Assembly: GCA_951406725.2 (NCBI GenBank) | Contig: OX597815.1 | Location: 130,324,001 to 130,388,000 of the forward strand | Direction: 5' to 3' | DNA: 64,000 nt | Source: Octopus vulgaris | Lineage: Eukaryota | Shown here: in pieces, positions 1 through 64,000 of the stretch | Position numbering within the stretch: position 1 is the stretch's first letter | How the letters are laid out: each line of letters begins with the position of its first letter | Program-made: the position numbers and the translations under genes | Notes under the pieces: model-generated | Told to the model about the DNA's origin: nothing | The model's database searches: none | What the model saw: only the letters and a program-made list of their open reading frames with translations

Positions 1-316
1 AGAGTTATCTCCCTTAGTATTTTTAGAAACATTTCATTTTTGTTGTAGGTACTCATCTTCAGAGTAAGTTTTGTCTATTAATTGCAATGATATATAACCC
101 CAGAAGTTTTTCAAGCTATATGAGACATAATCGTGTGTGTATTTAGTATGCAGAACGCTACCCTGTTGTTGATATTGTCAGAAGTACTTGATCCATGTTA
201 CTAAATCTGGTGACAATGATATTAAATTAGTGTAAATAAATCCTATATACTGTACTACTGTTGTAGGTTTGTCTCTGCCCACTAAGCTACTTGGGTTTTG
301 TTGTATCCTGATAAGT

Positions 317-432
317 TTATCGACCCCGAAAGGATGAAAAGCAAAATCGACCTCGGTGGAATTTGATTTCAGAACGTGAAGACGGATGAACTACTGCTGT
401 GCGTTTTATTCGAAAGGCTAACGATTCTGTCA
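317..432 (-). mobile_element. tRNA-derived SINE (family A) fragment
   Basis: Reverse complement of the motif gttctgagttcaaattccgccgaggtcgactttgcctttcatcctttcggggtcgataaa, which recurs many times in the window. Confidence 0.75.
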
Positions 433-551
433 AAATATGTTCCGAAGGGACATAACTGTGAAAGTAAAAGAAGAAAAAAATGTTAACGACCTGGCTGTCC
501 ACTCCGGTAACTGAAGGTGATGTATTTTGATACCAATTTACAAATATGTAT

Positions 552-815
552 CTAGTTGAGTAAAACGTAAGCAACGTTTTGAACAATGAAGAATTTGTAC
601 CGGATTTTTGCAGAGTTTAATTTTTTTTAATGCATTTTTTTGCAATTGTCTGATAATATAGAGTTGCACTTGCCAAATTGCATCAATAAATTAACATTGA
701 TATTTTTATCACCGTTGTTACAATAATCTGAAATGGAGCTGTCAAAGCGCAATATTCGAGCAATTTTGCTATTCAACTTCAAAAAAGGATGTAAAGCAGC
801 TGGAACTGCTCGCGA
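552..815 (+). mobile_element. Mariner transposon 5' fragment (N-terminal HTH of transposase)
   Basis: ORF from 733 begins MELSKRNIRAILLFNFKKGCKAAGTAR, resembling the Mos1-type N-terminal HTH; it is truncated by LINE sequence at about 815. The 5' boundary is approximate. Confidence 0.6.
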
Positions 816-1073
816 GAGACCTCACTCTCCAGTTGGTCCACTTGGCAATCCCCACACAGACCAGATTACTGAGAATCCCAAAGAATGTGCAGAAATCATT
901 GCTGGATGCTATGCAGGCATCTTTACTGTTAAAGATCAAAATGTTCCATTTCCATCACCTCTGACACCGGACTCTATATCTACTATGAAATTTACACCAG
1001 CAATGCTACAACGCCACCTTAAGAATAAACGCAACTATGCCTCTCCTGGTCTCGATGGTGTTACATGCCTAAT

Positions 1074-3583
1074 TTTAGTGAATCTTGCAAGCATGCATTG
1101 TCCATTTTTCACATCCTACAGTATGCAATTATGACGACAAATTTTTATCGTTACAACTGCTGATTCAGACATTTCATAATATTGTTTACTAATTAATCTT
1201 AACCGCCACAATTGGTGACCCTCGACTTCAACAAAAACTTTATCGTTACAACTGGTGACCCCGAACAAGAGCATTGCAGCCTTCCCAAGAATTAACCGCA
1301 ACAACTGTCGACTCCGTGAAAAAAAGAATCGCTGCCTTCTAAAGATTCATCATCGATAAACTGGCGACCCCGACGTTGCACCATAACAGGCATCGCTACA
1401 AAAATTAAACTTCATCGCTTACAATTGGTGAACCCGTGTAAAGAGAATTGATACCTTCCAATGCTACATGCCGCTGCATTTTTTACTGATTCGAACTAAA
1501 GAACTAGAATATCTAGTTCGCTAAACCAAAGAAAAAGAATGACAACCTTCGTAACCACCAGGATGCACTCTCCATCGACCTGCTACAGAAAGTACTATAC
1601 TGCGATGCAATCAACGATGCACTTCACCACAATGCAACACTGCACAAGGAAATCGGCGACCATGAAAGCCTATAAACGCAACATTTTGACAGCTACATGC
1701 CCAGAAACTAACTGGAAGAAAATACGGAAGCCCGCACATGCAACCTTTTCGGCACACATACGCTTTTCGTCTCGTCCCGACGTACAAACCCTGCATTGTC
1801 TATGAACTTTTGCACGTACATAAGACTCACATAGACTTTCAACAACTCTTTTTCTTAGCATGCACATCTTTTCACTTTCAGCTGTAGACTTTTAACAAAG
1901 GACACTATTTTCAGCTAAGTTTGTTATTTCGCTTATTTTATTGTTCTGTTTGCACTGCACACTTTCAATTGTTTACGAGTTACACATATTCCTCGATGGA
2001 CACATCACATTCCGTGAAGCACAAATACCGCGATACACATATTCCGCGAGGCACATATTCCGTAATGCACATTCCGCGATACACAGATTCCGCGATGCAC
2101 ACATTCCGCGATGCATAAATTCTGCGATGACTCGTTCACTAAAACTGCTAAATTCCTGTGCATATCTTTTTGAATGTTCTTTATTATTATTCATATTTTG
2201 CATGTACTTTATTTTATTCGCTTTGAAAATGTTTGTATTGTTGCATACACACACCTTTCCTCAGCGCCTGGCCTTGCGCACGCATCTGCACACATGGTTA
2301 ATACACCCACAAATGCTATCTCTGTCACATTCATACGCCACACATGCCTTTCTCGATTGTTTTCCATGCTCAATGCGCCCTTGTAGACACAACTCATCTC
2401 TGTAAGATCCTAGGTCGGTCACGCATACATAGAGAAAGTTGTTTGTCCTTTACAACGCTCCAGCATGCCAAACTTTAGTTCCTGCACGATCGAGGCATAT
2501 AATAGCTCAAGTACTGGTTGGCAGCCTCAGCCTTACTACATTAATCACTGGCATATTCAATACTGTACACTGTATTTCAGCCTAGCAAGCACTCATGCAC
2601 ATGCACCTCTGTTCTGCACGTCTACTCCCTTGTTTTGCAACACGTCTGCGTCAGCTCAATTCTTCTCCCGACTCAAAGCACGTCGGATGTTCACATGCGC
2701 TGCGCTCATGTTTAGGCATAATTTCCCCCTGTTAGACCCCCGTTTGGTCACGTAATTAACAGAGAAAATTATCTGTCTCGCGCATCACTCCAGCATGCTT
2801 ACACAGTCGCCCTTGCTAACTCAGCAATTAATCACGACAACAGCACCAGACGCATTTCACTGCTGAAAAACATTTACCATGCATTTCTTTCTCTCTTTCG
2901 ATCGTTCGTTTCCTTTCCCGGAACCTCACTGGCGAGGGGAGTGATGTAGTGAATCTTGCAAGCATGAAGTGGATTCCATCGACCATAGCCAAATTTAAAT
3001 TAACACTGCAACAGAACTTTTCCCACGGTGGAACAATGGTTTTTCTCTGACAGCAGCTTTACATTTTCCAGATGCCTTTAGCTAGGCTGAAATAATGTCT
3101 TCACCACTTGACCCTTTCTAACCTCTTCTACTTCACCAAAAGCTACAATAGAGATAACAAGACCACCAACTAAATCTATTGTTCTCAATGATATGTCTAT
3201 CCTTCTGGATAGTTATAAAAGCAAGAAACACCCCAAGCAAAAATCAGTCGGTGACGACTCAACCAGCTAGAACCTTGGTCAGAGGGAGAAATGAAGTTTA
3301 CTATCAGCAACTATGAGACAACGTCCCACACCCTACAACTCTCACTAGCCCTAATTCTGTTCTCTTAACACATCATTCTATCTCTCTCGGTAATTACTAC
3401 TAAACAATGAAGAGGACACAAACACAAACTTTACTTCACATGCTTTTGGATTTATCTTAACCTGCCAGTCGAGGCAGGGTATTGTAATGTAACGGTAAAT
3501 AAATATTTCCTTAAAACTTCATGCATTGCCCATCTTTCACATTCTACCGTATGCAATTATAACAACAAATTTTTATCCTTACA
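1074..3583 (+). mobile_element. Non-coding (non-autonomous) LTR retroelement
   Basis: 3' LTR 2945-3583 (TGTAGTGAATC...CCTTACA) is preceded by PPT ggcgaggggagtga. The 5' LTR 1074-1155 matches both ends of it with an internal deletion. tRNA-Trp-type PBS motifs follow. 4-bp TSD taat/tact (1 mismatch). No retroviral ORF inside. Confidence 0.85.
1980..2130 (+). repeat. ~16-bp tandem repeat (cacatattccgcgatg), about 8-9 copies, inside the LTR element
   Basis: Directly visible degenerate units. Confidence 0.85.
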
Positions 3584-4652
3584 TACTTTTTAAACGCGGT
3601 GGGTACTTTCTTCTGAACCAACTTTTACTATTCTTTCAATTCTGTCTTGACAATGGTGCTACTCCAGAGCAGTGGAAAACTGCCAGTGTTATCCCTCTGT
3701 TCAAAAAACGTGATCGCACATCGCATGTCAACTATCGCCCCGTCAGTCTTACTAGCTGCATCGCCAAATGAATGGAATCCTGTGTCAGAGAAACCATCTG
3801 GAACTTCTGGAAATCTCAAAGCCTCATCCGGCCGTCACAATTTGGATTTATTCCTAACTCCAGCTGCTGTAATCAACTAGTCGAATTTCTCGAGGACATT
3901 CCCCGAATCACTAATGGCATCTCCTGTGTGGATGTTGTTTACCTGGACTTTGCTAAGGCTTTTAATTCTGTGCCATACAAAAGACTTATGGTGAAACTCT
4001 CTGCAGTGGGTGTAAGAGATGATCTCTATAACTGGTTGATGTCCTTCATTATCGGCCGAAAAGAGGCTGTCACATTTCTAGGACAGCACTCTTCAACCTA
4101 TGAGATGACATCTGGTGTACCACAGGGATCTGTTCTTGGTCCCCTTTTATTTGTTGCATATATTAATGACATATATGCCAACTTAAAGAATGCGACAGTG
4201 CTGAAATATGCAGATGACATCAAGCTTTACTTTGAATAAAGAGGACAGATCCTGTACACTATAGATCTTTATTACAAACAGACCTGGACACAATGCAGCA
4301 ATGGATCATGGACTGGCAACTCAAGCTGGCTGTGGATATATGTACCACCATGCATTTTGGGAGGAAAAACCCAAAGTCTACTTACTCCCTCCACAACACT
4401 AATCTCAAAAAGTCTTCTTGTGAACGTGACCTTGGTATTATTGTCGACGGCGATTTGTGTTGGACAAAACACATTGCTAAAATTGCCAAGACGGCTGAGG
4501 GTGTCTTGGCATCACTTACCACTCCGGCTATCTATCTGAGGCTTTATATAGCTATGGTGCGGCCTCGCCTGCAATTTGCATCACCGGTCTGGAATCCCTA
4601 TCTTGCCCAGGATATTAATCGTCTGGAAACTGTTCAGCGACGTTCAACCAAG

Positions 4653-4737
<85 letters not shown>

Positions 4738-4968
4738 CATACATACATACATGCATGCATACATACATACATACATACATACATACATACATACATACAT
4801 ACATACATACATACATACATACATACATACATACATACATACATAGATATCAACGGCACCTAACATTGGATCCATTATAGCAGCGTCAAATGCATTCAGA
4901 ATGAACAGATATAACTCACACACCACAAATCAATAAATAAATAGATACATAAAGAAATAGATAGGTAA

Positions 4969-5030
<62 letters not shown>
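4653..5030. repeat. (GATA)n/(CATA)n microsatellites
   Basis: Direct reading: 4653-4843 and about 4970-5030. Confidence 0.95.
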
Positions 5031-5032
<2 letters not shown>

Positions 5033-5189
5033 AAAATAATAACAATGATAATAAGAAAACTAGTACAACACCGCAAATACTCTGGAATATAACATATGTG
5101 AGGGAGATGAAACTGACAGACCTAGTTTAACTCCAGATAGGTATCTTAGTAATAATACTAACAATAAGCAGAATGCAAATGAATCTAAC

Positions 5190-5570
5190 AGGGACGGATG
5201 CAACTTCAAAATACGTTGTAAATGTCCAATATAAGGCAACAACTGCAGATTTAACGTTGTTTATAAATGTATGATCCTTAACAAAGAACAAAATTCTATC
5301 AAGATATACACTGGTTCCACCGTCAACTTTAAACGCCGATACATAGTCCACTTAAACTCTTTTAAATCTGCTAAAAATAATGAATCTACCACACTAGCTA
5401 ACCACATTGTGCCACATGATATTACTTTGTCATCGATACTTGAGTACCATAGCAAGACACAAAGGTTAGCTGTGCTCAAAAAATCTATACAGATTGTTAC
5501 ATAACCCACCTTAATCACTGAACAAAATGATGCGTTTACTACGCGTGTTCACATATTCCGATTTCATTAC
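5190..5570 (+). pseudogene. Penelope-like element GIY-YIG endonuclease remnant
   Basis: GCNFKIRCKCPI*GNNCRFNVVYKC...KIYTGSTVNFKRRYIVHLNSF...STTLANHI: Cys-rich linker plus VVY/YxG...FKxR..H pattern typical of Penelope-like (Neptune-type) endonucleases. Confidence 0.8.
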
Positions 5571-6267
5571 AAACCTAAGAGTTCTGAATCTCTCTACACA
5601 GTTCTCACAAAAACTAGATGTACATCATATGCCTATTTAATTTAATCTGCAGTTCACCATTTTAGTCCTCATCTTTTGCCATGGTTATCCTTTTATAAAC
5701 TTCTCTGAAATCCTTAGTTGCTTCCCCTATCCTAAATTCACCACTTACTCGAACTGCATGACTTCATATTCCATAATTCATTTTATTTTTATCTACATTC
5801 TGCTCGTATTCTCAACACAATGATTTTACTAAATATTATTTCCTAGCAAACATATTATATTTTACCAACTACTTATAGGTATTCTCAGCTAATGTATAAA
5901 TTTTTCCTATACCAACATTTAATCATATTCATACTTTTCATTGAACTTACATTTCTAAATATTAATTGCTTGTCATTACAATGAGTAAGTTCTTTATTCT
6001 GGTTACTATCAACAGACGCATACATCTAAAGCACATTCAGAACGCCCGTTCGGTATTCTATAGGTTATAAACTTATGAACTTGAATCTTGTTAGCTGATT
6101 TATAACCGTATTTTTGCCGAATGAAACAACCCTAGTACTTTTTTTAAAGTCTGATGCGTATTCTATCGGTATCGTTTGCCGAACCACTAAGTTACGGGAT
6201 ATACACAAACCAACACCGGTTGTCAAGCGCTGGTAGTGGATAAATTCATACACACACACGCAGAGAA

Positions 6268-6269
<2 letters not shown>

Positions 6270-6350
<81 letters not shown>

Positions 6351-6415
6351 GTATGTCTGTATGTATGTATGTATGTATGTATGTATGTATGTATGTATAT
6401 ATATACATATATATA
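6270..6415. repeat. Compound tetranucleotide microsatellite (TATC/TGTC/TATG)
   Basis: Direct reading. Confidence 0.95.
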
Positions 6416-6627
6416 CAGACCCTATAGGGTTCAAGAAGTCTTTGGACAGATTCCTTCAAGAAATCCCGGATAAACCTCCTACACCCGGATATGTCTCTGT
6501 AAACAATAACTCTCTACTTGAGTGGGCCATAGTGCCCAAATTCTGACTTGAAAGACTTCAACCAGGTGGTGCTATTAAGTTAGACATGGCCTGGGCCAAT
6601 AATGGCCGAAACCTATCAAAGTATCAA

Positions 6628-6630
<3 letters not shown>
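6415..6630 (+). mobile_element. LINE 3' end (CR1-like) with 3' UTR and tatcaaag tail
   Basis: FKKSLDRFLQEIPDKP C-terminus followed by a UTR; a second copy lies at about 60700-61075. Confidence 0.7.
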
Positions 6631-6681
<51 letters not shown>

Positions 6682-6744
6682 TGTATGTATGTATGTTTAT
6701 ATATATATGTATGTATGTACACACACACACATATATATATATAT

Positions 6745-7194
6745 ACGTAAAGTATACTAGCCATCTCAATATGGCTAACCACAAAGGGTGGGTGTTACTG
6801 TAGCTTTTAGCCCCCGGAGATCATCGTCTCCAGCTGGCTTTAGGCACACTTTTTGTGCTCTTATGATATTTGCAAAGGGAGGTCATCTCTCTCTCGTAAA
6901 CCTAAGTGATACGCACGGACTGCAGTTTCGAGGTATTTGCCTCTTGTCAACGTACGGTAATCACCGGTTTTCGATGAAGAGAGACCTGATTGCGAATATC
7001 TATATAATGCTTTTCCCAGTCCGTGCGTATCACTTAGGTTTACGAAAGAGGGATGACCTCCCTTTGCAAATATCATAAGGGCACAGAAAGTGTGCCTAAA
7101 GCCAGCTGGACACGGTGATCTCCGGGGGATAAAAGCTACAGTAACACCCACCCTTAGTGGTTAGCCATATTGAGATGGCTAGTATACTTTACGT
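6745..7194. repeat. 178-bp inverted repeat (arms 6745-6922 and 7017-7194), probably an inverted Penelope-like terminal repeat
   Basis: The arms are near-identical reverse complements (mirrored ORFs 6788+ and 7151-); a hammerhead-like motif lies at the inner end. Confidence 0.9.
6905..6965 (-). ncRNA. Minimal type I hammerhead ribozyme-like motif (core mutated)
   Basis: Minus strand: ggtgattaccgtacg-TTGACAA-gagg caaata cctc-GAAAC-tgca-GTC-cgtgcgtatcact. Stems I and II and a palindromic stem III all pair; CUGANGA carries two transitions. Confidence 0.75.
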
Positions 7195-7757
7195 TGTCGA
7201 GCGGTTACTGTTTACATGTCGTTCAGAGATTTATTATTGCTTATATATATATATATATATATATGAAGGACTTTTGTCAGTTTCCGTCTACCTAATCCAT
7301 AACATTATCTCGCGATCCTCTTGCTTCTCCCTTTCCTCCCCACTCACATTGCACTGACCACCATAGTACTCAGATAGTGGCTAGTAGGTATATTTTATCT
7401 CGTGCGTCACTCTACACTCTGAAACCCTAGACCCATTCTTCACATAATGACCCCTCCTCGGTAGCTAGTCTAGCTAATTGATAATTCTAATTTACTTGTC
7501 TCATATGCTGTTGCTATTTTACACAGGATCTCCTTCACACCATCCCACCTAGCATTCCCCCTACCTACCCACGTCTTTCTATATATCTTACTCTTAAACG
7601 TCGTATATCAACTCCCTTGTCATGTTTGTTAGCTTCTATTTATCTTATTATTATTATTATGACATTGTATTCTCTGCCGCTCTTCCTTTAATTCCATCCC
7701 TGTACATCGCTCACTACTAGTAGATCATTACTTCCTGTTAAGGGCTCTATCTCGTTC

Positions 7758-7852
7758 TTCCTCCGAAGATGGAATATGTCGCAAACTGGCTGACGATCGT
7801 TTGTAGAGAAATGCAGCATCTGCACACCTATTCTCGAAACAGCTGTAAGTAA
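7758..7852 (+). ncRNA. Hammerhead ribozyme-like motif with extended stem II
   Basis: ttcct-CCGAAGA-tggaata...tattctc-GAAAC-agct-GTA-agtaa; palindromic stem III ACAGCTGT. Confidence 0.55.
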
Positions 7853-8451
7853 TTATCTGCTCCCCTTCTGCCTTTTCTTCTTTCTGCTCATCCATCTTTC
7901 GATTTTACGTACGATAACCAGTTTTACATAATATCAATAATTCGAACATACCGGGTTGCTGTTACGTGAGAATACTAGCATATACCATGACCATTCAGAA
8001 TATTCTTCAGTTTATCTTTTATCGACCTCTTGTGATCCACACTCCTGTAACAATTCAACCCCCACGTTTAAATATATGTCATAATCCTGCTGCTTTTCGT
8101 ATGTATGCGCTTGCAACGAACATCTCGATGTAGTTGCTTGTCAAGATTACTAGAAGTTACATAGCCCTCAAATCACATTCTACTGTTTTGAGCTTGTTTA
8201 TATGTGTGATGCATCGAGTGATATTTCTAGAACGTAGATAGACGTGTTATAAATAGCAACCAAATCGCTCATGTTGCATGCAACCTTCGTCGAACAGAAC
8301 ACTTTGGATAATGTAGTTTGGGTTCCCAAGACTTCAGGTCTGATGCTGGTTTTTGTTTCATTTTTAGCATTTTGGGCCACTTTTTTCATCAGTTGTTTCT
8401 CTGACTTGGCCACATCATGATGAGCTCCTTCCCCGTTTATTTTAAATTTAT

Positions 8452-8795
8452 TTCTTTTTATTGTTTCAGCCATTGGACTGCAACCATGTTGGGACACCAC
8501 TTTGAGCAAATCGATCGCCATGCTAATTTTAAATTCTGGTACTTATTTTGTCTTAGTGTTATTGCCGAAATGCTAAGTTACGGAGATATAAACAAACCAA
8601 CACCGGGTGTCACGTGGTGAGGTGGAGGTGAACAAAGACACACACACACACAGGTATACGTCAGTTTTCCATACAGTTTCTATCCACCAAATTTGACCCG
8701 GAGCTATAATAGAAAACCACTTGCCGCACAGTAGGACTGAACTCGAAACCACGGGTTTACAAAGAGAACTACTTAACCATACAGCCATGCCTGCA
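8452..8795 (-). mobile_element. tRNA-derived SINE (family B), degenerate
   Basis: Reverse-complement similarity to the full copy at 14412-14813. Confidence 0.75.
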
Positions 8796-10278
8796 CTCCT
8801 TCTTTTAAATCTAAAAATTTTAGTTCTTAAATTCGCTTACTGTTATTTTCCTTTGTCGTTTACTCAATGTTTCTTCTGTTATATTAACACTTGTACCGTT
8901 CAGAACATAAAGAATTCCTTGTGCTCATTCAAGTCCTAAGTGACTACACTTGCATACGATAGAAAATGAAGAACTCGTATTCTATTTTTAACTGAAGTCT
9001 GAATGATCGCATCTTTTCAATAGCCTTTGAAATATCAATTATGCGTGCAGCATGAATGAAATCAACATTTTCAAGTAATTTAACTCTCTCTCCCTCCCAC
9101 TCTCTTCGTGGAGCATATGTTCTCACTATTGTGTATTTCTCCATCGAGTTGTCTTTCAAAAATACCCCAGTGAACTGTTAGCGTGGGAAGTCGCTAATAA
9201 AACTTCAACACTTTAATAACTGGACTGAATTAATCCACTATGAAATATTACCTCTGTACAGTAAAAGACAATAACACTGATCTTGTGTGAATAGCTTTAT
9301 GTTCAAGGTTTTATTCCCACATGTGATAAATGAACACGTACAAGGAGTATACAATGTTGAATAAAGATTTCTGGGAAGAAGAAAGGTTTTGAACATCTTG
9401 CCATGTTCCATGATGACTTTAAGGAAATAGAAATAAATCAAGCTTCGAGATTTACTTTCTACAGGCACTAGACATAGACTACCAAGATGAGCTATTGGTA
9501 GGAAATCAGAAATCGAATTCATGTGCCTGGCTCTCTCTAGGTCGCGGTGGACTACTGTCATATCTCGAAGAAGCAGTAGAGAAGAGAGGCTGATTTATGC
9601 GGGAATGCCGCTTAAATAGGCGATTTGCTACTAGCGACCTCCTACGTAGTATTTTGAAGTTATGCGTAGTATATTAGCAAAAGAGAAGTTAATCATGTTC
9701 GCCTAGAATTTTCTGGAATCTTCAAGAATGTTCGATCAGGAGAGATAACTGTCATTGACTCCCAACGAATATTTTGTGGGCATGCGAATCTGTCTCAATT
9801 AGCGTTGCCTACACACCCATTTTCACTGGGTTATAACAATATAAAATGCATCTTTACAGGGTTATAACAATATAAAATTCATAGATATTCCACACATGTT
9901 CTCTGTATGTAACAAAACTATGAAATATATTTTTCTAGTTTTGCACTGATGCTTAGTTAGACCATCAACAATAAAATATTCATCACTCACGATTTAGATT
10001 GGGAAAATTATAGCGATACTATTTCGTTTTCTTTCTGTTTGTTCTAACCTAACTCAGTCAGACATGAATTAAATTATATATCGGCGTGCCTCACACAGCC
10101 CTAGCACAGCAATTTCGAAAGGAGATGTAAGACCTCGTATAAATGCTAAACTAAATTTACAGCAAGTTAAATTTCTAATGGATAAAAGATGTCTCCCAAC
10201 AATGGCTAAGTTAGCCAGCTACAGTATTCAAGTTTATTTAAGTTATATATATATTGTCTTTTGTTTTTCTGTAAATTT

Positions 10279-10315
<37 letters not shown>

Positions 10316-11444
10316 CGTTATGGTTAAGGTGGAATCAGTGGTCACCAGTGTAACGGTTGTTGCAGATGTACAAGATGGAAGAAGAACAGCAATCGCAGTT
10401 GTAAAGAAATATTTATTTACCGTTTCTTTGAATAATGCCATGCCTCGACGGGCAGGTGTGTGTATTATGTAAAAACAATAGAGTTACCTTTTCTTGTATG
10501 TGGTTGCAGTTTATGTTTGGTCAACTGCTAGCTGCCCAACTAGGAATTAGAGGAAGATAGAGTGAATATTAAGTGTAGGAGGTAGATAAAATGAAACCTT
10601 CATTATGCCTGACATTTAAACAGCAGTGGTGTTGTGATAAGACACTGTATCATAGTTGACATTCTCACTGTAAGCCTTCTCTCAGTTAAATTATCTCACT
10701 AACTGGATTTTGCCTTTGGTCGCCTCTGCGTCATCTCCTTTTTGCCAACTCACTTTTTCCTATGGTGTTTTAGTATTTATAATTATCCAAACTAGTTAGA
10801 AAGAGAGAGACATATTATTGAGAACAATGAATTTCGTTGGCAGTCTGTTATCTCTTTTCTAGCTTTTGGTGAAATAGAAGAGGTTAGAAGGGTCAAGAGG
10901 CAAGGACATTAATCTGCTTAACGAAGGCATCTAACTACTGTCACTCACAGAAAAAAAACTATCGTTTTACTGTGAGAAAAGTGCTGTTGAATTATTAAGG
11001 GAAATTTGGCGATCAAGGATCGAATCTATGCCATGCCTGCATGAAGCTACTACATATAAATATACATATATTCAATGTCGACCTCACTCGGGAAGACACA
11101 TAGCCCGGGTTGGTGACAATGTTAATTATGTAATTATGAATTACGTGGCATGCATAGCAAAGCGTTCAGTGTGAGTTGAACTCACTCTGAACAGTTTAGA
11201 TAAAAGCTATTGCCACAGTTATAATATGTAAAACAGCTTTTGGTATGTACTCATATGTGTGTGTATGAGAGTGTGTGACTAGTCACGCGAACTTGTTAGT
11301 TCTTAATGTATCCTAAATCCGCAAAAGTACTATATTATAGTACTATAATATGCATTTTCATACCCAACAGATTAAAGAAGTTCATGGACCTCGCGTTAAT
11401 ATATGAATCTAATATTCACAACGTTTCTTTCGATTTATTGTTTT

Positions 11445-11615
11445 CAAATTTTGGCACAAAGTCAGCAGATTTAGAGCAGGAGCTAAGTCGATTAAACGGA
11501 CCCCTGTGCTCAACTCGTACTTATTTTATTGATCCCCAGAAGATAAAAGGTAACGGACGAAATATCTCTAAGCATTTTGGCCAGCGTACTAACAACTCTA
11601 TCAGTTCGCCGCCTT
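11445..11615 (-). mobile_element. SINE family A, internally deleted
   Basis: Matches the reverse complement of the head and tail of the copies at 13426-14028. Confidence 0.65.
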
Positions 11616-12337
11616 CTTTTTTCGATTTAGTAAGATCTAAGCTAAAAGCTCATGCACATAGGCAACCCTGTAGCCCTTTTCACAGACTCATTATTTATAA
11701 CCACAAAGATCTGTAGGAGCACTAATTCCCTAAGATTGAACTGTTATCCATCTATGCGTGAAAATTTTAATCAGTCCCAGCTAAGCCTCCAAGAAAGTCA
11801 GACGTAATTTGTCATGTCGCTGTCGGAGCTCAACTCCACCATGTGGACAATATCGAAAGAAGACACACTCTAGAATTAAATAACTATTTATGGACTGTTC
11901 GAGCATTTATCCTGTTCACATTTTACAATATACAGTAACAGTGGTACATGTTATTTATGCAGCATACACCTTCTTCTGGAATTGTGACCCTATAACGAGT
12001 AGCTCAAACTTTTCTTTCGTTCATTAGGACACTGTTATACCACACCTCTGAATGCTATTACCTTGTATGCTGTCAAGCAAACCTTGGTTTAATGCTATTG
12101 TCATTTCCTCAAATTACTATGTTCTACTAAACCTTCTGAACGTTAAATATTGCATTACAAGGTATTATACTAACGCTTTTATAAAAAGTCAGATGTTATT
12201 TTAGTGCCTGTTCACTAAAGATAAAGTCTACCGCTATTTAAAACGATACGTGGATGGGGTATTACAAGGATGACAATTACTTCTTGAGAGAGAAAGATGG
12301 TTCGATGTTACCAGTATCATTGTATCTTTTTGTTTCA

Positions 12338-12750
12338 TCTTTTACTAGTTTCAGTCATTGGACTGCGGCCATGCTGGGGCACCGCCTTGAAGGGTTTTAG
12401 CCGAACAAATCAAACACGATGATTACGTTCTATTTTTTTTTTTGTATTAAGATTGATACTTATTCTATTGACCTGTGTGACCGAACCGCTAAGTTACGTG
12501 GACGTAAACAAACCACCGCCAGTTGCCAAGCGGCGGCATGATGTGAATGTATGACAAATAACACAGAAAGAAAATACACTAACACACAAACACAATGAGA
12601 TCCCACCCAGTTTCCATCTACTAAATTCACTCGCAAGGATTAATCGATCTCGTGCTAGAGTAGAAGACGCTTGCCCATGTACCGCGCAGTGGGATTGAAC
12701 CTGAAACCACGTGGTTGCAAAGTGAGCTTCTTAACCACGCAGCCATACCT
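12338..12750 (-). mobile_element. tRNA-derived SINE (family B)
   Basis: Reverse-complement similarity to 14412-14813. Confidence 0.8.
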
Positions 12751-12858
12751 ATAGAGAGAAATATGCAAGCCGATAATCGCAGTTTCTTCGGATTAAAGTA
12801 GAACAATTAAAGATGTAGGAGATAATACTTCACCTGTCTTGTCCCATCCACTCTTATT

Positions 12859-13301
12859 GGATCTTTTCTATTTGGCTGCCATGGTCAATTTCTGTTCGAA
12901 TTGATTTCATATTCAGATACACTTTTATAGGCTAATCTATGCTATGAAAATCATTTTCTCTATAAATAAAAAAGTAAATAAATAAAGAGTTATTAGCTAT
13001 AAAAGTTTGAAAATTTTGGGTAATGTTAGCCAATTGTAAGTCACAGACACATTCATGCTTGTTTCCATAGTAACAAGCGGAACATGAGAACTCTTTTGTT
13101 TGCGAGAAAGCACCTGTTGACAAATATATTGAAACCACTTGTGTTCTGCTGTTTTACTTAACTGGAAATTTTATCGATCTGTTTGATTTTGTTTTTAGAT
13201 AACCAGCAATTCAGCTTGGAAAACTACATTAAGGCACCAAATTTTAAAATTTTAGATAAACTTTAATTTTTGAAATCTTGGCAGCCAAGCAGAAAAGATC
13301 C
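12859..13301. mobile_element. MITE with GGATC-starting ~23-bp TIRs (Merlin-like)
   Basis: ggatcttttctatttggctgcca ... tggcagccaagcagaaaagatcc; internal sequence shared with 16675-17378. Confidence 0.8.
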
Positions 13302-13425
13302 TTCTCCTTAGTTAATCCATAATTGATATCGGTGTTGCATCACGTTTTAATCAGGTTACAGCTAGAAATGAGGTCATAGGTCATGCAACACTGTAGTTGC
13401 TTCTTTAATATTTCATGCTTCTAAG

Positions 13426-14028
13426 AAACGTTAGCACGCCGGGCGAGATGCTTCGTGGTATTACGTCTGTTTTTACGTTCTGAGTTCAAATTCCGCCGAG
13501 CTCGACATTACCTTTCATCCTTCCGGGGTCGATTAAATAAGTACCAGTTACGCACACTGGGGTCGATGTAATCGATTTAATCCCTTTGTCCCCTCTATGT
13601 TTAGCCCCCTGTGGGCAATAAAGAAATAAATATTTTATGCTTCTAAGGCGGCGAGCTGGCGGAAACGTTAGCATACCGGGCGAAATGCTTAGCGGTATTT
13701 TGTCTGCCGTTACGTTCTGAGTTCAAATTCCGCCGAGGTTGACTTTGCCTTTCATCCTTTCGGGATCGATTAAATAAATACCAGTTACGCACTGGGGTCG
13801 ATATAATCGACTTAATCCGTTTGTCTGTCCTTGTTTGTCCTCTCTGTGGGTAGTAAAGAAATCGGTATTTCATCTGTCTGTATGTTCTGAGTTCAAATTC
13901 CGCCGAGCTCGACTTTGCCTTTCATCCTTTCGGGGTCAATATATTAAGTACCAGTTGCGTACTGGGATCGATCTAATCAACTGCCCCTCCCCCAAAATTT
14001 CAGGCCTTGTGCCTAGAGTAGAAAAGAA
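13426..14028 (+). mobile_element. Three tandem copies of SINE family A
   Basis: Three repeats of gttctgagttcaaattccgccgag (B-box-like) plus the gcctttcatcctttcggggtcgat...gtaccag central domain. Confidence 0.9.
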
Positions 14029-14411
14029 TATTTTATGTTTCTTCTGCGTTTCCTGACAATCGAAATAGATTTCAGTATTGCTAATGGACGATTTGTATTT
14101 CGATACCTAACATGTCAAATTATACAAAATATGTCAAACTAGATTTTACGATAATAATATATAGTAAAAAATGACCACGCCACTAATCACTCTTCCTAGA
14201 GGAAAAGTCACGGCCCACGAACATAGTCGCAATAGACTTGGTCTTATACATTATCTTCGCTCGTCCTTCACAAAAACCACCCAGTAGTCACTCAACACCT
14301 TTAACTACCAATGGTCGAACCAGAATACTAACTCACTAGTATTGTATAGTATACAATAAATTAATGTATATTACATCTTTAATCAGGGGATCTGATTAAA
14401 ATATGTAAACA

Positions 14412-14813
14412 GGTGCAGGAGTAGCTGTCTGGTAAGTAGCTTGGTTACCAACCACATCGTTCCAGGTTCAGTCCCAGTGCGTGGCACCTCGGGCAAGTGT
14501 CTTCTACAATAGCCGCGGGTCGATCAAAGCCTTGTGAGTGGATTTGGTAGACGGAAACTGAAAGAATCCCGTCGTATATATGTATATATATGTATGTGTG
14601 TATATGTTTGTGTGTCTAGTTGTCCCCCCCAACATCGCTTGACAACCGATGCTGGTGTGTTTACGTCCCCGTAACTTAGCGGTTCGCAAAAGAGACCGAT
14701 AGAATAAGTACTAGGCTTACAAAGAATAAGTCCTGGGGTCGATTTGCTCGAATAAAGGCGGTGCCCCAGCATGGCCGCGGTCAAATGACTAAAACAAATA
14801 AAAGAGTAAAAGA
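14412..14813 (+). mobile_element. Full-length tRNA-derived SINE (family B, CORE-like centre)
   Basis: A-box/B-box-like head (tagctgtctggtaag...ggttcagtccc), a gggcaagtgtcttct centre and an A-rich tail; many copies in the window. Confidence 0.85.
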
Positions 14814-15378
14814 ATATATCATATTTCATGACATAAAAGACGCATAGGCGTATTAGAGGAACCCCAATTTCAGAAACACACATTCAGGAAAAAAGTTTTT
14901 AGTGTATTAAAGCATGTGACTCTGATTTGTAATGATCGGGTGTACGATAATGCATTTCTATGTGAAGACATTACAAAGCTTATCAATATATTTAACCTTG
15001 AGAAGAAAGAACTGCCTTTTATGGAAATACAGTTAATTTCTTATGGATAGTCTTACATTTTATTGAAATACAGTTAAGCCGTTGTTCTAAACTAAGAATC
15101 TGAGTGAGGTGGTTCGAAACTGTACAAACTTCTCTGATATGGCAATGATGTATAAGTTTAAACAAAGCCCAACTTCGCATATAAGGCTCGGGGTGACTTT
15201 TTGAGGCATGGTTTTGGAAAAATAAAGTGCGTCTTAGAATGTTGTCAATTTAATGAGATAGTCCCATAAAAGGGAAGAATGCTACTGTTATTTAGCCCTA
15301 GGAAACACCGTTTCCTGTTGGACTTGACACATTTCCTGTGTCCTTATGTTTTCAAAGTAGAGACAAGCACCTCAACCC

Positions 15379-15449
15379 AGCAAAGCCAGCATGCAGAGAC
15401 TAGTTTCAGAGTCATTGCTCATCATCAGTCCGGACTAGCATGGCTTGCT
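15379..15449 (-). ncRNA. Minimal type I hammerhead ribozyme with intact CUGAUGA and GAAAC boxes
   Basis: Minus strand: agcaagccatgctagtccgga-CTGATGA-t gag caatga ctc t-GAAAC-ta-GTC-tctgcatgctggctttgct; lies in a repeat (15265-15470) related to 6780-6965. Confidence 0.75.
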
Positions 15450-16150
15450 AGCTGTCGATGCCTATCCGCTTTTGAAAACATATATATTTCAAGTGAAATA
15501 CATTCACTGATTTTTGAAAATAGAAATAATATATTTCTAAATCTCTCTGAGAGATTTAGAAATATATTATTTCCAAAGTGCCTCTTATTTGCCACCAAAT
15601 ACGGTAATTATGAAAATCAAATACAACCCCCACCACCAAAAAAAAAAAACAATCGATTTTTATTAACAGAAGCTAGGCAAAGAATAACTCATAGTAAATG
15701 TCCAAATTACAAGACACTGAACATAGAAAAATTATCGTTAGATATAAATCTAGCTTTTGAAAATTAACCTCACATGTTGTAATGGGATACATCTAGATGT
15801 TGAAATTATTTTGTCGCAGTAAGGTATCTAACATGCAATATCTAAAACAGCACATAATTAAGCGTAGTTAGTCGTTCATTCAGTTTATCATGAGAAAAAG
15901 AGCATCAATCATTTCAAATTAACATTATTTTTTTTTTTACTGACTGCGATATCATTCTTTATTGTTGTTGTTGTTATTGTTGTTTTTGTTATACTCCATC
16001 TCCCAGAACTACTAAAGAACATGAACAGCGTCTGTAATCTCTATACAATAATAGTTTCTTTTCTTTTTTATGCACAACGCCAGCAATTTCGGCGAATAGT
16101 GTAAGTCGATTGCAGTGCTCAGCTGGCACTAATTTTATCGACCCCAAAAG

Positions 16151-16317
16151 TACTAGCGTAGATGGGGTGGGGCGGTAGGAGCGGTCCGTTCCGAGCGGCA
16201 CTTTTAAAGGGGTGGCACTTTGGGGTCTGCTGTAGCCAATATGTGTTTTTTTGTGGGGTCCTGGGGCGGCAAACAGAAGGCCCACCCCAGGCGGCACACA
16301 CTCTAGCTAAGCTAGTG
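16151..16317. mobile_element. hAT-like MITE inserted in a family A SINE
   Basis: Imperfect TIRs tactagcgtag/ctaagctagtg and an 8-bp TSD cccaaaag/cccgaaag; SINE sequence resumes on both sides. Confidence 0.75.
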
Positions 16318-16674
16318 CCCGAAAGGGATGAAAGGGCTAGTCGACCTCGGCAGAACTTGAACTCAGAACGTAAAGACGGACGAATACCACTAGGTATAAC
16401 CATCTCGACGCTCTCAATCTCTATATATCAATAAACGATGGAAATAGTCGGTTTGTTGGTTGATTTTCCAGTCACGCTTTACATCGTAAAGCATTTTTTA
16501 ATACTCGCAAAAGACTGAAGAGTTGTCTTGGCAAAGCTATGGAACAAGATCGGTTAAATAATTTGGCTTTGATTTGTAGTGATCAGATGTACGCTAATGT
16601 GAAGGTGTTACAAAAATTATCAGTATATTTAAGCCGTGAGTAGAATGAGCTGAGTCCCTGTTTAAACTTTTCTG

Positions 16675-17378
16675 GGATCTGTTCAGTTGGGCTGCCAGCA
16701 TCAATTCTGTTCGAATTAATTTCATATTCAGTGTAATGATACACTTTTATAGGCTAATGAATGACTTGATAATCATTTTCACTATAAATCAATAACTAAA
16801 GAGTTATTAGCAATTAAAATTTGAAAATTTTAGGTAATTTTAACCAATCGTAAGTCACAGACATTCATGCCTGTTTCCATAGTAACAAACGGAACATGAG
16901 AACTTTTTTGTCTGCAAGAAAACACGTATTAAGAAATATATTGAAACCAATTGTTTTACCTATCTGTTGACAACTGAGCAGGTGAAATTATGAACTGGTC
17001 AACAAAATGCTTGTTTTATTTTTAAATATTTAATTTGTAGTGTGCTATTTTTGTTTTTAGATATTTTTTTTAAGTTCGTGCTATTGCAATGCTTAAAACT
17101 ACAAAAGACGTGTTGTTTACTCTTTCTTGACAACACGTGCTCTTTTCAGAATGTTGAAAAAATGTACAGCCACGCACATAATGACAACTTTCAAATCATG
17201 TTTCCCTACTGGATGAAAATGATCAAACTTTAAACCTCTAACTTTTTAAAAACATTTTTTCTAGAAAAGGTGAAATAACTCCAGCAATTCAGCTTAGAAA
17301 AGTATATTAATGTGCCATATTTTAAAATTTTCGATACACTTTAATTTTTGAAATGCTGGCAACCAATCAAATAGATCC
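16675..17378. mobile_element. Merlin-like MITE
   Basis: GGATC...GATCC termini, perfect 8-bp TSD cttttctg, homologous to 12859-13301. Confidence 0.85.
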
Positions 17379-18454
17379 CTTTTCTGATATGACACTAATG
17401 TTATTTAGTGCTGTTTATGTCTGCTCAATTCTCTTTCATGTAATCTTCTAAATATGTTGAGTATACAGAAGTCAGCCAAATCCAATTCCTTGGTTCTTGT
17501 TGTTGTCCCTCTGTCGGCCACTCATAATAAACAAAATATAGCTGATATTTTAAACTGAATTAAACTTCTAAGTGGTGTTTTAAAACGGGGAAAATAAGAT
17601 AACCTAGTACTAAAAATAATATTAATTTATTTAGTGATGTAATATTAACGTTTTTACATATGTCATATGAATTAATTGAACTGAAAGACATACATAATCG
17701 TGCATATGATAGTCTAAAGTTTACACTGAGTAAAATAGAAGTAATATTTTAATCAATTACATAATTGTTCATAGTTATTACAGGCAGAACAAGTAGAAAA
17801 AAGTGGGAAAACCTATCATGGAACCGAATGACAGAGTTCCGTGGAGAACCTAAGAGAGTTCTGTCTTGGAGTTCAATATCTCAGTTTTTATATAACTTTT
17901 AGCAAAGTTTCTAGAACATACGGCAAAACTATTTGGCCGGAATTTTCACACAACTTTTCTTCAAGTACACTGTTTTATTAGTTAAATATCAGATTATACT
18001 GATTTGTCGAACTGTGTTCACGTAGGCGTTTATGCCTTTTATGGAAATACAGTTAATTTCTTATGGATAGTCTTACATTTTATTGAAATACAGTTAAGCC
18101 GTTGTTCTAAACTAAGAATCTGAGCGAGGTGGTTCGAAACTAGTTAGAAGTCTTGCTACAATAGTCAGCTCTCACACATTTTCCTTGACTAGATAGTATC
18201 ACTGGTTTCTGACCCCATACTAGTGGATACACAAGAATTCTAACTTTACAGAATAACCTTGACAATATATATTGCTAATGCTCCTGTTGACTGCAAAAAC
18301 AGCGACAAAAAATGATAAAAAAAAGGAAAAGAAAAATGTTGTAAATCCAACGATTACATCAATCGCTTCTAAAACAGCTGAACACATCGCTGCAAGCAAC
18401 AGCAGGAACCGCAAAGTTGTTAAAATATGTTCGTTTAATCTCAGCATAGCTTAG

Positions 18455-19410
18455 TTAAGCGGTTAGAGCGTCGGGCGCACATTGATGAAGTGATGAGTTC
18501 GATTCTTGGACCGGGTTGTGTTCTTGAGCAACACACTTTATTTCACGTTGCTCCAGTTCATTCAGAGGAAAAACTTCCGCCCGTCACCGCCCCATTTTCT
18601 CCCAAATTTGTTTATTTAAAAAGAAACTTTTTGCCAAAAACCCCCGTTTTCGGATACGGAGGTTCCCGAAAATTGCCAAAAATCGGCATTGTTAAATTCC
18701 CCCCTTCCCCCACCAAATTCTTCAATTTTGACTTTTTTCCTCCAACACTAACCCTAACCTAAAACCCAAACCCTACTCCTAACCCTAACCCTCAAACTCT
18801 AACCCTAAAACCCTAACCCTAACCCTAAAATCCTAGCCCTAGCCCTAACCCTAAAACCCTAACCCCAACCGTAACTACAGAAATGTTTTGAAATTTTTGT
18901 CCGAATCATAATGTCCGTATTTTCCCGCAAATTTAGAAAAAAAAAATTCTTAAAAAAAAAATTCACAAAAATTTTGGGTAATTTTTTTCAGAATCATAAT
19001 CTCCGTATTTTTCCGCATATTTTTTTGGGGAAAATTCTGACAAAAGTAAAAAATGAAGGAAATAGGGGTGAGAATAATTTTAAAATGCCGATTTTTGCCA
19101 ATTCTTTGCAGATTCGTATTCTCCGCAGCCCAAAAGGGGAGCTTGTATCGAAAAAAAAAAAAAATTAAAAATAAGGGTGGTTGTGGTGACGGGCGGAAAT
19201 CTTGCTCATTCAGCTGTAGAAATAAATTGCGACGTCACTAATGCCAAGCTGCATCGGCCTTTGTCTTTCCCTTGGATAACATCAGAGGGAGAAGGGTGGG
19301 GGCTGGCATGCATGGGCAACTACTGGTCTTCCATAAACAACTTTGCTCGGACTTGTGCCTCAGAGGGGAACTTTCGAAATGCAATCCCATGGACAGAAGG
19401 GGTTCTTTAC
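18455..19410 (+). mobile_element. tRNA-derived SINE (family E) interrupted by a foldback element
   Basis: Head gcggttagagcgtcgg...gagttcgattc, then ttgagcaacacactttatttcacgttgctccag; resumes at 19205; a related copy lies on the minus strand at about 49000-49295. Confidence 0.7.
18566..19204. mobile_element. Foldback/Mutator-like non-autonomous DNA transposon with internal (CCCTAA)n tract
   Basis: Long imperfect TIRs (cttccgcccgtcacc/ggtgacgggcggaaa; aaaaatcggcatt/aatgccgattttt), TSD ttcattcag/ctcattcag, degenerate CCCTAA repeats at 18749-18872. Confidence 0.75.
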
Positions 19411-20264
19411 CGTGTAAAAATTTACACTTCCTTCTCCAAGTCTAGATTCGAAATCGAATCTAAGAATTCTCGGTCGTCTAAACCGCCACGATCAACAGGC
19501 GCGAAAAAAGGTTTTCTTTGGTCTGTCAAAAAGTGATTGATCGCCTCCCTTTGACGTACGACCTCAGCCATGTCAGGCGAAGTTCAAATGCACAGGAGCT
19601 GACCTATTTAGGTAGAAACTCTACTGCAGTATGTCTGTCCTTCTAGCTGCCACGATTATTATAAATACGGTGATCAACAGACAGACAAAAAGAAAGCAAG
19701 GCCTAGCAGGCAAACGAGAAAGGTCTACGACACAACAGGTTTTGAATGACCGCAGAAACCCGAGAGAAATGTTCGAAGTTCCACGGTAGACTACTGATCT
19801 CAGATGAACTACGCACACACACACACACAGACAAGCATATTCATTTCTGATACATCACTTCCACAGATGTACCCTGTTTCTATTTCTAGTAACTCATAGC
19901 AGTTGTCAACATTTTACATGTAGTGAAGAATTATGTGTACCAACGACAAATTAAATCCAGTCAATAAATTATTTTTAACTATGAATCGATTCACTCATTT
20001 GTTTACTTCAAAGGCATACACATTCCTTTTGCATCTGTTCATCTGATGCACACACATTAACCACTACATTTGGTGACCCCCGTCAACGTATTGCGGCCTT
20101 CCCTTGAACCAGCTTTACCAACCGAACTGCATTTGAAAAATGAAGACATTTTTGTACTGCGGTTGAATTTTCCATTTCAGCACTACGCTCCGTGATCCCG
20201 TCGAAGAATCACAGCTTGCACATCACCTGACAACGAAACAGAACTGAGAGTTCCTGCGAACACA

Positions 20265-23200
20265 ATGGCTCTCCCAGAACATAACCCAGCGGAAAACACA
20301 TCCTCGGTCGACATGGCATTCCAGGCAACGATTCCTGCCACCAACCCTTTCCTTTCGTCGTCTAGTGTTTCGGAAATTTCCGACTTGCGTGCATTGGTCA
20401 CTCAGCGGGCTTCACAGATACAGGCCCTAACAGACCAGATACAAGCCCTATCCCGTGGTATCCAGCATCAAAGCAGCAGCCGATCGCGTCGATATGGTAG
20501 ACGGTCCCGAAGTCCCAGTGCTACCCACAATTCACGTGAAACGTGTTGGTACCATCGAAAATTCGTAACACGGGCACAAAAATGCACGATCCCATGCTCA
20601 TTTTCAGCACCTAGTTTGAGAAACGACACGGCCAGGAATTGAACGCGATGGAAGTTCCTGGCTCGCACCCACAAAGTCGCCTGTTTTTTGTTTGCGATCG
20701 TGTAACAGGCACGCGTTTCCTAGTTGACACCGGCGCGGAAGTCAGCATCATCCCTGTTTCCAACACTTCAGGAAAAAGAAAAGAGACACCAGTCTGTCTT
20801 CAGGCAGTTAACCACTCACCCATTCCAACCTACGGTGAACAGTCCCTAACGCTGAACTTCGGACTACGCCGCACCCTTCAGTGGGTATTTGTCATTGCTA
20901 AACTGCCGACCCCTATCTTAGGAGCCGATTTCCTGCATCATTTCGGTCTCCTGGTAGACATTAAAAACAAACGACTTGTCGACAGCACCGCACAGCTTAC
21001 TGTGCGCGGTATAGCCGTTCGTATGGCCACAGTCAGCCCAACTATATTGCTCACAACGATGACTCGTCACAGTGCTATCCTGAAAGAATATCCGGACGTC
21101 GCTCGACCAGTATTCCACAACCAGCCGATCAAGCACGAAGTCACCCATCACATCAAAACCAGCGGTCCACCTGTTGCTGCAAGACCCAGAAGGTTACCAC
21201 CTGATCGTCTCAAGGCTGTCACGCGGAAATTCCAGCACATGCTCGACCTTGGAATCATCCACCCGTCCAGCAGCAACTAGTCCTCGCCGATACACTGCAT
21301 CCCCAAAAAATCATCGACCGATTGGCAGGTTTGCGGTGATTATCGATCGCTGAATAAAAGTACTGTCAGTGATGCATATTCAGCCCCTATTTGCAGGATT
21401 TTTCTAGCTCGCTGAATGGAGCTCGCATCTTTTCCAAGATCGACCTTGTGCGAGCATACAACCAAATCCCAGTGGAACCTGCGGACATGCCGAAGATAGC
21501 AGTTACTACACCCTTCGGAATGTTTGAATTCCTGCGTATGCCTTTCGGTTTACGCAACGCGGCACAGACATTCCAAATGTTTATCGACATGGTTACTAGA
21601 GGTTTGCCTTTCGTCTATGCCTACATAGACGACATAGTCGTGGCCAGTAGCTCGGATGAAGAACATGACCAACACTTGTACCTGCTATTCAAACGCTTGC
21701 GCAAATACGGTGTTGTTATCAACCCCAGTAATAAAGGGAAGCAACTCCAAATGTACCAAAGTACGTTCGGAGTTACTTCCCTTCATGTTCTCGGGCACAT
21801 CATCGATAAGGATGGCATTCGTTCCCTTCCTGAGAAAGTCAAGGCCATCGTTATTTTTCCACCACTCACATCTCTCCGCAAATTAAAGGAGTATCTCGGT
21901 TGAATGAATTTCTATCGAAGGTTCGTACCCCACCTCGCTAAGATAGCGAAACCGCTCACGGATTTGCTACGTCAGTGAACTTGCAAAAATACGGAAATTG
22001 CCCTGAATGAAGATCAACTCGCCTCTTTTGCTGCCCTGAAAAAAAGCGTTATCCAACGCTACAATGTTGGTTTATCCAAAACCAGACGCCCCACTGTGTT
22101 TACTCGTTGATGCATCCGATTCCGGAGTTGGAGGTGTACTACAGCATCTTGTTGACGGCATATGGCAACCGTTGTCCTTCTTTTCTAAGCGGTTAAAACC
22201 CGCTGAAACAAAATGAAGCACATTCAGTCGGGAATTATTAGCGGCATACCTGGCCGTTAAGCATTTCTGTCACATGCTAGAAGGTGCCAATTTTGTCATA
22301 TACACAAACAACAGACCACTGGTATATGCATTTAACACCAAGCCGGGTCGCCACACGCCGAGAAAAATCCTCCACCTCGACTTCATATCGCAGTATACGA
22401 CGGATATACGCCACATCAAAGGGACGACCAACTTAGCAGTCGATGCACTTTCACGCACGCTGATCATTGCTATCTACACCACGGCTACAATTGATCTGGC
22501 ACGTATAGCAGCTGACCAGGAGAATGACGAAGAACTTCTAAAGCTCCGGGATTCGTCATCTCTGAAATTTCAGCATGTTCCGCTACCATCGTCCACGGCC
22601 CATATTTGGTGTGATATCTCCAACGGTCACCAACGCCCTTATGTACCACAGAAACATAGTCGAGAAGTTTTCTCTGCTCTGCATTCTCTGTCACATCCTG
22701 GTATTCGCTCCACTCAAAAGTTGATATCGACCCGTTTTGTGTGGACCAGTATCAGCAAAGATATCAACGAATGGATCAACTGCTGTGTCGTGTGCCAAAA
22801 ATCGAAAATCTACCGGCACATAAAATCACCAATCGGTTCCTTTTCGCAACCCGATGCACGATTTCAGCACGTTCACATTGACATCGTGGGACCTCTGCCA
22901 CCTTCGCAGAATTATACACATTTGCTTACCTGCGTGGATCGTTTTCCGCGGTGGCCCGAAGCTTGGCCCTTATCTGAAACTCCACCTGTCTAACACCCGT
23001 GGATATGTTTACAAAGTCAGGAAACAGCACAGCTCCCATGACTTTAGGAAACATTTTTTCACGCTAAGAGTTGCTGAAGCATGGAATAGACTGCCGGCAT
23101 CAGTTGTTAGTTGTCGGAGCACTGCATCCTTCAAAACTTCCATGCTTCCTGAGATTTGCCAACACTACACCTGATTTTCTCCCCTCCATTCGCACGCAAG

Positions 23201-24153
23201 CATGTATCTGACTCATACACTGTTCGCTTTCCAGACATTTGTACATTACTGCCTATACTTTATACGCACTTTTTGACAAGTTGTGGTGCACCTGAGCACT
23301 GTATACAATAATTTCATTATTATTTATTATATATACATCGGTAGAAACGGTCGCCAAAACTTTGATATCACAATGGGTTTCGCGTTTTGGCACACCCGCA
23401 ACAATCACCACCGACAGAGGATGTCAGTTCGATTCCCACCTCTTCACCAAGCTAACTCGTCTCCTCGGGTGTAGACACACCGGTACTGCATCTTACCACC
23501 CTTCAGCAAATGGCATGGTCGAACGTCTTCACCGCCAACTCAAGGCATCTATTAAAGCATCTTCAGGCAGTTCTCACTGGCTGGAACATCTCCCTCTCAT
23601 CCTCCTTGGTATTCGATCCACGGTTAAGAAGGAAGTTGGATATACTCTGGCTGAACTCGTCTATGGCACAGCACTCACCTTACCTGGGCAGATGATCAAA
23701 CCTGTTTCATCACAAGACTTTCATGACCCAGCACAATATGTGCACCGATTACAGACATCCATGTTGCATTTGTCACCTGCAGGCCCCAGACAACAGAACG
23801 TCGTTTCACATGTCCCAAAAGACATCAACACTTGGACTCATGTTTTCGTGAGGAATGATGGAATACCATCTCAACTTCGGCCACCATATTCCGGGCCCTA
23901 CAAAGTTATCAAAAGAGAACAGAAGTATTTCGTTCTCGATATTGGAGGTAAACGAAATACGGTATCGATTGATCGTTTGAAAAAAGCCTTCATTGGGGAG
24001 GACTTACGTTCAGCTCCCTCTGTTCCTCGAACGGACTCACCAACTCCAGCAAACACAACAGATTCTGCACAACCCCGGCACACTAAATCGGGAAGAACAG
24101 TTCGATGGCCAGCAAGGTTTGTGCAAGTTTTTCGGGTAAGTCCCAACTCTTAA
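20265..24153 (+). pseudogene. gag (3' part)-pol pseudogene of the CsRn1-like Gypsy
   Basis: Consecutive ORF fragments PR-RT-RH-IN with stops and frameshifts; the gag N-terminus is missing. Confidence 0.9.
22978..23333 (+). mobile_element. 5'-truncated CR1-like LINE 3' end inserted in the Gypsy integrase
   Basis: TRGYVYKV...RKHFFTLRVAEAWNRLP...FK plus 3' UTR and (tta) tail; integrase WPEAWPLS...[17 protein letters not shown] flanks it. Confidence 0.88.
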
Positions 24154-24734
24154 CCTACCTATATTCTTAAATGAAATGCATACATCAATACATAACTCAC
24201 ATGACTGCTTCACCCACATACAAACCCAAAGAAATCAACGAACATTTGTATACATAAAGAAAAAAGGAAAACAAAAAAACGTTGTTCCACATCAACGAAA
24301 AACTCTGTATGAACATTTACTGAACATTTCACAAACGAACTTTTTTCGATGAACATTTCTTTCATTTTTCGTATGTACATATTTTTTGCTTTCTTTTTAA
24401 AATGTTTTGCCTTCTTGTAAAAATATTTAGCTACCCGTGTGCTTACACACACTTACAACAGTCACATTCTCATGTGTGCTACCATTTGATCTTTTGCGCC
24501 AATGAAAGACACCTTGCCTCTATTAGACCTCTAGTGGGTTGAGTAATCAATAGACGCACATCTCTTTCAACGCGCCAACTTGTTTCTGCTTGGACGCATA
24601 TATGTATTGCCTACCATATGGTACACACCAACAGTAAATCTTTGCTTCATATTTTTATATTCCATGTTTTTAACATATATTCATTTGTCTGTTACAGTGG
24701 CAGTTGTCAACATTTTGCATGTAGTGAAGAATTA

Positions 24735-26068
24735 CACAACGTAACAACTTTTTTTAAAAATTGTTTATTGTATTTTTTTTTATTGTTTATCAATCCATTT
24801 TTTCTGATGTTTCCAAAAATGAAATTATTTTTTGTGTATCATCAACAGTTAAAAAAATATGTCGACTTTCAATGTTATTATATAATGTTCCGCTACTAAA
24901 TGTATGTCTAATTTTCTCTTTCAGACCAATTACTAAGTTGTGCTACTTTCAGGATGGCTACTAGAGTATGTAAAAATTCTCCAGATACATTTTGCTATGT
25001 GTGTGGTTATTATATTGGAAAAAAGCAGGTATTACATAAGATCGTGAAAGGTGCTAAATTGTGGACAGTGTACAGACTATTTCGGAATGCCCATGGGTGA
25101 CCAGGACAAACCATGGGCCCCCACATGTGATATGTGGAAGCTGTCAGTCTACTTTAGAATGATGGTTAAGAGGTACAGGACGGTCAATGCCTTTTGCCAT
25201 TCCAAGGGTATGGAGAGAGCCAAAGAACCATCACGATGACTGTTACTTTTGTATGATCGATGTGACAAAGTACAGAAAAGTGAAAAGAAGACAAGCTCTT
25301 CAGTATCCAGACATACCATCATCTAGAGCACCTGACAGTTTGCGAGTACCACTACCACCAGAAAATATTTCATCTGAAGAGTCGACAAGTAGCAGCAGCC
25401 AAGAAATGGAGGAAATTTCGTACCATGAACGACTTCAGAGCTTCACTTTCCAAATCAGAGTGAGCTAGATAATTTAATCAGGGATCTGGGTCTTTCTAAG
25501 TCAGGAGCTGAACTTTCATGAAGGTTGAAGGAATGGAATCTACTGGGGGAAGACTGCAAGACATCTGTGTACTGGAAACGCCATGAAGTGAGGATTACGG
25601 TGAGAGATTTCATCAGGATGTCGCAACTATGGAAAGAAAGTACTAAGGACGATGGAATACTCCTATGATGGGAGATTATATATGGTCTCTAGTCAGAAGA
25701 GATGAAGGTAAACACTCCAGAAAATCTCGATCGTCAAAGCACTTCTCATCTTAAGAAAAGAGTTATCAAGGTATTTACAGTGCAGAGTTTTATTGTTTCT
25801 TTTTGTTCTAATATTATACTTCATAAATACCTTTCAATATATGAAAAAGTACTAAATGTTGTGTAATTATCCTTACAATACAGAATAGATTGAACCAACA
25901 AAGTGCTGTAGAGAAAATTTACAAATAGAACGAGCGAATATGAAATTAGGAATAAATATATAACTATCGATGTTACGTCAAAACGAATGTGATTTTTGGA
26001 TTTAGTGGCAAAAAATGCATGTATGAACATTAAAAAATACAAATAAACAAAACATGTGTTACATTGTG
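24735..26068 (+). mobile_element. Internally deleted Chapaev3-like (CMC) DNA transposon inserted in the Gypsy 3' LTR
   Basis: CACAACGTAACA...TGTTACATTGTG TIRs; TTA TSD (empty site gaattatgtg in the 5' LTR); transposase remnants FCYVCG, GDQDKPWAP, MPFAIPRVWREPKNHHDDCYFC, GERFHQD. Superfamily assigned from CAC termini plus TWA TSD. Confidence 0.8.
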
Positions 26069-26344
26069 TTATGTGTACCAACGACAAAATAAGTCCAGTG
26101 AATAAATTATTTTTAACTATGAATGTGCGTACATATTTCTTTTGCATCTGTTCACCTGATGCACACGCATTAACCACTACAACCCTTTAGGTTAATAACG
26201 TGATATAACGGTGAATTCAAAGTTTTAACAACAGTGATCCCCAGAAAACCGTGACAAAATGTTCATAATAATTCTGGATGTTTACAAAATATTTCGATGC
26301 TAGGTTTTAGTATATTAATACAGGAATGTAAATATTCTTTTTTT

Positions 26345-26665
26345 TTCTACTCTAGGCACAAAGCCCAAAATTATTAGGGAGGGGGCCAGTCGATTTGATC
26401 GACCTCAGGACGCAACTGGTACTTAATTTATCAACCCCCAAAAGATGAAAAGCAAAGTCGGTCTCGGCAGAATTTGAACTCAGAATGTAAAGACAGACGA
26501 AATACTGCTAATCATTTTGCCCGGCGTGCTAACGTTTCTTTTCTACTCTAGGCACAAGGCCCGAAATTTGGTGGGAGGAGCCCAGACGATTAGATCGACC
26601 CCAGTACGCAAATGGTACTTAATTTATCGATCCCGAAAGGATGAAAGGCAAAGTTGACCTCGGGA
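26345..26665 (-). mobile_element. Two tandem SINE family A copies
   Basis: Reverse complement of the family A motifs. Confidence 0.8.
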
Positions 26666-26953
26666 TTGTGAACTTTTATAGAAATTCACAATCCCATTCT
26701 TCTCAATATGACTTTTCGCGGACGATGCCTTTCTCTACAAAGCAATATAAATATATCGATATATCTTTGTTAAGCTACACGCAAAGAAACTAGTGGAGAT
26801 GAGAATACATTTATCAAATGTTTATCACTTTGCGTACACCAGGGCTTAAGTCGCCAGTTATTTCTGTTTAGCTCATTCAGATTCGTTTAACTCTCCCGGA
26901 AGTCCCTTTCGCTGCTGATCAACTTCCTAGTTAGCCCGCAGCGCAGTTCCTGT

Positions 26954-28028
26954 TGTAGCGTGACTGATATCCTCACTTTTGAGAGACACATTAAGAATAA
27001 TCTCGTATGAGATTACAACCATCTTTGGCTAGTTTAACCCTGTTGTGTCCACTACACTGATTAGTTGGCATTTGGCGCGGTTTGTCTCTCGAATTATTTC
27101 GCGCCAGTGTGTAAGCCAACCAATCACGGCCTTCGGATAAGGTCTCGTGACACTGTTTTTCTGATCCTTCATTTGAGCCACCTAAACACTATAAAAAGCC
27201 CAGCATTCATTATTTCGGGTCTTTGGCTCTAGACCTTCTAAGGTCTAGTCACTGACTACCGAGCTACTCAGCCGTGTTCCAGTTCCAGCGACAGTCGACC
27301 AGTCATGCTCCTGATTCAGCCATGAAGACGCTATTATACACCAGCGACAGACAGGACGTTCTCCGTCGCCTTCGTCTCGACGTTGCCTTCCTCTGTCGCC
27401 GCCATCACCATCGTCGTCCTTCAACTCTGCGTCGTCTCCATCTCCGTCGACTTCAGCAATATGTACACATCAACATCGTCCAGGTCTAAACTACACGCTG
27501 TTTGTGAATATTTCACCGAGGTAAAACAGTTGCAGTCTACCTGAAAGAACTTTCTGTATCAAGAGACTCGGCACGGCATTGAAGTCCCAACCGCTGCACG
27601 ACATGTGCCCAACCGGCCTCTGCCTCGTGTCCACAATATCTTGTTATAGAACTTGCTATCGTGTACCTCACTTACGAACTGGTAAACAAATTCCATCTTA
27701 ACTTAATATGCTGAGACATTCATCTTATGTTCTATATTCTGTTCTATACGCATACACTTTCTGTCGCACCCACGAACACACAAACACAAACACTTGTCGC
27801 ACGCTTTCAGACACTACACCTTACTAGCACTCACACACTCTCTCTTTGTACACTTTGTAAATAAAGTCTTCTCTCTCAAACAGTTGAACGGTTGTTGTCC
27901 TTCATTCATTCCTTTTGGTACTGTATTCTGTATTATGTATTTGGCTTCCTATTTTGTTAGGGGCGACCGTGCGGCGTCAAAAGGAGACATTTGTCACCAA
28001 CTCCTTACGTACGTTCGTATTCCCTACA
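26954..28028 (+). mobile_element. Solo LTR (~1.07 kb)
   Basis: TGTAG...CTACA termini, perfect 4-bp TSD ctgt, TATA-like ctataaaaag at about 27189, aataaa at about 27860. Confidence 0.8.
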
Positions 28029-28409
28029 CTGTCATGAATCCTGCCCTACACCAACACCAATTTGCATTCTCTATTGCAAAATCTATCACATTTAATCTTG
28101 GTTGATACAATTGATCCTTCGCTCAGTCTTCTACGTAGCATCTTGGGTGACTTTAAAGGAGCCCTCTCTGTTGCAAGCATTAGGGTTGGGTCTTTAGTCT
28201 GAAGATACATTTTCCCCTTTCTGCCCCTGCAATCTGGGAAACTCTGTAAGCGGTCATGGCCACAATCGTCCCTCCTGACTAGAAGATAACATAAAAAAAG
28301 CTTCGTTCAGAAGGCAAATGAAATTTAAAAATACCAAACTGTGTAATAATGACAGTTAGCTTCTTAACTCAACCGAAGTTTCGGCAAACATATTACTCAA
28401 TCGTAATAA

Positions 28410-28805
28410 TCCTTTCTGTTATAGGAACAAGGCCTGGAGTTTAACGGGAGGGGATTAGTTGATTACATCAACCCCAGGATTTCACTGGTACTTAATTTAT
28501 CGACCCCGAAAGGATGAGAGGTAAATCGACCTTGGCGGAATTCGAACTCAGAATGTAGCGACGGGTGAAATACATATTTCTTGACTACCCACAAGGGGCT
28601 AAACACAGAGAGGACAAACCAAGGACAGACAAACGGATTAAGTCGATTATATCGACCCCAGTGTGTAACTGGTATTTATTTAATCGACCGTGAAAGGATG
28701 AAAGGCAAAGTCGACCTCGGCAGAATTGGAACTCAGAACGTAGCGGCAGACGAAATACCGCTAAGCATTTCGTCTATCGTGCTAATGACTGGCGGCTTGC
28801 CACTT
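28410..28805 (-). mobile_element. Two tandem SINE family A copies
   Basis: Reverse complement of the family A motifs. Confidence 0.8.
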
Positions 28806-29523
28806 TAATAATAATGATGATGATGATAACAACAACAACAATAATAATAATAAGGCTCCTGGCTTAAAATCTGAAACAGAAGGATTTATCGTAGCAGCCC
28901 AAGATCAATGCCTACCTACAAGGAACTACCAAGCCAACATATTCAAAAACGGCATCTTCCCAACATGCCGTGTATGTCAACAACAAAAACCATTGATCAT
29001 ATTGTCTCCATGTGCAGTCTTCTTGCGCCTACAGAGTATCTCAACAAGCATGATAGAGCTGCATAATATATTCACTGGGTAATTTGCAAAAACCTGGACT
29101 TACCCCATGATAAAAACTGGTGGGAACACAAACCACCTCCAGTGCTTGAAAATGATCACATCTCACTCCTCTGGAACTTCACCATTCGAACTGACAGAAA
29201 GATAGATGCAAATAGGCCAGACATAATATTGAATGACTTCAGGCAAAAGTCATGCCTCCTCATTGATATGACTGTCCCAATCGATATAAACGTATCTGTC
29301 AAGACCTACCAAAAACTGAGCAAGTATAAAGATCTTGAAATAGAAATTAGCAAAATGTGGAACCTGAAGACGAAAACAATACCTGTTGCCATAGGTGCCT
29401 TAGGAATGATAGCAAAAGGAGCTGATTGCTACCTAGCTCAGATACCAGGAAACCCTAAAATGGCAGAAATTCAAAAGATAGTGCTCGGAACTGCCCATAT
29501 CCTACACTAAACACTTTCTATGT

Positions 29524-32500
29524 TGTGGTGTTATGGGCTGTGATGAGATGTGGTGTTGGTGGAGAGGATTGCAGTTGAGGTAAACGGAAGTGAAAACTGC
29601 AGGGGCCGGCGGAAGATCCACGGAGGAATGCGTGGGCAAAAAGCGCGAGTTGGCATTTCGAAGAGAGACGGCAGCGTGCAAGGACGTTTTTTTCTTGACA
29701 GTGATCGCTCATCCCGCCTTGGTCAACAGGTAAGCTCTCTGTATTTCTTTCTCCCTTTTGCTTCTTTTTCCTCTATCACACTACAAGCTATTTCGGCCCA
29801 TAACTAAAAAGAAAAAAACGAATGATGAGTGTAGTCCGTATTTCGAACGATGTGGTCAAACTGTTTTGCGGTGACACGGATGTAGTCGCTTGGTTGAAGA
29901 AGATAAAGTTGGTTGCGAAACACCACGGTGTAAACGACTTAGCGAGTTTTATACCGCTGTACCTAGATGGTTCGGCGTTGGCGCTATACCTAGAAATGGA
30001 AGAAAGGGACTAGCTTAGCACGGAAAAAATAGCAATCTGTTTGATGGAGGCCTTTGCAGAAGGGATGTTCGAAGCGTACGCTCGTCTGAGGAAAGCAAGT
30101 GAACTGGCGAACAGGTCGACGTATTTGCGAATGAGCTCAGAAGATTGGCTAAACTGGCGGGATATGAAGGCGAATCACTGGACCGAACGGTTAAGTTAGC
30201 GTTTGTGACTGGCTTTCCTGACCACATGTCGGTCGAGTTGCAAAAGCTGCCGAACATTAACTCTATGGCGATGGCAGACATTATATCTCGGGCTCGCGTG
30301 CTAGTTTCGTGTTGCAGGACAACGCCGGTAGCAGCGACTGCAACAATGAAAAGTGGCCGAGCAAGGAGCAGCGGAGAGGGGTCAAACAAGAAACGTCTGT
30401 GACCATGCAAAGGACAGTGTTTCCAGTGTCAGGGCCCGCATATGGTACGAAACTGCAAGTCACTCAAGCCTGATGCCATTTGGTGCCGGTGTCGAGAAAC
30501 GGGACATATAGCCAGCGAATGTCTGCGGGGAAACGGTCTAAGGGAGACTACTGCGCCGGTAGTTATCCCTTCGGATCAATAGAAGCGCGTTTATCGTTAC
30601 CTGTAGTCGACATTCTGGTGGAGGGGAAGATGTTGCGAGCCTTTGTGGACACGGACTGTACGATGACCCTGATGACTCCAGAAGTGGCAGAGACATGGAG
30701 TGGAGAAAGCAGTATAAGGGCAGTCGACGGAAGAGAGGTACACTGTGAAGGCATTACAGATGCGCAGATTATGGTGCACAGAACAAAGCTAACGCTGCGA
30801 GTAATTGTAGTTGGCCACTTGGTGGACGAGATTGCCGTGGTGATGGGGATGGATGCAATCACCCGTTTAGGAGGTGTCACTATCAACAAGGCCGGTATAA
30901 TGTTCGGGTTTGCGGGGAAACCGTGTATGGCGAGACCGTGCATTGGTGAGAACCGCGAAGAAAAGTATGCTGCATACACCATTGAAGACCGGGTCTTTCG
31001 TGCTGTCTTCAATGGCCAGAGGTGGACAGTGGAGTGGCACTGGAAGGGAGAGCCCCCGACGTTAAAAAATAAAGTGGGTGCTATCAGAATACTCTGAAAG
31101 GAGATGGTAGAAGTGAGTTCGAGGGGGAGGTGGAGCGGTGGATTAAGGAGGGCATATTGATCCCTTGGGAAGAAGTAGAGAGCGGAGTCCTGCCGCTGAT
31201 GGCGGTGATACAGCCCACAAAGCATAAGGTCAGGCCAGTGCTTGACTTCCGAGAGCTGAATACAGGCGGCGAGGCCACATATGTCTGCGGGGACACCTTG
31301 CGAGAGTGGAGGCAAATGACAGAGGCCTCCACGATCGTCGATTTGAGGTCGACATACCTGCAGGTGTATGTGGCTGAGAGACTGTGGAAGTATCAGCTTG
31401 TCAGGTATAAGGGCCGGACATACTGTCTGACCAGGCTGGGGTTCGGGCTAAATTCAGCGCCAAAGTTTATGGCAACAATTCTTAAGGCCATCCTGGGAAA
31501 GGTGGACAGGGTAAAAAGGGCCACCAATTTGTACATTGATGACATCCTGGTGGATGACGTAATGCCTGCAACGGAGGTCATAGGTCACCTGAAGAGTTTT
31601 GGAATGATCGCCAAGCCACCAGAGGCGATGGAGGGAGGTGCTGCGCTGGGCCTCAAGCTATAGAGAGACAAGGCCGGCGCGTTGGTGTTCCGGCGAGGGA
31701 ACGAAATCCCCGAACTGGGCACCAGCATGAGTAGACGGGAACTGTTCTCAGTGTATGGGAAGCTGGTGGGACACTATTCGATTGCAGGGTGGCTCTGAAT
31801 AGCATGTAGCTTCATCAAGAGACGAGCCGAAGGAGCGAAGTGGAACGATAGAGTGGGGGAGAAAACGACCGACATGATACAGGAAGTCTTGGTCAGAGTG
31901 AGAGCAGAGGATACAGTGGGGGACAAATGGTATGTTCCCAAATCAAAGAGCGGGATCGTATGGTGTGACGCCAGTAGCATCACAATAGGGGTTGTCTTGG
32001 AAGTGGGAGGCGTCGTGGTGGAAGATGCAGTCTGGCTCAGAAAGACGGATAACTGCAACCATATAAATGTGGCGGAGTTGGATGCCGTGTCGAAGGGAGT
32101 GAACCTAGATTTGAAGTGAGGGTTGCGCACCATAGAAATTAGGACCGATTCGGTCACTGAACTTGGTTGAGTGACAACAGTTATCACCAATGAGCGGGGG
32201 TATGAACCAAAGGACCTGCTGAGATGTTGGTAAAGCGTCGATTGGGAATACTGCGTGAACTAACCACTGAGGTCAATCTGAGCTGAGTGTGATCTTTGTG
32301 CCTTCTGAGAACAGGGCAGACGTCCAGACCAGGGTAAAGCGAGCCTGGTTGCAGGTGCCAGAGGATGAAGAGCAGGCTGTGGCTGCAGTATGCCGTCTGA
32401 GTGACTCGGAGTTGAGAAGATTGCATACCATGCATCACATGGGGGTGGACAGGACATTGTTCCTAGCCAGAAAAGTTGACTCCGATGTAACAAGACGGAG

Positions 32501-33769
32501 CGTGCAGAGAGTGGTTAGCAGCTGTGAAGGTGCCAGTCCATCGACCCTGCTCCGGACGTACATGAGGCGGGAAGTATTCCAGTGGATCACAACTGAACAC
32601 GACTGGCAGTTGTCATAACACACTACCGTCAGGGGACATACCTCTCAATGGTTGATTGCGGACCGGGACGGTTGGCCATATGGAGGGAGATGAAGACGAG
32701 GACCGCAGAGGAAATCGTGTGAGTACTAAATGAGATATTCCTGGAACGAGACCCCGTGGATGAGCTGCTTCTGGATAATGGAACCTCATTTCGCTCGGAG
32801 GTGCTGAAAGACATGCGTGATGGGTGGTAGGTCAACCGCTTCTTCAGGGCGGCATACCGGCCAAGTGGAAATGGAGTGGTGAAAAGGCATCATCGTACCA
32901 TCAAGACCATGGCAGAGAGGGGCCACATTTTACCAATCGAGACCGTATTTTGATACAATATATCACCCAGGACAGGACAGGCTGAGGAGTCGGTGTGACA
33001 CAGGGCAATATTCAGGTAGGAGTGAAGGCATCCATGTACTGCATCAATGCGACCCGGGACAAAGGAAGATCACGCCTTCGTGCAGGTCGGGGAAGAAGTT
33101 TGGGTAAAATCCCCAAACGCACGGTGTACATCACGATGGGGAAAGGGAACAATAACCTCCATCAATTCGAAGAACAACGTCTCTGTCGATGGTATGCCAC
33201 GCCATGTTTTGGGTGTGCGGAAGACTGTCAATGCCTCAGAGGATGGAACCAGCAGTGGCGGGCAAGAAGATGAAGACAGCAACAGTAAGCAAGAAGATGA
33301 AGACAGCAGCAGTAGGCAAGATGAGGAAGCCAGCAGCAGCATGCCAGGAACTCAGGCCAGTAGCTGGGTCACACGGCGACCACAGAGGGAGCGACACCCT
33401 CCTCCCTGGTTGGCTGATTATGAAACCAGTTAAGGTGTGAGTTCGAGAGCGAGGAATGAGTGGGAAAGCCGGTTGAATGATCTGTAGATCGGGGGGGGGT
33501 ATGGGCTGTGATGAGCTATATAGTGTTGGTGGAGAGGATTGCAGATGAGGTAAACGGAAGTGAAGACTGCAGGGGCCGGCAGAAGAGCCACGGGGGCATG
33601 CGTGGGCCGGCAGCACGTGTGGGTAGTTCGATGAGAGACGGCAGCGTGCAAGGACGTGTTTTTTCTTGACAGTGATCGCTCATCCCGCCTAGGTCAACAG
33701 GTAAAGTCTCTGTATTTCTTTGTCCTTTTTGCTTCTTTTTCTGTTGTCATTTTTCTCCATCACAGTACA
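29524..33769 (+). mobile_element. Full-length decayed Gypsy-like LTR retrotransposon (element P1)
   Basis: LTRs 29524-29785 and about 33500-33769; 5-bp TSD tatgt; poly-G PPT; gag with zinc knuckles; PR VDTDC; RT LGFGLNSAP/YIDD; RH WCDAS..HINVAELD; IN HHMG; domain order PR-RT-RH-IN. Confidence 0.92.
29786..29797 (+). promoter_or_regulatory. Atypical primer-binding site AGCTATTTCGGC (complement of tRNA-Phe nt 1-12)
   Basis: Lies immediately after the 5' LTR CA; identical in element P2; reverse complement is GCCGAAATAGCT. Confidence 0.8.
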
Positions 33770-33965
33770 TATGTAATCTCAAATTTTAAAACAAACACAT
33801 AATTTTCTTATGGTTTCTTAAACATTCTCTAGAACAACACTATGTACAAAACCAAGTATATGGCTCCCTAAGCACAACACAAACATCAACGTATAACTTG
33901 TCTCTTGAAATCTCTGGGTGAGACTTGGAGCCAACTTGTACAAATGTAAAGCGAAAGTCAAACAT

Positions 33966-33967
33966 AA

Positions 33968-34021
<54 letters not shown>

Positions 34022-34233
34022 TATTATTATTATTATTATTAATAATTATTATTACTACCCATGTATTTTAATTTAACTTAAAAAAAAAAATGAACGAACT
34101 ATTGAGTTTAGTTTAATGGCCTACCAATGTATACTATGAGTTTCTTTGCCTTAGGAGTCGGGAAGACACTCGGCAAGAAATGGAAGCAAATTTGAAAGAA
34201 GAAAAAAAAGTAATAACAATAATAATAATAATG

Positions 34234-34289
<56 letters not shown>

Positions 34290-34290
34290 T
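33966..34290. repeat. (TAA)n/(TTA)n microsatellites
   Basis: Direct reading: 33966-34055 and 34210-34290. Confidence 0.95.
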
Positions 34291-34612
34291 GTTTCAAATT
34301 TTGCCACAGGGCTAGCAATTTTGAGGGGAGGGTTATGTCAATACCATCAAGTCGAGTATTGAGTGGTACTTTATTTTATCGTTCCCGAAAGGATGAAAAG
34401 CAATGTTGACCTCGGCGTGATTTGAACGCTCAAGAATAATGATTATATTAAAAAAAGATTTAATAACATTTTAGACAGGTTAAAGAGCCCCACCACCACC
34501 ACCAACACCACCACCACACGTAAACACAAGAACAGCGACAGTTTCCACCAGCAAGTTCCCTTAGAAAGCAATGGTCGGCCCAGGAATAAAGAAGACACTT
34601 GCTTAGGATGTC

Positions 34613-37600
34613 TGTGGGGATGAGATGAACCGGAAGGAAAGGGCTGTGACGTCAACGGCCGAAGGGCTCCACCGGAACAGGAAGGGCGAGAGAGAAAGTG
34701 AAAGAAGCAAGACTAGAGTTGTGCTATTTCGAGTTGGGGTAGAGGTGGTGAACGGACGCGAGTGGACCAGCTGCTAACGTTACGTGAGACGGGAAGAGCA
34801 CGTGTTTGGACTTAACACAGTTAGACAGCTGTCAACGAGAGGTAGGTGAATCATATTTTATCCCCGCAGTACAGTTCCCTCATACCACAAGCTATTTCGG
34901 CTCTCGTATATGAATATATTTTTCTGTTGTTGTCCTCTTCCAGGAGATGACAGCGAAGATAAGAATCGGCAACGATGCCGTCAGACCTTTCTGTAGCAAA
35001 CGAGATGTGATCGCCTGGATCCGTAAGATCATGGTGGTGGCCAGACTACAAGTCATCAGCGATGTAGCAGGTCTCATGGCCATGTATCTGAAGGGAAGCG
35101 CGTTGGCGCTGAACTTCGAGGTGGATGAGGAAGACCAACTGAACTCGGCGAAGATCGAGCAGTGCTTCAAAGAAGCCAATACGGAAGGAATGTACGTCGT
35201 GTTTGTTAAGCTGGGAACGGTCAGGTGCGCAGGGAACAGACGACAAGTATGCTGCAGGGGTTCGGAGACTGGTCATGCTATCTGGTTTTACCGGAGAGGG
35301 CCTAGAGAAGGTGGCAAGATTGGCTTTCGCAAATGGTTTTCCCGACGACAAATGGCGACTCAAAACATCGAGCAGAAGGCACTGGCAATGACAGTTGGGG
35401 AATCCTGCGACGGAATGCGACGATCAGTAAAGAATGAGGAGAGAAAACTGCCGTGGAGCGATAGAGACCGTTCATGGGCCGGTGTTTCAAGTGTTAGGGA
35501 CCGCACATGACAAGGGACTGCGAGGAGACAAAGCCTGGACCTGTTTGCTACCGGTACAGGCAGACTGGGCATATCGCTCGAAACTGCAGCCAGGGAAAAG
35601 GCCACAAGAAAGTTTCTGCTTCTGAAACCTCCCCCACTGAAGTTTTGGTTGGGGGAAAGGCGTTCAAAGCCCTCGTGGATACGGGCTGTGGGACGTCTCT
35701 CGTGACCCCGAGGGTGACAAAAAAAAGTGGGGCGGACAAGTAGTGTTCGGGCGGTCGACGGCAGCGAAACTGGATGTAAGGGTAGCAGTGAAGTGGAGAT
35801 AGCAGTGCGGGGCACAACGCTGAGGTTTCAGGCGATTGTGATCGACCATGTGATAGACGGAATTGACGTGGTGAACGCAATCAACCGCCTTGGAGGTATC
35901 AGTGTCAGTGGAAACGTGGTTTCGTTTGGTGGTGCAGGGGCATCATGCTCTGTGAGTCTGCAACATGAGAGGGGGAAGAGCTCCGTGGGGAATTGTGCGG
36001 CTTACACCACCGAGGACAAAGATTTTCGGGTGGTGCGATACAAGGGCTAGACATACTGTTTTACTAGGCTGGATTACGAGCTAAATTCTGCGCCAAAGAT
36101 CATGGTGACAGTGCTCAAATCTATCCTGGGGATGGTGGACAAGATTTAAAAGGCCACCAATTCCTATATAGACAACATACAACATCTTGGTAGATGAGAC
36201 TGTGGTGTCTGCCGCAGAGATTGTAAATCATCTAAAGAAGTTCGGGCTGACTGCGAAGCAACCGGAGCCAATGGGTGGAGGAACTGCACTGAGGTTCAAG
36301 CTTCAAAGAAAAAAAAAACAGGTGTATTGGTGTTTCGGAGGGGGAATGAGATCCCGGAGCTGGGTACCAGCGTCAACAGGCGAGAGCTATTCTCGGTGTG
36401 TGGGAGAGCAGTGGGTCACTATCCAATCGCAGGGTGGCTACGAATATCGTGCAGCTACATCAAGAGACAAGCAGACGGAACAAAGTGGGAGAGGAAACGG
36501 TGGTGATGATGCAGGAGATCCTAAAGAGGGCAAGAGCAGAAAACCCAGTAAGAGGAAACTGGTACGTGCCCAAACTGGAGAATGGGACCGTATGGTGCGG
36601 AGCTAGCTGCATAGCGATAGGGGTTGTTCTGGAAATCGGAGGCGTCGAAGTGGCTTCGAAAAGCAGATGATTACAACCATATCAACGTGGCTGAGTTGGA
36701 CGGAGTGCTGAAGGGAGTGAATCTGGCCCTGAAATGGGGGCTGCATTCCACCGAAATCCGAACCGATTCGGCTACCGTGTTCACCGATGAAAAGAGAGTT
36801 TGAACCAAAGGGGATGCAGAGAGATTAGTAAAGCGCCGCCTAGGGTTCTAGGAGAGCTAGCTGCCGAATTTGGTTTGAAGCTGGGCGTAGTCTTTATGCC
36901 TTCAGAAAGGAACAAGGCAGATATTTCAACCAGGGTGAAAAATACCTGGTTGGCGGAGCCGAGAGATTCGAAATGGGATAGCTGTAGTGTGTCGGCTAAG
37001 TGACTCGGAACTAAGGAGAGTGCATGCCATGCATCATATGAGCGTAGATAGAACCCTGTATCTTGCCAGAAGGGTTGACTCCTACGTTATTAGACAGAAC
37101 ATTCAAAAAGTGGTCGGGAACTATAATAGGTGTCAATCCATCGACCCTGCTCCGGGTGTGAGCGAGCAGGGAAACATCTCGGTAGAGCACAACTGGAGAC
37201 GATTGGTGGTGGATGTGACACACTACCGGCAGGGGACGTATCTCTCGATGATCGACTGGACCGGGTCGATTGGCCATATGGATGGAAATGAAGACAGGCA
37301 CTGCAGATGAGTTGCACGTATCTTGAATTAGATATTCGTGGAGCGGGGCCCTGTGGATGAATTGCTGATGGACAACGGCACTGCATTTCGTTCGAAGATA
37401 CTGAAAGAGATGCTTGATAAGTAGAATGTGTACCGCTTCTTCAGAGCAGCATACAGGCCGAGTGGAAATGATATCGTGGAAAGGCACCATGGTGAAGACG
37501 GGACACTAGAAGTGGTATTCTGGTACAATATATTGCTCCGACCAGGACAGGCCAAAGAGTCCGTTCCACACAGAGTGATATTCAGATATGAATGGTGGCA

Positions 37601-37627
37601 TCTGAGTAAACCATCAAAATGCCCTGC

Positions 37628-37686
<59 letters not shown>

Positions 37687-38274
37687 TATCTTAGTGTAGG
37701 TAGGGGATGAAGTCTGGGTTAAGACCCTGAAGATACACTGCACATCTCAGTGGAACAGAGAAACAGTAACGGCTGTTAATTCCAAAATAACGTTTCGGTG
37801 GATGGAATGCCGCGTCACATCTTGGATGTTTGCAGAACTGTCGCTTCGTTGGACGACGAAGGTGGAGAAGGGGAAGAGAACGAGGATCCATTCCTGCGGA
37901 GATCATAGTGCGCGAGGCATCCAACCGAGTGGATAGCAGATCTCAACACGGAGTGAAGAGAAGAGGTGATCTTTGAGATCAGGCGAGTGTGTGGGGATGA
38001 GATGAACCAGAAGGAAAGGGCTGTAGCGTCAACGGCTGAGAAGCCCCAGCGGAACAGGAAGGTGCGAGAGATGAAGTGAGGGGAACAAGACTAGGATCGT
38101 ACTCTTTCGGCCTGGGGCAGTGGTGGTGAACGAGCGAACGATTGGTACTAGTAGCTGCTAACGTTAGGTAAGTTGGGAATGGTACGTGTTTAGACTTAAC
38201 AGAGCTGGACAACCAACTACGAGAGGTAGGTGAACCGTATTTTGTTCCCCGCATTACAGTGCCCTCATACCACA
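34613..38274 (+). mobile_element. Second decayed Gypsy-like LTR retrotransposon of the same lineage (element P2), inserted in a SINE B fragment
   Basis: LTRs 34613-34889 and 37990-38274 (TGTGG...CCACA); TSD atgtc/gtgtc; gag/PR (LVDTGC)/RT/RH/IN remnants homologous to P1, with an internal RT deletion. Confidence 0.9.
34890..34901 (+). promoter_or_regulatory. Atypical primer-binding site AGCTATTTCGGC (complement of tRNA-Phe nt 1-12)
   Basis: Lies immediately after the 5' LTR of P2; identical to the P1 site. Confidence 0.8.
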
Positions 38275-38559
38275 GTGTCACGTAGTGGGATTGAACTCAG
38301 AAGCAAGGGGTTGCAAAGCGAGCTGCCAAATCACAAAGCCACCCCAATATAATAATAATAATAATAACAATAATAATAATAATAAAATGACAGAAACTAC
38401 CGAAATAAACAAAATTAAAGCAAGAAAGATAGAATAAATTACTATACTGAAACTTCAGCTTCATCGTGGTATAAACGTAGTTTCCCAAAATAAACGCGTG
38501 TGTTTAAAATAAGAAAAACTGCAAATATTTTTGCATCAGCTTAATACTTTAGATACTAC

Positions 38560-38677
38560 GGTAAATTTTCAGATTTCAGGTTAACACCCGCACGATTTTC
38601 ACCCCGCAAAAATCAGATTTTTTGCGTGGAATCAAGTACCCTGACCTCCTAATATGCTGCAAATCTGAAAATTTACC
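38560..38677. mobile_element. Small MITE with perfect 17-bp TIRs
   Basis: ggtaaattttcagattt ... aaatctgaaaatttacc; no TSD found. Confidence 0.6.
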
Positions 38678-38984
38678 AAAATGTATACACACCCAAGTTT
38701 AGTCTCTCCAATTACTTCTACGAACGGTATATATATATGTATATGTATGTGTGTGTGTGTGTGTGTGTAGTATATTTTATTCCGTTCGTAGTGATCAAAA
38801 TATTGGGTTATCGTTGCACTCCACTACACAAAATACGAGATTAAAGACGACATAAGAGTAAAGCACATACTAACAACACCGACAAATAACAATTACAGCA
38901 TCAATAACAACTTGACAATTACAGACAATTAACAAAATAAGAAGAAAAAAAACTTTAAAATAACTTTAAAATGATTTAAATAAA

Positions 38985-39376
38985 TAACGGCGCGGTTGTT
39001 TAGTTAGTGTTGTAGGAAGACACCAGGGGGCGCCGCGTGTCCCATGCGAAGAGCAACAATAAAGAGGAGGCGGAGGAAGAGGAGGGTGTGGAGTGACGGT
39101 TGAAATGTATATTGCTAGCTTTGTTGCTACTCCTTCTTACTAGTCAGTGCGTGTTTAATTCATACAACCATCACATTAACATCTTCTCATCCGATCGGAT
39201 ATAAATACAGAAATTGCTGGCCGAACAAGAGACGGAATCATTTATTTAACAAAGAAAACTTGCGGTAAAACTGGTGAGGTTTACCAAAAGAAGGCAGCTT
39301 AGATTGTTATTTGTTATTTTGTTTTGTTCAATTCCACCCCTAAAAATATTTGCGAAAAATTTATAAACAATCAAAC
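38985..39376 (+). promoter_or_regulatory. Putative promoter/5' UTR of a host gene
   Basis: Repeat-free, locally CpG/GC-rich patch (ggcgcgg, ggggcgccgcg, ggcggagg) at the boundary between CpG-retaining and CpG-depleted DNA. Confidence 0.4.
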
Positions 39377-39432
39377 ATGAGCGAAGCTGGAACATCGTCA
39401 TCGCCTGATGTTGAAGATGAAAACAGGAATAG
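39377..39432 (+). CDS. Putative first coding exon of an unidentified host gene (MSEAGTSSSPDVEDENRN...)
   Basis: aaacATG context, an N-terminus-like peptide and an AG|GTGTGT donor; no further exon recognised in the window. Confidence 0.4.
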
Positions 39433-42400
39433 GTGTGTATAGATTTATATATAAATGTTTTACTGTTTGGATGTTGATATTGTTGTCATGCATGTCCAAT
39501 ATCGAGATTGCATATTTACCACTTCGCTGGAAGAATGTTATGTATTTCTCTGCGAGCAAAACAAAGACGAAAATCAATTTTAGTTCTGTTATGTTATCAC
39601 GTTATATGTATGTTTGTATGTACTGTATCAGCTAAATATATATATGTACTCTTTGTTTTTGTGTAAAGTTAGATATAAAAACAGATGAACATTAAATTGG
39701 GAAATTACTCAGTGCCTTTTTAGTTGAGTACCGTGTTCATTAATTTTTTATAAAGGAAAGGTCGACTGTGACTGCGAAGTTTCGGTTGTCTAACTAACAC
39801 TTAGCAGACAATCTGCCGACGGTTAATAAACCGGGACTTCGAAGTTATAGTCAACGTTTACCTTGTAAAAATCAACTGTTACGTATGTGCAGGTGTAAAT
39901 GTATGCATGCATATGTGTTTATGTGTGTGTGTATGTGTATAATATATATCCATATGTAAATATACGTACACACACACACAGCATATGTATAATATACTTG
40001 TTTCATTATATGAGGTACATATGTATGTATATCTCTATACATATATGTCTATAATGTATGGGCATGTATTTATATGTATATATGTGTGTATATATGTTTG
40101 TATTACTACTTAAGTCTTTCACTCCCTATAAAACATACGCTAAGGATAACTTGTTCTCACCTCTGGGCTGTCTTTTCTTCTGCCTAATTGGATCCCTGCT
40201 CTTTCAGCTCTGTCTCAAGATCCCATTCCTAGTTATTTCCTTCCGCTTCCCTTGTTGGTTAATTTTGGGATTTTCTACTGATGGTCAGAACGGGAGTCGG
40301 TCCTGTAGCTTCCTTTCAGATTATGCTACACCTCATTTCTCTTAGGAAAGGCCTTCCTCTCCTAATTTTTTTATTTTTTGTGGTTTTTAATTGTCATCGA
40401 TGTTTCGGTAACTACTTCTTTTTCTAGATGGGGGTGTTGGCCCTATGCAATCCCATTTTTATCTCTAAGAAGAAGTGGTCCATATTAGTCTAGCCTCTAT
40501 CCTTTGTCCTTTCAGCATGCGTGGTCCTACCTGGAGCTTGCATTCCGCCAGTATGTAGCTCTCAGTAGCATTAACGTATACAAGCCAGCACACTGCAATA
40601 AGGACTGGACATTGCGGTGTCTGTGTGTTTGTGAGTGTGTGTGCATACACGCATGTCTGTATGTATGTATGCATGTATGGAAGATCATCTTCCATGCTGC
40701 CATAGGTTGGTTAGCTTATCCAACGAATCAAAGGACCGCTATGCTCCAATGCCTGGTTTCAGCAGCTGGATGGCCTTCCAGATGCCAGCCACTTTACATA
40801 GCTTACAGGGTGCTTTTTGCTTGGCACCTGCGCAAGTGAGGCTGGTTGTTTTGCAAGACGAATAGAGTAAAGTTTTCCCTATAGCTGAAAGAGAATAGGA
40901 AAAAGAGGCTGCAATAATTCTAGGCACGGTGATGAGATAGGATAATGTAATGTGAGAGGAATAGATTTATAGTTGTGAGAGGGCAGTTGTGGAGAGTAAC
41001 AGAGTAGACACGTTTGAGGGAGGGAGGGAGTATTGCAGGGAACAGAGGAAGGATGGAGTTGTAAGGTGATGAGGTGAGTTGTGGAGAGAAGGATCCAGAG
41101 TTATTCTATGTTATAAGGGTGGAAGATGTGAGGGACGGCTGCACAAGAAAGAGAGACAGAGATGACAGTGAAGTCACGTCCTGAAAGTGACCTGCAGGGA
41201 TGGGCCAGAGTGGGGTTTTGAAGTGGCAGACAAGCTGTGGGGAGTTGCCAATAGGAGAAATTGAGGTAGACACTCAGCTTATCACTACTATCTTTATCTT
41301 TTTCTAGCTCCACCTTGATCACCCCACCCATCCTTTCTTCTAAAATATGAGTAGTAATGTCACTCCTCCACAGCAGGAAACCTCTTCTTCTCTGGCCCCT
41401 TCTTTCATACTTTAACCCTTCATCTCCTTGCATAAAGCCACTTCCCTTGGGGTTCATGGTCTTGCTAGTTGCATTATGATTTCACTGGTGCTGGTGGCGT
41501 GAATAGAAGCACCCAGTACATGCTGTAAAGAGACTGGTATTAGAAATGGTATCCAGCTGTAGAAACTTTTGAAGTACGATGCAATCTTGAGATTTTGTCA
41601 AACCATTCAAATGATTACAGCATGGAACAGGGACATGAAATGGTGGTTTTAGCTTTTATTTGTTTGTCATTAGACTGTGGCCATGCTGGGGCACTGCCTT
41701 GATGGATTTTAGCATGAATTGACCACAGTACAAACTTTTTAAGCCTGATACTTATTCTATCAGTTTCTTTCACATATAAAGAAAATTTAAACACTATATA
41801 TTTTAACTCAGAAGACACCTGGCAAAGCCAAAAAAAATATGAATAAAAAATTTGGCAGTTAATGGATTAATAACTATAACATTTACAGAACAAATGGCTC
41901 AACATACGTAGCATAGAGTCAAATGTTTATTTAGAGAAAAAAAAAAAAAAAAAGATGAATTGATTGTGTTATTGAATTTTTACCATTTCATAAAACTCTT
42001 TGGTGGATGCACATGTGTGAAGTGTGAGTGTGTGGTCCAACTCAGGTCAGTAAGGAGCTTAGATGTTGAAATGATGTATGGCCAGCAAGTGGTTAAATTC
42101 TGTTGTAAAGGAAGACTCATCCTTAGGTATAGGGATAAGTTGAAACAATCATTAAAATCCTTACAGCTAAATTTGGAGAAGTTATTTCCTAGATCAATTT
42201 CAGTGATATAAAATGTGTTACAATGCAATTTAACAACTTTAGTTGAAGAAACAGAAAATTAAGAGAATTGGCCGTCAACAGCCATATTTGTTCAATCCTA
42301 AACAAAATCAAAACCATCATTGTCCCCATTGTGACTTCATAGCAAAATCCATAGAGAGGCCCAAATTATGTTCATGCATTCATTGCAAATAGATTCAGGT

Positions 42401-43299
42401 TTTTTTATTTTTAATCCCTTTTTTTTAAAAAATCCTTTTCTTCAAACATTCCTATGTCAAAATTGACCAGAGTCACCATTATATGTGTTTGTGTGTGTGT
42501 GTTGGTGTTGTGTGTATTTATCATTGAGTGTGTGTGTGTGTGTATGTAATTTAATCACTGAAATTGAATATTCATTAAGCTTTTTCAGAATTAAACATGT
42601 TTGAATGATTAAGTGTTTTTTTCCCCTCATAACAACTGCAAATTAATGGAATTTAGCTAGTAGAATAATTTGGCTTTGTTCCTTGCTCTCTCTCTCTCTC
42701 TCTACCCCATGTTACCCTTTATACAGGGTGCTGCCAAAAAAAACAAAAGAACAAACAAACATCTCCCACATTTTAGAAGTTGACAAACATGAAATATAAG
42801 GAGGCTATTTTGCTGCACCTTGTCCACATCTTTCTCCATAACAGTCTACTGGTGTTGTTAGTCTCTTGATTTTGAGTAAGTTCAACATCTTGCTTGTGAT
42901 AATCACCCTCATACTAACACACAAGAAGACAAAAATAAAATACTAGTTAAGCACAAGCATAGCTGTGTGGTTAGGAAGCTTGCTTCCCAGCCACATGGTT
43001 TCGGGTTCAGACCCATTGCATGGCACCTTGGGCAAGTGTGTTCTGTTATAGCCTTGGGCTGACTGAAATCTTGTCATTTTGTAGGCAGAAGTTCCTGTCA
43101 TGTGTGTACATGTGTGTGTAAGTGCTTGTGCCTTCTAACAGAGAGGGAAAGAAAAAAAAAAAAATAAAAAGGCCTGTTTTCAGAATGTATGCTTAGATCT
43201 TTGCTGATGTTTAGAGCAATTTGAATCCATTTAAGTTACTTGGCAGAAACCTATGCTATTCAGGTTCAAATATAACATTTGTGTTGACCTGTCAAACCA

Positions 43300-43532
43300 A
43301 GTGAGACCATAGTTGTGGCCGATGCCAGTGTCAGGTTAATGGCACCTGTACCAGTGATACATAAAAAGCACCCACTACACTCTTGGAGTGGTTGGCATTA
43401 GGAAGGGCGTCCAGCTGTAAAAACTTTGCGAAATCAGACTGGAACCTGGTGCAGCCCCCCTAGCTTACCAGTTTTCAGTCAAACTTTCCAACCCATGCCA
43501 GCATGGAAAGTAGATGTTAAACGATGATGATG
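43300..43532 (+). mobile_element. Interspersed repeat family C (ending in (gat)n)
   Basis: Motif aaaagcacccactacactct.ggagtggttggcattaggaagggcatccagctgtagaaac; other copies at about 46800-46995, 50690-50800, 57805-57995, 59550-59850, 61700-62075 and 54075-54620 (-). Confidence 0.75.
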
Positions 43533-44075
43533 TGATACTTTATTTTTAGAATTACACAGTTACATTTTTGGATAGATGTGAGAAGACTGATCTGGCTGGT
43601 TTGAACATAAAACAGGTAGAATATTTGGGTTGGATGTGACCAGTTTAAATGCTGGCGGGTTAACTCAGGAAAGCTGTAAATTTACCAAGATACCACTAAA
43701 GATTCATTAGATACATCTTAGTTTACAAATGACATGCAACTAAACAGCTAACAATGCTTATCCATTTAAGATAAACATTGAAACTGTTTATAAAATAGCT
43801 GTAGTTAAAAATAACAAATCATGCTGATAAATAAACCAAAGAGATTTCTTTCTTTTGTAGACACTTCACAGACTTTAAATCCAATCTTTGATTCCCGGAA
43901 ATAGTCTGATCTGTTTAGTATCTTCGTTTGACCTGTCATTAATTCATCATTTCAGAATCTATTGTTGCAAATCTTCTCAAACAATCATCCTATCCTTATC
44001 TGATTTTTCCATCTTGTAACAAAAATGGCCATTCACATTTTCATAAGAATAATTGCCTGTTCTAAGTAGATTTAT

Positions 44076-44291
44076 CCCTATCGATACTAACCCAGCTGAA
44101 ACCACCTCTAGCTCTGTAGTACAAATGTTTTGTTTCCATAAGTTTTGAATTAAAATCTTCCACCAAACCTTAGTCGCAATTTATGTTCCTAATACTAGCT
44201 GAATGAAGTTATTTTACTAAATTCTTTGTTATATTTAAAATTAATTGAAAGAAACACAGAGCATCTCAAAATAAATACAGTAACGAAAGGG
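44076..44291. mobile_element. piggyBac-like MITE
   Basis: CCCT...AGGG|TTAA end; homologous to 47227-47435. Confidence 0.7.
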
Positions 44292-45569
44292 TTAACCCTT
44301 TCATTACCGTATTTATTTAAACTGGTTAAACTAACAATATTTTCTTAATTCTTGTTCTCAGCATGTAACTTATTCCTGCCAATTATTGCTGTTTCATAGA
44401 CTACTTTGCATTGTACATAGGTGAAGATGTAGCCATGTAGTTAAGAAATTTGCTTCCTTGTCATGTAGTTTTGAGTTCAGTCCTACTGCGCAGCATCTTG
44501 GGCAAATTTCTTTTACTATAGTCCTGTGCCAAGCATGACCTTGTGAGTTGATTAGGTAGACAGAAACTGAAAGAATCTTGTCTTACACACACACATACAC
44601 CATATATATGTATGTCTGTCTTGATATCAGTTGGCAGTTGTAATTCAGTTTCACTGTCACTATCCTGTAAGAAATATCATTCATTTCTAATCTTCTATGA
44701 AAACATGTCTGGTGAAGGGGAAATATTACCTTGCTTGGAAATGAGAGAAGGTTAGCAACAGGAAAGGCATCCTGGTCATAGAAAATCTGCCTCAATAAAC
44801 TCCATCTGACACATGCAAGCATGAGTGGACCTTAAAAAGATGGTATTAATTGGTTGGTTGTACATGAACTTAGCTGTTGTTGTTATTTAACCCCAGGTCA
44901 ACCCTGATTGAGAATACCTATGATCAAAGGTATTAAAGTTGTGACTAACCTGATCATTTTCATACCACCAACTGAAATGGACTATGTTGTTCAGTATGTC
45001 TTATTTTAAAAATTGTAAGAAGGTGGTTTGAAAGGTTTCTAGCTGGTCTATCTTTGTAAACCACTTGTATTAGGAAGTCTTTATAAGGAATTGTTGCGAA
45101 ACATGTATGAAACTGTAGAATGATTCATTTAGAAGGCAAATAACAGCACAGCTGGGTTAGAGAAAGATTACAAGATTTCATGAAATCTAGATTCCCACAT
45201 TTACTCTTGATTTCAGGAAGAGGAACATTATGTGGCCTCACCACCACCACCACCTTTAGAGTATATGTGTGTATATGTGTGTGTGTAAGATAAAGGATTA
45301 ACCCTTTAGCTTTCAGATTACTTTGTCAAATATATGGTTTATTTATTCCTATTGTTTTGAATTAATCAAACATTACTGTGTAGCTTTGAGATTTTCATAA
45401 TCTTATTGCTTATTTTTAGGACATTGTAGGGCAGGTGTGAGAGGCTTGATCTAGCTGGTTTGAATAGAAAACAGGTAGAATATTTGGCCTGGATCCGGCT
45501 GATCTGAATTTTAGTGAGCATTGGAGTGATATCAGATTTATCAGTTCTAGGTGGGGAGGGGGAATCTGA

Positions 45570-45865
45570 AAGGGTTCTCAGTAGTGTTGGTAGAGGGGCT
45601 CCGAAAGGGGTCTCAGAAAATAGCATAGGTAGGGTGGGCTCTGAAAAGAGTCTCAGGAAGTAGCGTATGTAGAGGGGCTCCAAAAATGGTCTCAGGGCAT
45701 CGTGTAGGTAGAGGGGCTCCAAAAGGGGTCTCAGGGAGTAGCGTAGGTAGGGGAGCTCCAAAAGGGATCTCAGGGAGTAGCATAGGTAGGGGAGCTTCAA
45801 AAGGGGTCTCAGGGAGTAGCGTAGGTGGTGGGGGGCTATGAAAGGGGTCTTAGGGAGTAGCGTCC
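45570..45865. repeat. ~39-bp G-rich minisatellite, about 7 copies
   Basis: Unit gtagcgtaggtagaggggctccaaaaggggtctcaggga. Confidence 0.9.
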
Positions 45866-47226
45866 CTGCCTTCCTGAGTTGTTTTCCACCACATTTCTTA
45901 AAAATCGTGGTAGAGGCTTTGGTCTCGGGACCACTGATGTCCAGAAACATGATAGGTGAAAGTCCGCAAAGTAGAAACAGTACTGTATATTTTTTTACTG
46001 TTGTTTTTATAATTTGTATGTATTTATTTTATTATAAATGCAAAACAACACCACAGAGGAATTGAAGTAAGCTTAAATAATAAATTGCCTTAGGTGAACT
46101 GCGATATGGTGAGTGATTACTTTGTATATATATGTGTGTGTGTATATATATACATATACATTTATATGTTGTGGGGTCCTGTCCCAATGTTAGTAAACAT
46201 TATTTAATCAAAAAGCAGGAGAAGCCATGACCTTTGTAGTGGGCCTTGTTGCACATGTTGATAGGGGAAAGAGGGTGCTCTTCACTTTTGTAACAGGTCT
46301 TCTCGACAGGTTGATACAACAGATGAGGGTGAGGTGACCTTTACTGAGTAGGAAGTAGCAGCATGTTAGCAGGGGAGATGTTTAAAATGCCCCAAGGGAC
46401 TTCTTGAAGGTTAATTAGTCCTTAGCCTTGATTTTTATGGCTAAGTTGAGAATCAGTCTCAGAACAAAGAAGGAATGTGTATCTATTGAAGCAGTGGTTC
46501 TCAAATCAACAAATACCAAGTCCTCCCTTCAAACATTAATGAAAGGTTTGCCCTTCACCCTTGTCTTCACTTTATTAATGTGGAAAGTAAATAGTTTCCC
46601 TCTCTTTATCTTACACTCTAACTCATTCTCCCTTCCCTCCCAACTGGGGAATTCATGTATCTGCTGCAAGATTCCTATCTCTGTTCCTCTATACCTTTAA
46701 TCTCTCAACTGGCACGAAGCCTTACCCCATACTACCCCTCAATCCCATTTGAGGGAGTCTTTGCCCTTTTATTTTCCTTTTGCAAGGTATTTAGTAACCC
46801 AGTCAATGCTGGTGCTGCATAAAAAGCATCCAGTACACTTTGTAAAGTGGTTGGCATCAGGAAGGGCATCCAGCTGTAGAAACGATGCCAAAACAGACAA
46901 TGGAGCCTGGTATGGCTCTCAGCCTCACCAGCTCCTGTCAAACTTTCCAACCCATGCCAACATGGAAAACAGGTGTTAAGTCATAAAGATGATGATCTGT
47001 ATGAGTGCTCTTTCTTGACTGTGATGTTTGGACAAGTTTAAAACATCAAACCCTGTTAATTTTAGCAACTCTTTTGTTTCAGTATTTCTGATGAAATAAT
47101 TATCTTAGTTTCATTTAATTTTGAAATTATTGAAGGATTTATTGAAATAACTTTGTCATTTTTAAGCTGGTGTTTAGAACATAAATCATGAAATTTTGAT
47201 GGAAGGTTTTATTTTGATCCCTTTAA

Positions 47227-47435
47227 CCCTTTTTGATACCAACCCAGCTGGCTCTGTAGTACAGATGTCTTGTTTACAAAAGTTCTGAATTAAAATCTTC
47301 CACCAAACCCTAGTCATAATTTATGTTCCTAACACTAGCTTAATAATAACAAAGTTATTTTCTTAACTTTATTATATTTAAAATTAATTGAAGGAAACAC
47401 ACAACATCTTCAACAGAAATATGGTATCAAAAGGG
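47227..47435. mobile_element. piggyBac-like MITE
   Basis: TTAA|CCCTTTTTGATACC ... GGTATCAAAAGGG|TTAA. Confidence 0.85.
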
Positions 47436-48362
47436 TTAAAACAGGAAGTTTGTATCATAGAACTTGGGGTAGTCTCAGGTGAGTTAATGATGTTAATTTC
47501 TCTGTCCTCACTTCTCCCTCTCCTCCTCACACATAGGAAACACTGTATTAAAGTCCAGTGCTTCACTAGTACATTATTTTATCAATTCCAGAAAGATGAA
47601 AGTCATAGTTGACCACATTTACCTACATAGCTCAGTAGGTGGAACATCAGGTATTTATGGTCAGGCTTGTATATAGATAAACAATATCTTGTATAAAGCC
47701 ATTGTGCTGTTAAAATGTCTCATAATCACACAGGGGAGTTTTAATAGTCAATGATTATCTCTGGTTTCATTGCTTGAAATGTGACATAGTTTATTGGATA
47801 CAGTGTCATTCCGTACAAGTACCTACTCCCATGGGATTTGGGGCCTGTTCACATCATCTAAATAAACAGAGGTGTGTATAGTGAAGTGTTATTGACTAAA
47901 TGTATGTAACAAAGCTCTTGGTAAGGGTTTGAATTAAAGAGCTTCGTACTCATTCATTCCGGAATCTGCAATAAAGTGGTGATGGTCATGGTGATTGATA
48001 GTTTTGATAAGTCTATGGTGCTAATAAGTCTATCATGGTCCAAATTCTCAGAAATATTTCATTTGCTACTTGCCATTACCTAGGTGATCTAACTAGTAAT
48101 GTGAGCCAATGAAGGAGCCTCTGTTCTCTTGCTAGATATAGCAGTCCATACTTATCTTGAAGCAGACATTGCTTTTCTAAAAGGAGATTATCTTAAATGC
48201 ATTGTCTGAGAAAAAGTTGGGATAGTCATGGTTGCAGCACTTTTGATTCCAGGCCTGCTGGATCAGAGTCAACCTAGTGCTGAACAACAATTTGAGCTGA
48301 AAGTGATTGTACTGGGCGCGAAATGCTTAAAGAGCTGTTATTCATGTTAGCAACAAACGGTT

Positions 48363-48404
<42 letters not shown>

Positions 48405-49593
48405 GAACATAGACTGTGTGAACCATGTGTATAGAATGTAATGCTGTATGGTAGTGAGGCATGCAGCATTGAATGAGGGAAAATCTGTCTAGGCTAGAGA
48501 GAAGAGTTGTGTATGTGAATCACTGGGCATGTAACATTAGCCAATATGGAAGATTGAACAGAAATGAGTTTAGAGAATAGTTTTGATGAAAAATATTGGT
48601 CAATATATATACTACAAGAAGGAAAGGCAGAATTGTTAACATACTTTGTTGCATTTCATCCACTGAGTTCAAATTCCATCGAGGTTGACTTTGTCTTTTA
48701 TCCTTTCAAGGTCAATAAATAAATATCGATCGAGCACTGGGGTCGATGTAATTGACTTACCCCTCCCCCAAAATTGCTGGCCTTGTGCCAAAATTTGAGA
48801 CCGGTATATATGGAAGAGACTTGGATGATGAATGCTGGGTGAAAACTTTGCTGTGTTCACGGCAGAGTAAGACATGGAAAGTAGAACCTCAAAAATGAGA
48901 TTGAGGATTAGATGAGTGTCCACATAGTGTACAGCAGACAGGTCTACTCTGTAAAACAAAAAAAAAACTTGCACTCTGTCAGTTATGATGACAAGGGATT
49001 CAGTTGGACTGATCAATGGAACAACCTACTTGTGGAATTAATGTGCAAGTGGCTGAGCTCTCCACAGACAGATGTACCTTTGATGTAGTTCCCAGGTAGA
49101 TTCAGCATGACACAAAATATGACAAGGTTGGCCCCTTTGAATTACAGGTACAACATATTTTTGCCAGCTGAGTGGACTGGAGCAACATGAAATAAAACAT
49201 CTTGCTCAAGGATACAAAGTGCTGCCAGGAATTGATATTGTGATCTTATGATAATGAGTTGGATATCCTAACCACTAAGTCACATGCCTTCACTCCAAGC
49301 TGTAACAGCATTGAGAAGACCTCATAGTCATCATCGTTTTAATGTCCACTTTTCCATGCTTGCATGGGTCAGATGGAATTTGTTGAGGCAGATTTTCTTT
49401 GCTAGATGCCCTTACTGTTGCTAACCCTTACTTTCTCCAAGCAAGGTAATATTTCCCCATGGCCAGACATGTTTTTATGGAAGATTGGAACTGAAGGACA
49501 TTTCTTACAACTATCACGTGATATCAAAGTATGGAGACAATAAGACACACACACACACGCACACGCACACGCACACACACACACACACACACA

Positions 49594-49810
49594 CAGGGTG
49601 GCTCAAAAGTAGGTTTACAGTTATTCAACTATCTCTTTCGCCACATTCATATGTTAACAGTTTAGATCTTAATTATAAAAAAAATATGAAACGATTATTC
49701 TATGCTAATTTAGTTAGTTGTAAGATGGAAATTTAAATGTAATAAAATGTTTTAAAAGAAATTTAAAGTGCTTACATGATAACTGTAACCCTACTTTTAG
49801 GCCATCCTTT
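49594..49810. mobile_element. Tc1/mariner-like MITE
   Basis: ~30-bp TIRs cagggtggctcaaaagtaggtttacagttat / ataactgtaaccctacttttaggccatcct. Confidence 0.75.
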
Positions 49811-50510
49811 ATATATAATGTGTGTGTGATTATACATATATATATTATATAAGATTGCTATTGAGAGCTATTGGTAACATGTAACCCAGTACAACTTGTC
49901 ACATGGTCAGGTTGTCAGCGACAAAATTGGTAACCATACTAAGCTTGCTTGTTAAAGAGGGTAATTTATTGGACACCCTGTGGGATGAAAAACAGAACCC
50001 ATCAAAGGGCAGAGGAACTTGAGAGGGTGAACAGCCAGCCAATAATGTGAGTATATGTATTCGAGGCAGGTATGCGCCAGGACATAGAAATACTCAGGTT
50101 GGTATCTGAGAGTGCAGTAAGCCCACTGAGAATGAGGACCCCTGGTCTTTGTCAAGGCATCCCTCATCATCGTTTTTAAAGTCCACTTTTCCATGCTTGC
50201 ATGGGTCAGATGGAATTTGTTGAGGCAGATTTTCTTTGCCAGATGCCCTTAGTGTTGCTAACCCTTACTTTCTCCAAGCAAGGTAATATTTCCTCATGGC
50301 TAACTTATATATATAAACCTGCTACTCTACTGAGTGGGATATTTCTTACTTTGCTTGTCTCTAGGTTTCTTGGTATTGATGGCAAGGGTCATTGTGGTGT
50401 TGGGCAAGCCACACTCAGCTGCAAACCCTTGCATGGAGCATTATTGACACATCTGTTAGTGATGATCATGCTCATCTAATTAGTAGACAGCCATCCCTCA
50501 ATCTTGGTCA

Positions 50511-50545
<35 letters not shown>

Positions 50546-51318
50546 GTAACCATGTATCTCATATGCAGCATGACACCTGTTTCTGTCTCTCTGTCATGCT
50601 CTAACCTCATCTGGAACAAGATCATCACCTCCAATGCCACATCCCACCTCAAAGGGTCTTTGTCTTGCAAGTTGCTTAGTGACTCTGCCAGTGCTGGTGC
50701 CATGTAAAATGCATCCAGTCCACACTGTTAAGTGGTTGGTTTTAGGAAGGGCATCTAGCTGTAAAAACCAAGCCAAAAGATCAAAGAATGGTGCAGTTTT
50801 CTGCCAGCTCCTATCAATATATATATATTATCATCATCATCATTTAACGTCCACTTTCCATGCTAGCATATATATGTATATGTGTGTGTGTGTGTTTGTC
50901 CCCACACCATTGCTTGACAACTGATGTTAGTGTATTTATGTATCCGTAATTTAGCAGTTTGGCTAAAAAGCCCAATAGAATAAGTACTGGGCTTAAGCAG
51001 AATAAGTTCTAGGGTTGATTTATTGAGCTAAAGGCGGTGCCCCAGCATGGCCGCAGTCAAATGATTGAAACAAATAAAAGAAAAAAGAATATATCTACTA
51101 TATATTTGTGAAAAGGGCGGACATTGTCTCACAATCACTTGTGCAGGCAAAAGTGTTAGTAAATGTGGTTGGATTGAATTGAAAATTTGCACACCTATAT
51201 TAAAAGTGCTGGGGAGTTTGCATGGCAACTTTGAGTTTGCTCAATTGAAAGGTGTGGCCTCTAGGGCAGAATTCCTCATCTTTAAAATGTGGCCTGAGTA
51301 GACTTGAATGAAATTGGG

Positions 51319-52165
51319 TTAGTTAGTTAGTTAGTTAGTTAATTTGGCTCAAAAGCAAATAGCAAGGCCATGTAGGGGGACATGGAGTTAAGTACAGGGT
51401 GGTGTTCATGTAAAGAGTTCAGGCCACTTGAGGTCAAGGGAGGCTTTGAACAAAGCGGTCGTCGGCATCTTCACCATCTCGTCTGGCAGCTTGTTCCACG
51501 GATCCGCAACCCGGACGGAGAAAGCTCCTCTCCTTCAATTGAGATGAAATCGTTGCAGGTAGAGCTTTTCGGAATGACCCCGCAGCCGACGTTCTGGAGC
51601 AGGAGTGAAGAACAGCTCTTTCGAGAGGTTACACTTTCCGCTTATGATGTTGTGGGCGAGAATGAGATCACCACGGCGGCGGCGTTTTTCAAGAGAATAA
51701 AGGTCGAGCGTCCTCAGCCTTTCTTCATAGGACAAATTTTTGAGACCATGAACCATGCGGGTAGCCAGCTTCTGACTCTTTCGAGATGCTGTATGTCTTT
51801 GAGGAGATAAGGAGAAGAGGCTTGAATCCCGTACTCCAATATGGGTCTCACCAGCGTGACATAGAGTGGTAGGAATATGGCTGCTGTGAGCATTCCGAAT
51901 GACCGTCGAATCAAGAACAGAATTCCGCGTGCTTTGTTGGCAGCATGGACGCACTGGGCTGAAGGCGAAAAGGAGGAATCCACCAAGATACCCAGGTCCT
52001 TTACCTGATCGGTCCTCTCCAGCAGCAGACGACCCGGCTCGAAATCAAGTTGAGTTGCAGGAGGAGAGCCAACAGGCAGATGACAGCACTTTGACACGTT
52101 CAGACACAGGTCCCATTCGTTAGACCACTTCCAAATTTGGTGGAGGCATCGACGAAGATCCTCTA
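51319..52165 (-). mobile_element. 5'-truncated CR1-like LINE (RT C-terminal region, 3' UTR, (TAAC)n tail)
   Basis: LNVSKC..VKDLGILVD..LYVTLVRPILEY..LSYEERLRTLDLYSLEKRRRRGDLI..RLRGH; one frameshift. Confidence 0.9.
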
Positions 52166-52270
52166 TAATACTAGTTATAATACTAGTATTATAGTATTAT
52201 AATACTAGTATTATAATACTAGTATTATACTAGTATTATAGTATTATAACTAGGGTTATAATACTAGTAT
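52163..52270. repeat. Tandem array of palindromic tataatactagtat units
   Basis: Direct reading. Confidence 0.8.
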
Positions 52271-52281
52271 ATATATATATT

Positions 52282-52592
52282 GCCGTGATCACCGTGACCA
52301 ACCAGGCTATCAGATGTTGCTACACATCGCTGGTCACAATGCGCTTCGCATTGTTTTAGCCTTCAAATGACGCCACCCCACTGGCTAAGCAAGCAGACCA
52401 ACAGAAGAAAGAGTGAGAGAAAGTTGCGGCGAAAGAGTACAGCAGGGATCGCCACCATCCCCTGCCGGAGCCTTGTGGAGCTTTAGGTGTTTTTGCTCAA
52501 TAAACACTCAAAACGCCCGGTCTGGGAATCGAAACCGCAATCCTACAACCGCAAGTCCACTGCATTAACCACCGGGCCATTGCGCCTCCACA
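52282..52592 (-). mobile_element. tRNA-derived SINE (distinct family)
   Basis: Minus strand head ggaggcgcaatggcccggtggtta...ggtttcgattcccagacc followed by ttgagcaaaaacacctaa. Confidence 0.7.
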
Positions 52593-53505
52593 TATGTATA
52601 TATATATATATATGTTCCATCTACTGAACTCACTTGCAAGGCTTTGGTTAGTCTGGGGCTATATTTCAAGAAAGAAGCCCAAGGTACCACACTGTGGGAT
52701 TGAACTTGAAACCATGTGGTTAAGAAGCAAACTTCTGACTTCACAACCTCGAGGCCTTGAGATGAGGATGATGTACTTTGGAATCTGCTATCTGATCATT
52801 ACCATTTAACTCTACTCATATTAAAGTTCTGCATCACTGGTGGCAAGTCATTGGGGATACCTGTGGGCAGTCCCTGACATGCTAGAAATGGAAGCCAGAT
52901 TTCCTGTAAATCAGCACAGCCTATTGTCTTAGAAAAAGACAGTGTAGTCATGGTCGGAACACCTTTGATCAGAAGTCTGCTGGATCAGAGCTGACCTGGG
53001 GCTAAACAACAACTGCTGTTGCTACTCTTGCTTCTGTTACTACTGCTACCATCACCATTACTAACATCAATTCCAGTGCTGCTGCTGCTACTACTACTAC
53101 TACTACTATTACTACTACTACTACCCTCACCCCCACACCACTATTTCTAGATTTCTGGTAGATATCTTTAGAAATGCCTCAAATAGCTGTATAGGTCACT
53201 GATGTTTAACCCTGGGTCAACCCTAACTGAGCAGATATTTGATCAAAGGCATTCCAGTTGTAACTGTCCTGTTGTATGGGTAGTATTTAGGACTATATTT
53301 TTTTCTAATGTGTTCTTTCCTCTTCTTTAAATTTCTCTAAGAGGAATTTCGTTGCTATTTCTAACAGATTCAGCAACCACGTTGAGGTCAGCTTGTTTGC
53401 ATATATTGAAGATTCAAGGCCAGAAGTGCATTGTGCAGATATCAAAAGACAACTTCTTTCTTTCTTTCTTTCTTTCTTTCTACACACACACACATAAATA
53501 CACAT

Positions 53506-53538
<33 letters not shown>

Positions 53539-54074
53539 CATACATGTGTGTGTGTGTGTAGATATACACACTCATGTATATATATATAAACAGTGTGAAA
53601 ATATATTTACAAGCACATACCTTGATAATAGGTATAGTTATTTAACCACGCACCTGCACACACCCTCCCCCTCACGTTCCTTTCATGCTTTCAGTCATTC
53701 ATATCTTTACACCCCACTCTCTCACTCTCACTTTCTCTGTTTGTTTATGCAGGCAAACGTGTATGATTTGGCATACATACCAGTAGTTATTGCAAATATT
53801 TTCTAGGCATACATATCTCCCTCATGCACCAAATGTCAACTTCTAAAGAGAATTAGTGAAGTAAAATTAAGTAGCAACAATGAATGGCAGTGCACCAGTA
53901 TGGCCACAGCTCATGAGCTGAAACTAAATCAAATCAAATCAAATCATACACACTCCACTGCTTTGTAGAAACGTTTTCAACTATACACTTTACATTCTCA
54001 GAATCAATGACAATAGTTGACCATATTCTCTCTCTTTTTCTCTTTCATATATATGTATACATATATATATATAT

Positions 54075-54620
54075 ATCATCATCATCATCATCGTTTAACG
54101 TCCGTTCTCCATGCTAGCATGGGTTGGACGGTTCGACCGGGGATCTGGGAAGCCAGAAGGCTGCACCAGGCTCCAGTCTTATCTGGCAATGTTTCTACAG
54201 CTTGATGCCCTTCCTAACACCAACCACTCCGTGAGTGTAGTGGGTGCTTTTTACGTGCCATCTGCACAGGTGCCAGGCGAGGCTGGCAACGGCCACGGTC
54301 GGATTGGTGTATTTTATGTGCCACCGGCACGGAAGCCAGTCGTGGCGGTGCTGGCATCGGCCACGAGTCGGATAGTGCTTTTTACGTACCACCAGACCAG
54401 GGATCCTGGCTGGTTCAATTCGATTTCGATTTCGCTTGCCCCAACATGTCTTCGCAAGCAAAGGGGTTGGGATGGGTGCCTGTCGTACGGTTGGATTGGT
54501 GTATTTTACGTGCCACCGGCACGGAAGCCAGTGGAGGCGGCGCTGGCATCGGCCACGAGTCGGATAGTGCTTTTTACGTACCACCAGACCAGGGATCCTG
54601 GCTGGTTCAATTCGATTTCG
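54075..54620 (-). mobile_element. Family C repeat with an internal ~130-bp duplication
   Basis: 54300-54430 is repeated at 54492-54620. Confidence 0.8.
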
Positions 54621-54656
<36 letters not shown>

Positions 54657-55555
54657 TTGTGTATGTGTGTGTGTGTGTGTTTGTGTATGTGTGTGTGTGT
54701 GTGTGTGTGTTTATGCATGTGTGTGTGTGTGTGTGTGTTTATGCATGTTTATGTGTGTGTATGTGTGTATGTGTTTATATATGTGTGTGTGTGTATTATA
54801 TATATATATATATATACATGGGCATGTATGTGTATTTATGTGGGTGTGTGCATGTGTTTTTACATATATGGGTGTGTGTGTGTGTGTATTTATATATATA
54901 TATATGGGCATGTATGAGTGTGTGTTTATGTATATATGGGCATATGCATGTGTGTGTTTATATATATATGTGTATTTATGTGTGTGTTTTTCTCCTCATA
55001 TTTCAGTGTGCATTTAGTAATTTATTTCAATGTATGAATTGACTACTACTACTACTCTAAAAGCTAAATTTATTATCTTTTGTCATGTAAACCTATGTAA
55101 AGATTTCTCTCCCTACATAACAAAGCCTATTTATTGTTAGTTCTGTACATATATATATATATATATATATCATCATCATCATCATCATCATCATATATAT
55201 ATTAGCCCTTTGTGGGTAGTAAAGAAATAGGTATTAGGTGGTCCAGGGTTATAGTAGAAGATACTTTCCCAATGTGTCATGCATTGAGACTGAACCTGAC
55301 ACCATGTGGTTCCAAAGCAAGCATCTTAACCACACAACCATGCCTGCGACTATACACAGTTGTAGTGTTACTTTCCTCCCATATATATATATATATATAT
55401 ATATATGCATGTTTGTGTGTGCACACATAGTTCTCTCTCCCTATACCTACCACCATCTACCTATTTATCCATCTTTCTGCCTTGCTTTCATATATATACA
55501 TGTGTGTGTTTATATATATATATAGGCCAATAATGGCCGAAACCTATCTATCAAA

Positions 55556-55615
<60 letters not shown>

Positions 55616-57114
55616 ATTTTAGAGTGAGAGAGAGAGAGTACAATTGTCACAACAACCATCAATCCACCACTACCTATTTTTCAGTTTTAGATCGAACAAG
55701 AAAAAAATCAAAAAAAGAAAAAAGAAAGAAAAATCACTCTGAGTTACATTAAGTAATTCTTCCATAGATGAAGTGAAGTCAATAAAAGTCAAGTGACAAA
55801 AGACAACACTTAACTTACACAAATCTAAGTGATTACAACAATATTGACCTTCTTTTCTTGCTGTCTAAAAAATATCACCTCATCCAGGTTTGTCTGCCTT
55901 TTACCTTTTATTTATTATTGAGGAAGACACTACATGGTTGCTTGCTTTGCTAGAAGTAGCAGCTGAATCTTCCTCATATCCCATCTTGTCACCTTCAATC
56001 TATAGGGGTCAATAAATAAAAATTCAGTTGCTACAGTGTTTTTCTTGAGATAGCATTTCTTATGTAATTGTTGTGTTAAAAGCACAATAAATATAAGAGA
56101 GAGAGATGGAAATCCACTCCAATAGCTACCACTGAGAACACTCAATGCATTTCAGACCTTTTGGGCCTTTTCAGTGGCATGTACTCACAGCCAGACATGT
56201 GTTCAGAAAGGAATTTGTTGCTTCTGAGGTAGGAAAAAGGAAATAAAACCTTCACTGATGTTGCAAATATCTGTTTGGCTGAGCAGAAATCCAGTATATG
56301 CAATGGAAGCAATATTAAATTAAAATAACCATTTATGGCCATTAAAAAGGACAAAATGCATCTGGTACCCATGCTGGCTCCTGTTGGCAGGAATTTTCAT
56401 CTCTCTTTGGTATTTATTCTGTTTTCATCAGAGCAAGCCCATAAAAGATGCTATCTCTGGACAAACACTGCAGTAACTGGCTTATAAACAGTGTGTATAT
56501 ATTAAGTACGATGCACAGATGGCTGTAGATAAATATGTTTGGTTTTCATGATCCTGAATGGCAGAACCTATGATCTTTTAAAGAACATTATACACTGGTA
56601 GGAGAGAGATAGAGGAAGGTATTCTTAATCTCAAAAACTAGAGATCTGGATTTTAGTAGAATAGTGTCTGTTAAAGGTACCCAAGGCACAAGGAATTGTG
56701 TTAAATCAGGCAACTTGTTAAGTTTTCCACCCAGATACTCAGAATATTTTATCTTTTACTTATTTCCCTTCTTATTTTTTTCAAGTCTGGTGTCTATTCT
56801 TTGATATGTTTTGCCAAAAGTCCATGGTTTTCATAGGCTCTCTGGGGCTTGTGAGATCAACATGGCTGAAGTTTTTCTTGAGCTCCAGTCAGGTGACAAT
56901 CTGGCATTGGAAAACGATTGATAATTATGGTTAGCACAGTCGCTGCTTGGATAATAGATACAATATGGATGTTGACATATGAGTTGGGCAGGTTTGGTTC
57001 GGCTGAGATGAACTGGCTCTGGTGAACATAGGTCACTGTAGAAGCAACAGAAAGAGTAAAGAGAGGAGACAACTAGAAAAAAATGGGGTGACTTTGAATC
57101 AAAGTAACTGAAAG

Positions 57115-57322
57115 GCTCTCTGTGTGGCTGAGGGTATGTCTGAGAGGGCCATTATGAACAGTAGTGGTCCCAAAACAGTGCCTTGCGGAGCACCACTCAC
57201 TATTTGCGTGTCATTGGAGGTGGCCCCATTGGCTACTACCACCTGACATCTATCTTTCAGAAAGTCATGAAACCATTCTCCCAATTTTCCAACTATGCCA
57301 AGATCACACAGTTTGTGACATA
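57115..57322 (-). pseudogene. CR1-like LINE RT fragment
   Basis: LGEWFHDFLKDRCQVVVANG...SGAPQGTVLGPLLF. Confidence 0.85.
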
Positions 57323-57431
57323 TATATATGTTTATACTGGAGTAAGCACATAAATGTGAAACAAGGTGGATAAAAGAGTACTCAAATACCAGAGGTAGAG
57401 TAATATGCTTTATTTAAAAGCAGCAGAAATA

Positions 57432-57486
57432 TAACAAAAGCTGTTACTCAGAGTTTCAAGTTCCCGTTCGTTGGACAGTTTTGTTA
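57432..57486 (-). ncRNA. Hammerhead ribozyme-like motif in a Penelope-like terminal repeat (core variant)
   Basis: Minus strand: aacaaaactgt-CCAACGA-acgggaactt-GAAAC-tctga-GTA-acagcttttgtt; long stem I pairs. Confidence 0.6.
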
Positions 57487-58022
57487 GAATAGAACAGAAA
57501 TAACAATATGATCAAAACTAGATAAAGGATACACCTTTAAAAATGGATTTGTTTCATTGGTCCTTTCAAATAACAGTCTTAAGCATATGATAAACAAAAT
57601 AAATGAATTCAATATAAATTATAAATTATAAAAATTGAGTAAAAACCTTAAATCGAAGAGCGGATTCAAAATACATATTGTCATTAATTATGTATGAAAT
57701 ATAATTCGATTAATACAATTAATACATTAAAAATTAAAATATTTCACAACAGTATATATGCATACTAAACCATATATATATATATGTTTATATATATATA
57801 TATATGTCTGTGCTGGTGGCACATAAAAAGTACCCACTACACTCTCGGAGTGTTTGGCATTAGGAAGGGCATCCAGCTGTAGAAACTCTGCCAGATCAAG
57901 TTTGGAGCTTGGTGCAGCCATCTGGTTCTCCAGCCCACAGTCAAAATCGTCCAGCCCATGCTAGCATGGAAAGCGGACGTTAAACAATGATGATGATATA
58001 TATATGTTTATATATATATATA

Positions 58023-58059
<37 letters not shown>

Positions 58060-58084
58060 GTTATATATATATATGTTGATATAT

Positions 58085-58470
58085 ATATATATATAAAGCT
58101 GAAGTTGTCTGTGTATGGCAGGTTTGGTAGCCTTCAACTAACACTATCTCCTCCGAGACCCTGCGGCGCAAGTTGACCAAAATTGAGAGTATGATAGAAG
58201 GATTGCTCTTCCTTCCGTAGAAGAAAAAAATTCAAATTGGACCATGTTAACACCAAAAATTATTAACATCAAAAAGGTGCTTTTTTCTATGAAAATCCCT
58301 ATTATTTACGATTTTTTGACTACTGTATTGCCATTTTTCGGTGTATTTCAACCAGAAAAATGTTCACTTAAAGAGAATAACAAGCTACATAATGCAACAT
58401 TTTTACTTTTCAAAAATTCTAATTCTAAAGGGTCGAAACAAACCCGAGCAACACTAGGAGATACTGCTAG
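58085..58470 (+). mobile_element. Non-autonomous Helitron-like element
   Basis: tatataaa start, subterminal degenerate hairpin (cccgagcaacactagg) and CTAG|T 3' end. Confidence 0.6.
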
Positions 58471-58471
58471 T

Positions 58472-58527
<56 letters not shown>

Positions 58528-58787
58528 ATATATATATACACATATGTATAAGATATAAGCATACATAAGAGTCTCTAGTTTCAATACTTAGTTAGGTCGA
58601 TGTACTCCCAATCTTCAGGTCTGGATTTTACACATTTATTACTCTATCTGCATCCTATATAACTCTATGATAATTGAAATTATTTGACGAAAAATTTTAT
58701 TTTACAAATTAATGAGTAAAAATAATGAATAAACCTTAAAAATTTAATAAACAAAAATTTAAGGAATATGTATACATATATATATAT

Positions 58788-59019
58788 AACTTATAAACAA
58801 GGGCTAAAGAAAATTATTTCTATGCCAATAGCTGATAACAGACTTTTAAATCGTCAATTTCCACATATGTATATATATATTCTGTTGGCCAGCTTTCCTC
58901 GATTTCAGCTCTATGTGTTTTCTGTGGCGAGTAAATAATATGTGGAAATTGACGATTTAAAAGTCTGTTATCAGCATATTGGCATAGAAATAATTTTCTT
59001 TAGCCCTTGTTTATAAGTT
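58788..59019. repeat. 81-bp inverted repeat (58788-58868 / 58938-59019)
   Basis: Near-perfect reverse-complement arms. Confidence 0.9.
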
Positions 59020-59136
59020 GTTTATAATTCTAACCGTAAAGGTATTTTAATATGCTGCCACATTTTCTGATGAAATTTTTTTCTGTAAAAAAGCTTCATC
59101 CTATATTAGTAGTACACATATATATATATATATATA

Positions 59137-59527
59137 TTCTTTTACTTGTTTCACTCATTTGACTGCAGCCATGATGGAGAACCGCCTTTAGTCAAGCAAA
59201 TCGAGCCCCGGACTTATTCTTTGTAAGCCTAGTACTTATTCTATCGGTCTCTTTTGCTGAACCGTTAAGTTACGGGTACGTAAATGTACCAGCATCGGTT
59301 TTCAAGCGATGTTGGGGGACAAACACAGACATACAAACATATACACACACATACATATATATATGATAGGCTTCTTTCAGTTTCCGTCTACCAAATCCAC
59401 TCACAAGGCTTTGGTCGGCCCAAGGCTATAGTAGAAGACACTTGCCCAAGGTGGCACACGGTGGGACTGAACCCGGAACCATGTGGTTGGGAAAGCAAGC
59501 CACTTACCACACAGCCACTCCTGCGCC
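59137..59527 (-). mobile_element. Full-length SINE family B
   Basis: Reverse complement of 14412-14813. Confidence 0.85.
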
Positions 59528-59900
59528 TATATATCTATATGTGTTTATATATATGAGCGTGATCGTTACCAATGTCGCCTTACTGGCACCTGTGCTGGTG
59601 GCATGTGTAAAACGATTCGAGCGAGGTCGTTGCCAGTACCGCCTGACTGGCCCCCATGCCGGTGGCACGTAAAAAGCACCTACTACACTCTCGGAGTGGT
59701 TGGCATTAGGAAGGGCATCCAGCTGTAGAAACTCTGCCAAATCAAGATTGGAGCCTGGTGCAGCCATCTGGTTCGCCAGCCCTCAATCAAAATCGTCCAA
59801 CCCATGCTAGTATGGAAAGCGGACGTTAAACGCTGATGATGATGATGGTGATGATATATATGAGTGTGTTTATATATATATATATGCACACACACACATG

Positions 59901-60292
59901 CACAGGCATGGCTTTGTGGTAAGTAGCTTGCTTCCCAACCTCATGTTTCTGGGTTCAGTCCCTCTACATGGCACCTTGGGCAAGTGTCTTCTACTATAGC
60001 TTCATGTCGACCAAAACCTTGTGAGTAGATTTGGTAGATGGAAAGTGAAAGAAGCCTTTCGTATATGTATTTATGTGTATGTATGTTTGTGTCTGTGTTT
60101 GTCCCCTCAACATTACTTGACAACCGATGCTGGTGTGTGTATGTTCCTGTAATGTAGCGGTTTGGCGAAAGAGACCAATAGAATAATTACTAGGCTTACA
60201 AAGAATAAATCTTGGGGTTGATTCGCTTGACTAAAGGCAGTGCTCCAACATGGCTGCAGTCAAACAACTGAAACAGATAAAAGTATAAAAGA

Positions 60293-60294
<2 letters not shown>
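59901..60294 (+). mobile_element. Full-length SINE family B
   Basis: Colinear with 14412-14813. Confidence 0.85.
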
Positions 60295-60347
<53 letters not shown>

Positions 60348-60699
60348 GAGATATGTATATATGTATGTAATATAATGTTATATATAATTACTTTCAATCA
60401 TTAACTGAAGTATTCTCAATATAGTTGAGTATCAAATTTATTTCTTCAAGGAAAAGGTTGACAGTGGCTTCAAAGTTTCCTAGCAATAAATATATGTTTG
60501 TGTGCATGTGAGAATGTGTGTGAGTGTCTTGTAAATTGATTGGATAAATTATCTATATAACTGTCACCAGGAATTAGTTGTCATGACTGCAGCATTCAGC
60601 ATTTCTTCCAAGTGTCATCTTCTTGAGGGAGAATTGTTTCTGAATCACTTTTTCACTGTCCACTATGTGATATCTGCTGTTACACATTTAGCTGTGTGA

Positions 60700-61075
60700 T
60701 ATGTGTGATATGAATATGGGAAGAATGAGATGATTAGGAACAGCTGTTTGGCTGCTGTTATTTATACAGATATACTCGCATCACATAACAATACGGCACA
60801 ATTATTTCACCTCAATGGGCCCTGCTCTCTTTAACATTACACCAAAACACATTAAAGCAGAAACAGATCCCATAAAATTCAAGAAGTCTTTGGACAAATT
60901 CTTTCAAAAGATCCGACATAAACCTCCTACACCCGGATATGTCTCCATAAACAATAACTCTCTCCCCAAGTAGGCCATGTTGTCTGATTCTTGATTTGAA
61001 TGACTTTGCTAGGTGGTGCTATTAAGTTAGCCATGGCCTGGGCCAATACTGGCTGAAATCTATCAAAGTATCAAT
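60700..61075 (+). mobile_element. LINE 3' end, same family as 6415-6630
   Basis: Shared ttcaagaagtctttggaca...aaacctcctacacccggatatgtctc...ggcctgggccaat...tatcaaagtatc. Confidence 0.75.
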
Positions 61076-62986
61076 ATATATATATACACAAGCAAAATGC
61101 CCGCTGTTTAATGGATGGTGCTGAAATATATCTGTTGAATAAAAAGCAATCAGTATTTTCTTTTCATTAAAAAATAATTAAGCATGCCTTTATTTCAATA
61201 AAATTTTTGGTTTTGTTAAACGAAGTTAAGGCAAAAAAAAACTTCTTGAAAAACCAAATAGTCTTTCCTTCCTTCATGCCAAGTTTGATGAAAATATCTC
61301 TTTTGCATCTTACTTTTTTGGTCTCTTAAATATACTGCATTTTGTGGCATTATTTCAAACCAGCTGGCTTTTTTTGCGCAAACTGCACATGCATTTTTCT
61401 CGCATACGTGTAGTATCAACGCAACAGCTGATGTACTTGCATGTACAAATGCATGTTCCCACAGCTTTATCAATCGCATTCTCACCTGGAATAGATTTTT
61501 GTAATTTTTTTAAGACTTATACACGTCCTGATACCGTTGGCATCTACATATCGAATTTGAGCGCAATCGGATGGAGGATGCCCGAGATCCTAGAAGACAC
61601 ACACACACAGACAGACAGACAACGGATTTTATATAAAATATATATGTGTGTGTATAAAATCTGTCAAGCCAAGTTAAATTGTAGTTGGGGCTGTATCACA
61701 TAACTGGCAGATATAAAACACCTTTTGAGTGTTGGACCTCATAGATGCAAAGTGGCCAATGCTGGTGAAATGTGAAAAGCTACTTTTGAGTGTGGGCCTC
61801 ATGGAGGTAATGACGAATGACCGAGACCTTGGCATTATGTTGTGCTCCAGAAGAAGACCCATCAAGTGAAGTAAAATTGCAGTCATGGCAGATACTGGTG
61901 TCATGAAAATGGCACCCGTGCCAGTGGCATGTAACAGCACTTATTACACTCTCACATTGGTTCGTGTTAGGAAGAGTATCCAACCATAGAAACCATACTA
62001 AATCAGACTGGAGTCTGGTCCAACCTATGCCAGCATGGAAAGCAGACTCTAAATGATGATAATGATGATGATGATATTATGGCAGACCCAGAGATCTAAC
62101 TCTTGCTTACCAGCTTAGATATTATGTTTAACACTTCATCAACACTTCATATTCGTTCACTCTTTCATTGTCACATAGGAACATTTGCAGCAGCTCTGAT
62201 GATTTTAGCTCGTTTTGTTCATGGATACAGAACAGACTATATTTTTTTATAATTTTGTGATTGTCTCATAATGGTTTCCCTTTTATAAATTAACTTTTAT
62301 TAATATGTGTGTGTGTGTATGTGTGTGTGTGTGTGTGTGTGTGTACAAGTATATGTCAACATATTTTTGCTTCTATGTGTGTATGTGTGAATGTATTATA
62401 ATATATATATATGCATGTGTGTATACATATGCATACACACATATATATAATCTAGGACAATTATCAGCTGATGTTTAATGCTGTTTTGCTGTGTATTCCC
62501 GTAATAAACGTTGTAGAAAACTCTTGTAAACAGTCCAAGATATACAGCACTGGGAGACTATTCAAATACTGTAAATTCTTGAGTTAGGTACAATAATTTA
62601 CTTAATTCCACTTTGCCAAACTACCAACTTCTTCATCTGGTGGATCTCGCTTTTGCAAAGAGAGAGAGAGTAAGAGAGATGTGTTATATATTTCCCATCT
62701 GTTGTCAAATTAGATATAATGCAATGATGTTAGTAAAGCTTGATAAAATCTCAGATAGGTTGTAGCCAGATTGGCCAAGGCCATGTCTGACTTACAGCAC
62801 CTGATCTGTTATTGTTTGTTTTTGCTATGGCTCAGAGAGGGTGGGGTAGTATTTATGACCTGATACAGGGTCTTCCAGACTGTTAGCAGTGGGTGAGGAG
62901 TGGGGAAATGATTAACTCTTTTGTAAGCATATTTTTGTTGAGAAACACTGCTTCCTTTGTTTCAATTAATTTTGAATATACACATA

Positions 62987-63420
62987 GGTGTGGGTGTGTG
63001 GCAAGACGGTCTTGTTTTCCAACCACATAGTTCTGGGTTCCGTCCTACTGTGTGGCATCTTGGACAAGTGTCTTCTGCTATAGCCTCAGGCTGACCAAAG
63101 CCTTGAGTGGTACACAATAACTAAAAGAGAAACCCATTGAATGTGTGTGTGTGTATGTATATATATATGTATGTGTATCTTTGTGTCTGCATTTTCCCCT
63201 CCTCCACCACTCGACAACCAGTGTTGGTGTATTTATGTTCTTGTAACTTAGCATTTGGCAAAAGAGGTGGATAGAATAAGTACCAGGCTATAAGTACCAA
63301 GTAAAAGAGGTGGATAGAATAAGTACTAGGGTTGATTTGTTTGACTAAAATCCTTCAAGGTGGTGCCCCAGCATGGCCTCAGTCTAATGACTGAAACAAG
63401 TAAAAGATGAAAGATAAAGA
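62987..63420 (+). mobile_element. SINE family B, CpG-decayed
   Basis: Colinear with 14412-14813, with many CG>TG/CA changes. Confidence 0.8.
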
Positions 63421-64000
63421 AGAATTTTGTAAAATGGCAGTCGTTATTGGGTTGGTGTTAAGTGTGTTGAACAAAATACTTATGGCCATTTCTTCTGGCT
63501 TTTTACATTCCAAGTTCAAATGCCACTGAAGTCAACTTTACTGTTTTTCCTTTTGGGGTTGATAAAATAACTACCAGTTGCTGTTATTGACTGGCCCTTT
63601 TCTTTAAAATTTCAGATCTTGTGCCTATAATAGAAAGAATTATAACAATTACTCTGTGTGCATAAGTGAAAGCAGGGTAGCTTTGTCTGTGTGTTTGCAA
63701 AATTACTGGAAAACAGCTGAATGGATTTTCACCAAATTTGGCAGAAATACTCATTGGGTGAGTGGCTCGAAATCATGAAAATTTGGTTAGATTATCTTCA
63801 AACCTACATAAATACATACATTGATATGCAACTGTGTATGTATGCATGTGTGTGTGTGTGTCTGTGTCTGTGTGTGTGTATAGTGATGGATTTGAGGGTT
63901 TTGTTTATTTATGAGCTGATTTCTTAATTTCACTGGAGTGTAAATACCTATAGTAGTGATACCTACAAAAAAAAAAGAAGTGTTTTTTTTAATCGAACTT

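Follow-up and report, generated by a model that had tools for sequence, protein, structure and literature searches.

We describe a non-coding Gypsy-type LTR element of Octopus vulgaris in which the junction between the end of the LTR and the primer-binding site (PBS) for tRNA-Trp recurs six times in succession. The element lies on the plus strand at 1074-3583 of a 64,000-nt stretch of contig OX597815.1 (the window), and the array of junctions extends from 1144 to 1438. The array is real, statistically clear and unusual. The best explanation, which we favor with moderate confidence, is that it represents the inherited junction array of a non-autonomous family of the CsRn1 type, possibly providing spare priming modules. 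An origin by old tandem duplication, with inheritance through the family, is highly probable; real use of the downstream modules is put forward tentatively.

The element is about 2.5 kb long (2510 bp) and contains the parts expected of a non-autonomous LTR retrotransposon, namely two direct LTRs, a PBS, a polypurine tract (PPT) and a target site duplication (TSD), with neither gag nor pol. It sits inside ORF2 of a non-LTR retrotransposon, a fragment of which flanks it on the left (727-1073, plus strand, in an open frame at 727-1134) and whose reverse transcriptase (RT) domain is matched by Pfam at 3772-4236. Its motifs suggest that this host ORF2 fragment is CR1/L2-like. The TSD copies are TAAT at 1070-1073 and TACT at 3584-3587 (3/4 identical). 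A TSD of 4 bp is favored over one of 5 or 6 bp because the host frame resumes in phase, the frames on both sides starting at position mod 3 = 1 around the 2510-bp insert.

The 3′ LTR (2945-3583, 639 bp, TG...CA) directly follows the PPT (2931-2944) and stops at the position of junction 1; no additional unit follows it. The 5′ LTR (1074-1155, 82 bp) ends at junction 1, aligns to both ends of the 3′ LTR and has suffered a 557-bp internal deletion at a CATG microhomology; its second base is changed and both of its ends are kept. The pair is identical at 74 of 82 positions (8 mismatches, 90%; 95% interval of the divergence 4-18%). Because a related LTR at 10349-11054 aligns along the 639-bp form, the long LTR is the family state, and a reading of the element as a TRIM with 82-bp LTRs was dropped. 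With both LTRs whole, the reconstructed length is about 3.07 kb. No coding remnants of Gypsy were found in the ~1.8-kb interior by tblastn against Gypsy ORFs (best E 0.14), and the non-coding internal region at 1466-2930 gave no Pfam match in any of its three ORFs. Its 3′ end bears, by eye only, a short likeness to the C-terminal motif of integrase. The interior also holds a 16-bp tandem repeat (7.7 copies, 2009-2129, TRF) and a diverged duplication of ~130 bp (about 2365-2468 and 2694-2798).

A first-pass annotation of this DNA had reported six junction motifs with dissimilar spacers, which it took for U5-end/PBS cassettes stacked within a non-coding LTR element. All six motifs were found where it had placed them, and the anatomy agrees with such a stack. 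The TGG starts of the six PBSs fall at 1158, 1213, 1253, 1306, 1362 and 1426, giving consecutive spacings of 55, 40, 53, 56 and 64 bp. Junction 1, however, is the ordinary LTR/PBS junction at the true end of the 5′ LTR, and therefore five junctions are extra. The assignment to tRNA-Trp also holds: the 18-mer is the start of the reverse complement of the tRNA-Trp printed in the available part of bioRxiv 10.1101/400127, and an identical 18-mer is given for the primer of avian proviruses in that of PMC5029493. The full 18-nt PBS, on the other hand, is present in none of the units, and junction 5 lacks its CA.

Junctions were scored with a model of 16 positions, comprising ACA, 2 nt and a 13-nt PBS. 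Six sites of the array score at least 11/16 and five at least 12; not one of 2000 dinucleotide shuffles of the array reaches either count (at the lower threshold, mean 0.08 and maximum 2). The densest other 300 bp of the window holds three sites of at least 11 and one of at least 12. Outside the array, sites of at least 12 number only two on the plus strand and one on the minus strand, and one of these is the PBS of a coding Gypsy at 20071. No second full array was found within the 64-kb window, where dispersed copies of the element amount to one diverged partial relative. TRF and a repeat finder leave the array unreported because its units are too diverged. The array region contains no tRNA gene (ARAGORN 0) and no meaningful Rfam match, a single chance match of E 0.12 occurring in 1000-3700. 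A sigma-70 scan, irrelevant to such an element, gave chance-level hits only.

Each unit consists of a PBS, a middle of 13-37 nt, an LTR-end motif and 2 nt. Each downstream PBS accordingly lies 2 nt behind an LTR-end-like motif, the terminal ACA of which is kept in four of the five. Against the 13-mer, PBS1 to PBS6 carry 4, 1, 1, 5, 1 and 3 edits. Unit 1 (1158-1212; this and all following units on the plus strand) has a degenerate PBS1, exceeded in this respect by PBS4 alone (4 edits in 13, or else a single short deletion), an A/T-rich spacer and LTR-end motif 2 (1199-1210). Unit 2 (1213-1252) joins PBS2, with one inserted base, to a short spacer and motif 3 (1239-1250), and unit 3 (1253-1305) joins PBS3 (12/13) to a Gypsy-like leader, containing a 10-nt box at 1276-1285, and motif 4 (1292-1303). 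Unit 4 (1306-1361) comprises a decayed PBS4, a leader with the box at 1331-1340 and a decayed motif 5 without CA; unit 5 (1362-1425) comprises PBS5, with 14 matches to the tRNA complement over its first 15 nt, a spacer and motif 6. PBS6 (10/13) with a leader copy like those of units 3 and 4 follows at 1426-1465.

Identity between units averages 57% (range 49-65%), against a mean of 48% and a maximum of 51% in shuffles. The LTR-end (integrase att) segments have a mean identity of 0.66 (shuffled 0.47, maximum 0.55; 300 shuffles) and the PBS segments one of 0.67 (shuffled 0.44, maximum 0.50), whereas the 22 nt behind the PBS are on average not conserved (0.47 vs 0.46 when shuffled), a contrast that is partly circular since the units were defined by att and PBS. 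Junctions 1 and 3, including the PBS start, are identical at 19 of 20 positions, and the spacers that flank them are unlike. The reported dissimilarity of the spacers is true of 11 of the 15 pairs of middles; three pairs are clearly alike (0-1 of 1000 shuffles) and one is borderline (42 of 1000). The middles of units 3, 4 and 6 match one another (1, 0 and 1 of 1000 shuffles), and each also matches the one leader that the coding Gypsy has (0, 17 and 8 of 1000). No such matches are seen for the middles of units 1, 2 and 5, though unit 5 does resemble units 1 and 2 when att is added to the comparison (1-14 of 500). Spacers that can be aligned differ at 30-35% of aligned columns.

Two types of LTR end alternate along the array. 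Ends 2 and 4 match the LTR end of the coding Gypsy at 10/12 each, compared with 8/12 for the element's own end, and they are of a type that is also similar to the inverted repeat at the 5′ end of the element itself. A dimeric (AB-AB) period was not accepted although the end types alternate, the block identities (54-62%) being no higher than single-unit values. LTR ends that were held out rank within the top 0.004-0.03% of the window when scored with a weight matrix made from the six ends; in leave-one-out scoring, indels gave ends 5 and 6 low values, and the score of the relative's first end, shifted by one base, was disregarded.

The coding Gypsy, a degenerate copy at 19899-26181 on the plus strand with one Trp PBS (20071-20083), is a candidate relative of the helper family. 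Pfam detects protease, RT, RNase H and integrase domains, and CHCC gag and GPY motifs are present. Its homologs among the named matches are Octopus proteins, then Pol proteins of flatworm, tick and spider; a fragment of its integrase has a 98% identical match in O. sinensis, and 14 of the 24 first-listed matches are named Octopus proteins. Judged from these motifs and the list of homologs, it appears to be of the CsRn1 type. It shares the leader and the first 9 LTR bases with the element, and its leader holds no convincing second att/PBS junction (best 11/16). Its LTRs share 21 bp (19899-19919 and 24700-24720) upstream of the TGTAGTG that mirrors the LTR end; it has no clear PPT or TSD, and the start of its LTR is uncertain. 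The 3′ LTR is split by a 1.33-kb insertion (24735-26068) whose terminal inverted repeats are weak and which is probably the relic of a DNA transposon, and a LINE 3′-end-like fragment, presumably of the CR1/L2-like kind, interrupts the integrase at about 22990-23295.

Elsewhere in the window, two degenerate LTR elements of another Gypsy type (about 29500-33800 and 34600-38000; protease and RT matches) showed no repeated junction in the stretches inspected. Other features include a MITE-like inverted repeat at 6745-7194 (178-nt arms, 96% complementary, 94 nt apart), a degenerate (AACCCT)n telomere-like array inside an A/T-rich repeat (18744-18875), and a 39-bp tandem repeat (45580-45863, 7.2 copies) that lies within a minus-strand open frame of 220 codons.

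In its workings the element resembles a non-autonomous LTR element that depends on a helper of the CsRn1 type. The CsRn1 lineage is characterized, in the available portion of PMC3630058, by a tRNA-Trp PBS, a 4-bp TSD and CHCC gag and GPY motifs, and in that of PMC6238403 it is reported from 9 of 12 cephalopod species. With the CsRn1/Kabuki lineage of Ty3/Gypsy the element has the Trp PBS and the 4-bp TSD in common. Since no coding remnants, and hence no CHCC gag or GPY motif, were detected in it, it is filed as a dependent of the lineage and not as a member. It differs also in its six junctions and its non-coding nature, whereas the window's Gypsy and, in the part of its record available, CsRn1_Cv1 have one PBS each.

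Because the units are 49-65% identical and the LTRs 90%, the array is older than this insertion, and we infer that it has passed through reverse transcription. The partial, diverged relative on the minus strand (10311-11054) bears on the same point. It is made up of an LTR (10349-11054; 457 of 566 aligned columns identical, with many indels), an 8-nt PBS start at 10347, a 37-nt unit ending in a second LTR-end motif, and then (CA)n. The unit is identical to unit 2 in 29 of 39 columns, and there is no equivalent of unit 1. The second end is the same 7-mer as the relative's own LTR end; this 7-mer occurs five times in the 128 kb of both strands, and four of the five are LTR-end motifs of the element's family. 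Taken alone, the spacer shows a modest likeness to unit 2 (22 of 2000 shuffles), which scored highest among the five units compared, and 86 of 127,942 window positions, about a third of them self-matches, score as well. The relative has no recognizable TSD (TATA vs CACA), its second end abutting the (CA)n run, and none of the rest of the element's interior lies behind its unit. With these reservations, it supports an array that predates the insertion.

We propose that repeated old tandem duplication of a 40-64-bp piece would have built the array. The piece would have run from the final 12-20 nt of the LTR, its integrase att end, across a 2-nt gap and the tRNA-Trp PBS into the beginning of the leader, and because it straddles the LTR/PBS junction every copy would be a potentially complete module. 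Similar middles together with a match to the Gypsy leader are the outcome expected from tandem duplication across the U5/PBS/leader junction. A single ancestral unit is unsupported, 12 of the 15 pairs of middle segments being without clear similarity. The duplication route and the presence of the array throughout the family are what we infer from the units and one partial relative.

In the standard model of reverse transcription, the position of tRNA priming sets the end of the LTR; the process is outlined in the available text of PMC10886601. Priming at the first PBS would give a normal element. If a downstream PBS were primed instead, the LTRs of the cDNA would be extended by entire units and would still end in an att-like CA, and if plus-strand transfer went to a downstream PBS, entire units would be lost. 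The array could in this way provide spare priming sites, with a number of units that changes between copies, and multiple priming from it is plausible. The relative fits both predictions, in that it lacks unit 1 and stops at an att, and a deletion between short att homologies would fit as well. The present copy shows no sign of downstream priming: the end of its 3′ LTR at junction 1 means that PBS1 was used in its last cycle.

That observation is also compatible with neutrality, in which the same inherited duplications are carried along, only PBS1 is used and the extra units decay. This alternative we consider possible but rather unlikely. It accords with the decay of PBS4, PBS6 and att 5, which has lost its CA, to about the neutral level, and with the other internal repeats of the element. 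Internal tandem repeats are common in non-coding LTR elements. They are described for 38 non-coding Culex LTR families in the available part of PMC3286476. It accords less well with three nearly intact PBSs in units whose spacers no longer align, with the near identity of junctions 1 and 3 between unlike spacers, or with a relative that stops at an att-like end. PBS2, PBS3 and PBS5 each differ from the tRNA complement by a single edit, and a decay of ~5% per copy after insertion would leave roughly that many. Under neutral decay, the probability that at least three of five PBSs have at most one edit is 0.20, 0.026 and 0.006 at assumed pair divergences of 30, 40 and 45%, respectively; the measured 30-35% lies near the non-significant end, and at 30% the test for selection is not significant. 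The 4 edits of PBS1 exceed the expectation from decay after insertion (P 0.003-0.024), and by eye a single 7-nt deletion with respect to the relative's sequence would also explain them.

A stronger form of the functional reading would see in the array a selected battery of att, PBS and box modules, any of which could be primed and integrated. The LTR boundary and the number of units would vary through reverse transcription, the family would compete with its single-PBS helper for primer tRNA-Trp, and the relative would be a solo LTR extended by one unit. We regard this as doubtful. The box is a 10-nt segment that begins 23-26 nt from the PBS start in units 3 and 4 and in the coding Gypsy, and it could pair with the variable-loop region of tRNA-Trp, a suggestion we offer only as a lead. 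A 9/10 match, wobble allowed, is present at three of eight PBS sites and in 4.6% of random 30-nt stretches, the box having been chosen after the data were seen and its three sites being homologous. It resembles the extra primer contacts of HIV-1 and avian sarcoma virus reviewed in the available part of PMC3185550. The fly CsRn1_Cv1 leader, in the portion available, is without the box and by eye continues the tRNA complement through the T-loop.

Less probable than either is the capture of LTR ends from related families, as raised in the first-pass annotation. Other Trp-primed Gypsy families, their RNAs packaged together with that of the element, would have donated the units one by one when the template was switched at the PBS they have in common, and the array would be a record of past helpers. 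The alternation of two end types speaks for this, as do the better match of ends 2 and 4 to the Gypsy LTR end than to the element's own and the resemblance of the middle of unit 3 to the Gypsy leader (20/28 columns), no weaker than that to its neighbors (17-18 of 27-29). The Gypsy LTR match, however, ends after ~12 nt, and the end type in question is reminiscent of the element's own 5′-end inverted repeat. Spacers trimmed of PBS and ACA gave at best 30 of 500 shuffles against the last 45 LTR nt of one other family, the only one compared, and several of them match each other and the Gypsy leader. Capture is on this evidence improbable.

Still more improbable is a role as decoy or aid, in which the extra PBSs would soak up primer tRNA-Trp or 3′ tRNA fragments or help packaging. 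Several near-intact PBSs do lie within the 5′ leader, and 3′ tRNA fragments complementary to the PBS repress mouse LTR elements according to the available text of 10.64898/2026.01.22.698655. The att-like end at 2-nt spacing before each PBS would be left unexplained, and extra target sites should, if anything, raise silencing in cis. Folding of the array RNA yielded no stable structure, and the array is less structured than its shuffles (-43 vs -52 ± 5 kcal/mol). Finally, the lack of a second full array in the 64-kb window might suggest something confined to this locus, either a local duplication that followed the insertion, an alternative named in the annotation itself, or an artefact of assembly. 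Both are very improbable given an array older than the insertion, units far more diverged than the LTR pair and unreported by TRF, and a relative that carries a similar unit.

The inherited junction array that we favor has partial parallels among known systems. Cassandra arrays are said to be tandem-array TRIMs with several LTR-end/PBS junctions per locus. In tandem-array TRIMs, whole LTR and internal units alternate, each with a PBS and a PPT. LTR-11_DR arrays, in the available portion of PMC10886601, likewise have several junctions per locus, as here; in the octopus element, by contrast, only 12-20 nt of the LTR end are repeated, with no PPT, within one element and in strongly diverged units. 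LTR sequence derived from tRNA or 5S, as in Helenus, Ajax and Cassandra, was detected by neither ARAGORN nor, beyond the chance match, Rfam. At 2510 bp, or about 3.1 kb when whole, the element also exceeds the limit of <1 kb set for TRIMs in the available text of PMC10886601 and PMC13570524. With the TRIM/LARD continuum and cqUNK of Culex it has LTRs, PBS, PPT, TSD, internal repeats and the absence of protein in common; their repeats are not described as copies of LTR-end/PBS junctions in the available parts of PMC3286476 and PMC13570524.

Two further cases involve the PBS region itself. cqgypsy_1 of Culex (Osvaldo lineage) has an atypical PBS region in which 26 nt of the LTR end are duplicated, the two copies being due to insertion of a tRNA dimer in the account available in PMC3286476, whereas here there are six junctions and no tRNA gene. 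The 23-nt insertion of the HIV-1 MAL type places a second PBS-like sequence just downstream of the PBS; it is one partial copy, for which the available text of PMC3185550 describes no preceding att end, whereas the octopus element has five extra copies, each after an LTR-end motif. We found no description of a natural array of att/PBS junctions in the full-text literature; Repbase, Dfam and subscription journals lay outside this search, and the absence is to that extent weakly tested. Supplementary files of related papers that were searched held no further copies of the array, one unrelated match aside.

A single PBS and a fixed LTR end are the rule assumed for LTR elements, by annotation tools as well. 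Dual initiation from two PBSs was reportedly observed by Voronin and Pathak in 2004 in engineered HIV vectors. If the units are neutral, the array would be a curiosity of repeat anatomy. If several att/PBS modules are used, it would record in the genome alternative priming and plus-strand transfer, hitherto studied in engineered two-PBS retroviral vectors. Such use would be testable from genome sequence alone, by where LTRs end, and would reveal a route by which a parasitic element may gain primer from its helper.

What the first reader, a model, noticed from the sequence alone, without database searches (positions are those of the whole stretch)
29786..34901. Two LTR retrotransposons with a PBS complementary to the 5' END of tRNA-Phe (possible priming by a 12-nt 5' tRNA fragment)
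Seen: elements P1 and P2 have clearly different LTRs, yet both 5' LTRs are followed directly by the identical 12-mer AGCTATTTCGGC (29786-29797; 34890-34901). Identity stops immediately after it, and there is no TGG. Established: canonical PBSs start with TGG and pair with the tRNA 3'-CCA end; the known exceptions are half-tRNA(iMet) priming (copia, Ty5) and self-priming (Tf1); metazoan tRNA-Phe(GAA) begins GCCGAAAUAGCU. The 12-mer is the exact reverse complement, and conservation ends precisely at tRNA nucleotide 1. Inference: this lineage primes minus-strand synthesis with a tRNA-Phe 5' fragment ending at nt 12 in the D-stem, perhaps cut by the element's own RNase H. I do not know of a description of this priming mode but cannot check the literature.
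Basis: partly seen in the sequence, partly recalled or inferred. Interest (0 to 1): 0.9.

Follow-up and report, generated by a model that had tools for sequence, protein, structure and literature searches.

The report
Retrotransposons primed by tRNA 5′ ends
A widespread family of jumping genes carries, where DNA copying starts, a 12-letter site that pairs exactly with the first 12 letters of a host tRNA rather than its usual tail end, so these elements likely start copying from a tiny cut-off piece of tRNA, a priming route we found no description of.

Summary
Both broken LTR elements carry AGCTATTTCGGC directly after the CA of the 5' LTR, the exact complement of nt 1-12 of this genome's tRNA-Phe genes. 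CA+12-mer occurs 287 times against 14 control matches; 27 of 30 RT-selected copies carry it.

Protein-selected relatives from metagenomes keep a 12-nt site at the same place. Some have switched it to the exact complement of nt 1-12 of tRNA-Lys or tRNA-Met, and conservation stops at tRNA nt 1. Self-priming and splice-junction priming tested negative.

Best reading: the primer is a tRNA nt 1-12 fragment (about 0.85), most likely cut by the element's RNase H (inferred, untested). The commonest metagenome variants could not be tied to a host tRNA, and no fragment was observed.

A second oddity: the plus-strand site is a covarying hairpin plus about 8 G-rich bases.

The lineage runs from sponges to cephalopods and has Gypsy domain order; its superfamily is unresolved. 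No description turned up in 10 literature searches (Repbase not searchable) or 4 look-ups of earlier scan notes.

The parts
29519..29523 (+). P1 left target-site duplication (TATGT)
   Evidence: same 5-mer at 33770-33774
29524..29785 (+). P1 5' LTR, TG...CA
29727..29734 (+). Splice-donor-like motif CAG|GTAAG near the end of the P1 LTR
   Evidence: donor-like motif within 90 nt of the site in 28 of 30 own-genome loci
29786..29797 (+). P1 primer-binding site, exact complement of tRNA-Phe(GAA) nt 1-12
29822..30580 (+). P1 gag, broken (stops, frameshift), with CCHC zinc knuckles; end approximate
   Evidence: zf-CCHC E=0.005, below cut-off
30543..33433 (+). P1 pol, broken: protease, RT (YIDD), DUF7047, RNase H, DDE integrase; start approximate
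   Evidence: only DUF7047 passes its Pfam cut-off in this copy; intact homologues carry the other domains
33478..33499 (+). P1 plus-strand priming region: short hairpin (33478-33491) running into a G tract
33500..33769 (+). P1 3' LTR (first bases damaged relative to the 5' LTR)
33770..33774 (+). P1 right target-site duplication (TATGT)
34613..34889 (+). P2 5' LTR, TG...CA, not detectably similar to the P1 LTR
34890..34901 (+). P2 primer-binding site, same 12-mer
34947..37957 (+). P2 gag-pol remnant, broken, front of RT deleted, GA microsatellite in the integrase tail; end approximate
37967..37989 (+). P2 hairpin (37967-37981) and short purine-rich tract
37990..38274 (+). P2 3' LTR; flanks ATGTC (34608-34612) and GTGTC (38275-38279)

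Best explanation
The 12-base site behind the 5' LTR pairs exactly with the first 12 nucleotides of a host tRNA (Phe in this genome, Lys or Met in some relatives), and that tRNA is likely cut after nt 12, probably by the element's own RNase H, so that the 12-nt piece would prime minus-strand DNA synthesis. Shown: position of the site, exact complementarity, switching between tRNA 5' ends, and the absence of a 3'-end PBS or self-primer. Inferred: (1) the element RNA invades the acceptor stem and the 5' strand of the D-stem; the 12-bp duplex is predicted at -18.7 kcal/mol against -8.8 for the tRNA's own acceptor stem alone (D-stem not counted); (2) a cut at or near the end of the duplex leaves a 3'-OH next to the LTR's CA; a cut after nt 10 that leaves two bases for integrase trimming cannot be excluded; (3) RT extends it into the LTR. 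I put the primer's identity at about 0.85 and the element's RNase H as the cutter at about 0.65 given that.
For: 287 exact CA+12-mer sites against 14 control. 25 exact and 2 one-mismatch sites among 30 RT-selected copies. Of 46 protein-selected metagenome loci with a gag N-terminus, 40 have an A|AGCTA-anchored site, 3 more have the Phe-type site has a Met-type site and 2 are too short. Columns 9-12, not fixed by the anchor, are 0.89-0.97 uniform and column 13 drops to 0.46 (37 rows); 34 of 38 distinct sites follow CA. L247 matches nt 1-12 of tRNA-Lys(CUU) genes. L206 and L241 match a tRNA-Lys gene start, which also ends a published 5'tRF-Lys(TTT) probe (PMC4688932). L251 matches nt 1-12 of intron-containing tRNA-Met(CAT) genes, changing even the first base of the site in step with tRNA nt 12. 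The duplex ends at nt 12 whether nt 12 is U or G, which fits a cut set by the duplex end. The four RNase H catalytic motifs are each kept in 85-89 of 91 long homologues. Tf1-type self-priming needs a cut in the element's own RNA (PMC4600332 passages); that Tf1's RNase H makes it is recalled, and the paper was not held.
Against: 27 of 38 distinct metagenome sites are not tied to a tRNA gene of this genome. The 18 sites of the two other common types read GCCG(C/T)GATAGCT: this start is at control level in this genome and was not among 9 eukaryote-type tRNA-Phe genes from viral contigs. It does start 26 of 37 viral-contig tRNAs, mostly Thr, but that search pattern was biased toward tRNAs and those are not the hosts. 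Three sites (L235, L263, L266) do not end in the expected GC, and L248 has one mismatch to the Lys start. Three of 30 RT-selected copies lack the site within 1.5 kb; I did not check whether they are truncated. Conserved RNase H residues are needed for ordinary replication too, so they do not single out this cut.
Confidence: 0.55

Rival explanations
1. Same primer, different maker: a host nuclease or the host's tRNA-fragment pool supplies the nt 1-12 piece, and the element only selects it.
For: Half-tRNA primers cut in the anticodon stem are known (PMC6317226 section 13), and 5' tRNA fragments exist (PMC7472051 passages). Sequence alone cannot name the cutter.
Against: The end point is nt 12 in three different tRNAs with different bases there and coincides with the end of the element-tRNA duplex. 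From my own knowledge, described 5' fragments are usually 14 nt or longer, and RNase A/T2-type cuts leave an end that cannot be extended directly.
Confidence: 0.28
2. An intact tRNA is anchored by its 5' strand for packaging, dimerisation or translation control, and DNA synthesis starts another way (for example from the displaced 3' CCA end or a protein).
For: The complementarity shows pairing, not cutting. Pairing of nt 1-7 would free the tRNA's 3' acceptor strand.
Against: The duplex ends at the LTR boundary exactly as a primer must. In 6 intact copies the longest match to tRNA nt 13-76 is 7-9 nt at scattered places, so the 3' end has no landing site.
Confidence: 0.1
3. Tf1-like self-priming, directly or through a splice junction made in the LTR.
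For: Own-genome LTRs carry a strong splice-donor motif, and contigs from two runs guessed to be RNA leave the LTR there.
Against: The best complement of the site inside the LTR has 4-6 mismatches in 18 of 18 LTR pairs. In 62 upstream regions the pairing run never exceeded the shuffled maximum, and no GT/GC-AG junction rebuilt the primer. The site stays fixed while LTRs are unrelated.
Confidence: 0.02
4. The motif is an integrase attachment extension, a splice acceptor or an antisense Pol III box that resembles a tRNA by chance.
For: The site begins with AG after a pyrimidine-rich LTR end in this genome and with the palindrome AGCT.
Against: L251 starts with CG, losing both AG and the palindrome, yet matches tRNA-Met. 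Conservation covers tRNA nt 1-7, which are outside the A box (own knowledge), and not nt 13 onward. No joint at the site is listed.
Confidence: 0.02

Closest known systems
Half-tRNA-primed Ty1/copia elements (Osser, Bryco, Gymco-II, Bianca in PMC6317226; fungal Copia and Helenus in PMC10886601; Drosophila copia and Ty5 recalled)
   Same: The primer is a 5' piece of a host tRNA whose new 3' end starts DNA synthesis, and elements switch between tRNA species.
   Different: There the cut lies in the anticodon stem and the site pairs with the anticodon region; reported only in Copia. Here the site pairs with nt 1-12, the cut would be in the D-stem, and the element has Gypsy domain order.
Tf1/Tj1/sushi self-priming chromoviruses (PMC4600332 passages; Tf1 mechanism recalled)
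   Same: A short primer of about 11-12 nt taken from the very 5' end of an RNA and released by a cut at the end of an RNA-RNA duplex next to the LTR.
   Different: There the RNA is the element's own transcript. Here the LTR holds no complement and the partner is a host tRNA.
Ty3/Gypsy (Metaviridae), including unnamed or MolGy-type invertebrate clades (PMC6238403)
   Same: TG...CA LTRs, 5-bp TSD, order Gag-PR-RT-RH-IN, DDE integrase; the clade's RT-RH profile scores Gypsy copies higher (up to 71 bits) than BEL proteins (18-49).
   Different: No Pfam Gypsy RNase H family at cut-off, DUF7047 instead, GPY/F motif in only 2 of 91, no 3'-end PBS, no long polypurine tract. Whether it equals a published MolGy clade could not be tested.
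Troyka / Kuafuorterviruses (PMC12440569, PMC11673190)
   Same: A deep, small LTR lineage of aquatic animals with Gypsy domain order and no GPY/F motif.
   Different: Troyka has CG...CG ends, 3-bp TSDs and IADD/VADD/LADD in RT; this has TG...CA, 5-bp TSDs and YxDD. The Troyka main text never mentions a PBS or tRNA.

Membership tests
LTR retrotransposon | Direct terminal repeats TG...CA with 4-6 bp TSD | tested here: met
   LTR pairs in 18 of 22 regions; perfect 5-bp TSD in 9 of 11 copies checked
LTR retrotransposon | Gag, protease, RT, RNase H, DDE integrase | tested here: met
Canonical tRNA 3'-end priming | PBS begins TGG and pairs with the CCA end | tested here: not met
   a different element in the same window does have TGG
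Half-tRNA priming (Copia type) | PBS pairs with the anticodon stem-loop; cut in the anticodon stem | tested here: not met
   pairs with nt 1-12; definition from PMC6317226 section 13
Half-tRNA priming (Copia type) | Integrase upstream of RT | tested here: not met
   integrase follows RNase H
Tf1/sushi self-priming | PBS complementary to the element's own LTR transcript | tested here: not met
Ty3/Gypsy (Metaviridae) | Order PR-RT-RH-IN | tested here: met
Ty3/Gypsy (Metaviridae) | RT-RH falls inside Gypsy in a tree | tested here: inconclusive
   26 clade rows form one side of a branch (SH-aLRT 84) apart from 6 Gypsy rows (2 families) and 14 BEL rows; long branches meet, no root, no DIRS, Copia or retrovirus rows
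Ty3/Gypsy (Metaviridae) | GPY/F motif after the integrase core (common, not universal) | tested here: not met
   2 of 91 long homologues
BEL/Pao (Belpaoviridae) | Peptidase_A17 and BEL-specific domains; RT inside BEL | tested here: not met
   one sub-threshold hit in 13 proteins; separate branch
Troyka / Kuafuorterviruses | CG...CG ends, 3-bp TSD, xADD motif | tested here: not met
DIRS | Tyrosine recombinase in place of a DDE integrase | tested here: not met
   rve integrase in 10 of 13 proteins scanned and no recombinase family; likeness of the RT and RNase H motifs to DIRS was not tested in a tree
5'-terminal tRNA-fragment priming (proposed) | A 12-nt fragment is made and is joined to strong-stop DNA | not testable with these tools
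   only assembled contigs were available

The most novel reading that the evidence does not exclude
An animal-wide, deeply separate LTR retroelement lineage uses a fourth priming route: its RNA pries open a host tRNA, its own RNase H cuts the tRNA after nt 12, and the 12-nt piece primes the minus strand, while a covarying hairpin plus 8 G-rich bases replaces the long polypurine tract for the plus strand. Neither feature has been described.
Probability: 0.45. Interest if true: 0.93.

Novelty: new variant of a known kind. Interest (0 to 1): 0.86.

Why it matters
A survey of plant LTR retrotransposons lists three primer types: whole tRNA, half tRNA and self primer (PMC6317226 section 13). A primer made of tRNA nt 1-12 would be a fourth, joining the host-tRNA source of the second type to the short duplex-end cut of the third. 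It predicts a retroelement enzyme that cuts host tRNA in the D-stem and a defined 12-nt tRNA fragment. It would also put these elements outside the 3'-fragment silencing described for mammalian ERVs (PMC7472051) and possibly within reach of 5' fragments. Pipelines that test only the last 12 nt of tRNAs (as in PMC13524379) would score the whole lineage as having no PBS. Young copies with near-identical LTRs exist in this genome, so the question can be tested directly.

Tried and rejected
Viral contigs: no relative by protein search. The 14-mer scan there returned 120 or more stretches that I did not examine further and do not use.

Self-priming and splice-junction priming: negative. A second tRNA-binding box for nt 13-76: none in 6 copies.

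Lys-type or GCCG(C/G/T)G-type sites or tRNA starts in this genome: control level. A census of eukaryote-type tRNA-Phe starts in viral contigs matched none of the variants, 0 of 9.

Sequencing runs: no RNA holder on record is listed; contigs cannot show RNA ends.

DIRS outgroup: the 7 tyrosine-recombinase loci of this genome gave no RT match. The two own-genome BEL copies were too decayed, so database BEL proteins were used. The structure model and fold search confirm protease-RT-RNase H-integrase folds but do not place the lineage; the viral-library fold search was not run. Atlas hits include clusters labelled Euglenozoa on 3 members each, a lead only.

Script faults: double-printed six loci and was replaced. 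The hairpin scorer missed some visible stems, so its count is a floor; 10 loci gave no anchor.

Literature: 10 searches. Lineage motifs were absent from the supplements searched (in one search only two DIRS rows matched one motif). One file and three were not searched, and the Troyka supplement was unavailable, so an existing clade name may be hidden there.
Full report
Observation. The 12-mer AGCTATTTCGGC stands at 29786-29797 and 34890-34901, each time directly after the CA that ends a 5' LTR. P1 spans 29524-33769 with TSD TATGT; P2 spans 34613-38274 with flanks ATGTC/GTGTC. Their LTRs are no more alike than shuffled sequence. Both copies are broken, and P2 lacks the front of RT. A different LTR element in the same window, at about 19.9-26.2 kb, has an ordinary TGG-type site. 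The nearest named protein relative of the P1 RT is from the cephalopod Argonauta.

In this genome. CA plus the 12-mer occurs 287 times against 14 for the reversed control. In the first 30 of these loci the flanks vary freely on both sides. Selection by RT alone gave the site in 27 of the top 30 copies (25 exact, 2 with one mismatch); 3 had none within 1.5 kb. Among 22 longer regions (P1, P2 and 20 fetched), 18 showed an LTR pair beside the site. The alignment ended at the CA in 13 of the 18, 1 base short in one, 1-9 bases beyond in three, and 15 bases short in P1, where the LTRs differ by an indel. Nine of 11 copies checked have a perfect 5-bp TSD. tRNA-Phe(GAA) genes begin with the exact complement: 85 matches, 0 control, 15 of 15 loci called by ARAGORN. 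Pairing covers nt 1-12 and fails at nt 13.

In other organisms. A protein-profile scan of metagenome contigs returned 76 loci, chosen without reference to the site. Of 46 with a gag N-terminus, 40 have an A|AGCTA-anchored site, 2 are too short, and 4 had none by that script. Three of those 4 (L196, L210, L212) show the Phe-type site. The fourth, L251, reads CA|CGCTACCGAGGC just before the gag ATG. Among 38 distinct anchored sites, 34 follow CA. Columns 1-5 are fixed by my anchor, but columns 9-12 are 0.89-0.97 uniform and column 13 falls to 0.46 (37 rows), so conservation ends at tRNA nt 1.

Switching between tRNAs is the strongest evidence. L247 is the exact complement of nt 1-12 of tRNA-Lys(CUU) genes (13 of 14 loci called tRNA-Lys). 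L206 and L241 match a tRNA-Lys gene start seen once here (1 of 3 stretches fetched) and the end of a published 5'tRF-Lys(TTT) probe (PMC4688932, one passage). L251 matches nt 1-12 of intron-bearing tRNA-Met(CAT) genes (44 matches, 0 control; 7 of 10 loci called); its first base changes from A to C as tRNA nt 12 changes from U to G. These comparisons use this genome's tRNAs as stand-ins, because the hosts of the metagenome contigs are unknown.

Against, or open. 27 of the 38 sites are not tied to a tRNA gene of this genome. Eighteen read as GCCG(C/T)GATAGCT. This genome has neither that tRNA start nor that site above control, which fits host matching but does not show it. The start begins 26 of 37 viral-contig tRNA loci (19 Thr, 4 Phe, 3 other, a pattern biased toward tRNAs) and 0 of 9 eukaryote-type tRNA-Phe genes. 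L235, L263 and L266 end irregularly and L248 has one mismatch. On an RT-RH tree the site type needs 12 changes among 39 loci (no shuffled baseline; L261, L326 and L328 left out), so it changes often; the two GCCG(C/T)GA types could share one tRNA through a G-U pair (inference).

Rivals tested. The LTRs hold no complement better than 4 mismatches. In 62 upstream regions the pairing run did not exceed shuffled maxima, and no splice junction rebuilt the primer (this test was prompted by two earlier scan notes). tRNA nt 13-76 has no conserved landing site in 6 intact copies. The Met-type site removes the AG and the AGCT palindrome, which argues against a splice acceptor or attachment motif.

Mechanism. 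A primer must present a 3'-OH beside the LTR end, and here that position is tRNA nt 12, so the tRNA must be cut (inference from the standard model). The duplex is predicted at -18.7 kcal/mol against -8.8 for the acceptor stem alone. I favour the element's RNase H because the end point follows the duplex and not the tRNA sequence, and because Tf1 is recalled to cut its own 11-nt primer this way. I could not retrieve that paper; the Tj1 paper, of which I saw passages, describes self-priming and a needed cleavage site. RNase H catalytic motifs are kept in 85-89 of 91 homologues. No fragment or cut was observed.

The plus-strand side is also unusual. Before the 3' LTR there is no long purine tract, only about 7-8 G-rich bases preceded by a 5-7 bp hairpin. 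With an anchor set without regard to the hairpin (own-genome rows anchored at the 3' LTR start), 29 of 44 distinct sequences have 5 or more Watson-Crick pairs at the fixed register, against a shuffled mean of 0.27 (maximum 2), and registers 3 or more bases away give 0-1; 10 loci gave no anchor. The stems change on both sides together (for example TGATC/GATCA, TGAAC/GTTCA, AGTTC/GAACT, TGGCG/CGCCA). It may shield the plus-strand primer from RNase H or serve in RNA dimerisation; neither was tested.

Family. Intact relatives encode Gag, protease, RT, DUF7047, RNase H and a DDE integrase. Named carriers include Sycon, Trichuris, Nymphon, Amphibalanus, several malacostracans, Aplysia and Argonauta; their DNA, and so their sites, were not seen. 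The lineage is not Troyka/Kuafuortervirus, BEL or DIRS by the tested features. It branches apart from the two Gypsy families and the BEL proteins sampled, but the tree cannot place it. It works like half-tRNA and Tf1 priming combined and is a member of neither.

Literature seen. Parts 1-2 of 3 and a supplement search of PMC11673190; parts 1-3 of 5 of PMC12440569; passages and section 13 of PMC6317226; passages of PMC12859917, PMC3587641, PMC4600332, PMC7472051, PMC10886601 and PMC4688932; passages and supplement searches of PMC13524379 and PMC6238403; supplement search only of PMC8556966; a term search without hits in PMC12789967. Ten library searches gave no paper describing this site. A search for six of the 12-mers found 31 papers; none of the 25 listed concerns retrotransposons by title or abstract start. 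Repbase, GyDB and most subscription journals were not searchable, and some supplements were unreadable, so a prior remark remains possible (I estimate about 1 in 4). Four look-ups of earlier scan notes found nothing matching.

Verdict. Real and lineage-wide. Priming by a tRNA nt 1-12 fragment is about 0.85 likely; with the element's RNase H as cutter about 0.55. New variant of a known kind; interest 0.86.

Noticed in passing
window 33478-33499 and 37967-37989; metagenome loci such as L197, L219, L242, L250: A 5-7 bp hairpin with compensatory changes sits at a fixed distance before a G-rich tract of only 7-8 bases at the 3' LTR, in place of a long polypurine tract (29 of 44 against 0.27 shuffled).
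   Followed up: partly
window 29727-29734 and 34839-34847; L310:614 and L310:4598: Own-genome LTRs carry a splice-donor motif 35-85 nt before their end. Contigs from two runs guessed to be RNA leave the LTR at that point into the same foreign sequence, a weak hint of an LTR-driven spliced host transcript.
   Followed up: partly
L310:567: Contigs from two runs of different studies, both guessed to be RNA, begin at the same LTR base, 116 nt before the site; a possible transcription start, but contigs cannot show RNA ends.
   Followed up: no
window about 19931-26181: A second, unrelated LTR retrotransposon with an ordinary site (CA, TT, then TGGTGACCCC at 20071), resembling the tRNA-Trp-type PBS quoted in PMC3587641.
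   Followed up: partly
window about 28850-29510: P1 inserted just behind what looks like the decayed 3' end of a non-LTR retrotransposon ORF; the label is from recall and Pfam gave no hit.
   Followed up: no
G000:C18:30147728-30157146: An array of tRNA-Phe-start matches at a 200-base period, more than 40 copies; not checked with ARAGORN.
   Followed up: no
L397, L401-L406: tRNA-Met(CAT) genes of this genome carry an intron in the anticodon loop, about 21-22 bases in the clearest calls.
   Followed up: partly
proteins P0200, P0202, P0203, P0214, P0219, P0282: A subclade that includes sponge (Sycon) proteins has a single Gag-Pol frame of about 1400 aa whose integrase is not matched by the profile of the main clade; its priming site is unknown.
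   Followed up: partly
L270: A distant element with a matching RNase H motif, followed by a separate frame with integrase-like motifs; it may be a sister lineage.
   Followed up: no
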